The position numbers and the translations under genes were made by a program. Under the pieces are notes generated by a model, which was not told the DNA's origin, searched no databases, and saw only the letters and a list, made by a program, of their open reading frames with translations. Below are positions 1 through 64,000 of a stretch of DNA of 64,000 nucleotides, piece by piece. The stretch is from Candidatus Saccharibacteria bacterium RIFCSPHIGHO2_12_FULL_41_12 (GTDB taxonomy: Bacteria > Patescibacteriota > Saccharimonadia > Saccharimonadales > 2-12-FULL-41-12), in NCBI GenBank assembly GCA_001790445.1, contig MGCQ01000009.1:150500-214499 (forward strand), written 5' to 3'. Position 1 is the stretch's first letter; each line of letters begins with the position of its first letter.

Positions 1-2204
1 GAGACAGAACTCAGAGCCATGGCTAGACCGGCGAGTTCTGGTTTTAAAATGAGCCCAAAACCGGCAAACATGCGGGTGGCGATTGGTATGCCGACCACGT
101 TATAAAACAGAGCAAAAAATAGATTTTGCTTGATCTTGCTGACTGTTTCGCGTGATAGCTGGATGGCGGTGATAACGTCTGTCAGATCATTTCTCATTAG
201 TACGATACCGCCCGTTTCCATGGCAATATCCGTGCCTGCGCCCATAGCTATTCCCAGATCTGCCTGAGCCAAAGCTGGCGCATCGTTTATGCCGTCACCA
301 ACCATTGCTACGTTGTGCCCACTACTCTGCAACTCTTTTACCTTGGCTGCTTTGTCTCCTGGCAGAACTTCCGCTAAAACATTTTTTATGCCTAGTTCAC
401 TTGCAATAGCCTCGGCCGTCCGTCTGTTATCCCCTGTAATCATGTAAACTTTGAGACCCATTTTGCTAAGCACCGCCACGACGTTTTTAGAGGTTGGCTT
501 GATAGTATCAGCAACCGCAATTATTCCTACTACACCCTCATCGGTAGCAAGTATCATAGCTGTTTTGGCTTGGTTTTCAAGAGATTCCAGCTTGTTATTT
601 ATCTCTGATAGAACTTTTTGGTTTAGTTTTTCTGAGATCAAAAACCTATTTCCGAAAAAATACGGCACATTTTTAATAGACCCTTCAATCCCTTTGCCCG
701 AAACAGATTGGAAGTCATCAACTTTGGATTTTGAGAGCTTCAATTCATCTGCTTTTTGAATGATGGCTCTGGCTAGAGGGTGTTCGCTGTCTCTCTCCAG
801 CGACGCGGCAAGCTGTAGTACAGTATTCTCATCGTAACCATTCACGCCGATAATGTCTGTTACCGTGGGTTTTCCGTGCGTTAGTGTGCCTGTTTTGTCA
901 AAAATAATTGTATCAATTCGACGAGTTGCCTCAAGAGGTTCACCGCCCTTAACCAAGATACCAGATTCTGCTCCTTTGCCAGTACCCACCATAATTGCCG
1001 TAGGGGTAGCCAGTCCCAGTGCACAGGGGCAGGCGATAACCAGTACGGCGGTAAAGGCCATGAGAGCAAAAACAAAGCTACTACCAAAGACAAAAAACCA
1101 AGCCAAAAAGGTCAATATGGCAATTATAATTACAGCTGGCACAAACCAGTTTGAAATTCTGTCAGCAAACGCTTGGATAGGGGCCTTTGAGCTTTGAGCT
1201 TCATCAACCATCTTTATAATTTGTGCCAGCATAGTTTCTTTACCGACACGCGTAACTTTGAACTCAAAACTCCCAGTTTGGTTAATTGTTGCCCCAATAA
1301 CAGTGTCACCAATCTGTTTTGTCACGGGCATACTTTCGCCGGTTACCATTGACTCATCAACGCTAGAGTTGCCTTTTGTTATTTGACCGTCCAATGGGAC
1401 AGATTCTCCTGGGCGGACAAGCAGAATATCGCCGTGTTTTATCTGGTCGATCGGTTTTTCAATAATCTCACTGCCAACAACCAAATGTGCGGATTTGACC
1501 TGCAAACTCATCAGTTTATGGATGGCTTCGTTTGATTTACCTTTTGCTCTAGCTTCCAGCCACTTGCCAAGTAGTACAAAAGTTATCAAAAAGGCGGCAG
1601 TTTCAAAGTAAAGTTCAGGAATTTTCTCACCATTTACGCCAATTAGGCTACTATTTTGTACGGCGTATTTTATGTAAAAGGCTACACTGTAAAAATATGC
1701 GGCAGAGGTGCCGATTGCTACCAAACTGTCCATGTTGAAATTTTTCATCTTTAGTCCAGACCACATGCCTTTGTAAAAACTTGCCCCCAAATAAAACTGG
1801 ACTACAGTGCCCAGTAGCAGGGAAGTTATTCCTGCGCGGGGCATCAAAAACTCTGCCCCTGGTAACCAAGCTAGAAAGTCTATTGCCATAAAATATAGTA
1901 GTGGCAAGCTCAAGATTAAGCCGAGCAAGAATTTACGTTTGTACTGCTTGCCTGATCCACCATGATGCGCGTGACCTGATGGGTCGTTTTCGTCTACTGC
2001 ACTGGCAGAATACCCAGCTTTTTTCACCGCTGCGATCAAATGCTCTGGCGAGGCCTGGTTTTGGTCATGGACGATGCTTGCTTTCTCGCTGGCATAACTA
2101 ACCGAAGCTTGCTCTACGCCAGAAACCTTTATAAGTTCTTTTTGGATCAAGTTGGCGCAGGAGCTGCAGTGCATGCCGTGGATTGCTAATTTTGTTGTTG
2201 TCAT
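1..2204 (-). CDS. copA: Copper/heavy-metal translocating P1B-type ATPase (C-terminus cut by window edge)
   Basis: Absent from the ORF track because it runs off the edge. Reading the minus strand from ATG at 2204 gives [24 protein letters not shown] (HMA MxCxxC), [15 protein letters not shown] (CPC), [10 protein letters not shown] (phosphorylation site) and [14 protein letters not shown] (hinge) with no stop down to base 3. The short ORFs listed at 451-2101 are antisense or out-of-frame shadows. Confidence 0.9.
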
Positions 2205-2222
2205 GTTTTTTCTCCTACCTAC

Positions 2223-3605
2223 TTAAATAGCGGTGATAGTTCCTCTGCGGATTCCCATAGCGCAGGTTATCGTATACTTTCCAGGCTGATTGATGGTAAA
2301 CGGCAATTGGATCTTACCTTTTTTGATCAATAGGGGAGTTTTGTAAATACCGGGTATCATGATTGTACTCATACAGCCTTGTCCGTCTTCCTTGGCATCT
2401 ACTTCTAAAATATACGGTTTGCCGGCCTGAACATTGAAAGTACTGGGGACTATGTCTCCCGCTAATGTAAATGTTGTTTTTAAAATTTCTCCATTATTTG
2501 ATTGCGTCACTGGAGCAGTTTTTGCTGGTTTTTTACTAGGATCTAGGGTTATATTTTTAACAATATTGTTGATAGAAGGGTTGTATCCCATTAAACGAAG
2601 TGCGTTGTTAATATTATAAAAGGCTAGCAAGACAACCGCCACACCCGCAAACCTAAAGAAAGATTTTGCAAATGAACCTTTGACAACAGATGTTAAACCG
2701 CCTATTCCCAGTAGTCCGGGTGCTGTACCGATTGCAAATAGTCCCATAACCAAAGAACCCGTGACAAAACTACCGCTACTTATAGCTACGAGTTGCATAG
2801 CTTGAGTAAAGCCACAGGGTAAGAAAAAAGATAAGCCCCCAAGCAGCATGGCATTTTTGTGACTGTACTCTCTGCTCCCATGCTTTTTAAGTCCAATTGC
2901 CCTAGCTATGCCTGCCGGCAAGGTAATGCCTTTGTTGCTTAGTTTTGGGAACAGCTCTGTTAATTGCAAGCCCAAAATAATCATCACTATGCCAACAAAA
3001 ACCGTCATCACTCCCATAGTTGAACCGTTTAAACTAAATATGGAGCCAAACAAGCCGATAATTCCACCAAGGACAAAGAAAGCGGTAATGCGTCCTAAAT
3101 TGAAGAACAAGTGCGGTCTAAATTTTTGGATCGAGGTAGCGGTAGGGTGCTTTTCTGCAAAACGGGCAGACAGCCCAAGCACCAAGCCACCAATCAAAGC
3201 CATACAAGTAGAAAAACCAGCAATTACGCCAATTGCAAGCGCCATTACTCCGCTGTTGCCACTCAAATTGTTCAGTCTTAAATTGGTTACACCTATGCCT
3301 TGGAGTAGCATAAGAATAATCACAAGTGCTATGAGGTTAAATGCAAATTGCTGATAGATAGTTTTATCTCTACTAAAGAATCGTTTTTTCTCAAAACCCA
3401 AGCAATAGCCAAAAGGTTGAATAGCGTTTTCTATTTCTTTGAAGGTTGGTTTTTGTGTATATTCAATTGTTGCAGTATTGTTTTTTAGACTTACTTTGAC
3501 CCGCGATACACCTGGAAGTTTATGAAGTTCACCGGAGATGATGACAGTGCAGGCTTTGCAGTGCATGCCTTTAATCGGGATAGAAAGTTCTTGCATATTT
3601 ACCAC
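2223..3605 (-). CDS. Fusion protein: N-terminal HMA metal-binding domain + DsbD_2/TauE-like polytopic permease + C-terminal cupredoxin-like domain
   Basis: 460-aa ORF. IPIKGMHCKACTVII is an HMA domain. The central region is multi-TM with FFLPCGFTQAMQL. The C-terminal beta-rich domain has Cys/Met residues (QGCMSTIM, YTITCAMGIRRG). It lies between csoR and copA with 0 and 18 nt gaps. Confidence 0.6.
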   Translation of the reverse strand: MVNMQELSIPIKGMHCKACTVIISGELHKLPGVSRVKVSLKNNTATIEYTQKPTFKEIENAIQPFGYCLGFEKKRFFSRDKTIYQQFAFNLIALVIILMLLQGIGVTNLRLNNLSGNSGVMALAIGVIAGFSTCMALIGGLVLGLSARFAEKHPTATSIQKFRPHLFFNLGRITAFFVLGGIIGLFGSIFSLNGSTMGVMTVFVGIVMIILGLQLTELFPKLSNKGITLPAGIARAIGLKKHGSREYSHKNAMLLGGLSFFLPCGFTQAMQLVAISSGSFVTGSLVMGLFAIGTAPGLLGIGGLTSVVKGSFAKSFFRFAGVAVVLLAFYNINNALRLMGYNPSINNIVKNITLDPSKKPAKTAPVTQSNNGEILKTTFTLAGDIVPSTFNVQAGKPYILEVDAKEDGQGCMSTIMIPGIYKTPLLIKKGKIQLPFTINQPGKYTITCAMGIRRGTITAI

Positions 3606-3896
3606 CTATTTATTAAGTAATTTTGTTACAGTTAATATTTCTTCTATCATTTTGGCTTTTTTGCTGCTGTCACCAGATCTCATTGCATTTTCAAAGCAGG
3701 CATGCAGATGATCTTCCATTAGCATTTGGTGTGCGGATTTAAGCAAACCAATTACTGCTAAGTTCTGCTGCATAACGTCGACACAGTAGGTGTCTTCGTC
3801 TAGCATTTTTTGTATACGCGCTATATGGCTCTGGGCCTTTTTAAAATTGGTAGTGGTTTTATTTCTATTGGCGTGGGTTTTGTGGGCTTTAGTCAT
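3606..3896 (-). CDS. csoR: CsoR/RcnR-family metal-sensing transcriptional repressor
   Basis: 96-aa ORF. DTYCVDVMQQNLAVIGLLKSAHQMLMEDHLHACF carries the Cys...His...Cys ligand pattern of CsoR (DUF156). It is the first gene of the copper operon. Confidence 0.8.
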   Translation of the reverse strand: MTKAHKTHANRNKTTTNFKKAQSHIARIQKMLDEDTYCVDVMQQNLAVIGLLKSAHQMLMEDHLHACFENAMRSGDSSKKAKMIEEILTVTKLLNK

Positions 3897-3918
3897 AATA
3901 AGTCTCCTCTATCTATCT

Positions 3919-3947
3919 AATATACCCCCTCCCTAGGTATAGGTCAA
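3919..3947 (-). promoter_or_regulatory. sigma70-type promoter with embedded CsoR-type operator
   Basis: The minus strand reads TTGACC (3947-3942), a 17-nt spacer, then TATATT (3924-3919). The segment 3941-3921, comprising the spacer plus the first 4 nt of the -10 box, is the pseudo-palindrome TATACCTAGGGAGGGGGTATA, a G/C tract flanked by TATAC/GTATA. SD GAGGAG follows before ATG 3896. Confidence 0.55.
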
Positions 3948-4001
3948 CACTATTTTCATTTTTGTGTAGTGGAAGTGTTCAATGATAGACTAGAGGGACT
4001 C

Positions 4002-5387
4002 TTAGCTTCTGATGAACGAATAAAATAGTATCAAAACAGCGACTAACATCACTACGAAAGTTAAGCGCACAAACGTATTTGATAAAATGCCATTTTTGTA
4101 ATCGCCCATTATATCTTTGTTATTGCCTATTTTGGCGATCATAAACAGCAGGGGAACGGCTGCTATACCGTTAAATACCGCTGTATAAACCAGCGCTTTG
4201 ATAGGATCTATACCTAGCAAGTTAATTGCCAGTCCAGTCAGCGTAGCAACAATAATTACTGCGTAAAAACCGACTGCTCTTTTGAATTTACGGTGCAAGC
4301 CTTCTTTCCATCCCAACGTTTCGGTGATTGCGTATGATGATGAGCCTGCTAAAACGGGAACAGCAAGTAGCCCAAGCCCGATGATTCCAGTTGAAAAAAT
4401 TAGTTTGGCAACCAGCCCAGCGTTTGGAAAATTAGTTACCAGCGGTTCGATTGCTTTGGCTGCATCTGAGGCAGTGTTAATTGAAGTAATCCCGTTTTTA
4501 AAAAGTACTGAGGCACAGACTATCACGATAAACCATGCGCCGAGACTGGCCATAGTCATGCCAACTACGTTATCAACCCTGATACTTCTAATAAATCTTT
4601 TGCTAACTTTTGGTAGGTCAGATTTTGCTGTTAATCTGCGACTACTTATTTCGCTTTCCACAGTTTCCGAGGTATCCCAAAAGAAAAGATATGGCGAAAT
4701 AGTAGTACCCAACATGCCGACAATAATGAATATAGTCGTCGAATCCAGATGTACATTAATCGCAAAAGTAGCCCGAATCAATTCGCCCCAATCTTGAACT
4801 ACCAAAAAAGCAGTAATTGGATAGGCAAGAAGTGCTAGGGCCAACCATTTGAGAATTTTGGCGTAAGTTTTATATTTTACAAATATTTCTAGAAGTATCA
4901 CAAAAATTGCATAAAAAAGAGCCAGCAAAACAAACGGCGCATCGACTAGTAGCTGCGTTGTCGCTGCCATTGCCCCAAGATCAGCGCCAATGTTAATCGT
5001 GTTGGCGATGACAACCAATGCTACCGACATAGCCAGAAGCTTTTTACTGTAGTTATCCTTAATTACCGCGGCTAAACCCTTACCCGTTATTGCACCAATA
5101 CGAACGCATGATTCCTGAACTGCCATCAGCAGTGGGTACATAAAAGGAAAAAGCCACAGCAAACCTGTTCCGTAAGCGGCTCCAGCTTGCGAATAAGTCG
5201 CAATGCCCGATGGATCATCATCTGCAGCGCCAGTGACAACCCCGGGCCCCAATATTCGCACAAAACGACTATATCGTTTGTGATTAGTCATACTTTTGCC
5301 GATGTTATAAGCTTGTTTTTCGGACTTATTAATCTTTCGCTTGAATTTGCGTTCGGTTCTAGTGTATCTACTGAGAGGTTTCGTCAT
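4002..5387 (-). CDS. Nramp-family divalent metal cation transporter
   Basis: 461-aa polytopic ORF. GPGVVTGAADDDPSGIATYSQAGAAYGTGLLW matches the conserved first-helix region of the Nramp family. The true start may be the internal MTNHKRY. Confidence 0.75.
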   Translation of the reverse strand: MTKPLSRYTRTERKFKRKINKSEKQAYNIGKSMTNHKRYSRFVRILGPGVVTGAADDDPSGIATYSQAGAAYGTGLLWLFPFMYPLLMAVQESCVRIGAITGKGLAAVIKDNYSKKLLAMSVALVVIANTINIGADLGAMAATTQLLVDAPFVLLALFYAIFVILLEIFVKYKTYAKILKWLALALLAYPITAFLVVQDWGELIRATFAINVHLDSTTIFIIVGMLGTTISPYLFFWDTSETVESEISSRRLTAKSDLPKVSKRFIRSIRVDNVVGMTMASLGAWFIVIVCASVLFKNGITSINTASDAAKAIEPLVTNFPNAGLVAKLIFSTGIIGLGLLAVPVLAGSSSYAITETLGWKEGLHRKFKRAVGFYAVIIVATLTGLAINLLGIDPIKALVYTAVFNGIAAVPLLFMIAKIGNNKDIMGDYKNGILSNTFVRLTFVVMLVAVLILFYSFIRS

Positions 5388-5507
5388 ACCAAATCTGCTT
5401 ATGCTTTCTACAAGTAATCATACTACATTCGGGGATTCAGAAAGTGCATATTTCTTAAGATTGTTAATACTTGCTAACGATTTGAATAGAAAGTCACATA
5501 ATGTAGA

Positions 5508-7460
5508 TTATTTTGTTGGGTTTTGAGTCATAGTCATGTCCAGGATTGTGTTTATCAGCTCTGCATGGCTCCAGACTAAAGGCGCGACAGAAGTTGGTGC
5601 TGAATTTTCGGGATTGATCTGTTCTGGGAGTACGCCACTTGCTAGAGATTGAGCCATAGCCCAGTCGATGAGTTCTCTCGCCTTATCAAAATTGTTACAC
5701 CGTATATAGTACTGAGCAAGCCAAAGGGTTGTAACTAGCCATGGATTGCCCGAATATGCTGGCTCAGACCGAAAATACATGTCGTTCATGTAGCGTGGAC
5801 TGCCACCAGATGGGGAAGAATTGAGTAGTTGCTTTTCGATGACACTGGCGCTTTGCTGTACAAACGTATCAGTTGTGTCGTCGTAGAGTCCAAACATCAT
5901 TGCCCCGTACATACTGGAAACGTCAAGAGTGTCGTCGAATTTCAAAGACCCATTTTTATCAAGCAAAAACCCCTTACGTAGCGTTCCTGTACCAAGGTCA
6001 AAAAATATTTTGGCACTAATTTGTATAGTTTTGGCAACTTCCTGCCATTTATGGCTATCATCCCTGCAATCAAACATCTCTGCTAGTTGCACCCCAACCA
6101 ATAAAGCTTGATGTACTACTGCTGTGGAATAAGTCGTTGTTAGAAATTTTTCTTCCCATATGTCGTAACTTGCGTGGGGCAAACCTGTCTGTGCATCAAT
6201 AAAACTACTCAAGAAATCAACTGCCGGCTTCACAAACTTAGGGTATAATTTTTTAACAAATTCCTCGTCTTTGGTGTATTTGAGATATTCTGCAATCATG
6301 CAGATTACAATGGCTGTTTCGTCTTCTTGTATGGGGATCTCTTTGTGGTCGCTATGAAGCATAGGGTGCCAGGTACTGCCAATGGTGCGATCAGCCTGAT
6401 ATTTATGCAACATATAACCGTTTGGTGAAATAATTTCGCTACAGAACTCAAAAAATCTTTTTGGTTCTTCCTGATATCCAAGACGAATAAGCGGCCAAAT
6501 TGCGTAACAACCATCTCTTGGCCAAACATAACTGTAGTAGTCTCGACCATAGTTAAAGATAGAAGAATCGCCAGATGCAATAATCCCGCCGCGCTTGTCA
6601 GCATGTGCTTTGATTACGAGCAACGATTTTTTTGTAAGTGTTTGATACTTTTTGTCGATAGTGTTTAACTGATCAGCAGAGATAGATAGCCATTTGTGCC
6701 AATGTCGCCTGGTTTTTTCTAGTCGATTTTCTAGGCCATCATGTAGCAGTGAGACATGAATTTTCTCGGCAGAAAACTGCGAATCTGAAGCAACAATCCA
6801 ATACTCTATGGTTGATGTTTGGTTTGGTTCCATGTCTTTTTGGAATCGGATAACAGAGTCAACGCCACCATGTTCGATAGCGCTTCCTGATAGTTCACCA
6901 TCCTCAGCGTCTCTAAATGTGCCTTCTTTGCCTTCGACGCCGTAATTTCCTACTGCGAACTGATCAAACAATTTATTGCCATCTTGTTGGCCGTATATTA
7001 ATAATGAACAGTGGCCTTTAAAATCAAGGATATAATTTTCGTCAGGGACAAACAAGGCGGTATCACCTCGTCCACCGTTAGAAATTTGAAATACCTGATG
7101 CATAAATATACGAATATCACGTTTTGTTTCTCCGCAATTTTTGACGGTAATCAGGCGACAAAATGCGTTTTCGCCGTTGTCAACAAAATCGCGAAAGGTC
7201 AGAGAAATTTCCAGCGTTTCATGATGTGCAGCAATGTTACTAACCAGCGCGTCTTCTTCGAAATCTACATGAATGTTCCAGCTTTCTCTGTCAACCCAGG
7301 AGAACGTGCCATCTACCCAAATTCCTATGGAATGGTGCACACTACGTGCGGTTGTCAGGTTTTCAAGCCCAACATAGGGATAATAAAAATCATGAACCAG
7401 GCCTTGCTCGTCCAGGCCAACCATAAGCTTGCCGTTGGATAAAACAACAGGTCTCCCCAT
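5508..7460 (-). CDS. Glycoside hydrolase family 15 (glucoamylase/glucodextranase-type)
   Basis: 650-aa ORF with a beta-sandwich N-domain and an (alpha/alpha)6 region. Motifs GGIIASGDSS and YSYVWPRDGCYAIW are typical of GH15. Confidence 0.8.
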   Translation of the reverse strand: MGRPVVLSNGKLMVGLDEQGLVHDFYYPYVGLENLTTARSVHHSIGIWVDGTFSWVDRESWNIHVDFEEDALVSNIAAHHETLEISLTFRDFVDNGENAFCRLITVKNCGETKRDIRIFMHQVFQISNGGRGDTALFVPDENYILDFKGHCSLLIYGQQDGNKLFDQFAVGNYGVEGKEGTFRDAEDGELSGSAIEHGGVDSVIRFQKDMEPNQTSTIEYWIVASDSQFSAEKIHVSLLHDGLENRLEKTRRHWHKWLSISADQLNTIDKKYQTLTKKSLLVIKAHADKRGGIIASGDSSIFNYGRDYYSYVWPRDGCYAIWPLIRLGYQEEPKRFFEFCSEIISPNGYMLHKYQADRTIGSTWHPMLHSDHKEIPIQEDETAIVICMIAEYLKYTKDEEFVKKLYPKFVKPAVDFLSSFIDAQTGLPHASYDIWEEKFLTTTYSTAVVHQALLVGVQLAEMFDCRDDSHKWQEVAKTIQISAKIFFDLGTGTLRKGFLLDKNGSLKFDDTLDVSSMYGAMMFGLYDDTTDTFVQQSASVIEKQLLNSSPSGGSPRYMNDMYFRSEPAYSGNPWLVTTLWLAQYYIRCNNFDKARELIDWAMAQSLASGVLPEQINPENSAPTSVAPLVWSHAELINTILDMTMTQNPTK

Positions 7461-7462
7461 GG

Positions 7463-8668
7463 TTATTCCTCTCTGCTTTTGCTGGCTAATCGATATGATA
7501 AATCGTGGAATACATTCATGTAGGCAATGAAGGCATCATAAGGATTCTCATAAGGGCTAAAGTATGCGTGAATATCACCGTCATTGAACCACTTGGTGCA
7601 CATATAGTAAAAATGGTCAGAAGTTTGCAGGCGTCGCCAATCTTCTATAAGATCCCAGTCATTTGTTTTGATAATATCGCCACCAAGTCCATACAGGGCG
7701 TGAATGGCTTCTTGTTGCATGCCGTTGCCAAGCCACGCGCTAAGATCTCTCTCGGTATCTGCCCAAGTAATTGTCTGCGGGGCGTCTACACGATCAACCG
7801 GCTCAATAGACTCAACAGCGTCGGAAACAGTCATGAATGTGTTGCCTTCAGTTGCTAGCCAATGTTCAGGAAGATGATGAAGAAAATTAAAAATTCCAGA
7901 CTCACCCCATTGATGTTCGCCAAAGGTTTCGTAATCCATAAACAGATTAAAGTTTGTGCCATCAGTCGCATTAATCCAATGGACGAACTTATCCGCCGTG
8001 AGAGGCCATTCGCTCCAATTTTGGTCGCCAAAACGAAAGGCGATATCATCGCTCAATTTATAATTTTTCAAAAGAAGACGGATGTTATCGGTATAAGATG
8101 GTTGATACATAAAGTTTGGACTTCTCCAGCCAAGAACAGGGTCCCAGCCCTCTGCCAGAATTCCTTTGTAGCCGGCTTGGTCGGCCCAATAGGCAAGGTC
8201 GTTGTTGTATGCTAACTCAGTATTGCGAAAAACTGATGGTTCTTGTCCGAAGAGTTCTTTGACCTTATTGCGGTGCATTTCAACTTGCACCTCAAACTCT
8301 TCGCGGTTGTAAAAAAAGGCCAGAGAATGGTGATATGTTTCTCCAACGATCTCTACACGTCCAGTTTCTACTAATTTTTGGAATGATCTCAGTGCTTCAG
8401 GAGACCACTTTTCAAGCTGTTCTAGTACCGTGCCCGTAATTGACAAGCTCAATCTAAAATCAGGGTAGGAATGCAGTAGTTCTAATAGTTTTCGGTTGGT
8501 TGGGATGTATGATTTTTTGGCAACTTTTGTCAGAACGTCTGCATTATTTGTTCTGTCGCCACCAGGAGCATCAAAATATTGATGATCAACTCCAGCATTA
8601 AAAATTGTGTAGGGTTTTACTCGGTATGGCTGGTGAACATGCAAGTATAAAATAATGGCTTTGCTCAT
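7463..8668 (-). CDS. Glycoside hydrolase family 57 (alpha-amylase/alpha-glucan-active)
   Basis: 401-aa ORF with GH57 signature regions LHVHQPYR, GRVEIVGETYHHSL, GILAEGWD and FMDYETFGEHQW. It overlaps the upstream gene by 4 nt. Confidence 0.8.
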   Translation of the reverse strand: MSKAIILYLHVHQPYRVKPYTIFNAGVDHQYFDAPGGDRTNNADVLTKVAKKSYIPTNRKLLELLHSYPDFRLSLSITGTVLEQLEKWSPEALRSFQKLVETGRVEIVGETYHHSLAFFYNREEFEVQVEMHRNKVKELFGQEPSVFRNTELAYNNDLAYWADQAGYKGILAEGWDPVLGWRSPNFMYQPSYTDNIRLLLKNYKLSDDIAFRFGDQNWSEWPLTADKFVHWINATDGTNFNLFMDYETFGEHQWGESGIFNFLHHLPEHWLATEGNTFMTVSDAVESIEPVDRVDAPQTITWADTERDLSAWLGNGMQQEAIHALYGLGGDIIKTNDWDLIEDWRRLQTSDHFYYMCTKWFNDGDIHAYFSPYENPYDAFIAYMNVFHDLSYRLASKSREE

Positions 8669-9870
8669 ATCGGCACCCCATTTGTATATTCACTGTAGCG
8701 CTGAATAAGTTGCTGAGCAGCATTGTTCCAAGATAACTTTTGATATTCTTGGTAAGCATTGCGGTGGAGCTCATCGCGCAGAGCCGGACTTCTAACGACT
8801 GCAACGATATCATTCGCCATACGATCAACATCCCAAAAGTCAACTTTTAGGCAATTTGCAAGCACTTCTGAAACACCGGATTGTCGAGAAATGAGAGAAG
8901 GAGTCCCATAGCCGACTGCTTCCAGGGGCGTTAGTCCAAAAGGTTCAGAGACGGATGGCATGACAAACAAATCAGAGATGGCAAACACGTCTCTCCATTG
9001 TTTGCCTCTCAAAAAACCTGTAAATATGACGTTTTTACTAATTCCTAAACTGGCGGCGGTTTCAATCAATTCATAATATTGTTCGCCAGTGCCAACTATC
9101 AACAGCAATGTTTTTGGCTCGCGGGCGACAACTTCTTTTGTGGCTAGCAGTAGGTTCATTAATCCTTTTTGAATAGTTAGTCGGCCGACATTAACAACGA
9201 CCTTGTAACCATGTTGTTTCATTTTTTCAATGTATTGATAGGCATTCTCCCCATCAAGCGGTTCTAGCATGTTTGGGTCAATACTGTTATGGACAACATC
9301 AATTTTATCCGCAGGAATGTCGTATTCACGCATAATGGCTTTTTTGGTGTGATTGCTGACTGCAATAATGCGATCTGCCATCATCATGGCAATATACTCA
9401 ATTTCATGCACTAATGGATTACCGAGTTGGCCCCCGGCGCGATCATGTTCCAGCGAATGTATATGCAAAATCATTGGTTTGTTGGACTTTGCTTTTGCTC
9501 GAATAGCAGCGCGAAAGGTCAGCCAATCATGTGCATGGATAACATCAAATTCCATACGATCAACCATACAGTCAACAGATTTTTCATAGGCAAGTTGTTG
9601 GCCAAATATATCTACCCATTGCTCGGTGCCATCAGAGTAAATATACTTGTAACTATCATAAGCAATGCCAGATTTGATGATTTCTTCAACGCCTTGTGGG
9701 TGCGCAGGAGTTACAGTCATAAAATCAATATCATGATTTGCATCGTAAGGCAGAATAAACTCAATATCACAGCCACTATTTGCCAGAGATTTGCAGAGTT
9801 GATAGCACGCCACTCCCAGTCCGCCACTGTTGTGAGGAGGCAGTTCCCATCCTAGCATTAATATTTTCAT
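8665..9870 (-). CDS. Glycosyltransferase (GT4/GT5, glycogen-synthase-like)
   Basis: MKILMLGWELPPHNSGGLGVACYQL (GGLG motif) and the C-terminal E-x7-E region PSVSEPFGLTPLEAVGYGTP. I place the start at ATG 9870 rather than the track's 9951, because the 27-aa extension is Lys/Asn-rich junk. Confidence 0.75.
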   Translation of the reverse strand: MKILMLGWELPPHNSGGLGVACYQLCKSLANSGCDIEFILPYDANHDIDFMTVTPAHPQGVEEIIKSGIAYDSYKYIYSDGTEQWVDIFGQQLAYEKSVDCMVDRMEFDVIHAHDWLTFRAAIRAKAKSNKPMILHIHSLEHDRAGGQLGNPLVHEIEYIAMMMADRIIAVSNHTKKAIMREYDIPADKIDVVHNSIDPNMLEPLDGENAYQYIEKMKQHGYKVVVNVGRLTIQKGLMNLLLATKEVVAREPKTLLLIVGTGEQYYELIETAASLGISKNVIFTGFLRGKQWRDVFAISDLFVMPSVSEPFGLTPLEAVGYGTPSLISRQSGVSEVLANCLKVDFWDVDRMANDIVAVVRSPALRDELHRNAYQEYQKLSWNNAAQQLIQRYSEYTNGVPI

Positions 9871-9980
9871 TTTTTTCTTTTTGTTATAGTAATTTTGTTT
9901 AGCATTAGCATTATATATACATAATAACCTATCCACAAGTAATGGAGACAAAAAAGATGTGGATTACTTACAGATGAGTT

Positions 9981-10529
9981 TCAGGCGAGAATTTTTGTAC
10001 TGTTAAGCGTTATAATTTGTGCGTTGTCGATAGGTTCGTGGGTGATACTGTCGCTACTTAAAAAACGTAGTACTCTAATAACCCCGCCGTGGGCTACAAT
10101 TAGCACCTCACCATCTTTGTGTTTTTGGTTGATTGTGGCGATGGCACCTTTAACCCTTCCAATTACTTGATCAAGAGATTCGCCACCATGCGCTTGATAA
10201 TCAAATTTTAACGTACGATGTAATTCTTTGAGCTCTTTCCCGGATGGCATCTGTGCCCACGATTTGCCAGAGAGTGCCCCCAAATCTATTTCACTGAGTC
10301 CTGGCTCTATTGCCACAGGTAAAGACAGCGCTTCCCCAAGGATTTTTGCAGTATGAGCGGCTCGAGTGAGAGGGGACGAATAGACATAGCGGACACTCTT
10401 TGGCACAAACTGAATAGTTTTTTCTGCTTGTTTGATTCCTTCTGGCGCTAGAGGTTCATCAATTGGTCCGTTGAGAATGCCTTTTTTGTTCATCTCTGTG
10501 ATGCCGTGGCGCAGTGCGTAAATGATCAT
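9981..10529 (-). CDS. Histidine phosphatase family protein (phosphoglycerate-mutase-like)
   Basis: MIIYALRHGITEMN carries the RHG catalytic motif. A second His lies in VLIVAHGGVIR. Confidence 0.8.
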   Translation of the reverse strand: MIIYALRHGITEMNKKGILNGPIDEPLAPEGIKQAEKTIQFVPKSVRYVYSSPLTRAAHTAKILGEALSLPVAIEPGLSEIDLGALSGKSWAQMPSGKELKELHRTLKFDYQAHGGESLDQVIGRVKGAIATINQKHKDGEVLIVAHGGVIRVLRFLSSDSITHEPIDNAQIITLNSTKILA

Positions 10530-10535
10530 TCCTCC

Positions 10536-10541
10536 ATTTTA
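10536..10541 (-). promoter_or_regulatory. -10 box TAAAAT, 6 nt before ATG 10529 (leaderless-type)
   Basis: The minus strand reads cgTGtTAAAATggaggaATG. This is an extended -10, and there is no room for an SD at functional spacing. Confidence 0.45.
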
Positions 10542-10614
10542 ACACGATAATTTCAACAAAATTGTCTGCTTATGCTTGCATATTAACGCTTGCGGGTGTA
10601 AAGTTTTTTACATT

Positions 10615-10881
10615 ATGACAGGAAGTTTTAATAGGTTTGAACGTAGTGCATTAGCAGAGCAAGCAGAGGACGTCAGAAGTATTATTGACGATTTATTCCC
10701 TGGAGTGAGATTTCAGCTAGTTCCTAGGAAAGTTGATGGAGCATGCGTTCTTGCTGCAAATATTCCGCCCGAAACTGATACAGCTGTGGTTGAAGATGTT
10801 ACATATGCTCTCAGAGAACTTGGCATAGCAAATATAGCGGAAGAAAACCTAGGACAACAAGGACCTCAGCAGGCTTTATGA
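10615..10881 (+). CDS. Hypothetical small acidic protein
   Basis: ORF 10576-10881. I prefer the internal ATG 10615 (MTGSFNRF), because TTGCAT-17-TAAAGT sits just upstream. No recognisable motif. Confidence 0.35.
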   Translation: MTGSFNRFERSALAEQAEDVRSIIDDLFPGVRFQLVPRKVDGACVLAANIPPETDTAVVEDVTYALRELGIANIAEENLGQQGPQQAL

Positions 10882-10892
10882 AACGCTCGTGC

Positions 10893-10920
10893 TTGCAAGT
10901 TTTAATCAATAGGATAGAAT
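10893..10920 (+). promoter_or_regulatory. sigma70-type promoter, -10 located 7 nt before ATG 10928
   Basis: TTGCAA (10893-10898), 16-nt spacer, TAGAAT (10915-10920), then acacatt and ATG. Confidence 0.5.
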
Positions 10921-10927
10921 ACACATT

Positions 10928-11452
10928 ATGACTCAACCAAGAACACCAGAAACTATCGGAACAGGTGAACCGACTCCCCAGGGGGCAGAAAGAATATTCA
11001 TAGTTCCGGTCATGTTTGATTGTGAGCATTTTCAAGAAGGCAAACAACAAATTCGCAGAATATATAAACCAAAGGATAGCGGTGGATGGGACGTATTCAC
11101 TCATACAAAAACTGCCTTCGGAGATTCTTATACTAGAGAAACTCAAGATCACGAAGGTGTTACCAGGGGCTTACCAAGCCAACCTAAGGGGAGTGTTTTT
11201 GATAAAGTTTGGGGGTTGGAAAATCCAAAGCTAGAGTTTACAAGATTCAGGATACCTTACGGAGACCACACTATTTTATACGACGAGTACGGTGGAGAAC
11301 TAAGCGGGCTTAGGATAGCCAACGTTGAATTGAGCGATGAAACTAAAACTCAGGCGGAAGCTTTTGAACCACCAGCTTGGTTTGGTGATGGAGTAACAGG
11401 CAATCAAGATTTTGACCCTCTTGCATTAGCTACCAAAGGTTCACCTGTTTAG
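10928..11452 (+). CDS. CYTH-like domain protein (degenerate ExExK)
   Basis: 174 aa. AERIFIV occupies the position of the EIERKFL strand. TKTAFGDSYTRETQDHE and FTRFRIPYGDHTILYDEYGGELSGLRIANVELSDE...FEPPAWFGDGVTGNQDFDPLALA follow the CYTH strand order, including the C-terminal P-W-x-G-x-x-VT motif. Confidence 0.5.
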   Translation: MTQPRTPETIGTGEPTPQGAERIFIVPVMFDCEHFQEGKQQIRRIYKPKDSGGWDVFTHTKTAFGDSYTRETQDHEGVTRGLPSQPKGSVFDKVWGLENPKLEFTRFRIPYGDHTILYDEYGGELSGLRIANVELSDETKTQAEAFEPPAWFGDGVTGNQDFDPLALATKGSPV

Positions 11453-11775
11453 TTAAACAGATAAAACGGTGGGGTGGCGATTTCTCTCAACAAATAATAT
11501 CCTATTAATATTCCGACAATATTAAACAAAATGTCAGAGAAAGAGTTCAGTGGTCCTTCGTAGCCGAACCCAATACCGTATTTGGCTAATATTGGCGAAA
11601 TAACAAATATCTCAATCGGCTCCCAGAGGGTCATAATTGCCAAAACTACCCAAGGACTCATCACCCAAGCAAGCAACATGCTATAGATGATATGCGTAAT
11701 ACTCCAAGCATCAAGAAAAGAGTTATTGCGCGCTGGGTCAAATTCGAATTTCGGCTTCATGCCATCAAGATACAC
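11449..11775 (-). CDS. Small integral membrane protein, unknown function
   Basis: 108-aa ORF with three hydrophobic helices. It is convergent with, and overlaps by 4 nt, the CYTH-like gene. Confidence 0.4.
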   Translation of the reverse strand: MYLDGMKPKFEFDPARNNSFLDAWSITHIIYSMLLAWVMSPWVVLAIMTLWEPIEIFVISPILAKYGIGFGYEGPLNSFSDILFNIVGILIGYYLLREIATPPFYLFN

Positions 11776-11827
11776 TAATACTTACAGATTCACAACAGTC
11801 AATATTGCAAAATATATAATTTTATGT

Positions 11828-11833
11828 TAAAGT
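11828..11833 (+). promoter_or_regulatory. -10 box TAAAGT, 6 nt before ATG 11840
   Basis: tgtTAAAGTaggcaaATG. Confidence 0.4.
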
Positions 11834-11839
11834 AGGCAA

Positions 11840-12349
11840 ATGTCAAAAATGTCATTTCCTGAAGAAAAGAAACATATAGAAGTCGGCGGTGGTGATGATT
11901 GGGCTAAATTAAAACTTGCTGGGGTGTTAGAGACACTTGGTCTGGGGCCATGTGTCGGAGTGGGTGTTTATAGCAAAGTACCAAAAATAGGTTTTCTAGG
12001 GCACTTTATCGTCGGAAATACCGAACAATTAAATACTATGTTACAAGATGCGGAAAAAGAAATTAGGTATCCAGCAACAGCACAGCTATGGGTTGGTGGC
12101 GGTTCGATAGCACCTTTAGAAGATTCAGAATTAAGCAACGAAATGATTTTAGAATATCGTGCCACAATAGAACAAGCACTAGAAGATACATTTGGCCCAT
12201 TAGAGGGTAGGATCAAAAGAGATTGGCTAAATGAAAATTCATGTATAGACTGTAGTTTAAATGTTAGGACAGGAGAAATTCATACTGAGATAACACCAGT
12301 AATACCAGATGATAATGATCCTCCGCCAGAACACAGAACCCTCTATTGA
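11840..12349 (+). CDS. Hypothetical protein with CheD-like (LGxC...H) signature
   Basis: 169 aa. ETLGLGPCVGVGVYSKVPKIGFLGHFIV resembles the CheD deamidase T-LGSCV...GG-x-H block. LWVGGGS resembles the later K-x-x-GGA strand. Confidence 0.35.
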   Translation: MSKMSFPEEKKHIEVGGGDDWAKLKLAGVLETLGLGPCVGVGVYSKVPKIGFLGHFIVGNTEQLNTMLQDAEKEIRYPATAQLWVGGGSIAPLEDSELSNEMILEYRATIEQALEDTFGPLEGRIKRDWLNENSCIDCSLNVRTGEIHTEITPVIPDDNDPPPEHRTLY

Positions 12350-12445
12350 TAAGCATTTGTTACGAGATCTTGGTTCTCGTAAATGTTATACTAATTAGTA
12401 ACGTTATATATTATGAATATGGTTCGCAGAAAGGACTACTAAATA

Positions 12446-13252
12446 GTGAAGTTACTAAACGGCTTAGAAGTCGCCTCTTATATAAAACAACGACAACTCA
12501 AGACAGTCAGCGGACTAGTCCAGAGTCGTGGCATAACTCCAAAACTGGCTATCATTAGGACAAATCCGGACCCAGTCGTCAATAGCTATATGAAGATCAA
12601 GACCAATTATGGCATGGATATTGGAGCATTGGCAGAAGTTCATAATATCGACCAAAGTGAAGCAGTAGAACTCATTAAAAAATTGAACAAAGATGATTCT
12701 GTCCACGGCATAATTGTCCAGATACCTTTGCCTGATCGGTCCCTAACAGAGGACGTCTTAAATGCAGTTTCTTTAGAAAAGGACGTCGATGGGCTCGGAG
12801 AGGGGTCCTCTTTTGAATGTCCAACACCACTGGCAATTCTTTGGCTTTTGGCTGGGTATAATATTGATTTAAGGGATAAAAAAATTCTAATTGTTGGTCT
12901 GGGGAAACTTGTTGGTAAACCGCTGATGGCCATGATGGAGGCTTCTGGATACGATGTATCTGGTGCTGACAAAAAAGTTAAAGATCTTAAAGCTGAGACT
13001 CTGAAGGCAGACGTAGTCATTACTTGTACCGGTGTGCCGGCACTAATAACTAGTGATATGGTCAAACCAAATGCAGTTATTGTTGATGCTGGGGTAGCCA
13101 CCGACAAAAACGGACTGGTTGGTGATGTGGCTGATGACGTCCGGGCGATGCCAGACATCACAATCACCCCGCTCAAAGGCGGAGTTGGCCCACTAACAGT
13201 CACTGCTCTTTATGAAAACTTACTTATAGCGGCTCGTAATCAGCTGGGATAG
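12446..13252 (+). CDS. folD: Bifunctional methylenetetrahydrofolate dehydrogenase/methenyl-THF cyclohydrolase
   Basis: 268 aa, GTG start. Motifs: GIIVQIPLP, KDVDGL, VVITCTGVP, ITPLKGGVGPLTVTAL. Confidence 0.9.
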   Translation: MKLLNGLEVASYIKQRQLKTVSGLVQSRGITPKLAIIRTNPDPVVNSYMKIKTNYGMDIGALAEVHNIDQSEAVELIKKLNKDDSVHGIIVQIPLPDRSLTEDVLNAVSLEKDVDGLGEGSSFECPTPLAILWLLAGYNIDLRDKKILIVGLGKLVGKPLMAMMEASGYDVSGADKKVKDLKAETLKADVVITCTGVPALITSDMVKPNAVIVDAGVATDKNGLVGDVADDVRAMPDITITPLKGGVGPLTVTALYENLLIAARNQLG

Positions 13253-14477
13253 AATGTTCTGCTCGGGCAGAGTGATCATAATTATTTGTTAGATCAAAAG
13301 CCTTTAGAGAAGGATATTTTTCTGTAAGTTGAGCCATAGCCCAGCGACATTCATCGATCGTGCCAACGCACTCGAGTGGTTTTGATTGGTCCATGCCAAC
13401 AAGCATTTTATATGTTTGCACAAGGTCTGGGTCCAAAAGCAAATTTTTCCCACCAAATAATTTCATAAGTTTTGACTCATCGATATAGTTAGCTAGCCCC
13501 AGATAGACAAAGGCGCATTTTGGGCACTTGCCACACCAAAATAATTGGTCCGAACTTTGGACGAAAGCCCTGTTGCAAGAGCTGAATACTCCGCTGTATT
13601 TATCGAAATACTTAGTGAACATTTCGCATATTTGCAGTTCGCTTAAGTTTCTAAGATATGAAAAATATCTGATGCTGTCGCCAAAATTCTCGGCTAAAAT
13701 GTCTTGGAAGTCTTGCTCAAACTCCAAAGATTTTGAATACTGATGGTTAATTTCTATTCCTCGGTAGGTTAGGGTCGGTTCATTGGCAGCAGCTTCGTTT
13801 GAGAAAATGACATCTTTTTTGCCCACTAAAATTGCCAACACAACGCCAATGCTGGCAAAGATTGCAGATACCGGGATATGCCCGTTATATGCTCCAAGTA
13901 AGCTTTTTTTAACAAGTTGTTCGTCTATTTTTCTACTCACAAAACAATGTTGCGTGTTTAGTTTAGCGACCAGAGGCTCGAGTTGCTGCCTGTGACCAAG
14001 TGACCATGTAGCGGTGTCGTGATCTCTTAGTTTTTCAACGGTAACAATTGAATCTTTACCCCCGCCAATTCCGATCAATGCTCCGCTACTGTTAACCTCA
14101 AGTTTCTCTGGCGGGTCACTAGTTACTGGGAAGTTAATTGGCGTTTTCGGATCCAAATTATTGACATAAAAAAACTCACCCAAACCCTTTTGGTAGGTTT
14201 TGGACAAGAAGTCTGCCAAATTTTGATCTACCTCAAGGTTTTTGTAGCTGACCAGGGGCGGCAGATAGGTTTTGTAGTATGAAACACCAGCGATCAAAAA
14301 GGCAACTACGCAGGCCCGATCAAGCGCCTTTTGATCTAGGTTTTTATCAATCTCTACATCAAATTGATATTCTTCGGTAAAATGTAATTGCTCATCGATA
14401 GAATATTTGAAAATGAGCGTCTTAGTGTCCGAGTCAAACGTGTACTCGTCAAAGCTGAATGTTTGATATTGGCTCAT
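13224..14477 (-). CDS. PP-loop-like ATPase-fold protein with C-terminal Cys cluster; candidate MurL-type UDP-MurNAc-L-Ala-L-Glu epimerase
   Basis: 417 aa. GALIGIGGGKDSIVT is SGGxDS-like and CGKCPKCAFVY is a QueC-like CxxCxxC. Its start overlaps the murD stop by 4 nt (14474-14477). The MurL assignment is context-based inference. Confidence 0.4.
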   Translation of the reverse strand: MSQYQTFSFDEYTFDSDTKTLIFKYSIDEQLHFTEEYQFDVEIDKNLDQKALDRACVVAFLIAGVSYYKTYLPPLVSYKNLEVDQNLADFLSKTYQKGLGEFFYVNNLDPKTPINFPVTSDPPEKLEVNSSGALIGIGGGKDSIVTVEKLRDHDTATWSLGHRQQLEPLVAKLNTQHCFVSRKIDEQLVKKSLLGAYNGHIPVSAIFASIGVVLAILVGKKDVIFSNEAAANEPTLTYRGIEINHQYSKSLEFEQDFQDILAENFGDSIRYFSYLRNLSELQICEMFTKYFDKYSGVFSSCNRAFVQSSDQLFWCGKCPKCAFVYLGLANYIDESKLMKLFGGKNLLLDPDLVQTYKMLVGMDQSKPLECVGTIDECRWAMAQLTEKYPSLKAFDLTNNYDHSARAEHSIPADYEPL

Positions 14478-15787
14478 AATTTATTGACAGATTCATTAAA
14501 TTTATCTCCCCGCTCTTGAAAGTTCTTGAACATATCAAAACTAGGGAAAGCCGGGCTGAGCACGACAGCGTCGCCACTTTTCGCAAAACTTTGGGCCAGT
14601 TTAACGATTTCAGAGATGTCTTTGCTACCTGTCACGGTAAAATTACCGTAGCCTGCTTGTTCAAGTTCTCCCGACACTCGCGCACTTGACTCACCAATGA
14701 GCAAAATCTTTCTGATCGATTGACTATTTTTGATGATTTCTTGACACAGTGTGCCTAGATCGAGCATTCTGTCGCGTCCGCCGATGATAACTACTTTTGG
14801 CTCGACTAGTGCGTTAATAGCTGCTTTGCAAGATCCAGGAGCAGTAGAGAATGAGTCGTTATAGAATTTTACGCCGTTGATTTCTCTGACAAGTTCAATT
14901 CTATATGGCAAGTTGGTCATAGTAGTAACAACTTGCCGAATTGCGTCGACGTTTTTATCTATCTGCCAGAAGGCGGTGATAGCGGCGCAGATATTTTGCC
15001 AGTTGTGTTTGCCTATTAGTTTGATCTCGCTAGTGTCGCAAATTTTTTGGTTTTCTACCCCAATCTCTCTGTCGCCACGTACGTTGGCGCCATGTTCGCC
15101 CATATATCCGACAAGTCGTCCTTCGCTTGCGCTGGCAATTTCCTCTGAATTTTCGTTTCCGGCAAAGTATATGGCAAAATCATCTTCACTCTGATGTATG
15201 AATAGTTGTTGTTTTGCAGAAATATATTCCTCCTCGTCCTCGTGCCAGTCTAGATGTTCAGGCTCAACCATAACGCAGACAGCTATATGGGGCGAATATT
15301 TTAGATCAATCAGCTGAAAGTTAGCCAGTTCTATAACTACCCAGTCATCAGGACCAATTTGGTCAATCAACTCTAGTGGGGGAGTCCCAATATTACCAAT
15401 AAGATGCGTTTTGTGGCCAGATGATTCCAGCATTTTGGCTATCAGCGTACAGGTAGTGCCTTTGCCTTTAGTGCCAGTCACACCAATTATATTTTTGGTC
15501 GGACAAACACGGAAGAACTCGTTAGTGTTGCTGGTGACTTTCTCTAGGATATTTGGATTTTCGGGGTTTGCCCGGAGTATTTGGCTGGGGTGAATTATTG
15601 GCGTTCGTACGATAGTGTCATATTGATCAAGATCAGCGATATAGTCAGCACCAAGTTTGCCACTAACACCGTCAGGTAGCGGGATATCAGCGTTGCTATC
15701 TGCAACAGTTATATTGTCCTCTCGCTTTTGCCAATATGCCAGGGAACTTTTGCCTTGACCACCAAATCCCAAAATAACTACGTTCAT
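14474..15787 (-). CDS. murD: UDP-N-acetylmuramoyl-L-alanine--glutamate ligase (MurD or MurD2 type)
   Basis: 437 aa. MNVVILGFGGQGKS is the N-terminal Rossmann region and GVTGTKGKGTTCTLIAKML is the Mur ligase P-loop. The domain order is that of MurD. Confidence 0.85.
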   Translation of the reverse strand: MNVVILGFGGQGKSSLAYWQKREDNITVADSNADIPLPDGVSGKLGADYIADLDQYDTIVRTPIIHPSQILRANPENPNILEKVTSNTNEFFRVCPTKNIIGVTGTKGKGTTCTLIAKMLESSGHKTHLIGNIGTPPLELIDQIGPDDWVVIELANFQLIDLKYSPHIAVCVMVEPEHLDWHEDEEEYISAKQQLFIHQSEDDFAIYFAGNENSEEIASASEGRLVGYMGEHGANVRGDREIGVENQKICDTSEIKLIGKHNWQNICAAITAFWQIDKNVDAIRQVVTTMTNLPYRIELVREINGVKFYNDSFSTAPGSCKAAINALVEPKVVIIGGRDRMLDLGTLCQEIIKNSQSIRKILLIGESSARVSGELEQAGYGNFTVTGSKDISEIVKLAQSFAKSGDAVVLSPAFPSFDMFKNFQERGDKFNESVNKL

Positions 15788-15794
15788 CTAACCC

Positions 15795-15800
15795 ATTATA
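15795..15800 (-). promoter_or_regulatory. -10 box TATAAT, 7 nt before murD ATG 15787
   Basis: The minus strand reads tagTATATAATgggttagATG. Confidence 0.45.
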
Positions 15801-15840
15801 TACTATTTTGCTGATCAAGGAGACATATAATATAACCATC

Positions 15841-15869
15841 TTGACAATAAATAATGCTTGTGCTATAGT
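15841..15869 (+). promoter_or_regulatory. Consensus-like sigma70 promoter
   Basis: TTGACA (15841-15846), exactly 17 nt, TATAGT (15864-15869). ATG 15880 lies 10 nt after the -10, so the leader is only a few nt. Confidence 0.55.
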
Positions 15870-15879
15870 AACTTTAGTT

Positions 15880-16827
15880 ATGTCAGAGATTTTGAGAGTA
15901 GTAGGAGAAGAGATACTTCAAGCAGGAGAAGAGGCACTTCCATATGCTGTAGCGACAGTTGGAGCAATAGGAGGAAATTTTCTCGATCGTATTAATAGAA
16001 AAAAAGCCCAAGGTCAGGCTGAGGATTTTTCTGGTGTCCTTGGATCCCAACATTTACAAACGGATTCAGCTGAAGTTATTCAAGAGAGTAGAATAGACAG
16101 GATAAAAAAAGGAATTGGTGTGATGACCTGTGTTGGAGCAGTAGCGGGTGGTCTAGTTGGAGCTGCTCTTTCATTTGATTATAAAGAACCAACAAATAGT
16201 GCAGAGCCAGTCCAATTAATTGTAGATAGAACAGGCGAAACTCGCACAAAAGATGATGCTAAACCAAAAGAAACAATAGATAGAATTGTATCTGTAATGA
16301 ATGCCAAGTTTGGAGATGATGTCGGAATCCAAGTTGCTTACAATGGGAATGCCAGAAAGATGAGCTACGAAGAACTTAAAAATACTATACCCCAGGGTAC
16401 TGATTCTGTGGCACAAGCTTTGAAGGCAGGCGCATTAGGAGCAAAAGAATCCAATGTTGTAGTTTTAGCATATGGTGACAAAGAAGGCCTCCCTCCTTTT
16501 GATGAAATCAAGGGTGACAAAGCGGAAGAGGACGAACTTACTGTTATAAGCGTAGGTGGTCATTCAGGATCGATGGAAGAATATGCTAAAAAATCTAGTG
16601 GACAGTATTTTGAAGCCAATCCATCAAATGCTGAAGAAGTTGCTGAGAATGTTGCAAAATCAATAGACCCTAAAGCAGAAGACGGCGAAATTGATTTTAG
16701 AATGCCTTTTAGGGACAGGTTAGCTCTGAGCGGACTTGCTGTAATAGGATTCCTAGGAGCCCGAAGTGCTTCACGTCGCAAGAAGATTATCCGACAAGGC
16801 AATAACGTAACCCAGATAGGAGCCTAA
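15880..16827 (+). CDS. vWA-like domain protein with C-terminal membrane anchor
   Basis: I prefer ATG 15880 (MSEILRVV) to the track start 15808. LIVDRTGET is MIDAS-like DxTxT. GTDSVAQALKAG and VVVLAYGDKEG follow the vWA strand order. The C-terminal hydrophobic stretch LALSGLAVIGFLGA is followed by RSASRRKK. Confidence 0.4.
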   Translation: MSEILRVVGEEILQAGEEALPYAVATVGAIGGNFLDRINRKKAQGQAEDFSGVLGSQHLQTDSAEVIQESRIDRIKKGIGVMTCVGAVAGGLVGAALSFDYKEPTNSAEPVQLIVDRTGETRTKDDAKPKETIDRIVSVMNAKFGDDVGIQVAYNGNARKMSYEELKNTIPQGTDSVAQALKAGALGAKESNVVVLAYGDKEGLPPFDEIKGDKAEEDELTVISVGGHSGSMEEYAKKSSGQYFEANPSNAEEVAENVAKSIDPKAEDGEIDFRMPFRDRLALSGLAVIGFLGARSASRRKKIIRQGNNVTQIGA

Positions 16828-16829
16828 AT

Positions 16830-17783
16830 ATGAGTGAATTAGCAAAAAATTTTGAAACAAATGCAACAACGCAATTAAGTGCTGTCATGAAAGATGGTGA
16901 AGCTCACATAATGACAACAATTACCGGAATCGTTGCAGGTGAGAGTATAGTCTACGGAGGCCCTCCAGGTGGTAGTAAGACAAACCTCATGAGAGCTGTA
17001 CCTAAGCTTATAGGAGATATCACTCCTGAAATGGTGGCCGAGCTTTCGCCACTTGCCGATACTACACCAAAAGAAAACGTTGGTTCTGTAGTTGAAGTAG
17101 AAGGTAAGAAAACATATATCCCTGGTGCTATTAGACGTGAGACCAGATTTCTATTGGACGACGATGGTTCGAGGAAGAACCCATATACGCAGGATTCCCT
17201 GTTGGGTGTTAGAGAAGGTGGATATGTGTTGATAGCAGGTGATAAATTTTATGTGGATCTTTTGGCAGATATTCAGACGCTCAATGCCAGCAAACCAGGT
17301 CAGCCAATCTTTAAGCTATCAGAAGCTGGTGCCTCACGTTCAGGAGCTGGTACTATTTTCGGCAAGACAAGTGAGGATACAATGAAAGATCTTTTTGGTC
17401 GTAAATTTATTCCATCTGAAGTTACTGCCATTACTTCAATAGAAGAGCTAGAGCAATTGATAAAAGAGGCCAAAGATTATAGAGGTACTTCAGACTCACT
17501 TGACACAGCTGCAGCTAAAATGACGGCAAGAATTAGAGAAGCTCACGAGGAAATACTTGGATATTCAGAAGCAGGTGGTCGTATGGCCAGACAGCTCGGT
17601 AATTTAGTGGCAGCTAGATTAGTCCTTTCTAATGAAAAAGACGGATCAAGTGTTGGAGAGATGAATGCACTGCACCTTGCTGCTGGTATGATCATAGATG
17701 CAAGAGTCAGTGGTCTATCACCTAAGCCTGAGGAACACGCAGAAGCTATCCGTCAAAGAGCTGGCGTAGAACAAGTATTATAA
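16830..17783 (+). CDS. MoxR-like AAA+ ATPase, divergent
   Basis: 317 aa. Walker A is GESIVYGGPPGGSKTNL. Walker-B-like RFLLDDDGSR. LLGVREGGYVLIAGDKF and QTLNASKPGQPIFKLSEAGASRSG are collinear with the MoxR blocks LLEAMQE..V and ATQNP.E..G...LPEAQLDRF. SD AGGAG lies upstream. Confidence 0.55.
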   Translation: MSELAKNFETNATTQLSAVMKDGEAHIMTTITGIVAGESIVYGGPPGGSKTNLMRAVPKLIGDITPEMVAELSPLADTTPKENVGSVVEVEGKKTYIPGAIRRETRFLLDDDGSRKNPYTQDSLLGVREGGYVLIAGDKFYVDLLADIQTLNASKPGQPIFKLSEAGASRSGAGTIFGKTSEDTMKDLFGRKFIPSEVTAITSIEELEQLIKEAKDYRGTSDSLDTAAAKMTARIREAHEEILGYSEAGGRMARQLGNLVAARLVLSNEKDGSSVGEMNALHLAAGMIIDARVSGLSPKPEEHAEAIRQRAGVEQVL

Positions 17784-17802
17784 TAATTAGCTAGGGGCAA
17801 CC

Positions 17803-18618
17803 ATGCGAACAAATCAAGAAATATTGCCTTTGACTCAAGCAAAGCTTGAGGAAGTAGACGCCCAGACTATAGGAATAGGTAGTCGACTGAATACTTCGGA
17901 ATTCATGCCGATGGGAATTGTTCCAGTATTTTCTGAACAGTACGATCCAAGTGTTCATAATCCGTCTCAAATAGATTATAGAAGCTCGATGGCTATAGCA
18001 ACTGGTGAGCCTTATGTCACCCATAAGTTTGGTATAGTGCCTCTAAGAGTAGAGGTAGTTTCAGGAAGGGTATCAAAAAATGATATCTCCGAAATAGCAG
18101 AACTAAAACAGTCATCTGTAAATACGATCACAAATTTAGTCGAGGCTTCTTTGCCGCGTATGGGCGATCATGTTGTTAATCATGGAGCTGTGTTTGAAAG
18201 AGATATATTAGGTAATCAAGAGCGGGATGCGGATATCCGTATCGTAATAGGTGATTTCGCAAGTGTTGGCGCTGGGCTTGCCAGGCCATCATATGAAGCA
18301 ACCCCTACGGTGCTTGTTAAGGTCAATCACATATTAGAGCGTGATGTGCCGCCAAATATAGGAACTGTGCAACTTGCAGCCAACCAAGAGCCTTTAGATA
18401 CTTCTAATTCAGAGAAGTTACAGAACTATAATCACAATCTAGAATTAGTGCACCAAGAACAGGTATCAAGATTAGAAAAGCTTGGTTTTGTTGTTGCCTC
18501 AACTGTCATTGATCCTAGGACTACTCGTGAGAGTGGTGCAATAGTAGGCTTGTCAGTTGATGATTTGGACAAGGATTTAGCCGACGCAGTACAGGCTGTA
18601 GTGTACCGCCAAAGGTAA
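17803..18618 (+). CDS. Hypothetical protein (third gene of the vWA/MoxR group)
   Basis: 271-aa ORF, co-directional, 19 nt after the MoxR-like gene. No motif recognised. Confidence 0.4.
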   Translation: MRTNQEILPLTQAKLEEVDAQTIGIGSRLNTSEFMPMGIVPVFSEQYDPSVHNPSQIDYRSSMAIATGEPYVTHKFGIVPLRVEVVSGRVSKNDISEIAELKQSSVNTITNLVEASLPRMGDHVVNHGAVFERDILGNQERDADIRIVIGDFASVGAGLARPSYEATPTVLVKVNHILERDVPPNIGTVQLAANQEPLDTSNSEKLQNYNHNLELVHQEQVSRLEKLGFVVASTVIDPRTTRESGAIVGLSVDDLDKDLADAVQAVVYRQR

Positions 18619-18643
18619 GCACTAGCAGTAATATAAAATAGAC

Positions 18644-18672
18644 TTGACAATACATCTACGCACTGCTATAAT
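18644..18672 (+). promoter_or_regulatory. Perfect-consensus sigma70 promoter
   Basis: TTGACA (18644-18649), 17 nt, TATAAT (18667-18672). A roughly 70-nt leader with SD GAGGAG precedes ATG 18749. Confidence 0.65.
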
Positions 18673-18748
18673 AACAATCAAATCCTTAAGTTGAGGTGGA
18701 GCAAGACTTACAGGTGGAAGAGCAATAATAAGTTTTCGAGGAGTTTAT

Positions 18749-19924
18749 ATGTCAGCAGAATTAGGAACAAGAGTAATGGACGCAGTACGCAATCCTAGAG
18801 CAACAGTAGCACTAGTTGGTGTGATGTCAGCAATGGCTTTATCTGGTTGTTTAGGTATTGGTGAAAAAGACGAGTCAGCTAAAGTTAAACAGGATGCTCA
18901 ATGCGGAAAGGTTGATGGCTTCACAGGTATGGACATGGACGATTTCGGTCTTAACGAAGAGCGAGTTCTTCCAAAAACAGAAGAAGATACCCAAGGTGAA
19001 TTTATAACAGAAGTTTCATCTCTAGCTGTGATCATGGACAATGATGACGAAAATAAGGATGTGTATGCTTCATCATTGGCTGCTCTATATTCTGTCATAC
19101 ATTCAAGCCCTAAAGACAAAGATGGCTTTGTAGACCCTAACGGCAAAGATCTAAATGTTTCTTATCAAGAAGCTCTAGATACTATGTTCCCAGGTGATGA
19201 ATTTGATAAAGAAGCTACAGTAAAACTTTGTCAGGGTGTATCTGACTATCTTGTTGAGAACACCGACGAAGCTGGAGCTAAGGATATTAATCTTCTTGTA
19301 GGAGAACTAAAGTTTGACCCTGAAGGTGACGACCCTGAAGCTCTAAGGATTAAAAAACTTGTCAAAGCTGAAGTAGATCTAAATAATGTACTTGTTGTTA
19401 AAGATTCTAATGGGAATAAAGTGCTTGCTTATATAACTGAAAATGACGAAGGTGAAGTTAGAGTATTTCTACCAATAGACCCAAGCAAGGGTGCAAAAAA
19501 TAATAAAGCCCACAAGGGCAAGGCTAAAGGCCAAAGACAGACTGGCGCACAAGGCGGTGGTGGTTCTGGTCGAGATGGCGGAACTGGTGGTGGCAAAGGC
19601 GGTGGCGAAGGCGATGGCTGTGGTGGAAGTGGTTGCGGTAAAGGCGACAGAGGAGGTGACAACGGCGGCGGAGATGGCTGTGATACAAATTGTGGTGGCG
19701 ATGAAAAAACCCCAGGCAAAAACCCCCCAGCACAACCTCCAGAGCAGCAACAACCTCAACCACAACCAGAGCCTACTCCAGAACCACAACCAGAGCCTCA
19801 GCCTGAACCAAACCCAAATCCAAAAGGTGATGACAATACTCCTCCAGCACCATCTATATTGTTACCACTTTTGTTAGCAAAAAGGGTTCGATACAACTCA
19901 AAAGCCTTTAAAAGGGATAATTAG
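18749..19924 (+). CDS. Lipoprotein with acidic domain and Gly-rich/Pro-rich low-complexity tail
   Basis: 391 aa. Signal peptide with lipobox MALSGC. Gly/Cys tract GGGGSGRDGGTGGGKGGGEGDGCGGSGCGKGD, then PQPEPTPEPQPEPQPEPNPNP. The C-terminus is hydrophobic then basic (ILLPLLLAKRVRYNSK). Confidence 0.6.
   Translation: MSAELGTRVMDAVRNPRATVALVGVMSAMALSGCLGIGEKDESAKVKQDAQCGKVDGFTGMDMDDFGLNEERVLPKTEEDTQGEFITEVSSLAVIMDNDDENKDVYASSLAALYSVIHSSPKDKDGFVDPNGKDLNVSYQEALDTMFPGDEFDKEATVKLCQGVSDYLVENTDEAGAKDINLLVGELKFDPEGDDPEALRIKKLVKAEVDLNNVLVVKDSNGNKVLAYITENDEGEVRVFLPIDPSKGAKNNKAHKGKAKGQRQTGAQGGGGSGRDGGTGGGKGGGEGDGCGGSGCGKGDRGGDNGGGDGCDTNCGGDEKTPGKNPPAQPPEQQQPQPQPEPTPEPQPEPQPEPNPNPKGDDNTPPAPSILLPLLLAKRVRYNSKAFKRDN
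19544..19825 (+). repeat. Low-complexity coding repeats (GGN tract, then CCA/GAG/CCT Pro-Glu-Pro-Gln repeats)
   Basis: Directly visible: ggcggtggtggttctggt...ggcggtggcgaaggcgatggc, then ccacaaccagagcct repeated. This generates the four antisense or off-frame shadow ORFs at 19429-19877. Confidence 0.7.
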
Positions 19925-19937
19925 TAATAAGGAGAAT

Positions 19938-21038
19938 ATGACTATGGAACTAAAGAACATTTTAAAAAGAACAATAGTAGCATCAATAATGCTGTTTACA
20001 GCAGTATCTATAATAGGCTCAGGCGGAACAGTATCCGCTATTCCTTACCAAGCTGGCAATAACAACGGTACTACCTACCCAGCATTTAACATCTTTACAG
20101 GGACACCTAGCGAAGGTGACGAAAGTGACTTTTTCCGAGGTAAAGAAGAGACTAACCCAGGTGCTTCAACGAACGTTGTTAACAGCGCTTGTGCAGATGG
20201 CACACGAATGACTCTACGAGTTTACGTACACAACGGTGCAAACCCAGATCAGAACCAAGGTGGTTCTGGCCCAGGTGTAGCTCACGGCACAAAGGTACGT
20301 GTACAACTTCCTGGTGGACCAACAAGTAGCTTCAACCCAGCAGCAGTAGTTAGCGCTACAAACGCGTCAACAGTTAGCGATAACATGACAATTAACTGTG
20401 GTGGACGTAATGTTAATCTAAGTTACGTTGCTGGATCTGCTAGACAGTTTAGCGTTCCTGGTGGGACACAAGGTCTTAGCGATTCTATCGTGACTACAGG
20501 TGCTCCAATAGGTACTTATTCACCTAATGGTGACATGTGGGGATGTTGGGAACAAAGAGTTTGGGTTACATTAACTGTAGTGGTACAAGCTCCTCCAGTG
20601 GTCCAACCATCTCTAGGTGAATGTCGTTCAACAGATGTTAACGCAGAGTCTAACAGACGTGTTACTGTGAACATCAACAACGTATTCGTTAGCAACGCTA
20701 CAATAGTAGGCTACAGAACTGACTACGGTGACGGAACAGTTATCAACACCCAGACTTCTAACCACACATACGCAGCTGACGGTAATTACACAATATCGTC
20801 AAGCGTACAGATACGATTCGCAGATGGACGAACAGAGTGGGTAACATCAGTTGGTTGTGCTCGAAGTGTTACCTTTGAAAACGGACAACCCCCAGTTGTG
20901 ACTCCTCCAACAACTCCAACACCTAGCGCTCCATTGGTTCTACCTAACACAGGTGCTGGTAGTGTTGTAGCGATATTCGCTGGAGTTACTGGTTTGAGCA
21001 CATTGGCTTACTCAGTAGTTGCACGAAGATTTAGCTAA
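19938..21038 (+). CDS. LPXTG cell-wall-anchored surface protein with PKD domain
   Basis: 366 aa. Signal peptide. PKD-like DYGDGTVINTQTSNHTYAADGNYTISSSV. The C-terminal sorting signal is LPNTG, a hydrophobic stretch, then RRFS. Confidence 0.8.
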   Translation: MTMELKNILKRTIVASIMLFTAVSIIGSGGTVSAIPYQAGNNNGTTYPAFNIFTGTPSEGDESDFFRGKEETNPGASTNVVNSACADGTRMTLRVYVHNGANPDQNQGGSGPGVAHGTKVRVQLPGGPTSSFNPAAVVSATNASTVSDNMTINCGGRNVNLSYVAGSARQFSVPGGTQGLSDSIVTTGAPIGTYSPNGDMWGCWEQRVWVTLTVVVQAPPVVQPSLGECRSTDVNAESNRRVTVNINNVFVSNATIVGYRTDYGDGTVINTQTSNHTYAADGNYTISSSVQIRFADGRTEWVTSVGCARSVTFENGQPPVVTPPTTPTPSAPLVLPNTGAGSVVAIFAGVTGLSTLAYSVVARRFS

Positions 21039-21121
21039 ATCACTCTGTACAAAGTAGCAAATTTTTGCTACAATAGAGTTAAGTTAAAAGGGCAAGCGTG
21101 ACTGACCGCTCAATTATTAAA

Positions 21122-21160
21122 ATATCCCTCAGCCTAATATGGTTGAGGGATATTTATATT
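21122..21160 (+). terminator. Hairpin terminator candidate
   Basis: ATATCCCTCA, 12-nt loop, TGAGGGATAT, followed by a T-rich tail. It lies 84 nt after the LPXTG gene stop. Confidence 0.55.
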
Positions 21161-21226
21161 AATTAATTTTAGAGAATAAGATTTTTTTGAACTACTTTCC
21201 GCCGACACCAAGGTGTCTGATGCGTC

Positions 21227-21644
21227 ATACTTTCTTGTGTTGACAAGAAAGTATGCAAAGAAACAACAGGCTGTTTGAAAAATACATATTGATCCAAACA
21301 AACCAAAAGCCCTGTTTCTGCGGGACTCCTTCCAGTCGGGCTAAAGCCTAGTCCTCAAAACAAGGAGCTTTTGATCTGTTCGTTTCATCTGTTTTTCAAA
21401 GGGCCTGATCAGTAGTAGTCTAAAGTCATGATTAATAATATTTCCATAGGAAATATACAAAGGAAGCCTGGGTCAGGCCATGAACCAGACCTGAGAGGTT
21501 TCGTAGAAATAACAACTATTAGCTGAGGACTGTTTGAGCAAAGCGAGTTCCGCAAGCTGTTGTTATTCTCTACAAGAAATCTCATCAAGTATGTTCATAG
21601 CCTGTTGTTTCTTTGGTTACTTTCTTGTCAACACAAGAAAGTAG
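21227..21644 (-). repeat. Intergenic structured repeat element, full-length copy A (core on minus strand)
   Basis: Bounded by hairpins ATACTTTCTTGTgttgACAAGAAAGTAT (left) and TTACTTTCTTGTcaacACAAGAAAGTAG (right). The ends are inverted (GCAAAGAAACAACAGGCTG / CAGCCTGTTGTTTCTTTGG). The conserved core GGGACTCCTTCCAGTCGGGCTAAAGCCTAGTCCTC is at 21322-21356. Confidence 0.8.
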
Positions 21645-21735
21645 CTCGTGCAAGGCACTTCAGTGCCGACGAAAGGCTGTTATGTAGTGGCAACTCTTGA
21701 TTTTACAGAGGTAATACGCTATAATCTGAGTCTAT

Positions 21736-21799
21736 GGTCTCATCGTCCGAGCGGTCTAGGCGCCAGGTTTCCGTCCTGGCAACTTCGAAGAAGATCACC
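21736..21799 (+). pseudogene. tRNA-like remnant (5' two-thirds related to the adjacent tRNA-Glu, T arm missing)
   Basis: It shares TATGGTCTCATCGTC and CCAGGTTTnCnTCCTGGCAA with tRNA-Glu. The anticodon loop is TTTCCGT (TCC). The D stem does not pair, the T arm collapses to CTTCGAAG, and it ends GAAGATCACC. It is about 64 nt and cannot fold into a normal cloverleaf. Confidence 0.3.
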
Positions 21800-21825
21800 T
21801 TTAACAATTCAGCAAGTACACATAT

Positions 21826-21900
21826 GGTCTCATCGTCTAACGGTTAGGACACCAGGTTTTCATCCTGGCAATAGGGGTTCGATTCCCCTTGAGATCACCA
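21826..21900 (+). tRNA. tRNA-Glu (anticodon UUC), CCA encoded
   Basis: Hand-folded cloverleaf of 75 nt. Acceptor GGTCTCA/TGAGATC (one G-U), D stem GTCT/GGAC, anticodon stem CCAGG/CCTGG with loop TTTTCAT, 4-nt variable region, T arm AGGGG-TTCGATT-CCCCT, discriminator A plus CCA. Confidence 0.9.
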
Positions 21901-21909
21901 AACCAAGTG

Positions 21910-21931
21910 CCCCACGTATAGTGGGGTTTTT
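21910..21931 (+). terminator. Rho-independent terminator
   Basis: CCCCAC-gtata-GTGGGG followed by TTTTT. Confidence 0.8.
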
Positions 21932-22143
21932 GGTTTGGTGATGTTAATGCGAATCCTGAACAGGTTCGTTAATTGTCATAATCTATGATTTGACGATTTG
22001 GAGCCAATGTCAGAATAAGAAGCAAAGCGGATTATTATTACATTGAAGCGTCTTCCTCCTTGAGATCACCACAATTATTTTGAACTAGAAAATTACAGTA
22101 CCTAGAGCCAGATATATTAGACTCCCAGAATTGGAAGTCTAAC

Positions 22144-23277
22144 TTGACTAGAATACCAAATATTGTTAAAATTGGTAATGTGAATAACAATAACATCTTA
22201 ACTTTAGATTTCCCTCCAAATCTCGATAAGATATGGACAAAGGATTTTGCATTACAATTGGCTGCAACAGAAGGCTCTATTAGTGCATTGAACCAAGCCG
22301 TATCACTATTGCATAATCCAAATCTACTTATGCGACCTTTGCTAACAAAAGAAGCAGAATCCAGCTCTAGATTAGAAGGCACACAAGCATCAATGGATGA
22401 CGTTTTTAAGTCAGCAATGCGACCAGACTCTGAGCAGAGTGATGATGTTCGTGAAATTATCAATTATCAAAACGCATTGTTGCGTGGTGAGCATATCATA
22501 AAGACAAGACCACTAAATCAGGTGGTTATTAGACAAATTCACTCAGTTCTTATGAGTAACGTTAGAGGTGGTTCAGCCAATCCAGGTAGCTTTAGAACTG
22601 AAAATGTTTGGATTGGTGTACTTGGAACAGGAATGGGAGAAGCGAGATATGTGCCACCTGATGCTGTGCATATTCCTGAACTAATGAAAAATGTCGAAGA
22701 GTTTATGTCTAATTCACAAATGCACCCCCTAATAGCTTGTGGATTATTGCACCATAGATTTGAAGCAATTCACCCTTTTAAAGATGGTAATGGTAGAACA
22801 GGCAGGTTACTAATAACTTTATTCCTTCTTAAAACTCAAAAGTTATCTAAGCCAATGCTGTATCCAAGCGGATTTTTTGAAAAAAATAAAGATATTTATG
22901 TAAAAGCTCTTAATGCTGTTGATGTGAATCAGGATTGGTATAGTTGGTTGCTATTCTTCCTTAAAGCAATAGAAAAACAGGCAACAATATCATTGGGCGT
23001 GGCGAGTGAGATTGACAAATTATTCAAAGATTACAAGAGATTGATACAAGAGACCGCAGCTCACATGGCTTTAGGCAACGTTCTAGAATTTTGTTTTAAG
23101 CAGCCGTATGTTACGGTTGGACTTATATCAAGTGCTCTAGGTATGCCAGCTAATACTGTCCGAAGGTATATAACAACCCTTGAAAGCAAAGGCATATTAG
23201 ACCAACCTTATACAATCGCACGCGGCGAAAAAGTTTATACTAACAAAGCTCTTTTAGAGATCTTAAGAAAAATATAG
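22144..23277 (+). CDS. Fic family protein (AMPylase-type) with C-terminal winged-helix
   Basis: 377 aa. The Fic motif HPFKDGNGRTGRLL is present, and the N-terminal (S/T)xxxE(G/N) inhibitory-helix-like SSRLEGTQAS is upstream. TTG start as listed. Confidence 0.85.
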   Translation: MTRIPNIVKIGNVNNNNILTLDFPPNLDKIWTKDFALQLAATEGSISALNQAVSLLHNPNLLMRPLLTKEAESSSRLEGTQASMDDVFKSAMRPDSEQSDDVREIINYQNALLRGEHIIKTRPLNQVVIRQIHSVLMSNVRGGSANPGSFRTENVWIGVLGTGMGEARYVPPDAVHIPELMKNVEEFMSNSQMHPLIACGLLHHRFEAIHPFKDGNGRTGRLLITLFLLKTQKLSKPMLYPSGFFEKNKDIYVKALNAVDVNQDWYSWLLFFLKAIEKQATISLGVASEIDKLFKDYKRLIQETAAHMALGNVLEFCFKQPYVTVGLISSALGMPANTVRRYITTLESKGILDQPYTIARGEKVYTNKALLEILRKI

Positions 23278-23323
23278 AATCATTTGTTATTACATTAACC
23301 TTTAAATCATAAGCGTTAATCGC

Positions 23324-23329
23324 TATAAT
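23324..23329 (+). promoter_or_regulatory. -10 box TATAAT, 6 nt before pyk ATG 23336
   Basis: cgcTATAATataactATG. Confidence 0.5.
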
Positions 23330-23335
23330 ATAACT

Positions 23336-24778
23336 ATGGTTACAAAGAGTGGGCTTCCTACTGTTAAGTTAGAAGATTTCAAAAGAACAAAAATAATCGC
23401 GACTATTGGTCCGTCTACGGATTCGCTAGAAGCTATCGAAAAACTGATCAAAAACGGGGCAAATGGCATTCGGCTGAACTTTAGTCATGGTACGCATGAG
23501 GAAAAGGCTAGACACATAAAATGGATTCGCCAAATATCAAAAACTACCGGCAAGCCAATAGCGATAATTCAAGATTTGCAAGGTCCAAAGATCCGCTTGG
23601 GAGATTTCGAAGAAGTTATTTCTATTAGCAAGGGCGAAATATTTAGTTTGAAATACAACGCAGATTATAAAAAAACTGGCTATATTCCAACTCAATACGA
23701 ACTGAGCAAAAAAACCGAGCGTGGTCAAAGGCTACTTTTCAATGATGGCAGACTTATCGCAACGATCAAAACAATCAAAACAATCAAAGATGGTGCCCTT
23801 TATCTGCGTGCTGAAAGCGCAGGGACTTTGGTCAAAAGAAAGGGCATTAGCCTACCAGATACAGACTTTAAAGGAGATGTAATCACCGCTAAAGACCGCG
23901 AGGACATGGCTTTTGGCTCGACAAGAGATATTGATTATGTGGCGATGAGTTTTGTTCAGAGTGCGGACGATATAGAAAATCTTAGAAGAATGCTGACCAA
24001 TCTAGGCTCAAATGCAAGGATAATTGCCAAGATAGAGACAAAATCGGCAGTTGATAATCTTGAGTCCATCGTTGCCCAGGCAGATGCGGTGATGGTAGCC
24101 AGAGGAGATTTGGCAACAGAAATATCGGCAGAGTCTGTGCCTGTGATCCAAAGAAGAATAATCCATGTTGGTAAGAAATTTGCTAAACCGACCATTGTGG
24201 CAACCCAGATGTTGGCTAGTATGACCGAGCAACCAGAACCAACACGGGCAGAAGTATCAGATATTGCCACAGCGGTTATATTGGGTGCTGACGCTGTCAT
24301 GCTCAGTGATGAAACGGCAGTTGGCAAATATCCTGACAAAGCGGTCAAAGTTATGAAAGACGTGATTACTTATACTCAAACCAACGAAGACGTTTTGTAC
24401 CAAAAACTAAAATTCGAAAATCCATCAATTCAGCAAGCAATATGTAAATCCATTATTAGAATAGCTGGCGATGTGTCGGCAAGGGCAATTGTAGCAGAGA
24501 CAAAATCCGGCGCTACAGCCTTACAAATAGCGGCTTTTAGGTCCGATGTGCCACAGATTGCAGTAACTTCTTCCCCCAGAGTAGCCCAGCAATTGGCTAT
24601 TGTGTTTGGTGTTCAGAGTTATATCATGCCTGATTCATCTGTTGTGGCAACAAAATTATCCAATTGGTTGCAACGTAACAAAATTATGAATAAGGGTGAC
24701 GTGATTGTGACAGCCTTGGGCAGGCAACCTGGGGTTGTTGGCACGACAGATACGATCAAAATAAGGATGTTGGACTAA
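23336..24778 (+). CDS. pyk: Pyruvate kinase
   Basis: 480 aa. Motifs: KIIATIGP, NGIRLNFSHG, MVARGDLA, IVATQMLASM, VMLSDETA. Confidence 0.9.
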   Translation: MVTKSGLPTVKLEDFKRTKIIATIGPSTDSLEAIEKLIKNGANGIRLNFSHGTHEEKARHIKWIRQISKTTGKPIAIIQDLQGPKIRLGDFEEVISISKGEIFSLKYNADYKKTGYIPTQYELSKKTERGQRLLFNDGRLIATIKTIKTIKDGALYLRAESAGTLVKRKGISLPDTDFKGDVITAKDREDMAFGSTRDIDYVAMSFVQSADDIENLRRMLTNLGSNARIIAKIETKSAVDNLESIVAQADAVMVARGDLATEISAESVPVIQRRIIHVGKKFAKPTIVATQMLASMTEQPEPTRAEVSDIATAVILGADAVMLSDETAVGKYPDKAVKVMKDVITYTQTNEDVLYQKLKFENPSIQQAICKSIIRIAGDVSARAIVAETKSGATALQIAAFRSDVPQIAVTSSPRVAQQLAIVFGVQSYIMPDSSVVATKLSNWLQRNKIMNKGDVIVTALGRQPGVVGTTDTIKIRMLD

Positions 24779-26071
24779 ATGGCAGAGAACTTCAACAAAA
24801 AAACTATTCGAGACGTTGATCTAAAAGACAAGCTGGTATTTCTCAGAGCAGATTATAATGTACCGATAGAAAACGGGCATATTACAAGCGATTTGAGGAT
24901 CAAGCAGTCACTGCCGACAATCAATTATCTCATTGAAAACGGAGCTCGGGTCGTGATTTGTTCTCATTTGGGGCGACCAAAAGGCCCAGAAAAAGCTTTG
25001 AGTCTGCGACCTGTCGCCGAAAGACTTGGTCAGCTTTTGGACCAAAAAGTTACTTTTTGCGAATCAACGATAGGCGACGAAGCTAATCGGCTAAAAAAGG
25101 AACTTAAAAGTGGTGAGATTTTGCTCCTTGAGAATGTGAGATTTTATCCCGAAGAAAAAAGTAATGACAATAAGTTTGCCAAAAGCTTGGCTGAAGGAAT
25201 TGATATTTTTGTCCAAGACGGGTTTGGCGTTGTGCATCGTGCCCATGCAAGCACAGAGGCTGTACCAAATCTCATTGAACACAAGGTAGCCGGCTTTTTG
25301 CTGGAAACCGAAGTGACCAAAATATTAGACGTTATGCAGGATCCAAAAAGACCGTTGGTTGCTTTGATTGGCGGGGCAAAAATTAGCGACAAGATTGAAC
25401 TTATTGACAAATTTATAGAGATTGCAGACGCGGTGCTTATCGGTGGGGCAATGGCTAATACGTTTTTGAAAGCTCAGGGTCGAGAAATTGGCGACAGTCT
25501 ATTTGAGCCGGATATGATAGCAGAGGTAAAGAAAATTATGGACAAAGCCCAGGACCGTGTAGAATCTGACAAATTTGTGTTTTATTTGCCTCAGGACGGC
25601 GTTGCTTCCCAAAAAATGGACACTTATACAACGACTAGAATTGTTGATTGGTCAGCGCACTCAGTGGCAAGTATAGATAGCTACCCTAAAAATCCAGCCA
25701 GAATAACAAATATGGTTAGAGACAATGAATCTATCTATGATATTGGGCCGTTTTCTGGCTCATTTATGGCGGGGGTAATTCAGATGGCGGAGACGGTGGT
25801 TTGGAACGGCGCCATGGGTGTGACAGAGGTAAATGCACTTCATTCGCCTATAGGTCCATTTGCGCATGGGACTGATTTGGTGGTTCAAGCAATGACAGGA
25901 GAATATGGCAAAAAACCAACAGTGATAGTCGGCGGCGGCGACACCACAGGATATGTCGAAAACAGAGGTATAATTGAACTTTTTGATCACGTTTCTACTG
26001 GCGGTGGCGCTTGTTTGGATCTAATGGTCGGTAAAAAATTGCCAGGTATTGAGGCTCTTGACAAAGCTTAA
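24779..26071 (+). CDS. pgk: Phosphoglycerate kinase
   Basis: 430 aa. Motifs: VFLRADYNVP, SHLGRPKG, GGAKISDKI, VSTGGGA. The start abuts the pyk stop. Confidence 0.95.
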   Translation: MAENFNKKTIRDVDLKDKLVFLRADYNVPIENGHITSDLRIKQSLPTINYLIENGARVVICSHLGRPKGPEKALSLRPVAERLGQLLDQKVTFCESTIGDEANRLKKELKSGEILLLENVRFYPEEKSNDNKFAKSLAEGIDIFVQDGFGVVHRAHASTEAVPNLIEHKVAGFLLETEVTKILDVMQDPKRPLVALIGGAKISDKIELIDKFIEIADAVLIGGAMANTFLKAQGREIGDSLFEPDMIAEVKKIMDKAQDRVESDKFVFYLPQDGVASQKMDTYTTTRIVDWSAHSVASIDSYPKNPARITNMVRDNESIYDIGPFSGSFMAGVIQMAETVVWNGAMGVTEVNALHSPIGPFAHGTDLVVQAMTGEYGKKPTVIVGGGDTTGYVENRGIIELFDHVSTGGGACLDLMVGKKLPGIEALDKA

Positions 26072-26178
26072 GGAGGGAAAACCCAAAAAGGTTTTTCGCC
26101 TCCTTAGACTACGCTATCGCTTCGTGATCCTCCCTTTCCTTTGTCTAATACTTTATTGAGCAAGTAAATAAAGTATTA
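26070..26178 (+). terminator. Post-stop hairpin motif (SD-like AAGGAGGG ... CCTCCCTT) plus AT-rich hairpin; family-2 repeat, copy 1
   Basis: GGAGGGAAAACCC (26072-26084) and GATCCTCCCTTTCC (26126-26139) recur at 58901-58913 and 58926-58939. Also AAGGAGGGAAAACC/GGTTTTCGCCTCCTT and TAATACTTTATT-n8-AAATAAAGTATTA hairpins. Confidence 0.35.
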
Positions 26179-26242
26179 GTATAAAAAATTATGTGAATAA
26201 GGCCAAGAAGTGTTATTCTGTGATAAAATAAGCTTTAGAGTT

Positions 26243-27028
26243 ATGAGTGGGAAAAAAACAATTATAATCGGAAATTGGAAGATGTTTAACAACATACACC
26301 AATCAAGTACTTTGCTGGCTCGTCTGCACCAAAACATTGACTCTCATAGAGATGTTGAGGTGGTGATTGCGCCAGGATTTTTAGCTCTACAACCCCTGTC
26401 GCTTGAGATAGATGGACGACGCATTAAACTCGCAGCTCAAAACGCGTATTTTAAAGACGAGGGGGCTTTTACCGGTGAAGTTTCATTTTCTCAACTGAGA
26501 AACTTAGTGGACTATGTAATTATTGGACATTCTGAGAGAAGAATATATTTTGAAGAAAGCCTCGATTTGATTCGTGACAAAGTTGCGGCGTGCGTCAGAA
26601 ACGGTATTACGCCTATTTTGTGTGTCGGCGAAACAGCAGAAGAAAGAAAATACAAAGAGACAAAAACAGTCTTACATGATCAGGTCACTACGGCGTTGGC
26701 GAATTTGACAGCAGAGGAAGTGGCAGAGATAGTGATTGCTTATGAGCCAGTTTGGGCGATCACAACTTTTGGTGGGGAAATTGCCAAACCAAGCGTAGTT
26801 AAAGAAGAATTACAGTTTATCCGCAAGCAAGTTGGTGATCTATACGGCGGATCTACAGCCAAAAAAATACGAATAATTTATGGCGGGAGTGTGGACGACA
26901 ACACAATAGGCGGATATTTAGATATTGAGGGTTGTGATGGCGCCATTCCTGGTTCTGCAAGTTTGAACTACCATAAATTTAGCAAAATTGTACAGCTAGC
27001 TAACAAAAAAACTATAAAAAGGAAATAA
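26243..27028 (+). CDS. tpiA: Triosephosphate isomerase
   Basis: Motifs: IIIGNWKMF, IIGHSERR, AYEPVWAI, GGSV. I prefer ATG 26243 (MSGKKTIIIGNWKM) over the track's 26210. Confidence 0.9.
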   Translation: MSGKKTIIIGNWKMFNNIHQSSTLLARLHQNIDSHRDVEVVIAPGFLALQPLSLEIDGRRIKLAAQNAYFKDEGAFTGEVSFSQLRNLVDYVIIGHSERRIYFEESLDLIRDKVAACVRNGITPILCVGETAEERKYKETKTVLHDQVTTALANLTAEEVAEIVIAYEPVWAITTFGGEIAKPSVVKEELQFIRKQVGDLYGGSTAKKIRIIYGGSVDDNTIGGYLDIEGCDGAIPGSASLNYHKFSKIVQLANKKTIKRK

Positions 27029-27029
27029 T

Positions 27030-27536
27030 ATGCCAGAAGAATCCAATAAATCTATGGAAGACGTAAAAGACGCTAACACTGTTGCCCAGCCAGCTACTTC
27101 ACGTCCTGTGGTGGTTGGCAACAGCAACGAGGTGACTGACGATACAGTAGTCCCAGAAAAGTCAAAAAAGATCATTGAGCCACTAACCCCAGAAGAAAAA
27201 CATTCGGTAAATTCTGAAAAAAAGGAAGACCAAGAAGTTAAACCAGAAGAAAAAGCAGATGAAAAACAGCCCCCACAAGAAGAGTCACTCGATGGTTCTG
27301 CAGAAGTAGATACATTGGCTGGAGAAGTTAATACCAAGAGACAAGCAGAAATAGCTGCCAAAGAGAATGAAGAAAAATTAGCAGCAATTGAAAAAAAGAT
27401 AGAATCAAAAGAATACTATCTGCCTATAAAGGACTCAGCTCACAGTAATAAATTTGGCACAGCGCTGGTTATACTTTTAATCTTGGTAATTGCCATTGCT
27501 GGTGCTGGATACTACTACATGACACTGCAAAAGTAG
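27030..27536 (+). CDS. Acidic, Glu/Lys-rich tail-anchored membrane protein, unknown function
   Basis: 168 aa. Low-complexity E/K/P-rich region with a single C-terminal TM (ALVILLILVIAIAGAGYYY). It starts 1 nt after the tpiA stop. Confidence 0.4.
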   Translation: MPEESNKSMEDVKDANTVAQPATSRPVVVGNSNEVTDDTVVPEKSKKIIEPLTPEEKHSVNSEKKEDQEVKPEEKADEKQPPQEESLDGSAEVDTLAGEVNTKRQAEIAAKENEEKLAAIEKKIESKEYYLPIKDSAHSNKFGTALVILLILVIAIAGAGYYYMTLQK

Positions 27537-27538
27537 TC

Positions 27539-27544
27539 TATAAT
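27539..27544 (+). promoter_or_regulatory. -10 box TATAAT, 6 nt before pcrA ATG 27551
   Basis: gtcTATAATacatagATG. Confidence 0.5.
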
Positions 27545-27550
27545 ACATAG

Positions 27551-29665
27551 ATGATAGAGTCTCTTGTTCGTGGTCTTAATAAGGCCCAAGAATCTGCGGT
27601 GATTTGTACAGATGGTCCGATGCTTATCCTGGCCGGCGCAGGTAGTGGTAAAACCAAAACTCTAACGCACAAAATCGCCTATCTTTTGCAAATTAATAAA
27701 GTCCCGCCATCCCAAATTCTGGCGGTGACGTTTACAAACAAAGCGGCTAGAGAAATGGCTGACCGACTCGGAACGCTAATCGGTGGCAGAATAATTTTGC
27801 CATATCTTGGGACATTCCATAGCGTTTGCGTGCGGCTTCTCAGGAAATACGGTCAACAGATTGATATCCCCAGCAATTTTGTTATTTACGATGAAGCAGA
27901 CAAAAGAAACTTGGTCAAAAAAATTCTGAAGAGCCTCCACATAGATGAAAAAAAATATCCGCCTCCGCAAATTTCTGCAATTATTTCGAACGCCAAAAAT
28001 GATTTGATGGACCCTGATCATTACATAGAAATTTCCAGTGGACCAATTGCCGAGGTGGTCTACAGTGTATATACGCAATACCAAAGAGAACTCGCCGCCT
28101 CTAAAGCGTTAGATTTTGATGACATTATTATGAAAATGGTTGAGTTGCTCAAAGCTAGCAAACAGACCAGGCAATATTTGCATCAGCAAATTAATTATAT
28201 TTTTATCGACGAATATCAGGATACTAACCTTGCTCAGTACACATTGATCAAACTACTTATAAACAAATCCAAAAATATTACAGTGGTGGGGGATGATTGG
28301 CAGTCGATATATAGTTGGCGTGGGGCGGATTTTCGGAATATTTTGAAATTTGAAAAAGATTTCCCCGGTACAAAAGTTATAAAGTTGGAGCAAAATTATA
28401 GAAGTACTAAGAATATTCTTGATTCAGCCCATTCTGTTATTACCAAGAACACCAACCGGTCAGAAAAAAAATTGTTTACCGACCAAGGACATGGATCTCC
28501 TGTTGAAATAATTCAGACTCACAACGAAAGAGACGAAGGTCGTCGGGTGGCACAAATTATTCAACAAGAGCTTGCCATGGGCACGTCGTACGATGACATC
28601 GCTGTACTTTATCGGACGAATGCGCAGAGCCGATCTATAGAAGAATCGATGATCCACTACAATGTAGCCTATAAAATTGTCGGTGGTGTAAAGTTTTATG
28701 ATCGTAAGGAGATAAAAGATATATTGGCTTATTTGCGCCTAATCATGCAACCCGATGACCAGGCTAGTTTTGAGCGTATCTATAACGTGCCAAGCCGTAA
28801 AATTGGTGATAAATCATTGGCGACTTTTTATAATTTTAAGATATCGCGGGGACACAGTTTGAGCCAGACTTTGGACGAAATAGCTGGTTGTGAAGATTTA
28901 ACCCCTAGCACCCGCGTTGGCTGGGATAGTCTGGGGAATATAATTCGCAGTTTTAGAGACAAGCAAGAAGATTTGACAGTTGAGGAAATTATTCAGCAAC
29001 TTATCAAGATACTTGATTATTATGAATATCTGGATGATGGCACTGTACAGGGGGAATCTCGTCAGGAAAACGTCAAAGAGCTTCTAAGCGTTGCTAGTCA
29101 ATTTGTGGGACTCGGGCTGAGTGAATTCTTGGAACAAACGGCTTTAATAAGCGACCTAGATGAAAAAGACAAAGTCAACGGAGTTGTTACCCTAACAACT
29201 ACCCATGCGGCCAAGGGTTTAGAATTCCCTGTGGTGATTATGGCTGGCATGGAAGAAGGTATTTTCCCTCATTCTCGCTCGTTATTTGACGGGAGTGAAC
29301 TAGAAGAAGAAAGGCGTCTTTGTTATGTCGGCATGACTCGGGCCAAATCGAAGTTATATCTTACTTATGCACAGTCAAGAATGATTTTTGGTAAGCAAGA
29401 GTATAATATTCCGTCTCGCTTTCTCGGTGATATTGATGAAAATTTTGCAAAAAATACCGACAACGTTTCTGACTTATCTCCCAAACCAGTTACTTCAAGT
29501 GACCCTGTATACATACCTGAGCTTGAACCCGGCGATAATGTCTCTCACGGACTTTTTGGCAATGGCGCAGTACTTGAAGTAGATGGCTCATTTGCACTTG
29601 TCTATTTCAAAGGCAAAGGAAACAAGAAAATTAACTTAGAATTCGCCCCAATAAAGAAACTCTAA
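27551..29665 (+). CDS. pcrA: ATP-dependent DNA helicase, UvrD/PcrA family
   Basis: 704 aa. Motifs: AGAGSGKTKTLTHK (motif I), FIDEYQDTN (II), VGDDWQSIYSWRGA (III), TTHAAKGLEFPVV (VI region). Confidence 0.9.
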   Translation: MIESLVRGLNKAQESAVICTDGPMLILAGAGSGKTKTLTHKIAYLLQINKVPPSQILAVTFTNKAAREMADRLGTLIGGRIILPYLGTFHSVCVRLLRKYGQQIDIPSNFVIYDEADKRNLVKKILKSLHIDEKKYPPPQISAIISNAKNDLMDPDHYIEISSGPIAEVVYSVYTQYQRELAASKALDFDDIIMKMVELLKASKQTRQYLHQQINYIFIDEYQDTNLAQYTLIKLLINKSKNITVVGDDWQSIYSWRGADFRNILKFEKDFPGTKVIKLEQNYRSTKNILDSAHSVITKNTNRSEKKLFTDQGHGSPVEIIQTHNERDEGRRVAQIIQQELAMGTSYDDIAVLYRTNAQSRSIEESMIHYNVAYKIVGGVKFYDRKEIKDILAYLRLIMQPDDQASFERIYNVPSRKIGDKSLATFYNFKISRGHSLSQTLDEIAGCEDLTPSTRVGWDSLGNIIRSFRDKQEDLTVEEIIQQLIKILDYYEYLDDGTVQGESRQENVKELLSVASQFVGLGLSEFLEQTALISDLDEKDKVNGVVTLTTTHAAKGLEFPVVIMAGMEEGIFPHSRSLFDGSELEEERRLCYVGMTRAKSKLYLTYAQSRMIFGKQEYNIPSRFLGDIDENFAKNTDNVSDLSPKPVTSSDPVYIPELEPGDNVSHGLFGNGAVLEVDGSFALVYFKGKGNKKINLEFAPIKKL

Positions 29666-29667
29666 GT

Positions 29668-30007
29668 TTGTGTGGGGCAAACCCAAACGAACACTACAAA
29701 ACAGTAGCGCCAACGAGCCGAGAAGATATCTTCTCGGTCTGCACTACGCTTATACTCTGTTTTGTAGCATTCATTCGACTTTGCCAGACAACACTAAAGT
29801 TCTATGCGGACGTAAAGCCTTCAGGTTTGGCTCACGAAAAAACAGATGAAATAACCTACGAAACAAAGGATTGTTTTGAGGACCAGGCTTTAGCCCGACC
29901 AGAGGGAGTCCCGGAAAAACATCTTTTGGTTTGGAGGTTATTTCAATCACGTTTTTTTGTAAGCCGAGTTTCTTTGCTTACTTTCTTAGTCGGTACAAGA
30001 AAGTAAG
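29668..30007 (+). repeat. Intergenic structured repeat element, half copy C
   Basis: Shares with 63300-63632 the box GCACTnCGCTTATACTCT (29741-29758), GGCTCACnAAAAAA, the core GAGGACCAGGCTTTAGCCCGACCAGAGGGAGTCCC (29878-29912), TTATTTCAATCACGTTT, and an identical terminal hairpin TTACTTTCTTAGTCGGTACAAGAAAGTAAG (29978-30007). The 112-aa ORF listed here is a shadow. Confidence 0.8.
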
Positions 30008-30155
30008 ATATAAACGTATTGGAGATAGTTGGAGCAAAGCCACACACAATAAACGACGTAAATTGTGGTAAAATAGAGTTTACATTGTTGGTTCAATTAC
30101 AAAAACAAAGATATATTCGGTTAAACTGCGAGAGAGGGACCAACAGTAGTAGATA

Positions 30156-31325
30156 ATGAAGAACAGTAATAACAAGAACAAGAGTGGTAGTGCATTGAGT
30201 CACAGATTGGTTATCCCAGCAGTGACGCTTCTTTTTTTGGTGATTTTTTCTTTTGCGGCGTTTATATTTTTTGGAGGGTCTCTATCTGGCGCGGATGACG
30301 TTCATGCGGTCAAGATAACCGTAGATGGCAAGACTAAACTTGTGCCAACTAGGGCCAAAAGTGTTGGCGAATTGCTGGACAGCATGAATATCTCACTGAG
30401 GCCGAAAGATGTGGTTGAGCCTGCAAAAGACACCCCGATCTCTAGTGACAAGCTTAGCGTGAATGTCTATTATGCCAGACCGGTAACGATTTTTGACAAT
30501 AATAACAAACCAATAGTGGCGCAGCTGGCTGAGCGGCGACCGGAAGAAATAGCCAAAAGGGCGGGATTGACAGTTTACCCAGAAGATAGGATTAACGCTG
30601 TTTCTACTAATGATCCTCTGGGCAGTGGGGTGGTTGGTGACAAAATAGTCATTGACAGAGCTCTGCCAATAAAACTAAGCCTGTACGGAGTAATTTATGA
30701 TATTCGCACACAAGCTGTGACGGTCGCGGACCTCGCGCATGAGCGAAAAATTAACTATGATCAAAGTTCCATTCTTCCTAGACCAGAAACCAAGCTAAAG
30801 GCTAATGACGTGGTGTTTATTACTGAGCCAGGCAAGCAAATTGCCACCATGGATGAGGTAATAGCTCAGAACACCGAATATGTTGACAGCACAGATTTGC
30901 CAATCGGCGCAACAAAAGTCCGTGAGGAAGGAAGTCCAGGCAAAAAAGTCGTAGTTTATGAAATAGCTAAAGACGGATCTAAAAAACCTCTACAAGAAAT
31001 TATAGTTTTGCAGCCTGTTAGGAAATTAGTTGCCCGTGGGGCAAAAGCTAAAGAAGATGCCAAATTTGACGGGGATTTTGCATCAGCACTAGCCCGCCTT
31101 AGAAGCTGTGAAGGTGGGTACACTAGCATTAATCGTGCAGGCGGTTACTACGGAGCCTACCAATTTGACATAGGCACTTGGAATAACTACGGTGGTTATT
31201 TAAACGCAGCCCAAGCTCCACCAGCCGTACAAGATCAAAAGGCCTGGGAGACATATCAAAGACGCGGATGGCAGCCGTGGCCTACCTGCAAAAACAAGGT
31301 AGGACTTCAGGATATTTACAGATAA
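30156..31325 (+). CDS. RpfB-like cell-wall hydrolase (DUF348 repeats + G5 + Rpf/transglycosylase-like domain)
   Basis: 389 aa. N-terminal TM. Repeated DUF348-like units (VKITVDGKTKLV..., VTIFDNNNKPIV..., IKLSLYGVIYDI...). G5-like EEGSPGKKVVVYE. The C-terminal LARLRSCEGGYTSINRAGGYYGAYQFDIGTWNNYGG...WQPWPTC matches the Rpf catalytic domain pattern. Confidence 0.75.
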   Translation: MKNSNNKNKSGSALSHRLVIPAVTLLFLVIFSFAAFIFFGGSLSGADDVHAVKITVDGKTKLVPTRAKSVGELLDSMNISLRPKDVVEPAKDTPISSDKLSVNVYYARPVTIFDNNNKPIVAQLAERRPEEIAKRAGLTVYPEDRINAVSTNDPLGSGVVGDKIVIDRALPIKLSLYGVIYDIRTQAVTVADLAHERKINYDQSSILPRPETKLKANDVVFITEPGKQIATMDEVIAQNTEYVDSTDLPIGATKVREEGSPGKKVVVYEIAKDGSKKPLQEIIVLQPVRKLVARGAKAKEDAKFDGDFASALARLRSCEGGYTSINRAGGYYGAYQFDIGTWNNYGGYLNAAQAPPAVQDQKAWETYQRRGWQPWPTCKNKVGLQDIYR

Positions 31326-31326
31326 C

Positions 31327-32124
31327 ATGGACGGTGTTTTTGCAAAAAAAGCGTTGGGGCAACATTGGTTAAATGACAGCGCTAGTTTAGAATCTATCGT
31401 AGATTTTGCCAATTTAGATAAAGATGATTTTGTGCTTGAGGTCGGTCCAGGTCATGGGGTTTTGACTCGGTGTTTGGTTGATCGAGCGGCGGAAGTCCTA
31501 GCTGTAGAATTTGATGATCTTTTGGCGTCAACTTTAGAGTCGAAGGTCAAAGCCAATAATCTAAAAGTTATCAATCAAGACATTTTGAAATTTGATTTTG
31601 TCCAGTTACCAAAAGATTTTAAGATTGTTGCTAATATTCCGTATTATTTGACCTCAAAATTAATTCGTAATATTACCCAGAGCAAGAATTTGCCATCTGT
31701 TGTTGTGCTATTGATCCAAAAAGAAGTAGCCCAGAGGCTGGTTGGCAAAGACGGTGACATGTCCCTGCTTTCTTTGGCGGCCAAAATACATTTTGATGTG
31801 TCTTTGGGTACAGTTGTTGGTAGAAAATCTTTCGACCCTCCACCAAAGGTTGATTCGCAGGTCGTAAAGCTCGCCCGGCTTGATCATCAAAAATTGGCAG
31901 ATTCAGAGGTTACAAGCGTTTTTCGTTTAGCAAAGGCAGCGTTTAACAGCAAAAGAAAGACGTTGCTCAATTCGCTTCAGGGGGGGTTGAATGTAGAAAA
32001 ATCAAAGCTAGAGGAAATCTCGAATAAGTATCAAGAGATAGATCTGACGCTTCGCCCACAGAATTTACAGGTTGATGATTGGAAAATCTTGTATAATGTA
32101 TTTCTCAAGGAAGGTTTACTATGA
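31327..32124 (+). CDS. rsmA: 16S rRNA (adenine1518/1519-N6)-dimethyltransferase
   Basis: 265 aa. Motifs: FAKKALGQHWL, VLEVGPGHGVLT (SAM motif), VANIPYYLTS. Confidence 0.9.
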   Translation: MDGVFAKKALGQHWLNDSASLESIVDFANLDKDDFVLEVGPGHGVLTRCLVDRAAEVLAVEFDDLLASTLESKVKANNLKVINQDILKFDFVQLPKDFKIVANIPYYLTSKLIRNITQSKNLPSVVVLLIQKEVAQRLVGKDGDMSLLSLAAKIHFDVSLGTVVGRKSFDPPPKVDSQVVKLARLDHQKLADSEVTSVFRLAKAAFNSKRKTLLNSLQGGLNVEKSKLEEISNKYQEIDLTLRPQNLQVDDWKILYNVFLKEGLL

Positions 32125-32534
32125 ACACAGGACTAATTGATCAAGTTTTGATATTTGCCAACAATTTTAGTCGCATATCAGACCAAGTATTAAGAGAAAG
32201 ACTGGGTTTTACCTACGCCAAATTTCTTGTGCTGCAGCAAATTTATCAGGGTAATAATATTTCACATATGATATCAAAAAACCTTGGCAAAACAGAGGCC
32301 AGCGTTAGCAGACAAATTGCCATTTTGGAGAAAGAGCTACTGATAAAAAGAAAAATTAACAATTCTGACGACAGGCAAAAAATTATTTATTTAACAAAAA
32401 AGGGCACTCTAGTGCTAAAAAATTGTCACAAAGCTATAAACGCTTATTTTGACTCAAAAACTTCAGATATCAATTGCAAAGACAAAACAGTTAATGAATT
32501 AATATCTATCAACAAAGAAATTGCTAATCTATGA
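32121..32534 (+). CDS. MarR-family transcriptional regulator
   Basis: 137 aa. Winged-helix pattern: FLVLQQIYQGNNISHMISKNLGKTEASVSRQIAILEKELLIKRK...DDRQKIIYLTKKG. It overlaps rsmA by 4 nt. Confidence 0.7.
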   Translation: MNTGLIDQVLIFANNFSRISDQVLRERLGFTYAKFLVLQQIYQGNNISHMISKNLGKTEASVSRQIAILEKELLIKRKINNSDDRQKIIYLTKKGTLVLKNCHKAINAYFDSKTSDINCKDKTVNELISINKEIANL

Positions 32535-32780
32535 TTTGATGCGGAGCATTAGCCGTAAATTGGACAAATAATGCTTAGGATTGACTCTGGGGTGCGCCAA
32601 AAGATAGGCGACGTGTTTTTCTACAAAAGGGATCTGGTGGTCAGGATATGCGTTGACATTACCGCTGTAACTGGGTTCTGTTTTTAGCGTTTTATCTTTT
32701 TCCATAACACGAAGGGCGTCGTAAAATCCTGCATCTTCCATGTTTCTTAGTGCAGTTGCTTTAGTATTTTTTTGTAACAT
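32529..32780 (-). CDS. Hypothetical protein
   Basis: 83-aa ORF. No motif recognised. Confidence 0.35.
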   Translation of the reverse strand: MLQKNTKATALRNMEDAGFYDALRVMEKDKTLKTEPSYSGNVNAYPDHQIPFVEKHVAYLLAHPRVNPKHYLSNLRLMLRIKS

Positions 32781-32929
32781 AAATAGGTTACTCTACGTCT
32801 TGATTTTCTTGGGTTTTTTTACTTCTTTTCGGCCTTTATCTTTTGACATGAATATTAGTCCTCTCCAATTTATATCTGAGAAATTCTCAGTTCTTACATC
32901 TATAGTATAGCCCAAAATGGCCTGAAAAC

Positions 32930-33103
32930 CTAATTGCCCAGTTCTTTGCCCAGCTTGTACCCCAGATACAAACCACCAAACCCGCCGACAGTGCTGAGCA
33001 GTAAACTCCATGGCCCAAATCCATTACCATGGTCCAACGTTGTGCCAATCCAGCCACCAAGACCACCGCCAATAGTCAACCCAAGATATATATAAAATTT
33101 CAC
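32930..33103 (-). CDS. Small glycine-zipper membrane protein (57 aa, below the ORF-track cutoff)
   Basis: My translation from GTG 33103 is VKFYIYLGLTIGGGLGGWIGTTLDHGNGFGPWSLLLSTVGGFGGLYLGYKLGKELGN*. This gives two GxxxG-rich helices. The start lies 3 nt after the upstream gene's stop. The two listed ORFs (32793-33011, 32887-33072) are other frames of the same DNA and look non-coding. Confidence 0.5.
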   Translation of the reverse strand: MKFYIYLGLTIGGGLGGWIGTTLDHGNGFGPWSLLLSTVGGFGGLYLGYKLGKELGN

Positions 33104-33106
33104 AGC

Positions 33107-33685
33107 CTACGCACCACCTTTCCGACCCCTTAGTGATAATCCAAACATACTTCCGTCAAAAATTGTGTAATATATTGGAAAGATCAAAAGGCTTATTGGG
33201 CTACCCCAGCTGATAATTATAGAAAGTAGACTTGCTATGAAAAACAGTATCCAGAACCAAGGACTTTCATCTGTTGGTTTTCGAAGCACTCTAACATAGG
33301 TCGGTATTCCGCCAATAAAATGAGCCACTAAGCTTATACTCAGATTAATCAGTGGTGAATCAAAAAGCACCCAGACTAGACCGCTTATAATCAACAAAGC
33401 AATTGATACATATTCTACTAGTCCAAATCTTTTGTCTCCTTTGAATAAGGACACTCCACAAAAGGCTACGTTGCCTGCAAGCATTGCTGAAGCAAGTACG
33501 ATTGAGCTTGTTGTGCTGTGACTTAAAACTACTCCAAAGAGGCTATTGATTGCTAAGAATATCCAGATAACACGTGTAAAAACACTAGGTTTGTATGTGC
33601 CACCAAGCATTTGTTTGATGCCGACAGCGTATGACAACAGCGCAAAGAAAACAATTAGACCAAATATAATTTTATCCACTACCAC
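33107..33685 (-). CDS. Polytopic membrane protein (about 6 TM), unknown function
   Basis: 192-aa ORF, hydrophobic throughout. Confidence 0.5.
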   Translation of the reverse strand: MVVDKIIFGLIVFFALLSYAVGIKQMLGGTYKPSVFTRVIWIFLAINSLFGVVLSHSTTSSIVLASAMLAGNVAFCGVSLFKGDKRFGLVEYVSIALLIISGLVWVLFDSPLINLSISLVAHFIGGIPTYVRVLRKPTDESPWFWILFFIASLLSIIISWGSPISLLIFPIYYTIFDGSMFGLSLRGRKGGA

Positions 33686-33727
33686 AGTTTAGCATTCTGC
33701 AGATATATGTTTTGATATTTGAGCCAT

Positions 33728-34555
33728 CTAATTTGCGGGGGGTAAAGACGGTTTTTCTTTTCCCTCTGTACCAACAGCTATCCCTTTTGTTACTGGCTCC
33801 TCGCCGATCATTTTGATAGGTTGTAGGCCCAAAATTTTTTCAGCAATATCGTCTAAGTTTGCAATAACTTGTTTGTTAACATGCTCGAGTTCTCGTGTAA
33901 CCATGCTCTGTTCTGTTGTTGCATGCCAGGAGGGTACTTGCTCTAGGATAATATTTGCCAAACCATTTGTCCCATTTATTGAGCCTATTAACTCAGCGTT
34001 TAATTTTTCTAACTGATCTAGGAAGTCACCCTCATCCTCATCATAATCGTGAAAAAGCGTTTGTAAATTGCGTATTTCGGGGGAATGATGAAAATTTGTT
34101 TCAACAAACACCTTTTTGTTAATACCAGAATTTGTATATACAGCCTTTTTTATCAATGCTGGCCCTAAGTCAGAATCTGAACTTAGTTGCTCTAAAAATG
34201 CGTCAGGAGCAGTAATGGTTCTTAGTAGCATAAATCTTGGGCAAATATTGTAGTGTCTGGCGAGTTCAATCGGATCAGAGCCGTACATAGATTGCATATC
34301 TGGCGTTATTTCACGTTGAGCTTTACCCGAACTTGTGCCCCTACCATCCACCCAAAATGTTGGCTTATTAAACGGATCAGGCACCACAATTCCGCATGCT
34401 GAAGCACCATAGCGGCCCAAGGCTATTTCTGTAGCTAAAAACATGCCACTTGTTATTAACTCTCTGCGTGTTTCGAGCGATATTATGTCAGCTGGTGGCA
34501 TTATTGCCAGCTCCTGTTTGGCCGTAGTCGCAGGTACAATATCGGGATGTGTCAT
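33728..34555 (-). CDS. Hypothetical cytoplasmic protein
   Basis: 275-aa ORF. No motif recognised. Confidence 0.45.
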   Translation of the reverse strand: MTHPDIVPATTAKQELAIMPPADIISLETRRELITSGMFLATEIALGRYGASACGIVVPDPFNKPTFWVDGRGTSSGKAQREITPDMQSMYGSDPIELARHYNICPRFMLLRTITAPDAFLEQLSSDSDLGPALIKKAVYTNSGINKKVFVETNFHHSPEIRNLQTLFHDYDEDEGDFLDQLEKLNAELIGSINGTNGLANIILEQVPSWHATTEQSMVTRELEHVNKQVIANLDDIAEKILGLQPIKMIGEEPVTKGIAVGTEGKEKPSLPPAN

Positions 34556-34634
34556 AAGTATAAAACTAACATATTAAGCAATAAAAATCAATCATAAGCA
34601 ATATATGATTAAATTTTATCGATTAGTATAATTT

Positions 34635-35046
34635 TGGTGGAGCTGGTGGGTATTGCACCCACGTCCATCGGTTTTACTTTGACTGGTCTTCTACATATTT
34701 AGTTTATTTACATATCTTTGAGGGTACCGGCTAAACAAACAAAACGATATCTTCGCATTTCTCATTGTCTTAGAGAATTCCGTGGAGAAAAGCACAAAAT
34801 TCTAGCAACCAGATAATATAACACGATTTTGATCTATCTGGTGTCGATCAAATCATGGTTTAAGACAAGCTTAAACTTGCGTAAGCTGGTGTGCTGATAG
34901 AAGCAACAAAATTATTAACCTTGTCGTTCATAGCATCAGCTATACGCTGAGTAAATGTTTTTGCATTTATTCAGTTTGTCTATAACGCTGACAAGCGATA
35001 TGCGAACCAATCTGTAAAAGTCCAATGTCGAGCTTAAATCAGCCCC
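34635..35046 (-). ncRNA. ssrA: tmRNA (SsrA), about 412 nt
   Basis: The minus strand begins GGGGCUGAUUUAAGCUCGACA... and ends ...GGACGUGGGUGCAAUACCCACCAGCUCCACCA. The acceptor stem is GGGGCUG/CAGCUCC with a G3:U70 pair, followed by ACCA. The T-arm-like helix is GUGGG-UGCAAUA-CCCAC. An extended -10 gTGcTATAAT (35056-35061) lies 9 nt upstream of the 5' G. Confidence 0.85.
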
Positions 35047-35134
35047 AATGCCTAAATTATAGCACAAATTGCAATAAAACACCAGTATTTTGGCAGATGT
35101 TATTAAGAGAGCATGTTATAATAGTATTCAATAA

Positions 35135-36172
35135 ATGAACAAAAAAAGTTTAATTAATTATTACGGTATATCGACGCTTATTAGTCTTGTTCTAATAGGT
35201 TTGGTTGGTCTAAAACTAGGCATGAGTGCGTTAATTTTAACTCTGATTTTGGTAGCACTGGAGATTACCTTCAGCTTTGACAACGCTGTGATTAACGCCA
35301 AGATTTTAAAAGATATGAGCAGAAGCTGGCAACGAGCATTTATTTGGCTAGGCATACCAATAGCTGTATTTGGAGTTCGAATATTATTACCCCTGCTAGT
35401 TGTTTCTATGGTTACAGGTTCAAATATTGCAGACATGACTAATTTGGCGCTCAATAACCCAGAAGAATACGCATTAAAGATCAACGACGTAAGATATATG
35501 ATATATAGTTTTGGCGGAGTATTCCTGATGATGTTAGCGCTGGATTTTTTCTTTGAACACAAGAAAGTCCGCTGGCTGAAAAAGGTAGAGACGATAATGA
35601 TGAAGGCTGGAACTATGGAAGGTCTGACGGTGATGATCTCAATTTTTGCACTGCTACTTGCTACTAATTTGGTAGATAGTGAGCACAAAACCGATGTGTT
35701 GATCTCTGGGATGGTCGGTATGTTCGTATATTTATTAATTCGTGCTATGAATATTTTGCTGGCAAGGTCAAACATCCGTGGGAAGGCTAAAAGCGGGCTG
35801 AATAACACTTTCAAGGCGGGGCTGGTGGGTTTTATCTACCTCCAAGTCGTAGATGCCAGCTTTAGTATGGACAGTGTTATTGGGGCATTTGCTATTACCC
35901 AAGCAATCATAATCATCGCCATAGGCCTGGGTATTGGAGCTATTTATGTACGGAGTATGACTATACATATGCTTCGGAGCAACGCACTTGAAAACTACAA
36001 ATACATGGAGCATGGGGCACATTACGCTATCGGAATATTAGCGATAATTATGTTTTTGAACTTGAAATACGAGATTCCCGAATACATTACTGGTCTAAGT
36101 GGAGTTGTCGTCATAACTGCATCGGTATTTTATTCTGTCAAAGAAAAAAGGATAAAACCCGCAAAGTGGTAA
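35135..36172 (+). CDS. TerC/DUF475-family integral membrane protein
   Basis: 345 aa, polytopic. EITFSFDNAVINA and VVDASFSMDSVIGAF resemble the duplicated S-x-DN motifs of the TerC superfamily. Confidence 0.6.
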   Translation: MNKKSLINYYGISTLISLVLIGLVGLKLGMSALILTLILVALEITFSFDNAVINAKILKDMSRSWQRAFIWLGIPIAVFGVRILLPLLVVSMVTGSNIADMTNLALNNPEEYALKINDVRYMIYSFGGVFLMMLALDFFFEHKKVRWLKKVETIMMKAGTMEGLTVMISIFALLLATNLVDSEHKTDVLISGMVGMFVYLLIRAMNILLARSNIRGKAKSGLNNTFKAGLVGFIYLQVVDASFSMDSVIGAFAITQAIIIIAIGLGIGAIYVRSMTIHMLRSNALENYKYMEHGAHYAIGILAIIMFLNLKYEIPEYITGLSGVVVITASVFYSVKEKRIKPAKW

Positions 36173-36175
36173 TAT
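36170..36175 (+). promoter_or_regulatory. -10 box TAATAT, 6 nt before metG ATG 36182
   Basis: agTGgTAATATgtttacATG. It overlaps the stop codon of the preceding gene. Confidence 0.45.
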
Positions 36176-36181
36176 GTTTAC

Positions 36182-37639
36182 ATGGTGAGTGATCAAAAAG
36201 ATAATTATTATGTTTCCACTTCTTTGCCGTATGTAAATGGCCCACCGCATTTGGGGCACGCTATGGAATTTGTTATGGCCGATGTTCTAGCTAGATATGC
36301 TCGCAAAAAGGGGAAAAACGTTATTTTTTCTGCAGGTACCGACGAACATGGCAGTAAAATTGTAGAAAAGGCCAAAGAAGAAAATATATCACCCAGAGAA
36401 CTTGCCGACGCTAATAGTCAGTTATTTAAAGACCTAATGGGCAAACTCAACATTAGTCATGACAGATTTATCAGAACTACAGATGCAGGACATGAGCAGC
36501 GTGCACAATTAATATGGAAAAAACTTGAAAAAGATATATACAAAAATAAATACACAGGTTGGTATTGTACCGGATGTGAAGAATATAAAAATGATGCGCA
36601 TGTTAAGGAAACAAATGGTGTTTGCCCGGATCACAACCGTAAATATGAACAACTAGAAGAAGAGAATTACTTTTTTGCTCTTAGTAAATATGCGGTGCAG
36701 ATCAAACAAGCTATCAATAGTGAAAAAATGCTTGTTATCCCAAAAACTCGCAGAAACGAGACTTTGGCGCTACTCGAAAGAGGTCTAGAGGATATTAGTA
36801 TTAGCCGTCCGAAAGACAAGCTTGACTGGGGCATATCTGTACCGGGTGATGATTCACAGGTTATGTATGTCTGGTTTGAGGCTCTGATGAACTATGTTAC
36901 AGTTTTGGGCTATCCTGAGCATCAAGATTTCAAAGATTTTTGGCCTGCCAACATGCATGTAATAGGCAAAGGTATTAACAGGTTTCATACCGCAATTTGG
37001 CCAGGGATATTGTTGTCACTTGGGGTTGAGTTGCCAAAGGCTGTTTATGTTCATGGTTATGTTGGTGTTGACGGTGCAAAAATGAGCAAAAGCCTGGGGA
37101 ACGCTGTAACGCCAGATTCAATAATTGATGCATATGGTGTTGACGCTTTTCGGTATTATTTTTTACGCCATATACCGTCGTACGGGGATGGAGATTACTC
37201 AAAAGAAAAATTTGAAACAATGCTTAATGCAGAACTTGCCAACGAACTTGGCAACATTGTCAGCAGAACGGCAGCTATGATCGTTAAGTACCAAGAGGGT
37301 CTGATTGGCAATATACCTCCGCCAGAGCATGACATTGCCGAATACACTAAGAATATTGAAAATTGTCATTTTGATCAGGCTCTTGAAATGGTCTGGCAAC
37401 AAATCCGTGGTCTGAATCAATACATTGATGAGCAAAAACCTTGGGTAATGGCCAAATCGGGTGATGCAGATCATCTTGGAGAAGTTCTCTCTTATATTGT
37501 CAGCAGTTTACTGGAAATTGGAGATTTATTGTTGCCTTTTATGCCTACGACAGCAGAAAAAATCATCACAATCTTTAAAACAGGCGTTGTCGCAAAAGAC
37601 TTTGCGCCACTTTTCCCCCGTATCGAAATCAAAAAATGA
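36182..37639 (+). CDS. metG: Methionine--tRNA ligase (short form, no C-terminal tRNA-binding domain)
   Basis: 485 aa. PYVNGPPHLGHA (HIGH), Zn knuckle CTGCEEY...CPDHN, and KMSKSLGN (KMSKS). Confidence 0.9.
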   Translation: MVSDQKDNYYVSTSLPYVNGPPHLGHAMEFVMADVLARYARKKGKNVIFSAGTDEHGSKIVEKAKEENISPRELADANSQLFKDLMGKLNISHDRFIRTTDAGHEQRAQLIWKKLEKDIYKNKYTGWYCTGCEEYKNDAHVKETNGVCPDHNRKYEQLEEENYFFALSKYAVQIKQAINSEKMLVIPKTRRNETLALLERGLEDISISRPKDKLDWGISVPGDDSQVMYVWFEALMNYVTVLGYPEHQDFKDFWPANMHVIGKGINRFHTAIWPGILLSLGVELPKAVYVHGYVGVDGAKMSKSLGNAVTPDSIIDAYGVDAFRYYFLRHIPSYGDGDYSKEKFETMLNAELANELGNIVSRTAAMIVKYQEGLIGNIPPPEHDIAEYTKNIENCHFDQALEMVWQQIRGLNQYIDEQKPWVMAKSGDADHLGEVLSYIVSSLLEIGDLLLPFMPTTAEKIITIFKTGVVAKDFAPLFPRIEIKK

Positions 37640-38427
37640 TTGAGCTGACGGATTCACATTGCCATATTCACTTTGATGAGTATGACTATGACGTTCAGCA
37701 AACATTGTTGGATGCGCGCGTGGCAGGAGTTACCCGGATTGTTGCCGTAGGAACAGATGTCGATAACTCTGTTGAAACAATAGAATTTGCCAGACAAAAC
37801 AATGGCATAATTGCTCTCGTTGGGGTGCATCCTCATGAGGCTACAAAAACACTCGCAGAAAACCAATTTAAAAATTTAGAGAGATTAGTTAAAGAAAACA
37901 TCGATATTATCAGTGGTATTGGTGAGTGTGGGCTGGATTATCACTATGAACACTCAACCAGAAAAGATCAGAAAAGGTTGCTAGAAATGCATCTTGATCT
38001 GGCTGCAAAATATAATTTGCCGATAAGTTTTCATGTGCGTGAGGCGTTTGATGATTTTTGGGCAATTTTAGATAATTCCAAAGATGTTAGAGGAGTGGTC
38101 CATAGCTTTAGTAGTGGGTCAAAGGACATGAAAGCAATAATGGGGTATGGACTTTATGTGGGCATCAATGGTATAATCACTTTTTCCCGGGAGGAAGATT
38201 TGCTTGAATCTGTCAAGCAAGCACCTCTTGAGAGAATGTTACTTGAAACAGATGCGCCGTATTTGACACCAAAGCCATATCGTGGTAAAATAAATAAACC
38301 AGAATATGTGCGGTTGGTGGCCGAATTTTTGAGCAATCTCAAAGGTGTCAATCCGGACATAGTGGCAAAGATAACAACAAATAATGTAGAGGAACTATTT
38401 GGTAGGACAAAGGATGTCTCACAGTAA
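37636..38427 (+). CDS. tatD: TatD-family metal-dependent hydrolase
   Basis: 263 aa. Motifs: LTDSHCHIHF, GECGLDYHY, SFHVREA, VVHSFSG-like VVHSFSSG, LLETDAPYL. It overlaps metG by 4 nt. Confidence 0.85.
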   Translation: MIELTDSHCHIHFDEYDYDVQQTLLDARVAGVTRIVAVGTDVDNSVETIEFARQNNGIIALVGVHPHEATKTLAENQFKNLERLVKENIDIISGIGECGLDYHYEHSTRKDQKRLLEMHLDLAAKYNLPISFHVREAFDDFWAILDNSKDVRGVVHSFSSGSKDMKAIMGYGLYVGINGIITFSREEDLLESVKQAPLERMLLETDAPYLTPKPYRGKINKPEYVRLVAEFLSNLKGVNPDIVAKITTNNVEELFGRTKDVSQ

Positions 38428-38818
38428 CACAACCAGTCAGGTTAGCTCACACGAGCAAGCTAGAACTCCTGCAGAAATTGCTAAAGTGCGATTTTTTGGC
38501 ACTGTCTCTGAAGCTGTGAATAATGTTTTGCGGTTTTCGCTTCCTGCCGAGGAAGATAGTCAAGCAACTGAATTGAATAATTCCCCAGTATCCATAGAAA
38601 GCAATAGTAACACTACCTCAGGACAAGAAGTTAACATGTTAAATGAGACCCAAACTATTACTCAAGAAGTTTCACACGACCCAGTCAGTGGTAATGCGAC
38701 AGTAGATGGTGAAGTTCGTCCTGGTTTGGGGGAGCTACGTAATATGATTGCCCTGAATGCTAGCAGTTCTCATACACTTCAGAGTGATATTTTTCAAGGT
38801 TTAGAGGAGAAATTATAG
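38414..38818 (+). CDS. Hypothetical Ser/Thr-rich protein
   Basis: ORF 38399-38818. I prefer ATG 38414 (MSHSNTTSQ), which has an SD-like AGGACAAAGG upstream. Confidence 0.35.
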   Translation: MSHSNTTSQVSSHEQARTPAEIAKVRFFGTVSEAVNNVLRFSLPAEEDSQATELNNSPVSIESNSNTTSGQEVNMLNETQTITQEVSHDPVSGNATVDGEVRPGLGELRNMIALNASSSHTLQSDIFQGLEEKL

Positions 38819-38820
38819 TC

Positions 38821-39210
38821 ATGTTTGATTGGTTTAGCAACATACTAGGTTTGGTTGGTTCAGGCGATAGCACTGATCGGGCTACAAAACTTAACAATGA
38901 TTTTATCCGTCACGAAGCAAAAATTGGTGGCAAGTTGTTTGGTCCTGTGCCTCGCAATCGACGTCGTGACTTTTTCTGTCTAGACAGCCACACATGGATT
39001 TGGCACGAGGAATGGCTTGATCAAAATGGCCAGAATCATATTCAGACGACGCGTTACGAAGTTAGACCTGACGGTGTAGTCAAGGCTCAGGACGGCCAAA
39101 TGCAGTACCAAAAAGTTGGCGACGAAGAACTCCAGCGCTTGATTAAAGCAGCCAAAATGTACGAGGCTCAAGTTTACCAAGAAATTTATCAGCCCATCTT
39201 CCAATCTTAA
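38821..39210 (+). CDS. Hypothetical protein
   Basis: 129-aa ORF starting 2 nt after the previous stop. No motif recognised. Confidence 0.4.
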   Translation: MFDWFSNILGLVGSGDSTDRATKLNNDFIRHEAKIGGKLFGPVPRNRRRDFFCLDSHTWIWHEEWLDQNGQNHIQTTRYEVRPDGVVKAQDGQMQYQKVGDEELQRLIKAAKMYEAQVYQEIYQPIFQS

Positions 39211-39237
39211 AAGCTTTAATTGTATAATTAAGTTTGA

Positions 39238-40380
39238 ATGAAAAAAACATATTATTTTGACTGCGCCTCTGCCACGCCTATAGACCCAGATGTTGCCAGA
39301 AAAATGCACCAACTTGAAGATGCATGGGGTAATATTTCTGCCCAACATTCCCAGGCACGGCTGGCAAAGAAAGTTTGGGACGAAGCTCTCTCTGCAATCG
39401 CAGATATTCTCAAGATCAAACCAAGCGAAATAATAATTACCTCTGGCGGGACAGAGTCAAATAACTCTGCCATCCACGGCGTTATGCAGGCAGATGAACA
39501 TGCGCAAATGCTTTACTTGGCAATTGAGCATCCATCTATTGGGGAAAAAGCTCAGCAATATAATTCCCGTGAGGTCAAAGTTGACAAAAAAGGTGTACTG
39601 GATTTGGCTGATCTGAAGAAAAAGATCAATGACAATATCAAGCTCATTAGCGTTATGCAAGTGAACAATGAAATAGGCACAATACAACCTGTGCAAGATG
39701 TTGCCCAGGCCGTCAAAGAAATCAAAATAGACAGACAAAACAGAGGGGTTAACCTGCCACTTTATCTGCACACTGACTCTTGTCAAGCAACTAATTATGT
39801 CAGTGTTCTTCCTCACAGGTTGGGTGTGGACATGATGAGTATTAATTCTGGTAAAATCTATGGTCCAAAGGGCGTAGGCATGCTCTATGTCAGTTCAAAA
39901 ATTAAAGAATTTACCCCTTTGTTAGTGGGTGGTGGGCAACAAAGCGGTAGAAGAAGTGGCACAGAAGACGCGGTAGGTGCTTATGGATTTGCTTTGGCTC
40001 TCAAAAAAGCTACGCAGGGTACAAAATTAGAGGAAAAACGTGTTTCTGGTCTCAGAGATAGGCTGATTAAAGCTCTAAAAAACGAGTTCCCAGAAGTAGT
40101 TATCAATGGTTCTTTGAGTCGGAGAATAGCTAACAATGTCAATGTGTCATTTCCAGGACACGATAACGAAACTTTAATGTTGCAGCTTGATGAGCTCGGC
40201 ATATCTGTGGCTACAGGTTCGGCTTGTTCGGCAAGTAGCGAAGAGCCATCGCATGTCCTAGGCGCCATTGGTGCGAGTGAGACCGTAATGAATTCAGCAC
40301 TTCGCATCACATTAGGACGACAAACAGATGATCAATCTATAAATTTTCTTATCAAATCACTAAAATCAATCATCAAATAG
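39238..40380 (+). CDS. Cysteine desulfurase (class V aminotransferase, IscS/NifS-like)
   Basis: 380 aa. Motifs: YFDCASATPIDPDV, ITSGGTESNN, HTDSCQA, the PLP-Lys region INSGKIYGPKGVG, and the active-site Cys in ATGSACSAS. Confidence 0.85.
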   Translation: MKKTYYFDCASATPIDPDVARKMHQLEDAWGNISAQHSQARLAKKVWDEALSAIADILKIKPSEIIITSGGTESNNSAIHGVMQADEHAQMLYLAIEHPSIGEKAQQYNSREVKVDKKGVLDLADLKKKINDNIKLISVMQVNNEIGTIQPVQDVAQAVKEIKIDRQNRGVNLPLYLHTDSCQATNYVSVLPHRLGVDMMSINSGKIYGPKGVGMLYVSSKIKEFTPLLVGGGQQSGRRSGTEDAVGAYGFALALKKATQGTKLEEKRVSGLRDRLIKALKNEFPEVVINGSLSRRIANNVNVSFPGHDNETLMLQLDELGISVATGSACSASSEEPSHVLGAIGASETVMNSALRITLGRQTDDQSINFLIKSLKSIIK

Positions 40381-40389
40381 CCTTATAAT

Positions 40390-41175
40390 TTGAAAGTCAA
40401 TAGCTCAGGTCGTGATATAATTAATTACGAATTCGCTAATGATTATCAGTTGAACGAAAGGGTGTGGGGGATGCCAATTACGCCGACTAAACAAACCAAA
40501 AAAAATAGCAGAAAAGCTAGTAAATCACTGAGTTGGAATAAATATTTTAAGAAATTGTTTTATTATCTAAGCAAACCTTTTGTTGGCTACAAACACTTGT
40601 TGTCCAGAAAGAAAAAAACCACCATATTTCTAACCATTATTTTGGCTCCTATACTCATTTATGCAAGCCTAGTGGCCATAGACTACATTCAATTCAAAAG
40701 GGTAGAGTACATTATTAATAAAATCAACCAAGAAACCATCAAGGAGCTTGGCCAACCAGAGAACTATGGCGCTAGCGGATCATGTGGTTATGCTAATGAC
40801 CTGTACAGGAAAGGTTTGCCAAGTTGTGGTTATGACGGGGGTTTAACATATACAGTCAAAGATGAACAACAAGCTACAGAATATGCAAAGAAATATGAGC
40901 AAATCGTTATTAAAAGCGGGTATTTTAGAGATTATAAATACTACGACCCAATTAAATTTCCAAAAACATTAAAAGGTAAGTATGACGCTGATTCATCTTT
41001 AAGCGTATCTGTATCTCTATTTCCACAAACTGGAACAAAATGTAATTTTGGAATGGGGTACATGACAACAAATAAAACGACTACAGACACCAAGAGCCCT
41101 CATTTAGTTAATTTATCGACAGGATGCTATAAATCCGGCACCCACTGGCAATTTTACAAAGTTCTTACCCCATGA
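40390..41175 (+). CDS. Hypothetical membrane-anchored protein
   Basis: 261-aa ORF. It has a basic N-terminus, one TM (TIFLTIILAPILIYASLVAI) and a Cys-containing extracytoplasmic domain. The real start may be the internal MPITPTK. It overlaps the next gene by 4 nt. Confidence 0.4.
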   Translation: MKVNSSGRDIINYEFANDYQLNERVWGMPITPTKQTKKNSRKASKSLSWNKYFKKLFYYLSKPFVGYKHLLSRKKKTTIFLTIILAPILIYASLVAIDYIQFKRVEYIINKINQETIKELGQPENYGASGSCGYANDLYRKGLPSCGYDGGLTYTVKDEQQATEYAKKYEQIVIKSGYFRDYKYYDPIKFPKTLKGKYDADSSLSVSVSLFPQTGTKCNFGMGYMTTNKTTTDTKSPHLVNLSTGCYKSGTHWQFYKVLTP

Positions 41176-44100
41176 AGAGCTTCGGGCTAGCACGCTCACA
41201 AGTTCTATTATTGACAGGAGCTATACTATTTACCTTAATATCATTAATCACATTGTCACCTGTTGCACATGCAGTCACTAACACATGGGTAGATGGTAGT
41301 CAGCCAGAGCTAGTAAAGGGGGAAGACTACACCCCAGGCACCAATACTTACACATGGCAATCCGCCGGTAACGTAGAGTGTCACTCAGATTCATTCAGCT
41401 ACTATAAATACGAATGGAATAGTCTTTTTAGACGAAATGAGCTTAAGCTGAAGACATTTAACGACCCATGCACCACATCTAATCGATTAGGAGTATATGG
41501 TCAATACATCGATCCATTCGTTGGTGCTTCTTTCCCATATGCGTATAGATCATACGCCGGATATTCAGCCGTCCCGACCAATCCTCTCCTAATGTTCGCA
41601 GACAGCAGGTTCTTTAGTTCTAGTTCTCCAACGATGCTTTATTCCCCAGCGTCGTCAGTCGCAGAGTATGGGGGCATAGCTCCAGTATCATCGGACAAAC
41701 CATTTGAGCTGGAGTATAAATTTGCGACTACGCCACCACAATCACCATATCAAGACAAGCAAGGCAAACCTTTGCCCATTCATGCCATGAACTATTCAAG
41801 CAACGGACAGTGGATGATCGCTGAAGTATTGGGCGCAGGAATAGTCAGGATTAATCTAACAACTAGCCAAGTTCAGCTAATAGATACAGTATACGGTACT
41901 TATGGGCAAGGATTTACACCCTCAATGCAGTTGGCGATCAGTGACGACGGCAACTCCGCTATTTTAAACGAAAAAGTCTATGACTTGGCTACTTGCCAAG
42001 CTTCTCCTTTTACTCTCTATGCATCAAATAATGTGGTTCAGGGTTGCAGATCACGAAATATGCAGAGCCTGTTTTACCAAAGTTTTAGTAATTACGGCGG
42101 TATCTCTGGGCTTAAATTTGACGGAGATAATAAAACTATTAGGGGTATTGTTACAGCGAAAGATAGCGCTGGCGTCAGAAAGAGTAATTATATGTCGCTG
42201 AGTGTGGCTGGGCATACGCCCCAGAAATATAATTATCTAGCTTTGGGCGATTCGTTCGCTAGTGGTGAAGGGGCATATAACTATCGGGCGGGTACGGACG
42301 AGCCAAATAATCGTTGTCACCAGTCGGCCAAAGCTTATTCTGAGATAATCTCTACCCAGTTGGGGCTGAGTAGTCATCATACTGTGGCATGTAGTGGTGC
42401 CAAACTCATTAATATATTACATAATTACGATGAGGACTATGCCCTAAAGAGTAACAGCAGAGAAATTTATTACAACATTAATGAAAAACAGTCGAAAGGG
42501 AAAGAAGATCAAGATGCGTATAATAATGAAATATATAGCAACTTCCTTCCTGGTTATCGTCAACAAATCCGCCATGTAGAAAAGTACAAACCGGATGTTG
42601 TCACAGTATCTGTGTCAGGTAACGATATTGGATTTGCAGGTAAAATCAACATTTGTATTACCAGGTCAACAACTTGTTTTTCCCAGCCTTCAGACAGAGC
42701 TCAGATATTTGAAGAGATCAAGAACCAATATGATCCACTTAAACAAACCCTTCAAGCCATAAAAGACAAGGCATCACCAGGTGCAAGAATTTATGTTTTG
42801 GGATATCCGAAATACTTTCCTGAAGGTGGGGGGTCTAATTGTGCAAAAAACGCTTCATTCGACGACCAAGAACGAAAACTTGCCAATGACATGGTCTCTG
42901 ATCTCAACCAAATGGTTTTGAGAGCAACCCAGTCCGTAGGTGTCAGCTATATAAATGTCGAACAGTCTATGGCTGGCCACTATCTTTGTGGGCAAGCTTC
43001 AAAAGAAGCTTTCAACGGTCTAACCGCGGGTAACGATGCTATTAAAGGCATCGGCTACCCAATAGGCAAAGAATCGTATCATCCTAATGCTTTTGGGCAC
43101 CAGATATTCAGAGAAGAGGTTCTAAAGCAGAGTCAGACATTTTCTCTAAACAACCCTCCCCCAAATGCGTCTATCTCAGAAAACGATATCTCCTCTAAAC
43201 TAACTGCCAGCCTCAGCCCTAGCGATCTGGCTAACATTCCGAATCTACCGATTGCCTATAGTAATCAATATATGGCCCCTGATCTAGTTTATCTCCAGGG
43301 AGGCGGTAATCAATTTAAATTAGAATACGACAACAATCAGAGCATAGTTCTGTCAAATTCTAGATATACTGCGAAAATTCATTCTGATCCGACATACCTC
43401 GCTACTATTGACTCAGATGAGAATGGAAATCTTTCATCAGATATTGTTTTGCCGACAAATCTAGAGCCTGGGCTACACACTCTGCACATAACTGGACCAA
43501 CCAAAGACAACAAAACCTTGGACATGTATAAGACCGTCTATGTTGCAACCTCGGAGACAGACGCTGATGGAGACGGAACTCCAAACGACCAAGAAAAATG
43601 CTTAGTTAATGAGCCAGCCAACGCAGATGAAGACGTGGATGGTATAGATGATGCTTGTGACCCAGAGATTATCAAGTTGTCAGCTAACCCAGATCTAGAT
43701 CCACTCCCGCCACCAGACCAAGTTTCACCTCAAGTTATTGGGCAACCCAGCCGGACACCAGACCTAAACGGTTGGTATAACAGAGACGTATTTATCAACT
43801 GGTCAGCCACAGACCAAGACCCCTCCAGCGGGACTCCGACTCAACCACCATCAACCACAGCTGATCAAGAGGGTGAACATCAATACAGTTCTGCCAGTTC
43901 TTGCGACCCTGCAGGTAATTGTGCTGTCGGTAATTACACTCTTAAGCTAGATAAAACAGCACCAATAATCTCTTATACAATTAGCCCTACGCCGAACAAC
44001 AAAGACTGGAATAACCAGTCATTAATTGTGACTTTTTCCTGTCAAGACTTGGTCAGCGGAGTCCAGTCGTGCTCTCAACCCATACAAGTTAACGCAGAGG

Positions 44101-45167
44101 GCGAGACCATAGTGACCGGCACTACGCAAGATTGGGCAGGCAACGAGTCTTCAATAAATGTGATAGTAAAGCTAGATAAAACCAGTCCAAAACTGTCAAT
44201 TTCTCTACCAACTCCTAATCTGTACGGATGGTATGCTCAAGACGTTGAGCTCACCCCATCTTGTGAGGACGAGACCTCAGGAGTTATTCGTTGTCCTGAC
44301 GTGGTGACAGTAGATTCGGAGGGAAAAAACCAGGTATATAATTTTGAAGTTAGCGATAATGCAGGCAATCAAGCCCAAGCAACTTCGACAATTAGCATAG
44401 ACAAGACCAAACCAATCATTATGACAACGCAGATTAGCAATAATGAGCGATCCCCGTCTGGTACAAGCGAATTAGTTGCTGATTTTGCCGATGGATTGTC
44501 AGGCGTTGTTAGGGCAGAATATTTTATAGGGGACACAGACCCAGGCGAAGGGGATGGAGCAAATGCAGAGATTGATAGCGACGTTGTTCGCGTGACCCTA
44601 GGCAGTAACTATCCACCCGGAATATTTGCGATTAACCTCAGAGTCCAGGACCAAGCAGGTAATTGGAGTACAGCATCAACAGACTACTTAATTGTTCATG
44701 AAAACGCCAGGTTTAGGAGCACATTCTCCGGACTGCTTAGTCTACCTGCTACAACTAACATGCCATTTTTAACAGATCAGACTAAGGACACAAACGCACA
44801 TATTAGTTTGATGGTTGCCTATAACAAAAAAGATCAAATAACAAAATCTAGTAAGCTATATCTACATTATAAAACAGGCACAAAATGTCTCGGACCCCGT
44901 GCAACCAATTGCCACAAGGTAGAATTATCTAGTACAAAAATAGACTGGGCGACTACTGACCAGAATGCCCTAAATAAAGTTTTATTGTTCGGGCAAGGAA
45001 CTTTCGTAGCCGACGGCGTGCGGTCAAACAAATACTTTGCAGGAGAATACTCAAAAGACACGAGGCAGATAACTCTACGGCTGTATGACTCGAAACCCAC
45101 CAGCGTCACCGTCCCACAATATGAAGTCACAGCGCAACTAGTGCATGGGGTAGTTGCAATTAGGTAA
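41172..45167 (+). CDS. Giant secreted protein: beta-propeller-like N-region + SGNH/GDSL hydrolase + TSP3-type Ca-binding repeats + tandem Ig-like domains
   Basis: 1331 aa. Signal peptide. YLALGDSFASGEG (GDSL block I), VSVSGNDIGF (block III), KESYHPNAFGH (block V). DADGDGTPNDQEKC...DEDVDGIDDACDP is the Ca-binding region. There are three repeats of the type (L/I)DKT(A/S/K)P.....W......V.......D..SGV. Confidence 0.7.
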   Translation: MKSFGLARSQVLLLTGAILFTLISLITLSPVAHAVTNTWVDGSQPELVKGEDYTPGTNTYTWQSAGNVECHSDSFSYYKYEWNSLFRRNELKLKTFNDPCTTSNRLGVYGQYIDPFVGASFPYAYRSYAGYSAVPTNPLLMFADSRFFSSSSPTMLYSPASSVAEYGGIAPVSSDKPFELEYKFATTPPQSPYQDKQGKPLPIHAMNYSSNGQWMIAEVLGAGIVRINLTTSQVQLIDTVYGTYGQGFTPSMQLAISDDGNSAILNEKVYDLATCQASPFTLYASNNVVQGCRSRNMQSLFYQSFSNYGGISGLKFDGDNKTIRGIVTAKDSAGVRKSNYMSLSVAGHTPQKYNYLALGDSFASGEGAYNYRAGTDEPNNRCHQSAKAYSEIISTQLGLSSHHTVACSGAKLINILHNYDEDYALKSNSREIYYNINEKQSKGKEDQDAYNNEIYSNFLPGYRQQIRHVEKYKPDVVTVSVSGNDIGFAGKINICITRSTTCFSQPSDRAQIFEEIKNQYDPLKQTLQAIKDKASPGARIYVLGYPKYFPEGGGSNCAKNASFDDQERKLANDMVSDLNQMVLRATQSVGVSYINVEQSMAGHYLCGQASKEAFNGLTAGNDAIKGIGYPIGKESYHPNAFGHQIFREEVLKQSQTFSLNNPPPNASISENDISSKLTASLSPSDLANIPNLPIAYSNQYMAPDLVYLQGGGNQFKLEYDNNQSIVLSNSRYTAKIHSDPTYLATIDSDENGNLSSDIVLPTNLEPGLHTLHITGPTKDNKTLDMYKTVYVATSETDADGDGTPNDQEKCLVNEPANADEDVDGIDDACDPEIIKLSANPDLDPLPPPDQVSPQVIGQPSRTPDLNGWYNRDVFINWSATDQDPSSGTPTQPPSTTADQEGEHQYSSASSCDPAGNCAVGNYTLKLDKTAPIISYTISPTPNNKDWNNQSLIVTFSCQDLVSGVQSCSQPIQVNAEGETIVTGTTQDWAGNESSINVIVKLDKTSPKLSISLPTPNLYGWYAQDVELTPSCEDETSGVIRCPDVVTVDSEGKNQVYNFEVSDNAGNQAQATSTISIDKTKPIIMTTQISNNERSPSGTSELVADFADGLSGVVRAEYFIGDTDPGEGDGANAEIDSDVVRVTLGSNYPPGIFAINLRVQDQAGNWSTASTDYLIVHENARFRSTFSGLLSLPATTNMPFLTDQTKDTNAHISLMVAYNKKDQITKSSKLYLHYKTGTKCLGPRATNCHKVELSSTKIDWATTDQNALNKVLLFGQGTFVADGVRSNKYFAGEYSKDTRQITLRLYDSKPTSVTVPQYEVTAQLVHGVVAIR

Positions 45168-45254
45168 ATGGTTTGATACGGCTTAGATACGCACTACTTG
45201 ATCTAACTTGGCTTATGCAGTACTATGAACAACGGTAATTAGTGCAAATAAAGA

Positions 45255-46085
45255 ATGTTAAAGATTTTTAAAATTAATTTAAATAAACCAAAAATTATTG
45301 CTTGCTTGTCTCTTGGCCTACTTATTTCAATGAGTTGGCTCGGTGTGGCATTTTCTCAGACTGTCAGTGAGGGTTACTTGTCTGACGTAGTTATGCAAAG
45401 AGGAATGCTAGTCGCCTCGCGAACAGATAATGTCCAAAAAGTAGAATTATTAACTGGTCAAAATCTAGACAAAATACGCGGAGTAGTCATTAACAAAAAC
45501 GATTCCCCTGTAACTTTGAGTGCAGACAACGAACAGATCTTTGTGTCTAATTCTGGCGTTCATGAAGTTGTCGTAAGTGACGAAAATGGTGATATTAAAA
45601 AAGGTGATCTTATCAGTATTTCTTCTGTAGCAGGCATTGGTACTAAGGCAGGGAATCAACAAACTATTGTTGTGGGGCGTGCCGAAAGCGCATTTGACCA
45701 AAAAACAGGCGCGCTGGGCTCGATTGTCAGCAATAACAAGACAGTTCAAATCAGTCGTATCCCAGTAAATATAGCAATTGATAAGAACCCTTTGCACAAA
45801 AACCCTAGCAGTAATGTGCCCGAAATACTTGCCCGAGCCAGTCGAGGAATAGCCAATAGAGACGTTAGTATGCCCAGAATATACATTGCATTTACGCTAC
45901 TGATAATATCGTCTTTAATATCGGGAACGCTACTATATGGAGCAGTCCGCGGGAGTATAATATCGATCGGGCGTAACCCTTTGTCCAAAAGCATGATTAT
46001 AAAAAACCTTATCCAAGTTATCATCACTAGTTTTATCATTTTTATTATAGGGTTATTTGCGGTATACTTGATCCTAAGATTGTAA
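45255..46085 (+). CDS. Membrane protein: signal-anchor + about 190-aa extracytoplasmic domain + C-terminal F-ATPase subunit-c-like helical hairpin lacking the ion-binding carboxylate
   Basis: 276 aa. The C-terminal 65 aa, IAFTLLIISSLISGTLLYGAVRGSIISIGRNPLSKSMIIKNLIQVIITSFIIFIIGLFAVYLILRL, aligns by eye with subunit c (....G.G......IARQPE......M.IG.AL.EA......). IGRNPL sits at the polar loop, and there is no Asp/Glu in helix 2. It lies 19 nt upstream of the b-like gene. Confidence 0.4.
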   Translation: MLKIFKINLNKPKIIACLSLGLLISMSWLGVAFSQTVSEGYLSDVVMQRGMLVASRTDNVQKVELLTGQNLDKIRGVVINKNDSPVTLSADNEQIFVSNSGVHEVVVSDENGDIKKGDLISISSVAGIGTKAGNQQTIVVGRAESAFDQKTGALGSIVSNNKTVQISRIPVNIAIDKNPLHKNPSSNVPEILARASRGIANRDVSMPRIYIAFTLLIISSLISGTLLYGAVRGSIISIGRNPLSKSMIIKNLIQVIITSFIIFIIGLFAVYLILRL

Positions 46086-46104
46086 CTTATAAACGAGGTG
46101 GGAT

Positions 46105-46731
46105 ATGTCAGGGTGGTTGAATACAATTTTAGTTGTTGGCTCACTGGTGTCTGTGACCTTGGCTTTTATTTGGGTTGCCATAAAAGTTGGTCAATCGCCA
46201 GGTCCCAAGAAAACTAGAGATAACCAAGATCTTGCTGGGGCGGCAGAAGATGACGTAGAGCATATTTTTAATGACGAATTTAGAGAAGAGCTACGCAATA
46301 GAGGGCGTCTTCACTTTGAAAAAATTATTAGCGACAGCGCGATGTTTTTGCAACAAGATCTAAGACTGACAGCTTCTCAAATTAATGAATTTATGAAGAA
46401 AGAGATAACTTCAACACTTCAGGAAACGTTTACCAAATACGAAGAATCAATCATGGATGCCAAACAGGTGGCTCTAGAGACAATCAAAAAAACCCAAGAA
46501 TCTGTTGAAGAGCAAAGGGTAATGATGAACGAACAAGTCCGGGCAGAAATCGAAAAGGAAAAGAAACGGACTGTGGAGCAGTTTGACAAAAACTTGTCGG
46601 AAATAGTTAATCACTATTTGATTGCTGCAATTGGCAATCAAGTTAGCATAGACGACCAAATGGACTTTATATTGGGCGAACTGGAAAATAATAAGCAACA
46701 GATTTTAGAGGATATTAAGTCGAGCTATTGA
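46105..46731 (+). CDS. atpF: F-type ATPase peripheral-stalk subunit b-like protein
   Basis: 208 aa. A single N-terminal TM is followed by a long charged coiled-coil. SD GAGGTG. The position is immediately before the delta-like gene. Confidence 0.5.
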   Translation: MSGWLNTILVVGSLVSVTLAFIWVAIKVGQSPGPKKTRDNQDLAGAAEDDVEHIFNDEFREELRNRGRLHFEKIISDSAMFLQQDLRLTASQINEFMKKEITSTLQETFTKYEESIMDAKQVALETIKKTQESVEEQRVMMNEQVRAEIEKEKKRTVEQFDKNLSEIVNHYLIAAIGNQVSIDDQMDFILGELENNKQQILEDIKSSY

Positions 46732-46741
46732 CGACATTGCC

Positions 46742-47242
46742 ATGAATAAAAAAGAACAACCAGTTTTTAAGTTAAGTGATCGTATCTTGACAAATATTGA
46801 TTTGGCCAGAGCGATCCGACAGACTAAACAACTTGATGATTATTTTCATCAAAATAATCTTCGTGGTGGGGGTCAACCGACTGCCATATCAAAAGCAGGA
46901 CGTGTTGTAGAAGATTTAGCGCGTGACAATAATCTTTCCATTCTTGAGAAGAAAGACAGGAAACTACTTCTTAAACAGTTGGCAGTAATACAGGAGCATG
47001 CGCCCGTGGTGCATTTTAGCTTTCCTTCGGAGCCTTCACGTGGGGCGCTAGCTAATATTGTCGGTTGGCTGAGGAATAATGTAAATTTTTACTGTCTTGT
47101 CAGCGTGGGACTTGAGCCAATTATCGGCATTGGCTGCATTGTTCGCACAGAGAATAAAATCTTTGACTGCAGTCTTAAAAATCGGCTGAACGGCAACAAA
47201 GATCTGCTTAAGCAAGTTATACAAAAGGCAACAAAGTCGTGA
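46742..47242 (+). CDS. atpH: F-type ATPase subunit delta (OSCP)-like protein
   Basis: 166 aa. The C-terminal half, VHFSFPSEP...[31 protein letters not shown], follows the OSCP pattern (V.SA..L......V...VDP.LIGG..V..G....D.S....L). Confidence 0.5.
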
Positions 47243-48665
47243 GTGAAAACCAGACCAATTTCCAGAAAATTATAGATAGCGGTAAGCCTGTTGGTGAAGT
47301 TATCGGAGTTGATAAGTTTTTAGTCAAGGTGAAGGGTTTGCACCCAGTTCAGATACATTCACTTGTAATGTTTGAAGATGGCAGTAAAGGCATAGTCAAA
47401 CAAGTTGATGAGCAAACAGTTTCGGTCTTACATCTAGGAGACGAGACAGTTCAGAGAGGTTCTTTGGTCGGGGTCCAGCATCAAGAACTAGTGACCAAAG
47501 TAGGTAAAGAATATATTGGTAGGGTGGTCTCAGTCATGGGTAAACCGCTTGACGGCAAAGGCCCGATTGTGGCAGATGGAACATGGCCAGTTTTTTCTCC
47601 TGCTCCACCGCTTTGGAGCCGCAAACTTCTGGACAAACAACTTGATAGCGGAGTGACGACAGTTGATTCAATTTTTCCACTTGTTCGAGGCCAGAGAATA
47701 GCTGTTTTGGGAGATAGTAAATCCGGCAAAACGACGCTGGCAACCCAACTTGCCATCAACCAAAAAAATACTGATCAGATAGTCGTTTATTGCATGATTG
47801 CAAAAAGGCGAAGTGATATAGATGCAATAATCACAAAATTAGAGGCTACCGGAGGAATTGAGTCAGCTATCGTCGTTGTATCAACTATGTTTGAATCTCT
47901 GATAATGAGTTATTTAGCGCCGTACGTCGCTGTATCTATGGCAGAATATCTTTGGCAAAAATGTGACCAAGATACGATTATTATTTATGATGATTTGACT
48001 TCTCATGCACATGCCTGTCGAGAGATCGCGCTTTTATCTGGGACCAGCCCGGGTAGAGACTCATATCCTGGTGATATGTTTTATGCGCACTCAAGTTTGT
48101 TGGAGCGCGCCGGAAGGCTTGAGAGTAATGGGAGTTGTTTGACGAGTATACCTATTGTATTAGCTGCAGGAGGAGATATCACAGCTTATTTGCCCACTAA
48201 CATTATGTCTATAACAGATGGTCAGTGGATTTTGGACATGGATGTTTTTAGAAGTGGTGTGCGTCCTGCATTTAGCATTGGGCTGAGTGTGACACGTGTG
48301 GGTGGAGTGGGTCATAACAAGCGACAAAAGCACATAGCAGCCTCGCTTATGAAGGTTTTAGCGTTATATCGTGAAGCAGAAGAATTTTCTCACTTTGGGT
48401 CAGAACTTACACCAGAGTCAAAAGCTGCTCTAGAGCTGGGAAAGAATATTTTTGCCTTGTTAAGTCAAGGACCAACAGACGTGTACAGTACTTACGCTCA
48501 GCAACTCATGCTTGACATAGTTATGGAAGCTGAAGCAGGTCTAAAGATTGATATACCTAAGCTTAAAAGTCTTGCTAACGAGTATTCTGAAAAAATCCAA
48601 AAGGATGAAGATTATGATAAAGTCAGGGACAATCTCAAGAAAATGATACTGGTGGAGGTTAAAAA

Positions 48666-48669
<4 letters not shown>
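47239..48669 (+). CDS. atpA: F1-ATPase alpha-subunit homologue (divergent, short)
   Basis: 476 aa. Motifs: [18 protein letters not shown] (Walker A), [11 protein letters not shown] (Walker B region), [35 protein letters not shown]. Confidence 0.85.
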
Positions 48670-50829
<2,160 letters not shown>

Positions 50830-50838
50830 AAATATTAA

Positions 50839-51144
50839 ATGATGGCAAAAGATACTACAGTTAAACCTGATGAGAAGTTAAACCAAGAGCAGTCGCTTCC
50901 TAAAGATCTCACGGTCAAACTTTATTCGCCCTACAAAGTTTATTTTAATGATTTGGCAGATACTGTCTCTGCAGTGAATAGAACAGGCCCATTTGATATT
51001 CTTTTGGGTCACCATAATTTTCTGACGTTGTTAGAACAATGTGAAGTTGTTATTCGTAATAAAAAAAATATTCAAAAATTCAAGATATCCAGAGGGATTA
51101 TGCACGTCAAAAAGAATAAAGTAACGATATTTCTTGACGTCTAA
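50839..51144 (+). CDS. atpC: F1-ATPase epsilon-subunit homologue (beta-sandwich only)
   Basis: 101 aa. LTVKLYSPYKVYFNDLADTVSAVNRTGPFDILLGHHNFLTLLEQCEVVI...ISRGIMHVKKNKVTIFLD follows the epsilon N-domain pattern. There is no C-terminal helical hairpin. Confidence 0.65.
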   Translation: MMAKDTTVKPDEKLNQEQSLPKDLTVKLYSPYKVYFNDLADTVSAVNRTGPFDILLGHHNFLTLLEQCEVVIRNKKNIQKFKISRGIMHVKKNKVTIFLDV

Positions 51145-51166
51145 AATTAGTTTTAACATCGTTGCA

Positions 51167-51189
51167 ATTAAAGCCTGGAAGGCTTTAAT
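51167..51189 (+). terminator. Hairpin after atpC
   Basis: ATTAAAGCC-tggaa-GGCTTTAAT. There is no clear T-run, and the repeat element follows immediately. Confidence 0.4.
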
Positions 51190-51193
51190 CACC

Positions 51194-51630
51194 ATACTTT
51201 CTTGTACTAACAAGAAAGTATGCAAAGAAATAGCAGGCTGTTGACCAGACTTGATGGGATTTCTTGTCGAGGATTACAACAGCTTGCGGAACTCCCCTCC
51301 GTGGCCTTCGGCGACGAAGGGTCAGACAGTCCTCGCCTAATAGTTGTAATCTCGACGAAATCTCTCAGGTCTGCTCAAGGCCTGACCAACAATCTGTATA
51401 TTTTCTATGAAAATATTATTAATACTTTAGACTACTTATTTAGCCCCTTTTAAAAACACCTTCGGTTATTGCAACTACAAACAGATTAATCTGAGGACCA
51501 GGGCTTGTCCCCGACTGGAAGGAGTCCCGGAAGAGTAGTCTGTTTGTAGTTGTAATAAGCTAGGGTAATTGTTTTTAAACCGGGGTGGCACTTTTTGCTT
51601 ACTTTTTCTTGCTAGAGAGAAAAAGTAAGG
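51194..51630 (+). repeat. Intergenic structured repeat element, full-length copy B (inverted relative to copy A)
   Basis: Left hairpin ATACTTTCTTGTactaACAAGAAAGTAT, then GCAAAGAAATAGCAGGCTG. A long imperfect hairpin spans 51246-51373. The core GAGGACCAGGGCTTGTCCCCGACTGGAAGGAGTCCC is at 51493-51528. The right hairpin is TTACTTTTTCTTGCTAGAGAGAAAAAGTAAGG. The 77-aa ORF listed inside is a shadow. Confidence 0.8.
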
Positions 51631-51761
51631 TGATAGAAGCCCTGCCAAGGGCTTAGCGCAAGAGATTATTATATATCTGTTATACTATCGTTTTTGTCGA
51701 CACAAAAATGGAACAAGAAATTGCTTGCTTGCAAGCCTGCTAAAAGATGAAAAAAAGATAA

Positions 51762-52712
51762 TCAGTCGATGACTATGTAATCAAATGCAAAGCTAGATCC
51801 TGCAGGCGCTGGGCTGGAGGTGCAGATACTAAAATTAGAAGATGATTTATTAATGTAGTAATTTATGTCGCCACCTGCAGAACCGACAGGGGTGATTGCT
51901 ATATGAGGTGAGTTGAATTTTTGGGTGAAATTAATAGTTGCAAAACAACCAGCACCGGGACCACCACCAATATTTACGTTAACAGTGCCAGCCGTATCTG
52001 TGCCACTTATTGATGATGTTCCTCCGCTTCCCAGAGCGCCACCATTACTTCGGCTAGGAGTACCCCCGCCTGCGTCGATATGACGATTAAGCAAAATGTC
52101 TCCATTAATTTGCAGAGTTTGAATATTGAGGGAAGAAGCTGTTAATATACCACCTACACTGAGCGGACCACTTACACTCATGCCTTTTTGTACACTAAGT
52201 TGCCCCTGTATTGTTGTATTGCCTGCTATCTGAAGATTGTTAACTTGTACGTGGTCAAAATTACTTGTTCCTGATACTGATATGCCAGGTAGGCTGAGCG
52301 ATCCACCAACTTTGATCTGTCCAGCTACTTCCAGATTATCTCTAATTAGTACCTTGCCAGCAAATATGGCATTCGACTCAACACTAAGAGTTTGCTTGGG
52401 ACTGCCAACTTTGACATCGGTTTCTTTGAGTTTGTCCATAGTGTTTTGGTCAAGAGCAGTGCTTTTAACTGAGGAATCAGGGTTTGCAACTTTAGCTTTA
52501 TAAAAAGCAAAAAAACTGGCAACACCGGCGATTATGATTAATAATATAAATCCTAATAAATATATATTGAGTTTACCGATGAGCTTTTGTAGCGAAAACG
52601 ACCTTTTAGGTTTTTGGACGGGCGTTTCTTCCGGAACGTTTTCTTCACTTGTCTCTATAGCTTCTAAGTCATCAACGCTAATATTTTCTTCTGGCTTATT
52701 TTCTTCTTCCAT
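51762..52712 (-). CDS. Membrane-anchored protein with beta-helix-like (bactofilin/polymer-forming-like) repeats
   Basis: ORF 51762-52808. I prefer ATG 52712 (MEEENKPE). It has an acidic N-terminus and one TM (IYLLGFILLIIIAGVASFFAF). Short repeats follow: LEVAGQIKVGGSLSLPGISVSGTSNFDHVQVNNLQIAGNTTIQGQLSVQKGMSVSGPLSVGGILTASSLNIQTLQINGDILL. Confidence 0.5.
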   Translation of the reverse strand: MEEENKPEENISVDDLEAIETSEENVPEETPVQKPKRSFSLQKLIGKLNIYLLGFILLIIIAGVASFFAFYKAKVANPDSSVKSTALDQNTMDKLKETDVKVGSPKQTLSVESNAIFAGKVLIRDNLEVAGQIKVGGSLSLPGISVSGTSNFDHVQVNNLQIAGNTTIQGQLSVQKGMSVSGPLSVGGILTASSLNIQTLQINGDILLNRHIDAGGGTPSRSNGGALGSGGTSSISGTDTAGTVNVNIGGGPGAGCFATINFTQKFNSPHIAITPVGSAGGDINYYINKSSSNFSICTSSPAPAGSSFAFDYIVID

Positions 52713-52842
52713 ACCACTTCCGTTATTACTATAGCAATTATAAACCATAGCATAAGCAATACCAACTTGCCCCGTACTTAGATGGGCTTGTTGTATTTTT
52801 TGACGCAAAGTGGCACAATAAACAATATAGTGGGGTTAACAT

Positions 52843-53517
52843 ATGAGGTATCATTATCAACTTGATCACCATCATCAAAAGAAATTTTTAAGACGCACAA
52901 GCTGGTTCTTAATATTTGTTATTGTTTGTATAGTAGGTTTTGCTGGTTATGCGTATATTGATAACCTCAATGAATCTAGCGCAAATACAGAAGAAAAGAC
53001 TACTTCAGGTGCTAGTGCTGGTTATTTTGCTCCTGCCGTGGGTATCATCCGTAGTCCATACTTCCAGTTTCAAGCTAATAAATCGTGGGCACAAGCAACT
53101 AGTGATTCTACCGGCAACAAATTTGTTTATCGTAGCCTCAGAGACTCATTAATAGAGAGAGAACTGACTATTTATGTTAATGGTTCTCCTAGTTTGTCCG
53201 CTACAAGAGTATTACCAGTCAACTTGAAGGGAACTGCAGAATTCTTGCCTCAAGCCGTGTCAGACCACTGTGGCAAGACATTTCCTACAAAACAACAATC
53301 AATTCAGTCAGTTACTCTGGACAGGGTAAACTTCAACTGTCAACCAGATAGTACAGCTTACACAGTTTTTGTTGGACTAGTTGGAGGTAGCACCCAGATA
53401 GCTTTAACTAGACCAAATGGTCAAAAGGCGATGTACACTATTTATTATAGCGACGTAACCGCTACGCCAAGTGTCAGCCATTTATCAGAAATTATTAGCA
53501 CTTTTCAAGCAAGGTGA
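52843..53517 (+). CDS. Hypothetical signal-anchored protein (first gene of surface cluster)
   Basis: 224 aa. N-terminal TM (WFLIFVIVCIVGFAGYAYI) followed by an extracytoplasmic domain. Confidence 0.4.
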   Translation: MRYHYQLDHHHQKKFLRRTSWFLIFVIVCIVGFAGYAYIDNLNESSANTEEKTTSGASAGYFAPAVGIIRSPYFQFQANKSWAQATSDSTGNKFVYRSLRDSLIERELTIYVNGSPSLSATRVLPVNLKGTAEFLPQAVSDHCGKTFPTKQQSIQSVTLDRVNFNCQPDSTAYTVFVGLVGGSTQIALTRPNGQKAMYTIYYSDVTATPSVSHLSEIISTFQAR

Positions 53518-53561
53518 CGATCTGTTGAGACCAATTTGCTTGTGGTATACTTTAAAATGTT

Positions 53562-54341
53562 ATGACAAATAATAAAAAGAGAGTAATAGCTTATGTATCA
53601 GGGCTTGTAGCAATAAGTTTTGCGTTCTCTGGTGTGGTGGTCGCACAGTTCACATCACCCAATTACAAGGTAGAAGAATCATATTTTGGCACTGGTGGAG
53701 AGCTTGAAACTATCTCCCCAAACTATAAATCACGCCAATCAACAGGATCTCTCGGCGTAGGCAATGGCTCCAGCGCTAACAATGACGCAACTTCCGGGTT
53801 TACTACGCCTTCAGATCCTTTTTTAGAGTTTGCAGTTTCTGGGGCAACAGTGGATTTGGGTACTCTTAGTGAGAGCTCGACATCTTCTGATGCAGCGCAG
53901 GCAGGAGCTTGCAACTGTTCGTTTTATGTACGTAGCTATATGTCACTTGGTTATTCTGTAATAACGGTTAGTCAGCCACCGACCAGCGAGAGTAACAACA
54001 GCTTGCAAGCCAAATCAGTCTTGGCCGTTCCCTCAACAGACCCTGATGTGGAAGAGTTCGGTATTAATGTAGTTAACAACACATCCCCTGATATAGGAGC
54101 GGATCCAATTAATGATCCTGATGGTACTTTTGCAGATGGACAGGCAAGTACTGGCTATAGTACTCCAAACCAATTCAAATACAGTGCAGGAGATATTATT
54201 GCTAGCTCACCAGCAACCGCAGGTAATCAAGGTGTTGGAAAGACCAACTATACCATTTCATATATAGCCAAGATCAGCCGTATGTCAAAGGCCGGAAGCT
54301 ATGTTATGAACCATGATCTTGTGGCGGTGCCAACCTTTTAG
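53562..54341 (+). CDS. Secreted protein, WxL-like C-terminal strand (…GSYVMNHDLVAVPTF)
   Basis: 259 aa. Signal peptide. Duplicated SPNYK motif. It ends in G-S-Y-x6-L-V-A-V-P-T-F followed by a stop. Confidence 0.45.
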   Translation: MTNNKKRVIAYVSGLVAISFAFSGVVVAQFTSPNYKVEESYFGTGGELETISPNYKSRQSTGSLGVGNGSSANNDATSGFTTPSDPFLEFAVSGATVDLGTLSESSTSSDAAQAGACNCSFYVRSYMSLGYSVITVSQPPTSESNNSLQAKSVLAVPSTDPDVEEFGINVVNNTSPDIGADPINDPDGTFADGQASTGYSTPNQFKYSAGDIIASSPATAGNQGVGKTNYTISYIAKISRMSKAGSYVMNHDLVAVPTF

Positions 54342-54458
54342 TAATACACTAATGATCTAAACTGTGGATAACTAGTTGATTGTTATTTCCGTTTATGGTA
54401 AAACTAAAGCTGAGTTTAATCAAAAACAAAAACAACAGAAATAAAACAAGGAGCAAAA

Positions 54459-55811
54459 ATGCCAAACATATTTTCATCAAAGGATCTTCAGACGGGATAT
54501 CAGCGAGTTATCCTAGGGCTTTTGATCTTGGTCCTAGCTGTCGCAGGACTTACACCCTTGATGTCTTCTAAGGCATCAGCGCTAACACTTACTTCACGTA
54601 AGGTAACTGTGTCAACTTCAGGAGCGGATGCGACTGGCACTACATACTCATTTGCCTTCTCAGCAGCTACCGCATCGCCTATACAGTCTATGAGCTTCCA
54701 ATTCTGTAATACTCCGCTTGGTACATGTGTGCTCCCCGGTACTGACGGATCACCTACAGCAGCAGAAAAGATTGATGTATCACATGTTACAGCCGCTCCA
54801 GGAGCTTTCACGGGTACTACAGGAACAGCTTTCGCTGAATATACAGGTGCCGATGCTGGTGGATGTGACCAATCTGACGGTGGGTCAGGCGTAGCAACAC
54901 AATTTTGTGTTACTCGTACTGAGGCTACTTCAGAAGCAGCCGCAGCCAAAACCTTTGTTATCTCTGGAATTTCTAACCCAATTATTACCAATACTACATA
55001 TGAGACAGTTTATGTTCGAATAGTTACTTACTCTGACACGGCTTTCGCTACATCTGTTGACTCAGGTATCGTAGCAGCTGGTATAACCCAACAGTTGACA
55101 GTTAACGGACGCGTCCAAGAGCGACTTGAGTTCTGTGTAGCAGCTATCGACGACGGCGGTGCTACTGACACAACGCTACCTGCAGCATGCTCAGCCGCCC
55201 CTGCGACCACTACCATAGATATCGGAGTAGTTGATAACGTTACCCCAGTCAAAGCTCCTGTAACGGCGACGGCGACAAATGGCTCCAATGATGATTATGG
55301 TATAGCGATGATTAATACCAACGCATCAAGTGGCGTAGTCCTGACTTTCTTTGCGGAGGCAGACGCAGGTGCACCTGATACTGACCAAGAGCGATCTTTC
55401 AAAGTTGATAATGCTAACTGTGATCCAGTAGCTTCAACCCTAACTGATCAGTGTTTCCAGTCGGCAGCAGCAGGTGGTACAGGAACGACCATAACTTCTG
55501 CTAACGAGCGTTTCGGGCTTAACATACCATGTATCATGACTACCCAGGGAACAACTTCTAACATGGGTTCAGTCCCAGTCGGATACAGCAATACCGATGC
55601 TAACACTGCAAATGATCTAGATTGTGAGAATGATGATGTAGGTTTCTTGTTCGCCTGGAACGATACTTCAACAGCTGCAACTCTAGCTTCATCAGCATCA
55701 GTTGTAGATGATGAGATAGTCAAGCTAAGCTTCGGTGCATCTGCCGCAGCAACCACACCAACTGGTTCATATACTGTAGTTACTACTTACATAGCAACAC
55801 CTACATTCTAA
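54459..55811 (+). CDS. Secreted Thr/Ala-rich protein, WxL-like C-terminal strand (…GSYTVVTTYIATPTF)
   Basis: 450 aa. Signal peptide. SD AAGGAG. It is a paralogue of the next gene (SRKVTVSTS..YSFAF....IQSMSFQFCN vs SRSVAVGSS..HRFDF....MGSIEFEYCEN; TVYVRIVTYSD vs TVYVRISTFST). Confidence 0.45.
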   Translation: MPNIFSSKDLQTGYQRVILGLLILVLAVAGLTPLMSSKASALTLTSRKVTVSTSGADATGTTYSFAFSAATASPIQSMSFQFCNTPLGTCVLPGTDGSPTAAEKIDVSHVTAAPGAFTGTTGTAFAEYTGADAGGCDQSDGGSGVATQFCVTRTEATSEAAAAKTFVISGISNPIITNTTYETVYVRIVTYSDTAFATSVDSGIVAAGITQQLTVNGRVQERLEFCVAAIDDGGATDTTLPAACSAAPATTTIDIGVVDNVTPVKAPVTATATNGSNDDYGIAMINTNASSGVVLTFFAEADAGAPDTDQERSFKVDNANCDPVASTLTDQCFQSAAAGGTGTTITSANERFGLNIPCIMTTQGTTSNMGSVPVGYSNTDANTANDLDCENDDVGFLFAWNDTSTAATLASSASVVDDEIVKLSFGASAAATTPTGSYTVVTTYIATPTF

Positions 55812-55853
55812 AACATTTACGGAAACGTTAAAGCTTAGTTTAGAATAAGAAGT

Positions 55854-56900
55854 ATGTCTGTCTCAATAAGAACAAAGATACTTTCCTCGTCAATGGCATC
55901 ACTCATAATAGTGGTGTCATTGTTGAATTTGGCACATGGGGTAAAAGCTCTTGCTCTATCATCTAGGTCAGTTGCAGTAGGTAGTTCAAAATCCAGTGAA
56001 GTAACCTCTCATCGTTTTGATTTTACTCTTTCAACTATGGCTACAATGGGCTCAATAGAGTTTGAATATTGTGAGAATAATCCATTTGTTGGTACTGCCT
56101 GTTCTGCACCCCCAGGGTTATCATTGTCAGGGGTTGCTTTGGGTGCTCAATCAGGTGAAACTGGATTTAGTGTTGACGGTTCAAGCACAGCAAATAAAGT
56201 GGTGCTTACACGTCCTTCTATCCTCGCAACACCTACAGCTGTATCGTATACCCTGACTAATGCTGTTAACCCTAGCGAGAATAATAAAACAGTTTACGTG
56301 CGTATAAGCACTTTCTCCACAGTTGACGGCACTGGTCCGCGTACGGACTCTGGTGCAGTCGTATTTTCTACTGCCAGTGGGATATCTGTCGACGGGTTTG
56401 TTCCACCGTATTTGACACTTTGTGTAGGTGTGACTGTTGACTTAACTTGTCAAAGTGCATCAGGGACACAGCTGGATTTTGGAGAGTTTTCTACCAAGCA
56501 AACCAGGTCATTAACTTCACAGTTTGCCGCAGCTACTAATGACCCAGGTGGTTACTCTATGTTTGTAGCAGGCCCAACTATGACTTCTGGTAGTAATATC
56601 ATCCCAGCACTAGCTACCTCGAGCTCAAGCCAAATAGGCAAAAGTCAGTTCGGCATGAATCTTAGAGCAAATTCTAATCCATCTGTAGGCAGCGATAGTG
56701 CAGGCGTGGGGACAGCAGTCCCAACGGCGGGATTTGCAGTCCCAAACCAGTTCTCATTCAATAATCAGATAGTAGCTTTATCCCCCCTATCGACAGAGTT
56801 TAATCGATTTACTGCTAGCTATATAGTTAATATCTCTCCCAGCCAAAGTCCAGGAATTTACAACACGACGTTAACATATATAGCAACCGCAGCTTTCTAG
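55854..56900 (+). CDS. Secreted protein, WxL-like C-terminal strand (…GIYNTTLTYIATAAF)
   Basis: 348 aa. Signal peptide. Paralogue of 54459-55811. Confidence 0.45.
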   Translation: MSVSIRTKILSSSMASLIIVVSLLNLAHGVKALALSSRSVAVGSSKSSEVTSHRFDFTLSTMATMGSIEFEYCENNPFVGTACSAPPGLSLSGVALGAQSGETGFSVDGSSTANKVVLTRPSILATPTAVSYTLTNAVNPSENNKTVYVRISTFSTVDGTGPRTDSGAVVFSTASGISVDGFVPPYLTLCVGVTVDLTCQSASGTQLDFGEFSTKQTRSLTSQFAAATNDPGGYSMFVAGPTMTSGSNIIPALATSSSSQIGKSQFGMNLRANSNPSVGSDSAGVGTAVPTAGFAVPNQFSFNNQIVALSPLSTEFNRFTASYIVNISPSQSPGIYNTTLTYIATAAF

Positions 56901-56974
56901 GAAACCACAGTTTGCAAATCTCCGCGGGGTACTCTATAATTTTATTAAATAATGCCAACAAGGGGAGATGTTCA

Positions 56975-57946
56975 ATGACTTTAAGTCGCAGAGTGTATGG
57001 ATTTTTGATTATAGTGTTAACGTGCTTAGGGCTTGCGTTTGTGGTGGCATCAGCCCAAGAGCAAAATAGCGGCAGTGGGCTACAAATATCACCGACTAGA
57101 TCAGAGGTTACTGCTTCACCGGGTGAGCAGAAGACAATATCAATAATTCTAAAGAACGTGACACAGGGTGATGTTCTAGCTAAAGTATCCCTGAATGATT
57201 TTGAGTCAGACAATGTATCAGGTACTCCACAGATAATCGTAGATACTAAGAAGCGAACACCTTATACAATCAACTCTATGCTCAAAGACATGCGAGACGT
57301 TGAGCTAAAAAAGGGTGAAACAAAAGAAGTAAAACTAACAATTGATGTCCCGTCTAACGCAGCCCCAGGTGCATATTTTGGAGCTATTCGATATGCGGCG
57401 AACCCTAAAGGAGCAACAGAATTACCTGAAGGACAACGACAAGTGGCTCTAACTGCTAGTGTCGCTCACCTCGTATTTGTAGAGGTTCCTGGTGATATAA
57501 CACAACAAATTCAAATAGAGAGCTTAGACATACATAAGGATAATAAGAAATCATCTTTCTTCTTTAAAGCCCCTAACAAATCATCTATAAAGATAAAGAA
57601 CAAGGGCAATGGGTTTTCTAGACCGTTTGGCCAAGTATCTATCAAGAGTCCTTTTGGTAAAGAAGTCTATAGTTATGAAGTAAACAATTTTGACCCAAGG
57701 CGAACAATCTTGCCGAACTCTTCAAGAGTATTTATAGATGATATCAAGAACGTCAAAATTCCTGGTAAGTACAAAGTCATTGGTTCAGTGGCATATGGTG
57801 ACGGTGGTGAGGTTATTAACTACGAAACTTCTTTCTGGTATGTGCCTACTTGGTTGTTCATACTGATCATAGCGCTTATTGCAGGTATAGTTGGGTTGAG
57901 CTACTATATCTACCGCAAAAGGCTTTCTTACAAAAAGAAACGATAA
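56975..57946 (+). CDS. DUF916/DUF3324-like (CscA/Duf-type) cell-surface protein with C-terminal TM anchor
   Basis: I prefer ATG 56975 (MTLSRRVYGF; SD AAGGGGAG) over the track's 56912. Signal peptide. GLQISPTRSEVTASPGEQKTISIILKNVTQGDV is an Ig-like/chaperone-like N-domain. RRTILPNSSRVFIDDIKNVKIPGKYKV resembles the DUF3324 APNS....L..GKY block. TM WLFILIIALIAGIVGLSYYIY is followed by RKRLSYKKKR. Confidence 0.55.
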   Translation: MTLSRRVYGFLIIVLTCLGLAFVVASAQEQNSGSGLQISPTRSEVTASPGEQKTISIILKNVTQGDVLAKVSLNDFESDNVSGTPQIIVDTKKRTPYTINSMLKDMRDVELKKGETKEVKLTIDVPSNAAPGAYFGAIRYAANPKGATELPEGQRQVALTASVAHLVFVEVPGDITQQIQIESLDIHKDNKKSSFFFKAPNKSSIKIKNKGNGFSRPFGQVSIKSPFGKEVYSYEVNNFDPRRTILPNSSRVFIDDIKNVKIPGKYKVIGSVAYGDGGEVINYETSFWYVPTWLFILIIALIAGIVGLSYYIYRKRLSYKKKR

Positions 57947-58015
57947 GGTAGATAGCAAAACTTTAGTAGAGTATAATACAAGGGATAGTATTAAAGGTTG
58001 GGAGTGCTGTTACCG

Positions 58016-58891
58016 ATGCCAAGCATAGTAAAAAATCTTAAGACATTGGCTTGCTGTCTCTCATTGCTCCTGAGCGTGTTAATAGTCTCACCTTTGGTAG
58101 TGAACGCAGCACAGGACTCTGGCTCTACAGGGCTAGAAGGTCGGATCAGTGCACCTGCACCAACAACAGCCGCCACAATTTCTTTCCCTAGATCGGGGAC
58201 GGTCGTCACGGATTCAGTAATTACGGTTACTGGTCTTTGTCCGTCAGGCACTATAATAAAAATCTTTAAAAACAATGTTTTCGCAGGTTCTGCTCAATGT
58301 ATAAGAGGTAGCTTCTCTGTCCAGATAGACCTGTTTAGTGGTCAAAATGATTTGATAGTGCGTGTATACGATGATTTAGATCAAGCTGGGCCTGATTCGG
58401 CGGTTGTAACTGTTAACTACAATTCGCCCAACAATAATGTGGCAGCCAGAGTGTCACTGACTTCAAATTTCGCTAAAAGAGGTGCTAACCCCAACGAAAC
58501 TTTGATATGGCCACTGGCTATAAGTGGTGGTGATGGGCCTTATGCTATAAGTGTTGACTGGGGTGACGGGTCTACACCTAGCATAATCAGTCTGCAATTT
58601 GCTGGGAATTTTAATATTTCGCATGTATACGCTCAGCCCGGTGTTTACACAGTTATTGTTAGAGCTGTTGATAAAAATGGTAGTGTAGCATTTTTGCAAT
58701 TGGTTGGTGTGGCAAATGGTGCATCGGGCCAAGATTCTGCAAAAGGTGGAGTTACCCAAAATAACAACACCAAAAACACTAAAATAATTTGGTGGCCATT
58801 GGTAGGAATAATTCCTTTGATGTTGCTGGCTTTTTGGTTTGGCAAGAGACATCAACTCTTTGTTCTCAAAAAGCGCATAGACCAACTGTAA
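58016..58891 (+). CDS. Surface protein with Ig-like + PKD domain and C-terminal TM anchor
   Basis: The track starts at TTG 57998. ATG 58016 (MPSIVKNL) is preceded by GGGAG. Signal peptide. PKD-like VDWGDGSTPSII...HVYAQPGVYTVIVRAVDKNG. C-terminal TM IIWWPLVGIIPLMLLAFWF followed by GKRH. Confidence 0.6.
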   Translation: MPSIVKNLKTLACCLSLLLSVLIVSPLVVNAAQDSGSTGLEGRISAPAPTTAATISFPRSGTVVTDSVITVTGLCPSGTIIKIFKNNVFAGSAQCIRGSFSVQIDLFSGQNDLIVRVYDDLDQAGPDSAVVTVNYNSPNNNVAARVSLTSNFAKRGANPNETLIWPLAISGGDGPYAISVDWGDGSTPSIISLQFAGNFNISHVYAQPGVYTVIVRAVDKNGSVAFLQLVGVANGASGQDSAKGGVTQNNNTKNTKIIWWPLVGIIPLMLLAFWFGKRHQLFVLKKRIDQL

Positions 58892-58895
58892 AACC

Positions 58896-58982
58896 TCAGA
58901 GGAGGGAAAACCCTGGCGGGATCGGGATCCTCCCTTTCCAAGGTAATCAACAATTAAGACACACGTAATTATTGTTGATTAA
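58896..58982 (+). terminator. Post-stop hairpin motif, family-2 repeat, copy 2
   Basis: GGAGGGAAAACCC (58901-58913) and GATCCTCCCTTTCC (58926-58939), then the AT-rich hairpin AATCAACAATTA...TAATTATTGTTGATT. Confidence 0.35.
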
Positions 58983-59007
58983 GTAAAATTACTGAGATGA
59001 CAAATGG

Positions 59008-59013
59008 TAGAAT
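59008..59013 (+). promoter_or_regulatory. -10 box TAGAAT, 6 nt before mnmA ATG 59020
   Basis: aaTGgTAGAATtaatagATG (extended -10). Confidence 0.5.
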
Positions 59014-59019
59014 TAATAG

Positions 59020-60129
59020 ATGAAGGTTTATGTAGGATTATCTGGTGGTGTCGACTCGTCCGTTACCGCTGCGTTGCTTAAAGAACAAGGGCACGACGTC
59101 ACTGGCGTGTTTATGAAAAACTGGGCAACTGATTTGCCAGGTTTTGCCTGCCCCTGGAAAGATGATTACATGGATGCCAAGCGTGTGGCCGTGCATTTGG
59201 GGATTGACTTTAAAATGTATGATTTCCGGAAGCAGTACAAGCAAAAAGTGGTCGATTACATGATCGCAGAGTACAAAGCAGGGCGCACGCCTAATCCTGA
59301 CATTATGTGTAACCAAGAAGTTAAATTCAAACTTTTTTTGGAAACTGCGATAGAAGACGGTGCAGAGGTGATTGCGACTGGTCACTACGCCAGAATCATG
59401 GATTCTGCAAGCACTAAATCCGAAGCACGAAATCCTAAACAAGCACTAAATCCGAAGCACGGAACTTTAAACATTTCAAAATTGTACAAAGCGAAAAATA
59501 AGGAGAAGGATCAGACGTATTTTTTGTATAGGGTGACAGAGAAGGCATTATCTAAAACATTGATGCCAATAGGGGATTTTGCGACCAAGAAAGAAGTTAG
59601 AGATTTGGCCAAGAAGTTTGGCTTGCCAACTGCAGACAAAAAAGATTCCCAAGGGATATGTTTTGTCGGCAAGGTTGGGATTCGTGAGTTTTTGCAACAA
59701 TATGTCTCGTCCAAGCAGGGATCAATAATAGATCAAGATGGTAAAGAGATTGGCAAACACGACGGAGCTATTTTCTACACCATTGGGCAGAGGACAGGGC
59801 TCGGCGTAGGTGGCGGGATGCCTTATTATGTAGTCGCCAAGGACATGGATAAAAACCAGGTGATCGTCAATACGGATCTCACAGACAAGAGACTCTGGCT
59901 TAATGATTTTGAAATCTCGGATGTGCACTGGATTGGCGATGAGCCAGATTTGAGCCAAGAATACGACGTTTGCCATCGTTACCGCGCACCGTCTACCAAG
60001 GCCAGATTCAGTGAATCAAAACACGGCCTCAAAGTATCTCTTGTCGAACCAGTCAGAGCCATAACCCCTGGTCAATCAATAGTCATCTACAATAAAGACC
60101 AAGTCCTCGGCGGCGGAATTATAGCCTAA
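59020..60129 (+). CDS. mnmA: tRNA 2-thiouridine(34) synthase
   Basis: 369 aa. MKVYVGLSGGVDSSV (PP-loop), NPDIMCN, ATGHYAR, KDQTYFL, DSQGICFVG. Confidence 0.9.
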   Translation: MKVYVGLSGGVDSSVTAALLKEQGHDVTGVFMKNWATDLPGFACPWKDDYMDAKRVAVHLGIDFKMYDFRKQYKQKVVDYMIAEYKAGRTPNPDIMCNQEVKFKLFLETAIEDGAEVIATGHYARIMDSASTKSEARNPKQALNPKHGTLNISKLYKAKNKEKDQTYFLYRVTEKALSKTLMPIGDFATKKEVRDLAKKFGLPTADKKDSQGICFVGKVGIREFLQQYVSSKQGSIIDQDGKEIGKHDGAIFYTIGQRTGLGVGGGMPYYVVAKDMDKNQVIVNTDLTDKRLWLNDFEISDVHWIGDEPDLSQEYDVCHRYRAPSTKARFSESKHGLKVSLVEPVRAITPGQSIVIYNKDQVLGGGIIA

Positions 60130-60208
60130 GTTCGGGTTATAGCCTAAGTTCGGATTATAGTCATACTATAATAATAAATTCTAAAATCTCAACCTATCGT
60201 GTGAATAA

Positions 60209-60790
60209 TTAGAATTTTGTTTTAGGCATTTGTTTTTGAAATCTTTTGATAAGAACTTTGTCATTGTCAATATTTATTGCTTCAACGTAGCTTACATACT
60301 TTGCAACATTGTATGTCGTACAGACTTCCTCTACAGTTGGACGGCACGGTAGAGGGTGTACCCACACGCTTTTTTGGAGCTGAAAAAATCCAAGATTCCT
60401 GAGTTTACCTGTCAGTGCACGTCTTCCAGAACCTTGCTTCTCAGGGATGTCGTACATAACTAGCCGCCATTTCTTGTCCCATTTTTGTTTGCCAGGTATA
60501 GTTAGATTGCTAAAGTTATTATTAGTGTGTCTGAGCTTACCCTTTTTTGTAATCCGTAACCCGTGCTCATACTCTCCAGCGAGGTAACCTTGAGCTTTCA
60601 TGTAGTATATTACTCTTTTTATCTCACGTGCGCGCTGTCTCTCGTCAAATTTTTTGTAATATTTTTGTAAAGGTTTGTCCAGAGCTAGGACGATATTCGG
60701 AGCTACAATAACAGATCCAATAGCAGAAGTAGTAATAACGAATTTTAAAACGTGATCTAACATTTTCGCAGTATTTTGATTCTTATTCAT
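60209..60790 (-). CDS. PaaX-like regulator (wHTH + Cas2/VapD-fold C-domain)
   Basis: 193 aa. WDKKWRLVMYDIPEKQGSGRRALTGKLRNLGFFQLQKSVWVHP follows the PaaX C-domain pattern (WdG.W.lv.y.iPe..r..R..lr..L...Gf..l..svW). Confidence 0.5.
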   Translation of the reverse strand: MNKNQNTAKMLDHVLKFVITTSAIGSVIVAPNIVLALDKPLQKYYKKFDERQRAREIKRVIYYMKAQGYLAGEYEHGLRITKKGKLRHTNNNFSNLTIPGKQKWDKKWRLVMYDIPEKQGSGRRALTGKLRNLGFFQLQKSVWVHPLPCRPTVEEVCTTYNVAKYVSYVEAINIDNDKVLIKRFQKQMPKTKF

Positions 60791-60875
60791 TCTAATATTT
60801 TACACGATCGGTTAAGAAATTAGAAGAATTTAGAATATTTAATTTCTTCAAGGTCAGCGAGAATATGGGTTCTGG

Positions 60876-60881
60876 TACACT
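60876..60881 (+). promoter_or_regulatory. -10 box TACACT, 6 nt before ATG 60888
   Basis: tcTGgTACACTaaatacATG (extended -10). Confidence 0.4.
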
Positions 60882-60887
60882 AAATAC

Positions 60888-61337
60888 ATGAGCAAAATGG
60901 TTAGGGTTGGTGTCGGGGTTTTTGTCATTCGTGGTGGCAAGTTTATTATTGGCAAGCGCAAGGGCTCTCATGGCGCGGGTACGTGGGCGCTGACAGGTGG
61001 ACATATGGAATTTGGTGAATCTATTGAAGATACCGCCCGGCGAGAAGTCATGGAAGAGGCAGGCGTGAAAATCAAGAACATCAGATACGTTGGCATGACT
61101 AATGACGCTGAAGGCTATAAAAATAAAGGCAGGCACTATGTCAATCTTTATGTTGTGGCCGATTGGGCAAGTGGTGAACCGCGCGAAACGGAGCCAGATA
61201 AATTTGTAAATATTCACTGGTGTGATTTTGAGACTTTGCCAACCCCACGATTTGTTGTCTGGGAGAAACTTTTCAAAGCTGATTTTTTGAGTGACATTAA
61301 GAAAGCCCTCAAAGGCTCATCTCGTGATAAAATATAA
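60888..61337 (+). CDS. NUDIX hydrolase
   Basis: 149 aa. The Nudix box is GGHMEFGESIEDTARREVMEEAGV. Confidence 0.85.
   Translation: MSKMVRVGVGVFVIRGGKFIIGKRKGSHGAGTWALTGGHMEFGESIEDTARREVMEEAGVKIKNIRYVGMTNDAEGYKNKGRHYVNLYVVADWASGEPRETEPDKFVNIHWCDFETLPTPRFVVWEKLFKADFLSDIKKALKGSSRDKI
61328..61333 (+). promoter_or_regulatory. -10 box TAAAAT, 7 nt before alaS ATG 61341
   Basis: cgTGaTAAAATataaccaATG. It lies inside the 3' end of the NUDIX gene. Confidence 0.4.
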
Positions 61338-61340
61338 CCA

Positions 61341-63272
61341 ATGACAACGCAAGAAATTAGACGTAAATATTTAGAGTTTTTTAAATCAAAACAGCACAAA
61401 GCGATTGAACGGGCTAGTTTGTATCTAAAAGACGACCCGACGACGTTGTTTACTGGTTCTGGGATGCAGCCACTGATCCCGTATCTGCTGGGCAAGCAGC
61501 ATCCTAAAGGAACTCGGCTGGTTAACAGCCAAACGTGTTTTCGTGGTGTAGACGCAGACGAGGTTGGCGATAATCGGCATACGACTTTCTTTGAAATGCT
61601 TGGCAACTGGTCTCTTGGCGATTATTTTAAAAAAGAACAGGTCGCTTGGTTCTTTGAATTTCTAGTAGATGAAGTTGGACTTGATCCTAACAAACTATAC
61701 GTGTCATGTTTTATTGGCAGTAAAGAGCACGGTATCCCTAGGGATGAAGAAACAGCCAAAATCTGGCAAGAGCTCTTTGAGTCTAAGGGTATCGACGCAA
61801 AAATAGTTGAAATTGGCAGTGCAAAAGATGGAGATAAACTAGGTATCAAGCCTGGCGAGAGGATATTTTTCTACGATGATAATGAGAACTGGTGGAGCCG
61901 TAATGGCGGGCTAGATACAACGCCAGTTGGTGATCCTTGCGGTCCTGACAGTGAAGTATTTTATGACTTTGGCGAGCAGAATCACGACACCAGCTTTGGT
62001 CAGGCACATCCAGCTAGCGAGTCAGGGCGATTTATGGAAACTGGCAACCAAGTTTTTATGGAATATCGTCGCACAGAAAAGGGTTTTGAGCCTTTAGCCA
62101 AGAAAAATGTAGATTTTGGCGGAGGTTTGGAGCGAATCGCAGCTGCCGCAATTAATTCCCCAGATATTTTTAACATAAGTTTGTTAAAACCGATTATCGA
62201 AAAACTAGAGGGATTATCCGGCAAAAAATATGACGAACATACAGAAAGTATGCGGGTGATTGCTGATCATCTGCGTGGTGCAACATTTTTATCGGTTGAC
62301 GGCGTAGAACCAAGCAACAAAGAGCAAGGTTACGTTATGCGTCGTATAATTCGCCGGGCGATGGTTAAGGCCCATGATCTGGGTATACAGCAGAACTTTC
62401 TGCAAGAAGTTGTGCCAGTTATTGCAGATCTGTACCACGATGACTTCCCAGAAGTTGCCAAAAACCGAGAAAAGATTATCGACACGTTAGTTAAAGAAGA
62501 AGAAGCCTTCCGACAAACTCTCCGCAAAGGTTTACACGAGTTTGGAAAACTAGTGGGTGCTCATTGGGATTCTTTTGGTTGGGATGAAAAGCATTGGGAC
62601 CAGCCTGATCAAGCACTAGGTGGTGATATTATTTTTAGACTATATGACACCTATGGATTTCCTATAGAGCTTACCAAAGAAGAAGCTATCAAGCGTGAGA
62701 TAAAAATTGCTGATGATGCAGACAGGGTTTTCGACAAACTAATGAAAGAGCAGCGGGAACGGTCGCAGACGGCTGGCAAGGGTGTATTCAAGGGCGGACT
62801 GGCGGATCACTCTGAGGATACTAAGAAGCATCACACAGCGACGCATTTGATGTATGAGGCACTCAGGCGGGTATTAGGTGATCATGTGGTTCAAAGGGGT
62901 TCTAAAGTCACAGCAGATAGAACTCGTTTTGATTTCTCACATCCTGAGAAAATGACAGATGAACAAAAGCAGAAAGTAGAACAAATTGTCAACGAACAGA
63001 TAGCCAAAGACCTAAAAGTATCATTTGCAGAATATAAGACAGACGAGGCCTTCAAAATGGGCGCCAAAGGCGCCTTTGGTGACAAATATGGCGACACGGT
63101 CAAAGTTTATACAATGGGTAAGGATGGCGAAAAACCATTTTCTATAGAAATATGTGGAGGTCCTCACGTTGATCATACAGGGCAACTTGGGGAAGGTGGA
63201 AAACACTTCAAAATAACCAAAGAAGAATCCTCCTCCGCCGGAGTCCGCCGCATCAAAGCCAGCCTGTTGTAA
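61341..63272 (+). CDS. alaS: Alanine--tRNA ligase, short form lacking the C-terminal C-Ala/DHHA1 domain
   Basis: 643 aa. MTTQEIRRKYLEFFKSKQHK, FTGSGMQPL, RHTTFFEMLGNWS. The editing-domain motifs are HTATHLMYEALRRVLG and ICGGPHV. The protein ends soon after the editing domain. Confidence 0.9.
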   Translation: MTTQEIRRKYLEFFKSKQHKAIERASLYLKDDPTTLFTGSGMQPLIPYLLGKQHPKGTRLVNSQTCFRGVDADEVGDNRHTTFFEMLGNWSLGDYFKKEQVAWFFEFLVDEVGLDPNKLYVSCFIGSKEHGIPRDEETAKIWQELFESKGIDAKIVEIGSAKDGDKLGIKPGERIFFYDDNENWWSRNGGLDTTPVGDPCGPDSEVFYDFGEQNHDTSFGQAHPASESGRFMETGNQVFMEYRRTEKGFEPLAKKNVDFGGGLERIAAAAINSPDIFNISLLKPIIEKLEGLSGKKYDEHTESMRVIADHLRGATFLSVDGVEPSNKEQGYVMRRIIRRAMVKAHDLGIQQNFLQEVVPVIADLYHDDFPEVAKNREKIIDTLVKEEEAFRQTLRKGLHEFGKLVGAHWDSFGWDEKHWDQPDQALGGDIIFRLYDTYGFPIELTKEEAIKREIKIADDADRVFDKLMKEQRERSQTAGKGVFKGGLADHSEDTKKHHTATHLMYEALRRVLGDHVVQRGSKVTADRTRFDFSHPEKMTDEQKQKVEQIVNEQIAKDLKVSFAEYKTDEAFKMGAKGAFGDKYGDTVKVYTMGKDGEKPFSIEICGGPHVDHTGQLGEGGKHFKITKEESSSAGVRRIKASLL

Positions 63273-63299
63273 ATTATTTATTATTAAAATAACGTCTGT

Positions 63300-63632
63300 G
63301 GAATCGGATCATGCCCGAAAAGAGAGCGTTACATGCCGGGAAACTTTCTGTTTCTCGGATTGCACTCCGCTTATACTCTCTTTTAAGGCATGATCCGATT
63401 CCATCAGGACTTAGAACCCCTACTTTGTTACAGATTTAATTCTCGCATCCTGGCTCACAAAAAAACTGATGAAAATGACTTTATGGCAAAGGACAGTTTT
63501 GAGGACTAGGGCTTGTCCCCGACCAAAGGGAGTCCCACAGAAACATCTTTTGGCAGGAAGTTATTTTCAATCACGTTTCTTTTGTAAGCCGAGTTTCTTT
63601 GCTTACTTTCTTAGTCGGTACAAGAAAGTAAG
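63300..63632 (+). repeat. Intergenic structured repeat element, half copy D
   Basis: 16-bp stem GGAATCGGATCATGCC (63300-63315) / GGCATGATCCGATTCC (63387-63402). Box GCACTCCGCTTATACTCT (63362-63379). Core GAGGACTAGGGCTTGTCCCCGACCAAAGGGAGTCCC (63501-63536). The terminal hairpin at 63603-63632 is identical to that of copy C. Confidence 0.8.
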
Positions 63633-63715
63633 ATATCAATAACAGAAAGATAATAATATACTAGCGGGGGATAGATTAAATAAAGTTTTGCCAAGAAAGA
63701 CATAAGAGACCAATC

Positions 63716-63724
63716 TGTTATAAT
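63716..63724 (+). promoter_or_regulatory. Extended -10 (TGtTATAAT), 7 nt before ftsA ATG 63732
   Basis: cTGtTATAATaaatcttATG. Confidence 0.45.
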
Positions 63725-63731
63725 AAATCTT

Positions 63732-64000
63732 ATGGTTAAGATATTTGATAAGGCAAATCAATTGTTTGGTTCTAGCAACCAGAAGTTGTTCGCCAAAGAA
63801 AACCACATACTAGCCCTAGACATCGGCACAGAGTTTGTGAAGGCTTTGATCGGCAAGGTAGCCAAAAATGGAGACATTGAGATTATTGGTGTCGGTCGCT
63901 ATCATCAAGAATTGTCAGATATGCAGGCTGGGGCTATTGCAGATATCAGCGGAGTGGTAGAGAACTGCAACCGCGCACTTGTTGACGCGGAAAATCAGGC
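63732..64000 (+). CDS. ftsA: Cell division protein FtsA (N-terminal fragment, continues past window)
   Basis: Not in the track because it is open at the window end. MVKIFDKANQLF...ILALDIGTEFVKALIGKVAKNGDIEIIGVGRYHQELSDMQAGAIADISGVVENCNRAL matches the actin-like FtsA N-terminus (LDIGT..VK, G.I.D). Confidence 0.75.
   Translation, partial: MVKIFDKANQLFGSSNQKLFAKENHILALDIGTEFVKALIGKVAKNGDIEIIGVGRYHQELSDMQAGAIADISGVVENCNRALVDAENQ

Follow-up and report, generated by a model that had tools for sequence, protein, structure and literature searches.

A previously undescribed, mosaic and dyad-symmetric non-coding repeat family of about 0.5 kb in a Saccharibacterium

BIMEs of enterobacteria and BOX elements of Streptococcus pneumoniae are mosaic repeats whose modules recur in varied order and orientation (reviewed in PMC3184786). 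REP units are imperfect palindromes of 20–40 nt with a 5' tetranucleotide foot, GT[AG]G or CGTC (PMC3733652, PMC6006769). Here we report a non-coding repeat family of ~0.5 kb that is previously undescribed, departs from the defining features of REP units, TIR-type MITEs and IS200-derived elements, and is best classed as a REPIN/BIME-like variant that is new and of unusual size and elaboration. It lies in a 64,000-nt stretch of the groundwater bacterium Candidatus Saccharibacteria bacterium RIFCSPHIGHO2_12_FULL_41_12 (MGCQ01000009.1, positions 150,500–214,499 of the forward strand; hereafter the window). The window holds four copies, A, B, C and D, each 0.3–0.5 kb long and spaced at about one per 13–16 kb, and no internal ORF was found in the element.

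The unit of the family is an arm, in which a ~55-bp covarying hairpin with a junction cap is followed by a linker, a ~30-nt terminal hairpin and a short end hairpin. The junction, 34 nt long and nearly invariant, reads GAGGACYAGG-hairpin-CCCGAC-N5-GGAGTCCC and forms the apex of the long hairpin. Full elements (A, B and most metagenomic copies) consist of two inverted arms whose 3' ends face outward, with a central hairpin of AT-rich apex between them, and the element overall is a pseudo-palindrome. At least five arm sequence types are freely combined, the two arms of one element mostly differ in type, and the same invariant junction tops stems of unrelated sequence in five arm types. End hairpins or modules likewise come in at least three unrelated variants. 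Conservation peaks ~100 nt inside each arm, at the hairpin apex, and not at the termini.

The family most resembles the REP/REPIN-RAYT system, or REPtron, in consisting of non-coding extragenic palindromes that occur as inverted doublets and singlets (PMC3116915, PMC5581495, PMC6006769). As with REPIN doublets, inverted arm pairs (A, B, L007, L028, L034, L042, L044, L051 and L052) and single-arm copies (C, D and L009) are dispersed in intergenic DNA. Both systems have several coexisting sequence types, make no target duplication and have a proposed single-stranded handling of their hairpins, and in one Hainich contig a single class-2 Y1 gene is nested among element copies. The differences are those of scale, partner and host. 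An arm of ~250 nt with three hairpins is not a REP unit; it includes a multi-helix junction and has no conserved foot of the GT[AG]G or CGTC kind, the letters just past the terminal hairpin being GTAG, GTAA or GTAT depending on the copy. The hairpins flanking the Y1 gene differ from the element and are absent from it, and the element is hosted by a Saccharibacterium whose genome is densely packed.

With BIMEs and BOX elements the family shares varied module order and orientation, a location at gene 3' ends and in convergent gaps, and a stable predicted fold if transcribed. Unlike them, it has much longer modules and a 34-nt junction that stays nearly invariant in all types; it also shows a strand-specific excess of wobble pairs, which to our knowledge is unreported for BIME or BOX families. 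IS200/IS605 ends and the ORF-less PATEs likewise use single-strand hairpins as recognition elements and make no target duplication, and the active IS200/IS605 strand lies on the lagging template, as the sense strand of B, C and D probably does. Their LE and RE hairpins, however, lie on the same strand with no inverted symmetry, whereas the arms of the element are inverted; they are partnered by a class-1 TnpA carrying the motif Y---Q; and their conserved tetranucleotide target is not seen for the element. With inverted arms and no conserved tetra- or pentanucleotide target, the element is not a PATE derived from IS200/IS605.

Single-strand origins of the ssoA type in rolling-circle plasmids are imperfect palindromes of 150–300 nt that work in one orientation only, as folded ssDNA, and carry short conserved apical-loop sequences on stems of variable sequence. 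Here the likeness is one of working, an analogy and not membership: both are long palindromes folded in one orientation. The origins are plasmid-borne, one per replicon, and share no sequence similarity with the element, which has no replicon context. TIR-type MITEs (Correia, ERIC/IRU, RUP and Nezha; PMC3184786) are, like the element, small, non-coding, dyad-symmetric, multi-copy and intergenic, with presence or absence varying between relatives. They differ from it in having target duplications and in being most conserved at their tips rather than inside the arms. The element's two arms, moreover, usually differ in type, its intra-arm covariation shows single-strand selection, and, one Y1 case aside, no transposase neighbours its copies.

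Database searches returned no known family. In Rfam 15 no family reached the gathering threshold for the element (only tmRNA and tRNA-Glu pass in the window), and at E up to 10 the copies match just generic microRNA-precursor hairpin models, far below threshold. No similar sequence turned up in viral contigs, phage records or plasmid records, and in the full-text literature searched, such repeats were not described for Saccharibacteria or Patescibacteria.

Copy B shows the full layout, an AT hairpin flanked by two arms that point outward. Its parts are as follows.

51162..51661 (approximate), plus strand: copy B, the full element, from its TTGCAATT terminus to its AGCGCAA terminus (alignment to A, ends compared with those of other copies)
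51170..51186, unstranded: left end hairpin T, AAAGCC-TGGA-AGGCTTT (sequence, copy comparison)
51193..51222, unstranded: left terminal hairpin H1, CATACTTTCTTGT-ACTA-ACAAGAAAGTATG (repeat family D3, folding, copy comparison)
51227..51391, minus strand: the long hairpin, a degenerate inverted core arm, GAGGACTG...GAGTTCCGCAAG on the minus strand (covariance model)
51295..51321, unstranded: optional GC-rich apical hairpin, CCCTCCGTGGCCTTCGGCGACGAAGGG (alignment among copies)
51398..51416, unstranded: AT-rich hairpin on the element's dyad axis, ATATTTTC-TAT-GAAAATAT (alignment to A, folding)
51435..51593, plus strand: core arm, a long covarying hairpin under the conserved junction (covariance model, 64.7 bits; type-2 covariation)
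51493..51527, plus strand: nearly invariant core, GAGGACCAGG-GCTTGTCC-CCGACTGGAAGGAGTCC (alignment across copies)
51501..51511, plus strand: small core hairpin, GGG-CTTGT-CCC in B, inside the nearly invariant core
51598..51630, unstranded: right terminal hairpin H2, CTTACTTTTTCTTG-CTAGAG-AGAAAAAGTAAG (sequence, folding, copy comparison)
51637..51654, unstranded: right end hairpin T, AAGCCC-TGCCA-AGGGCTT (sequence, copy comparison)
51688..51742, minus strand: solo end-module fragment of the same family (sequence match to L023 and L052)

The other window copies comprise one full element and two single arms.

21186..21686 (approximate), minus strand: copy A, a full element in the orientation opposite to B (repeat pair I1, alignment)
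21260..21414, minus strand: core arm of copy A (covariance model, 165 bits)
21467..21611, plus strand: long hairpin of copy A, an inverted degenerate core arm (covariance model, 39.4 bits)
29658..30014 (approximate), plus strand: copy C, a single core arm (29820–29974) with a terminal hairpin and another, palindromic 5' domain
63297..63639 (approximate), plus strand: copy D, a single core arm (63443–63599) with a terminal hairpin and a C-type 5' domain

C and D match A and B only in the 3' half; their 5' domain differs and is palindromic. The first-pass annotation had placed B at 51194–51630. The feature does lie there, but the element reaches further, to about 51162 and 51661, an extra end hairpin adding ~30 nt on each side. 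The stem of the left end hairpin T covaries among copies, with AAAGCC, GAACCC and AAGCCC variants.

The same annotation had taken B for copy A in inverted orientation, with both arms of the long hairpin changed together, and its account of the letters is borne out. Reverse-complemented, A matches B at 69% identity across ~447 nt. In the 14-bp segment quoted from the long hairpin, GTAGAGAATAACAAC pairs with GTTGTTATTTCTAC in A, and GTCGAGGATTACAAC with GTTGTAATCTCGAC in B; the two changes claimed there, A:T to C:G (alignment columns 35/121) and A:T to T:A (columns 42/115), are both unambiguous. At columns 39/118 an A-to-G change on one side accompanies T to C on the other; this third change counts as compensatory provided that A and B share G38 as the bulged base, and is otherwise G:U to G:C. 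The central AT hairpin also changes as described, from ATATTTCC/GGAAATAT in A to ATATTTTC/GAAAATAT in B (C:G to T:A), as does the small core hairpin, which reads GGC-TTTA-GCC in copies A and C and GGG-CTTGT-CCC in copies B and D. The GC-rich apical insert of B at 51295–51321 is real as well; it recurs in L023 and L035 and is absent from A and L031.

The long hairpin is related to the core arm. A covariance model (R1) built from 12 arms recovers every core arm and matches the long hairpins on the opposite strand only; that of B scores 32.1 bits on the minus strand versus 0.8 bits on the plus strand. The homology is supported by a ~60-nt hairpin insert that follows GGAGTYCCG at equivalent positions in L051, where the arm is a normal one, and in L035, where it is a long hairpin. 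The long hairpin is thus homologous to the core arm, in inverted and degenerate form, and A and B are two-armed as well, one arm of each being degenerate.

A and B both fold far more stably than shuffled sequence, with RNA folding z-scores of –10 to –12 on either strand. Pairing in the arms is maintained by compensatory change. A MAFFT alignment of all arm types misaligned the outer stems, and covariation was therefore counted inside alignable groups. In 12 alignable core arms, 24 of the 49 pairs scored had changed on both sides. Paired cells made up 93.4% in these arms versus 77.9% in shuffles, and the covariation score was 0.443 versus 0.169 shuffled, with 0 of 500 shuffles as high and slid controls at or below 0.16. 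The type-2 group of eight arms gave compensatory pairs at 22 of 54. The long hairpin (four sequences) changed on both sides at 6 of 51 pairs, and 97.5% of its 204 cells in the four copies were paired, versus 31–40% with the partners slid by 1–3 columns. The first-pass annotation had read the paired changes as the product of selection on a folded nucleic acid and had proposed a statistical covariation check. Carried out here with a structural alignment, a covariance model and pair counts as the equivalent tool, that check gives a signal well above the shuffle and slide controls and supports the reading.

Wobble pairs identify the strand. Comparing each 5' arm with the reverse complement of its 3' arm gave 862 Watson-Crick pairs, 64 G:U and 9 A:C; the 64-to-9 imbalance means that one particular strand is the folded one. 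The core strand also has a mean folding advantage of 7.6 kcal/mol over its complement (n = 22). In two-armed elements the wobble excess of each arm falls on that arm's own outward-reading strand, so that it switches chromosomal strand between arms a few hundred bases apart. This rules out a mutation bias linked to replication, and copying one stem arm onto the other cannot account for it either. The few wobble pairs of the long hairpin sit on the plus strand of B, not on the strand that homology implies. We conclude with confidence that selection acts on the arms to fold in single-stranded form, as RNA or ssDNA, with a fixed polarity, which is the simplest reading of the covariation together with the wobble strand bias. 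We are as confident that the family is lineage-specific, mosaic and non-coding and inserts into intergenic DNA. Three further structures were considered and set aside. CUGAUGA, as in a hammerhead, occurs in D, L009 and L035, but most copies have CAGAUGA and this stretch is itself paired in the stem; a closing helix made by the two linkers forms only with same-type arms, as in A, and is not a family feature; and a pseudoknot between CCGAC of the core and GUCGG of the terminal-hairpin loop is feasible only in C-type and D-type copies.

Two of the window copies sit where relatives have almost no DNA. Copy B fills a 617-nt gap between atpC (50839–51144, plus strand) and a convergent 348-aa gene (51762–52808, minus strand). 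Among the three syntenic relatives compared (L061, L062 and L063), this spacer is 1–10 nt in L062 and L063, and the alaS-ftsA spacer, 461 nt in the window with copy D, is 31 nt in L061 and L062. The proteins flanking the B and D sites are 72–88% identical in the nearest relatives, L061 and L062, and the atpC and convergent-gene proteins of L063 go down to 51–56%; for AlaRS the nearest homologues are ~80% identical, with source names such as Candidatus Saccharibacteria and Saccharimonadales. BLAST and the covariance model found no element copy in ~60 kb of the syntenic relatives. Since the relatives' spacers are only 1–31 nt at the same gene pairs, the comparison marks B and D as insertions in the window's lineage.

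Neither end of A or B shows a target duplication: the flanks (..gatttttttg / atgtagtggc.. for A, ..taacatcg / gagattatta.. for B) share no direct repeat, and the flanks of the copies have no common motif except a loose ..AGTT. All four window copies lie immediately 3' of a plus-strand gene. Copy A points the opposite way from B, C and D, whose sense strand is the plus strand; GC skew and gene orientation suggest that the plus strand is the lagging-strand template.

Genomes of Saccharibacteria and other CPR bacteria are tiny and densely packed, and relatives of the window's organism leave 1–31 nt between the same genes; here each repeat is kept by dozens of compensatory pairs around an invariant junction. 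The copies are a ready covariation data set for a large new structured element, and the element marks recent change in the genomes of a lineage now open to culture together with its hosts. It also offers a concrete test case for whether REPIN-like systems, possibly RAYT-linked, occur in much larger and more elaborate form in CPR bacteria.

Copies also occur in metagenomes. A pattern scan returned 49 loci, of which 17 are true relatives; about 30 were discarded as chance matches in GC-rich coding regions. The 17 come mostly from filtrates of Hainich groundwater well H41, and their gene contexts are unrelated, with no neighbouring protein family common to them. One (L018) is 100% identical to copy C, upstream gene included. 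All examined copies are intergenic, and metagenomic copies are often at contig ends; element sites of this sort explain assembly breaks in genomes of this kind. The Hainich H41 contigs, which have similar low coverage in their names, suggest one genome with many repeats and one Y1 gene.

That gene (L052:1294–1914) lies between outward-pointing arms, at the same locus as L064 and L066; L066, with an apparent intact arm beside the gene, was left out for its N run and scaffold join. It encodes a 206-aa protein with a Pfam Y1_Tnp match (E 4.7e-10), and its sole NCBIfam match, 'REP-associated tyrosine transposase', falls below that model's cut-off. The protein has the motifs HFH and YIHLNP; Y---NP is the class-2, TnpA_REP-like signature, and IS200 transposases have Y---Q (PMC6006769). 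Its closest relative is a single locus in 24 of 24 contigs read, as expected of a domesticated RAYT (PMC5581495). The gene is directly flanked by inverted hairpins, GAGGTC(A/T)GACCTC (GAGGTCWGACCTC), which are conserved around Y1 homologues of 62–64% identity in unrelated genomes. A search with up to two mismatches allowed finds these hairpins in no element copy and nowhere in the window, so the element lacks what is evidently the enzyme's cognate site. The association is a co-location at one locus, the single case of a transposase beside an element copy. The 64-kb window has no Y1 gene, and the Pfam labels recorded for its called genes, housekeeping or unknown, include no transposase, reverse transcriptase or nuclease domain.

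We favour the reading that the element is a lineage-specific, mosaic, dyad-symmetric, REPIN/BIME-like mobile repeat that is recognised in single-stranded form. That it is a mobile structured repeat under single-strand selection is very probable; the full reading is probable, with appreciable room for doubt. Each arm would be a recognition module that a trans-acting protein handles as single-stranded nucleic acid, with the invariant junction as a putative protein-binding site that the covarying stem would merely present. In the likeliest form, ssDNA exposed at replication forks would be cut and rejoined by a RAYT-type HUH/Y1 enzyme, as proposed for REPINs. Any RNA read through the element would fold as well, and may terminate or stabilise adjacent transcripts. 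The ssDNA/HUH step is a tentative part of this account. It is favoured by the organisation into doublets and singlets, by the absence of both promoters and target duplications, by the RAYT-like gene nested among copies and by the probable position of the B, C and D sense strand on the lagging template. Against it count Y1 hairpins that do not match the element, the lack of a Y1 gene in the window, the strand of the few long-hairpin wobble pairs, the contrary orientation of A and two RNA-like traits, the G:U share and the optional stems.

Those traits lead to the main rival, in which the arms are structured small-RNA genes transcribed outward from the AT centre, giving two divergent RNAs per full element. 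Each RNA would end at the terminal or end hairpins, its junction would bind a protein or another RNA, and multiplication would be secondary, by duplication or an RNA-mediated route. This is possible, though we doubt it. G:U outnumbers A:C by 64 to 9 and makes up ~7% of pairs, as is typical of known structured RNAs, with the wobble pairs on the outward-reading strand in both arms of dual elements. Conserved sequence is limited to a multi-helix junction above covarying stems, optional RNA-like hairpins occur at a fixed junction position (L051 and L035), and two hairpins, the last with a T-rich flank, stand at the 3' end of each arm. Yet a promoter scan found no sigma-70-like promoter anywhere inside the elements or beside their centres, and the terminator scan called no terminal or end hairpin and, over 51000–51900, none of B's hairpins, whose end stems are followed by just TTTAAT, versus the GC-rich stem and T run of a terminator. 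Nor did Rfam supply a family, even at E up to 10; mosaic insertions that are missing from close relatives and break assemblies behave as selfish repeats; and A is oriented against its sole upstream gene.

Three other explanations fit poorly. The end hairpins, palindromes of AAAGCC-loop-GGCTTT with T-rich flanks on both strands, would suit a host-serving cis element, a bidirectional terminator, insulator or mRNA stabiliser as proposed for REP and BIME sequences and spread by rare recombination, and so would the placement of all four window copies directly 3' of a plus-strand gene and of B between convergent genes. But the syntenic relatives do with spacers of 1–31 nt and no element, a terminator requires neither a 34-nt invariant junction nor a ~55-bp covarying stem, and the scan leaves the end hairpins uncalled; service to the host is compatible with mobility, weak as a sole explanation, and on its own unlikely. 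We give slightly less credence still to a classical MITE, a deleted DDE-transposase insertion sequence moved as dsDNA via terminal inverted repeats with its hairpins incidental. Whole-element dyad symmetry is what such a MITE would show (the ends of A form an 83-nt inverted repeat, 77% complementary), as are a length under 600 nt, the lack of an ORF and dispersal in intergenic DNA. Against it stand the lack of a visible target-site duplication at the ends of A and B, the conservation peak ~100 nt inside the arm, and arms of one element that usually differ in sequence type; intra-arm compensation and strand-specific wobble are unexpected for a double-stranded binding site, and no DDE transposase is found in the window or beside any copy. 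Neutral palindromes from foldback or template-switch errors, with compensation produced by copying one stem arm onto the other, would explain why both strands fold roughly equally (RNA folding z-scores of A and B are –10 to –12 on either strand). We regard them as very improbable: copying predicts perfect Watson-Crick pairing and symmetric decay, not 64 G:U to 9 A:C, and it explains neither the wobble excess on opposite chromosomal strands in the two arms nor an invariant junction on unrelated stems in five arm types.

A more radical alternative to the REPIN/BIME-like mobile repeat is that the arm is a new autonomous-acting structured nucleic acid, its junction a catalytic or guide-like module. 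We think this improbable, if less so than the MITE or the purely host-serving element. The junction might then be a self-processing RNA, or an ssDNA recognition or priming site working from the 3' end of either strand. If true, a gene-less element would multiply in a bacterial genome that is among the most compact, without a dedicated transposase of known kind.

Reverse-complemented, the solo fragment at 51688–51742 beside B matches the GGCTTGC..GCAAGCC and GTTCCATTTTTGTGTCGACAAAAACGGAAC modules found at the left ends of the L023 and L052 elements. It also contains one of only two terminator-like sites, at 51723–51736 on the minus strand; the other is in the centre of L028, at 1013–1034 on the plus strand.

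Two metagenomic loci that carry the repeat family, L051 (~650-720) and L035 (~340-400), share a hairpin of ~60 nt (..GTGGCTTCTGGCTAAGGTCAGGCTTAGCCTG..), which in two differing arm types is inserted immediately 3' of GGAGTYCCG. Either the hairpin belongs to the junction as an optional stem, or it is a second mobile hairpin of smaller size that inserts at a precise target. The long hairpin of L035 (238-448) is a chimera, with a 5' arm of the type seen in locus L023 and a 3' arm of the copy B type, and as a result the two arms no longer pair. Its source is either recombination among copies or misassembly at a repeat. Loci L007 and L031 are 100% identical across one arm and a flank, whereas their other arms differ.

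The repeats also break short-read assemblies of the window's organism. In other assemblies of this genome (L057 and L059), contigs from sample SRR2090157 end at most 164 nt from copy C and also beside copy B. Between copy B and the convergent gene lies a solo end module of the family (window 51688-51742), consisting of GTTTTTGTCGACACAAAAATGGAAC and a GCTTGC..GCAAGC hairpin; complete versions of this module cap the left ends of the elements at L023 and L052.

Copy D is inserted just upstream of a sequence conserved 5' of ftsA in the window's genome and in syntenic relatives that lack the repeat, as follows:

Window 63690-63740, conserved ftsA-upstream sequence
L061 7066-7100, the same sequence
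L062 11906-11940, the same sequence

The conserved sequence, CAATCTGTTATAAT(A/G)AA(T/A)CTTATGG, lies immediately 5' of ftsA and includes an extended -10 box, TGTTATAAT. This box is only ~9 nt from the start codon, which suggests that the ftsA mRNA is leaderless or has a very short leader.

Locus L052 additionally carries a Y1 gene:

L052 1205-1975 (the same locus as L064 2741-3491 and L066 57-807), class-2 TnpA_REP-like Y1 gene with flanks

It is flanked by inverted GAGGTC(A/T)GACCTC hairpins of its own, and one flanking side carries a 47-nt tandem duplication. The same hairpin flanks Y1 homologues of 62-64% identity in unrelated genomes (L067-L073), so distant CPR and other bacteria share a conserved hairpin-gene cassette.

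Other features of the window are the following:

26149-26175, hairpin TACTTTATTGAGCAAGTAAATAAAGTA, downstream of the PGK gene
34635-35046, minus strand, tmRNA gene (Rfam, 87 bits)
21736-21800, tRNA-like fragment, first 12 nt identical to the start of tRNA-Glu
21826-21900, tRNA-Glu
22144-23277, Fic-domain gene, with CCTTGAGATCACCA just upstream

The stem of the TACTTTATTGAGCAAGTAAATAAAGTA hairpin resembles the family's terminal hairpin (two mismatches to the pattern), its surroundings contain nothing from the family, and it is probably an ordinary terminator. The tmRNA gene, which ARAGORN did not report, occupies another of the window's long intergenic gaps. The tRNA-like fragment, called by neither ARAGORN nor Rfam, has an anticodon-like loop (TTTCCGT) and lacks a T arm. 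CCTTGAGATCACCA (22058-22072) repeats the 3' end of tRNA-Glu ~160 nt past the tRNA. Together, the fragment and the repeated 3' end look like a duplicated attachment site that an integrated element left behind.
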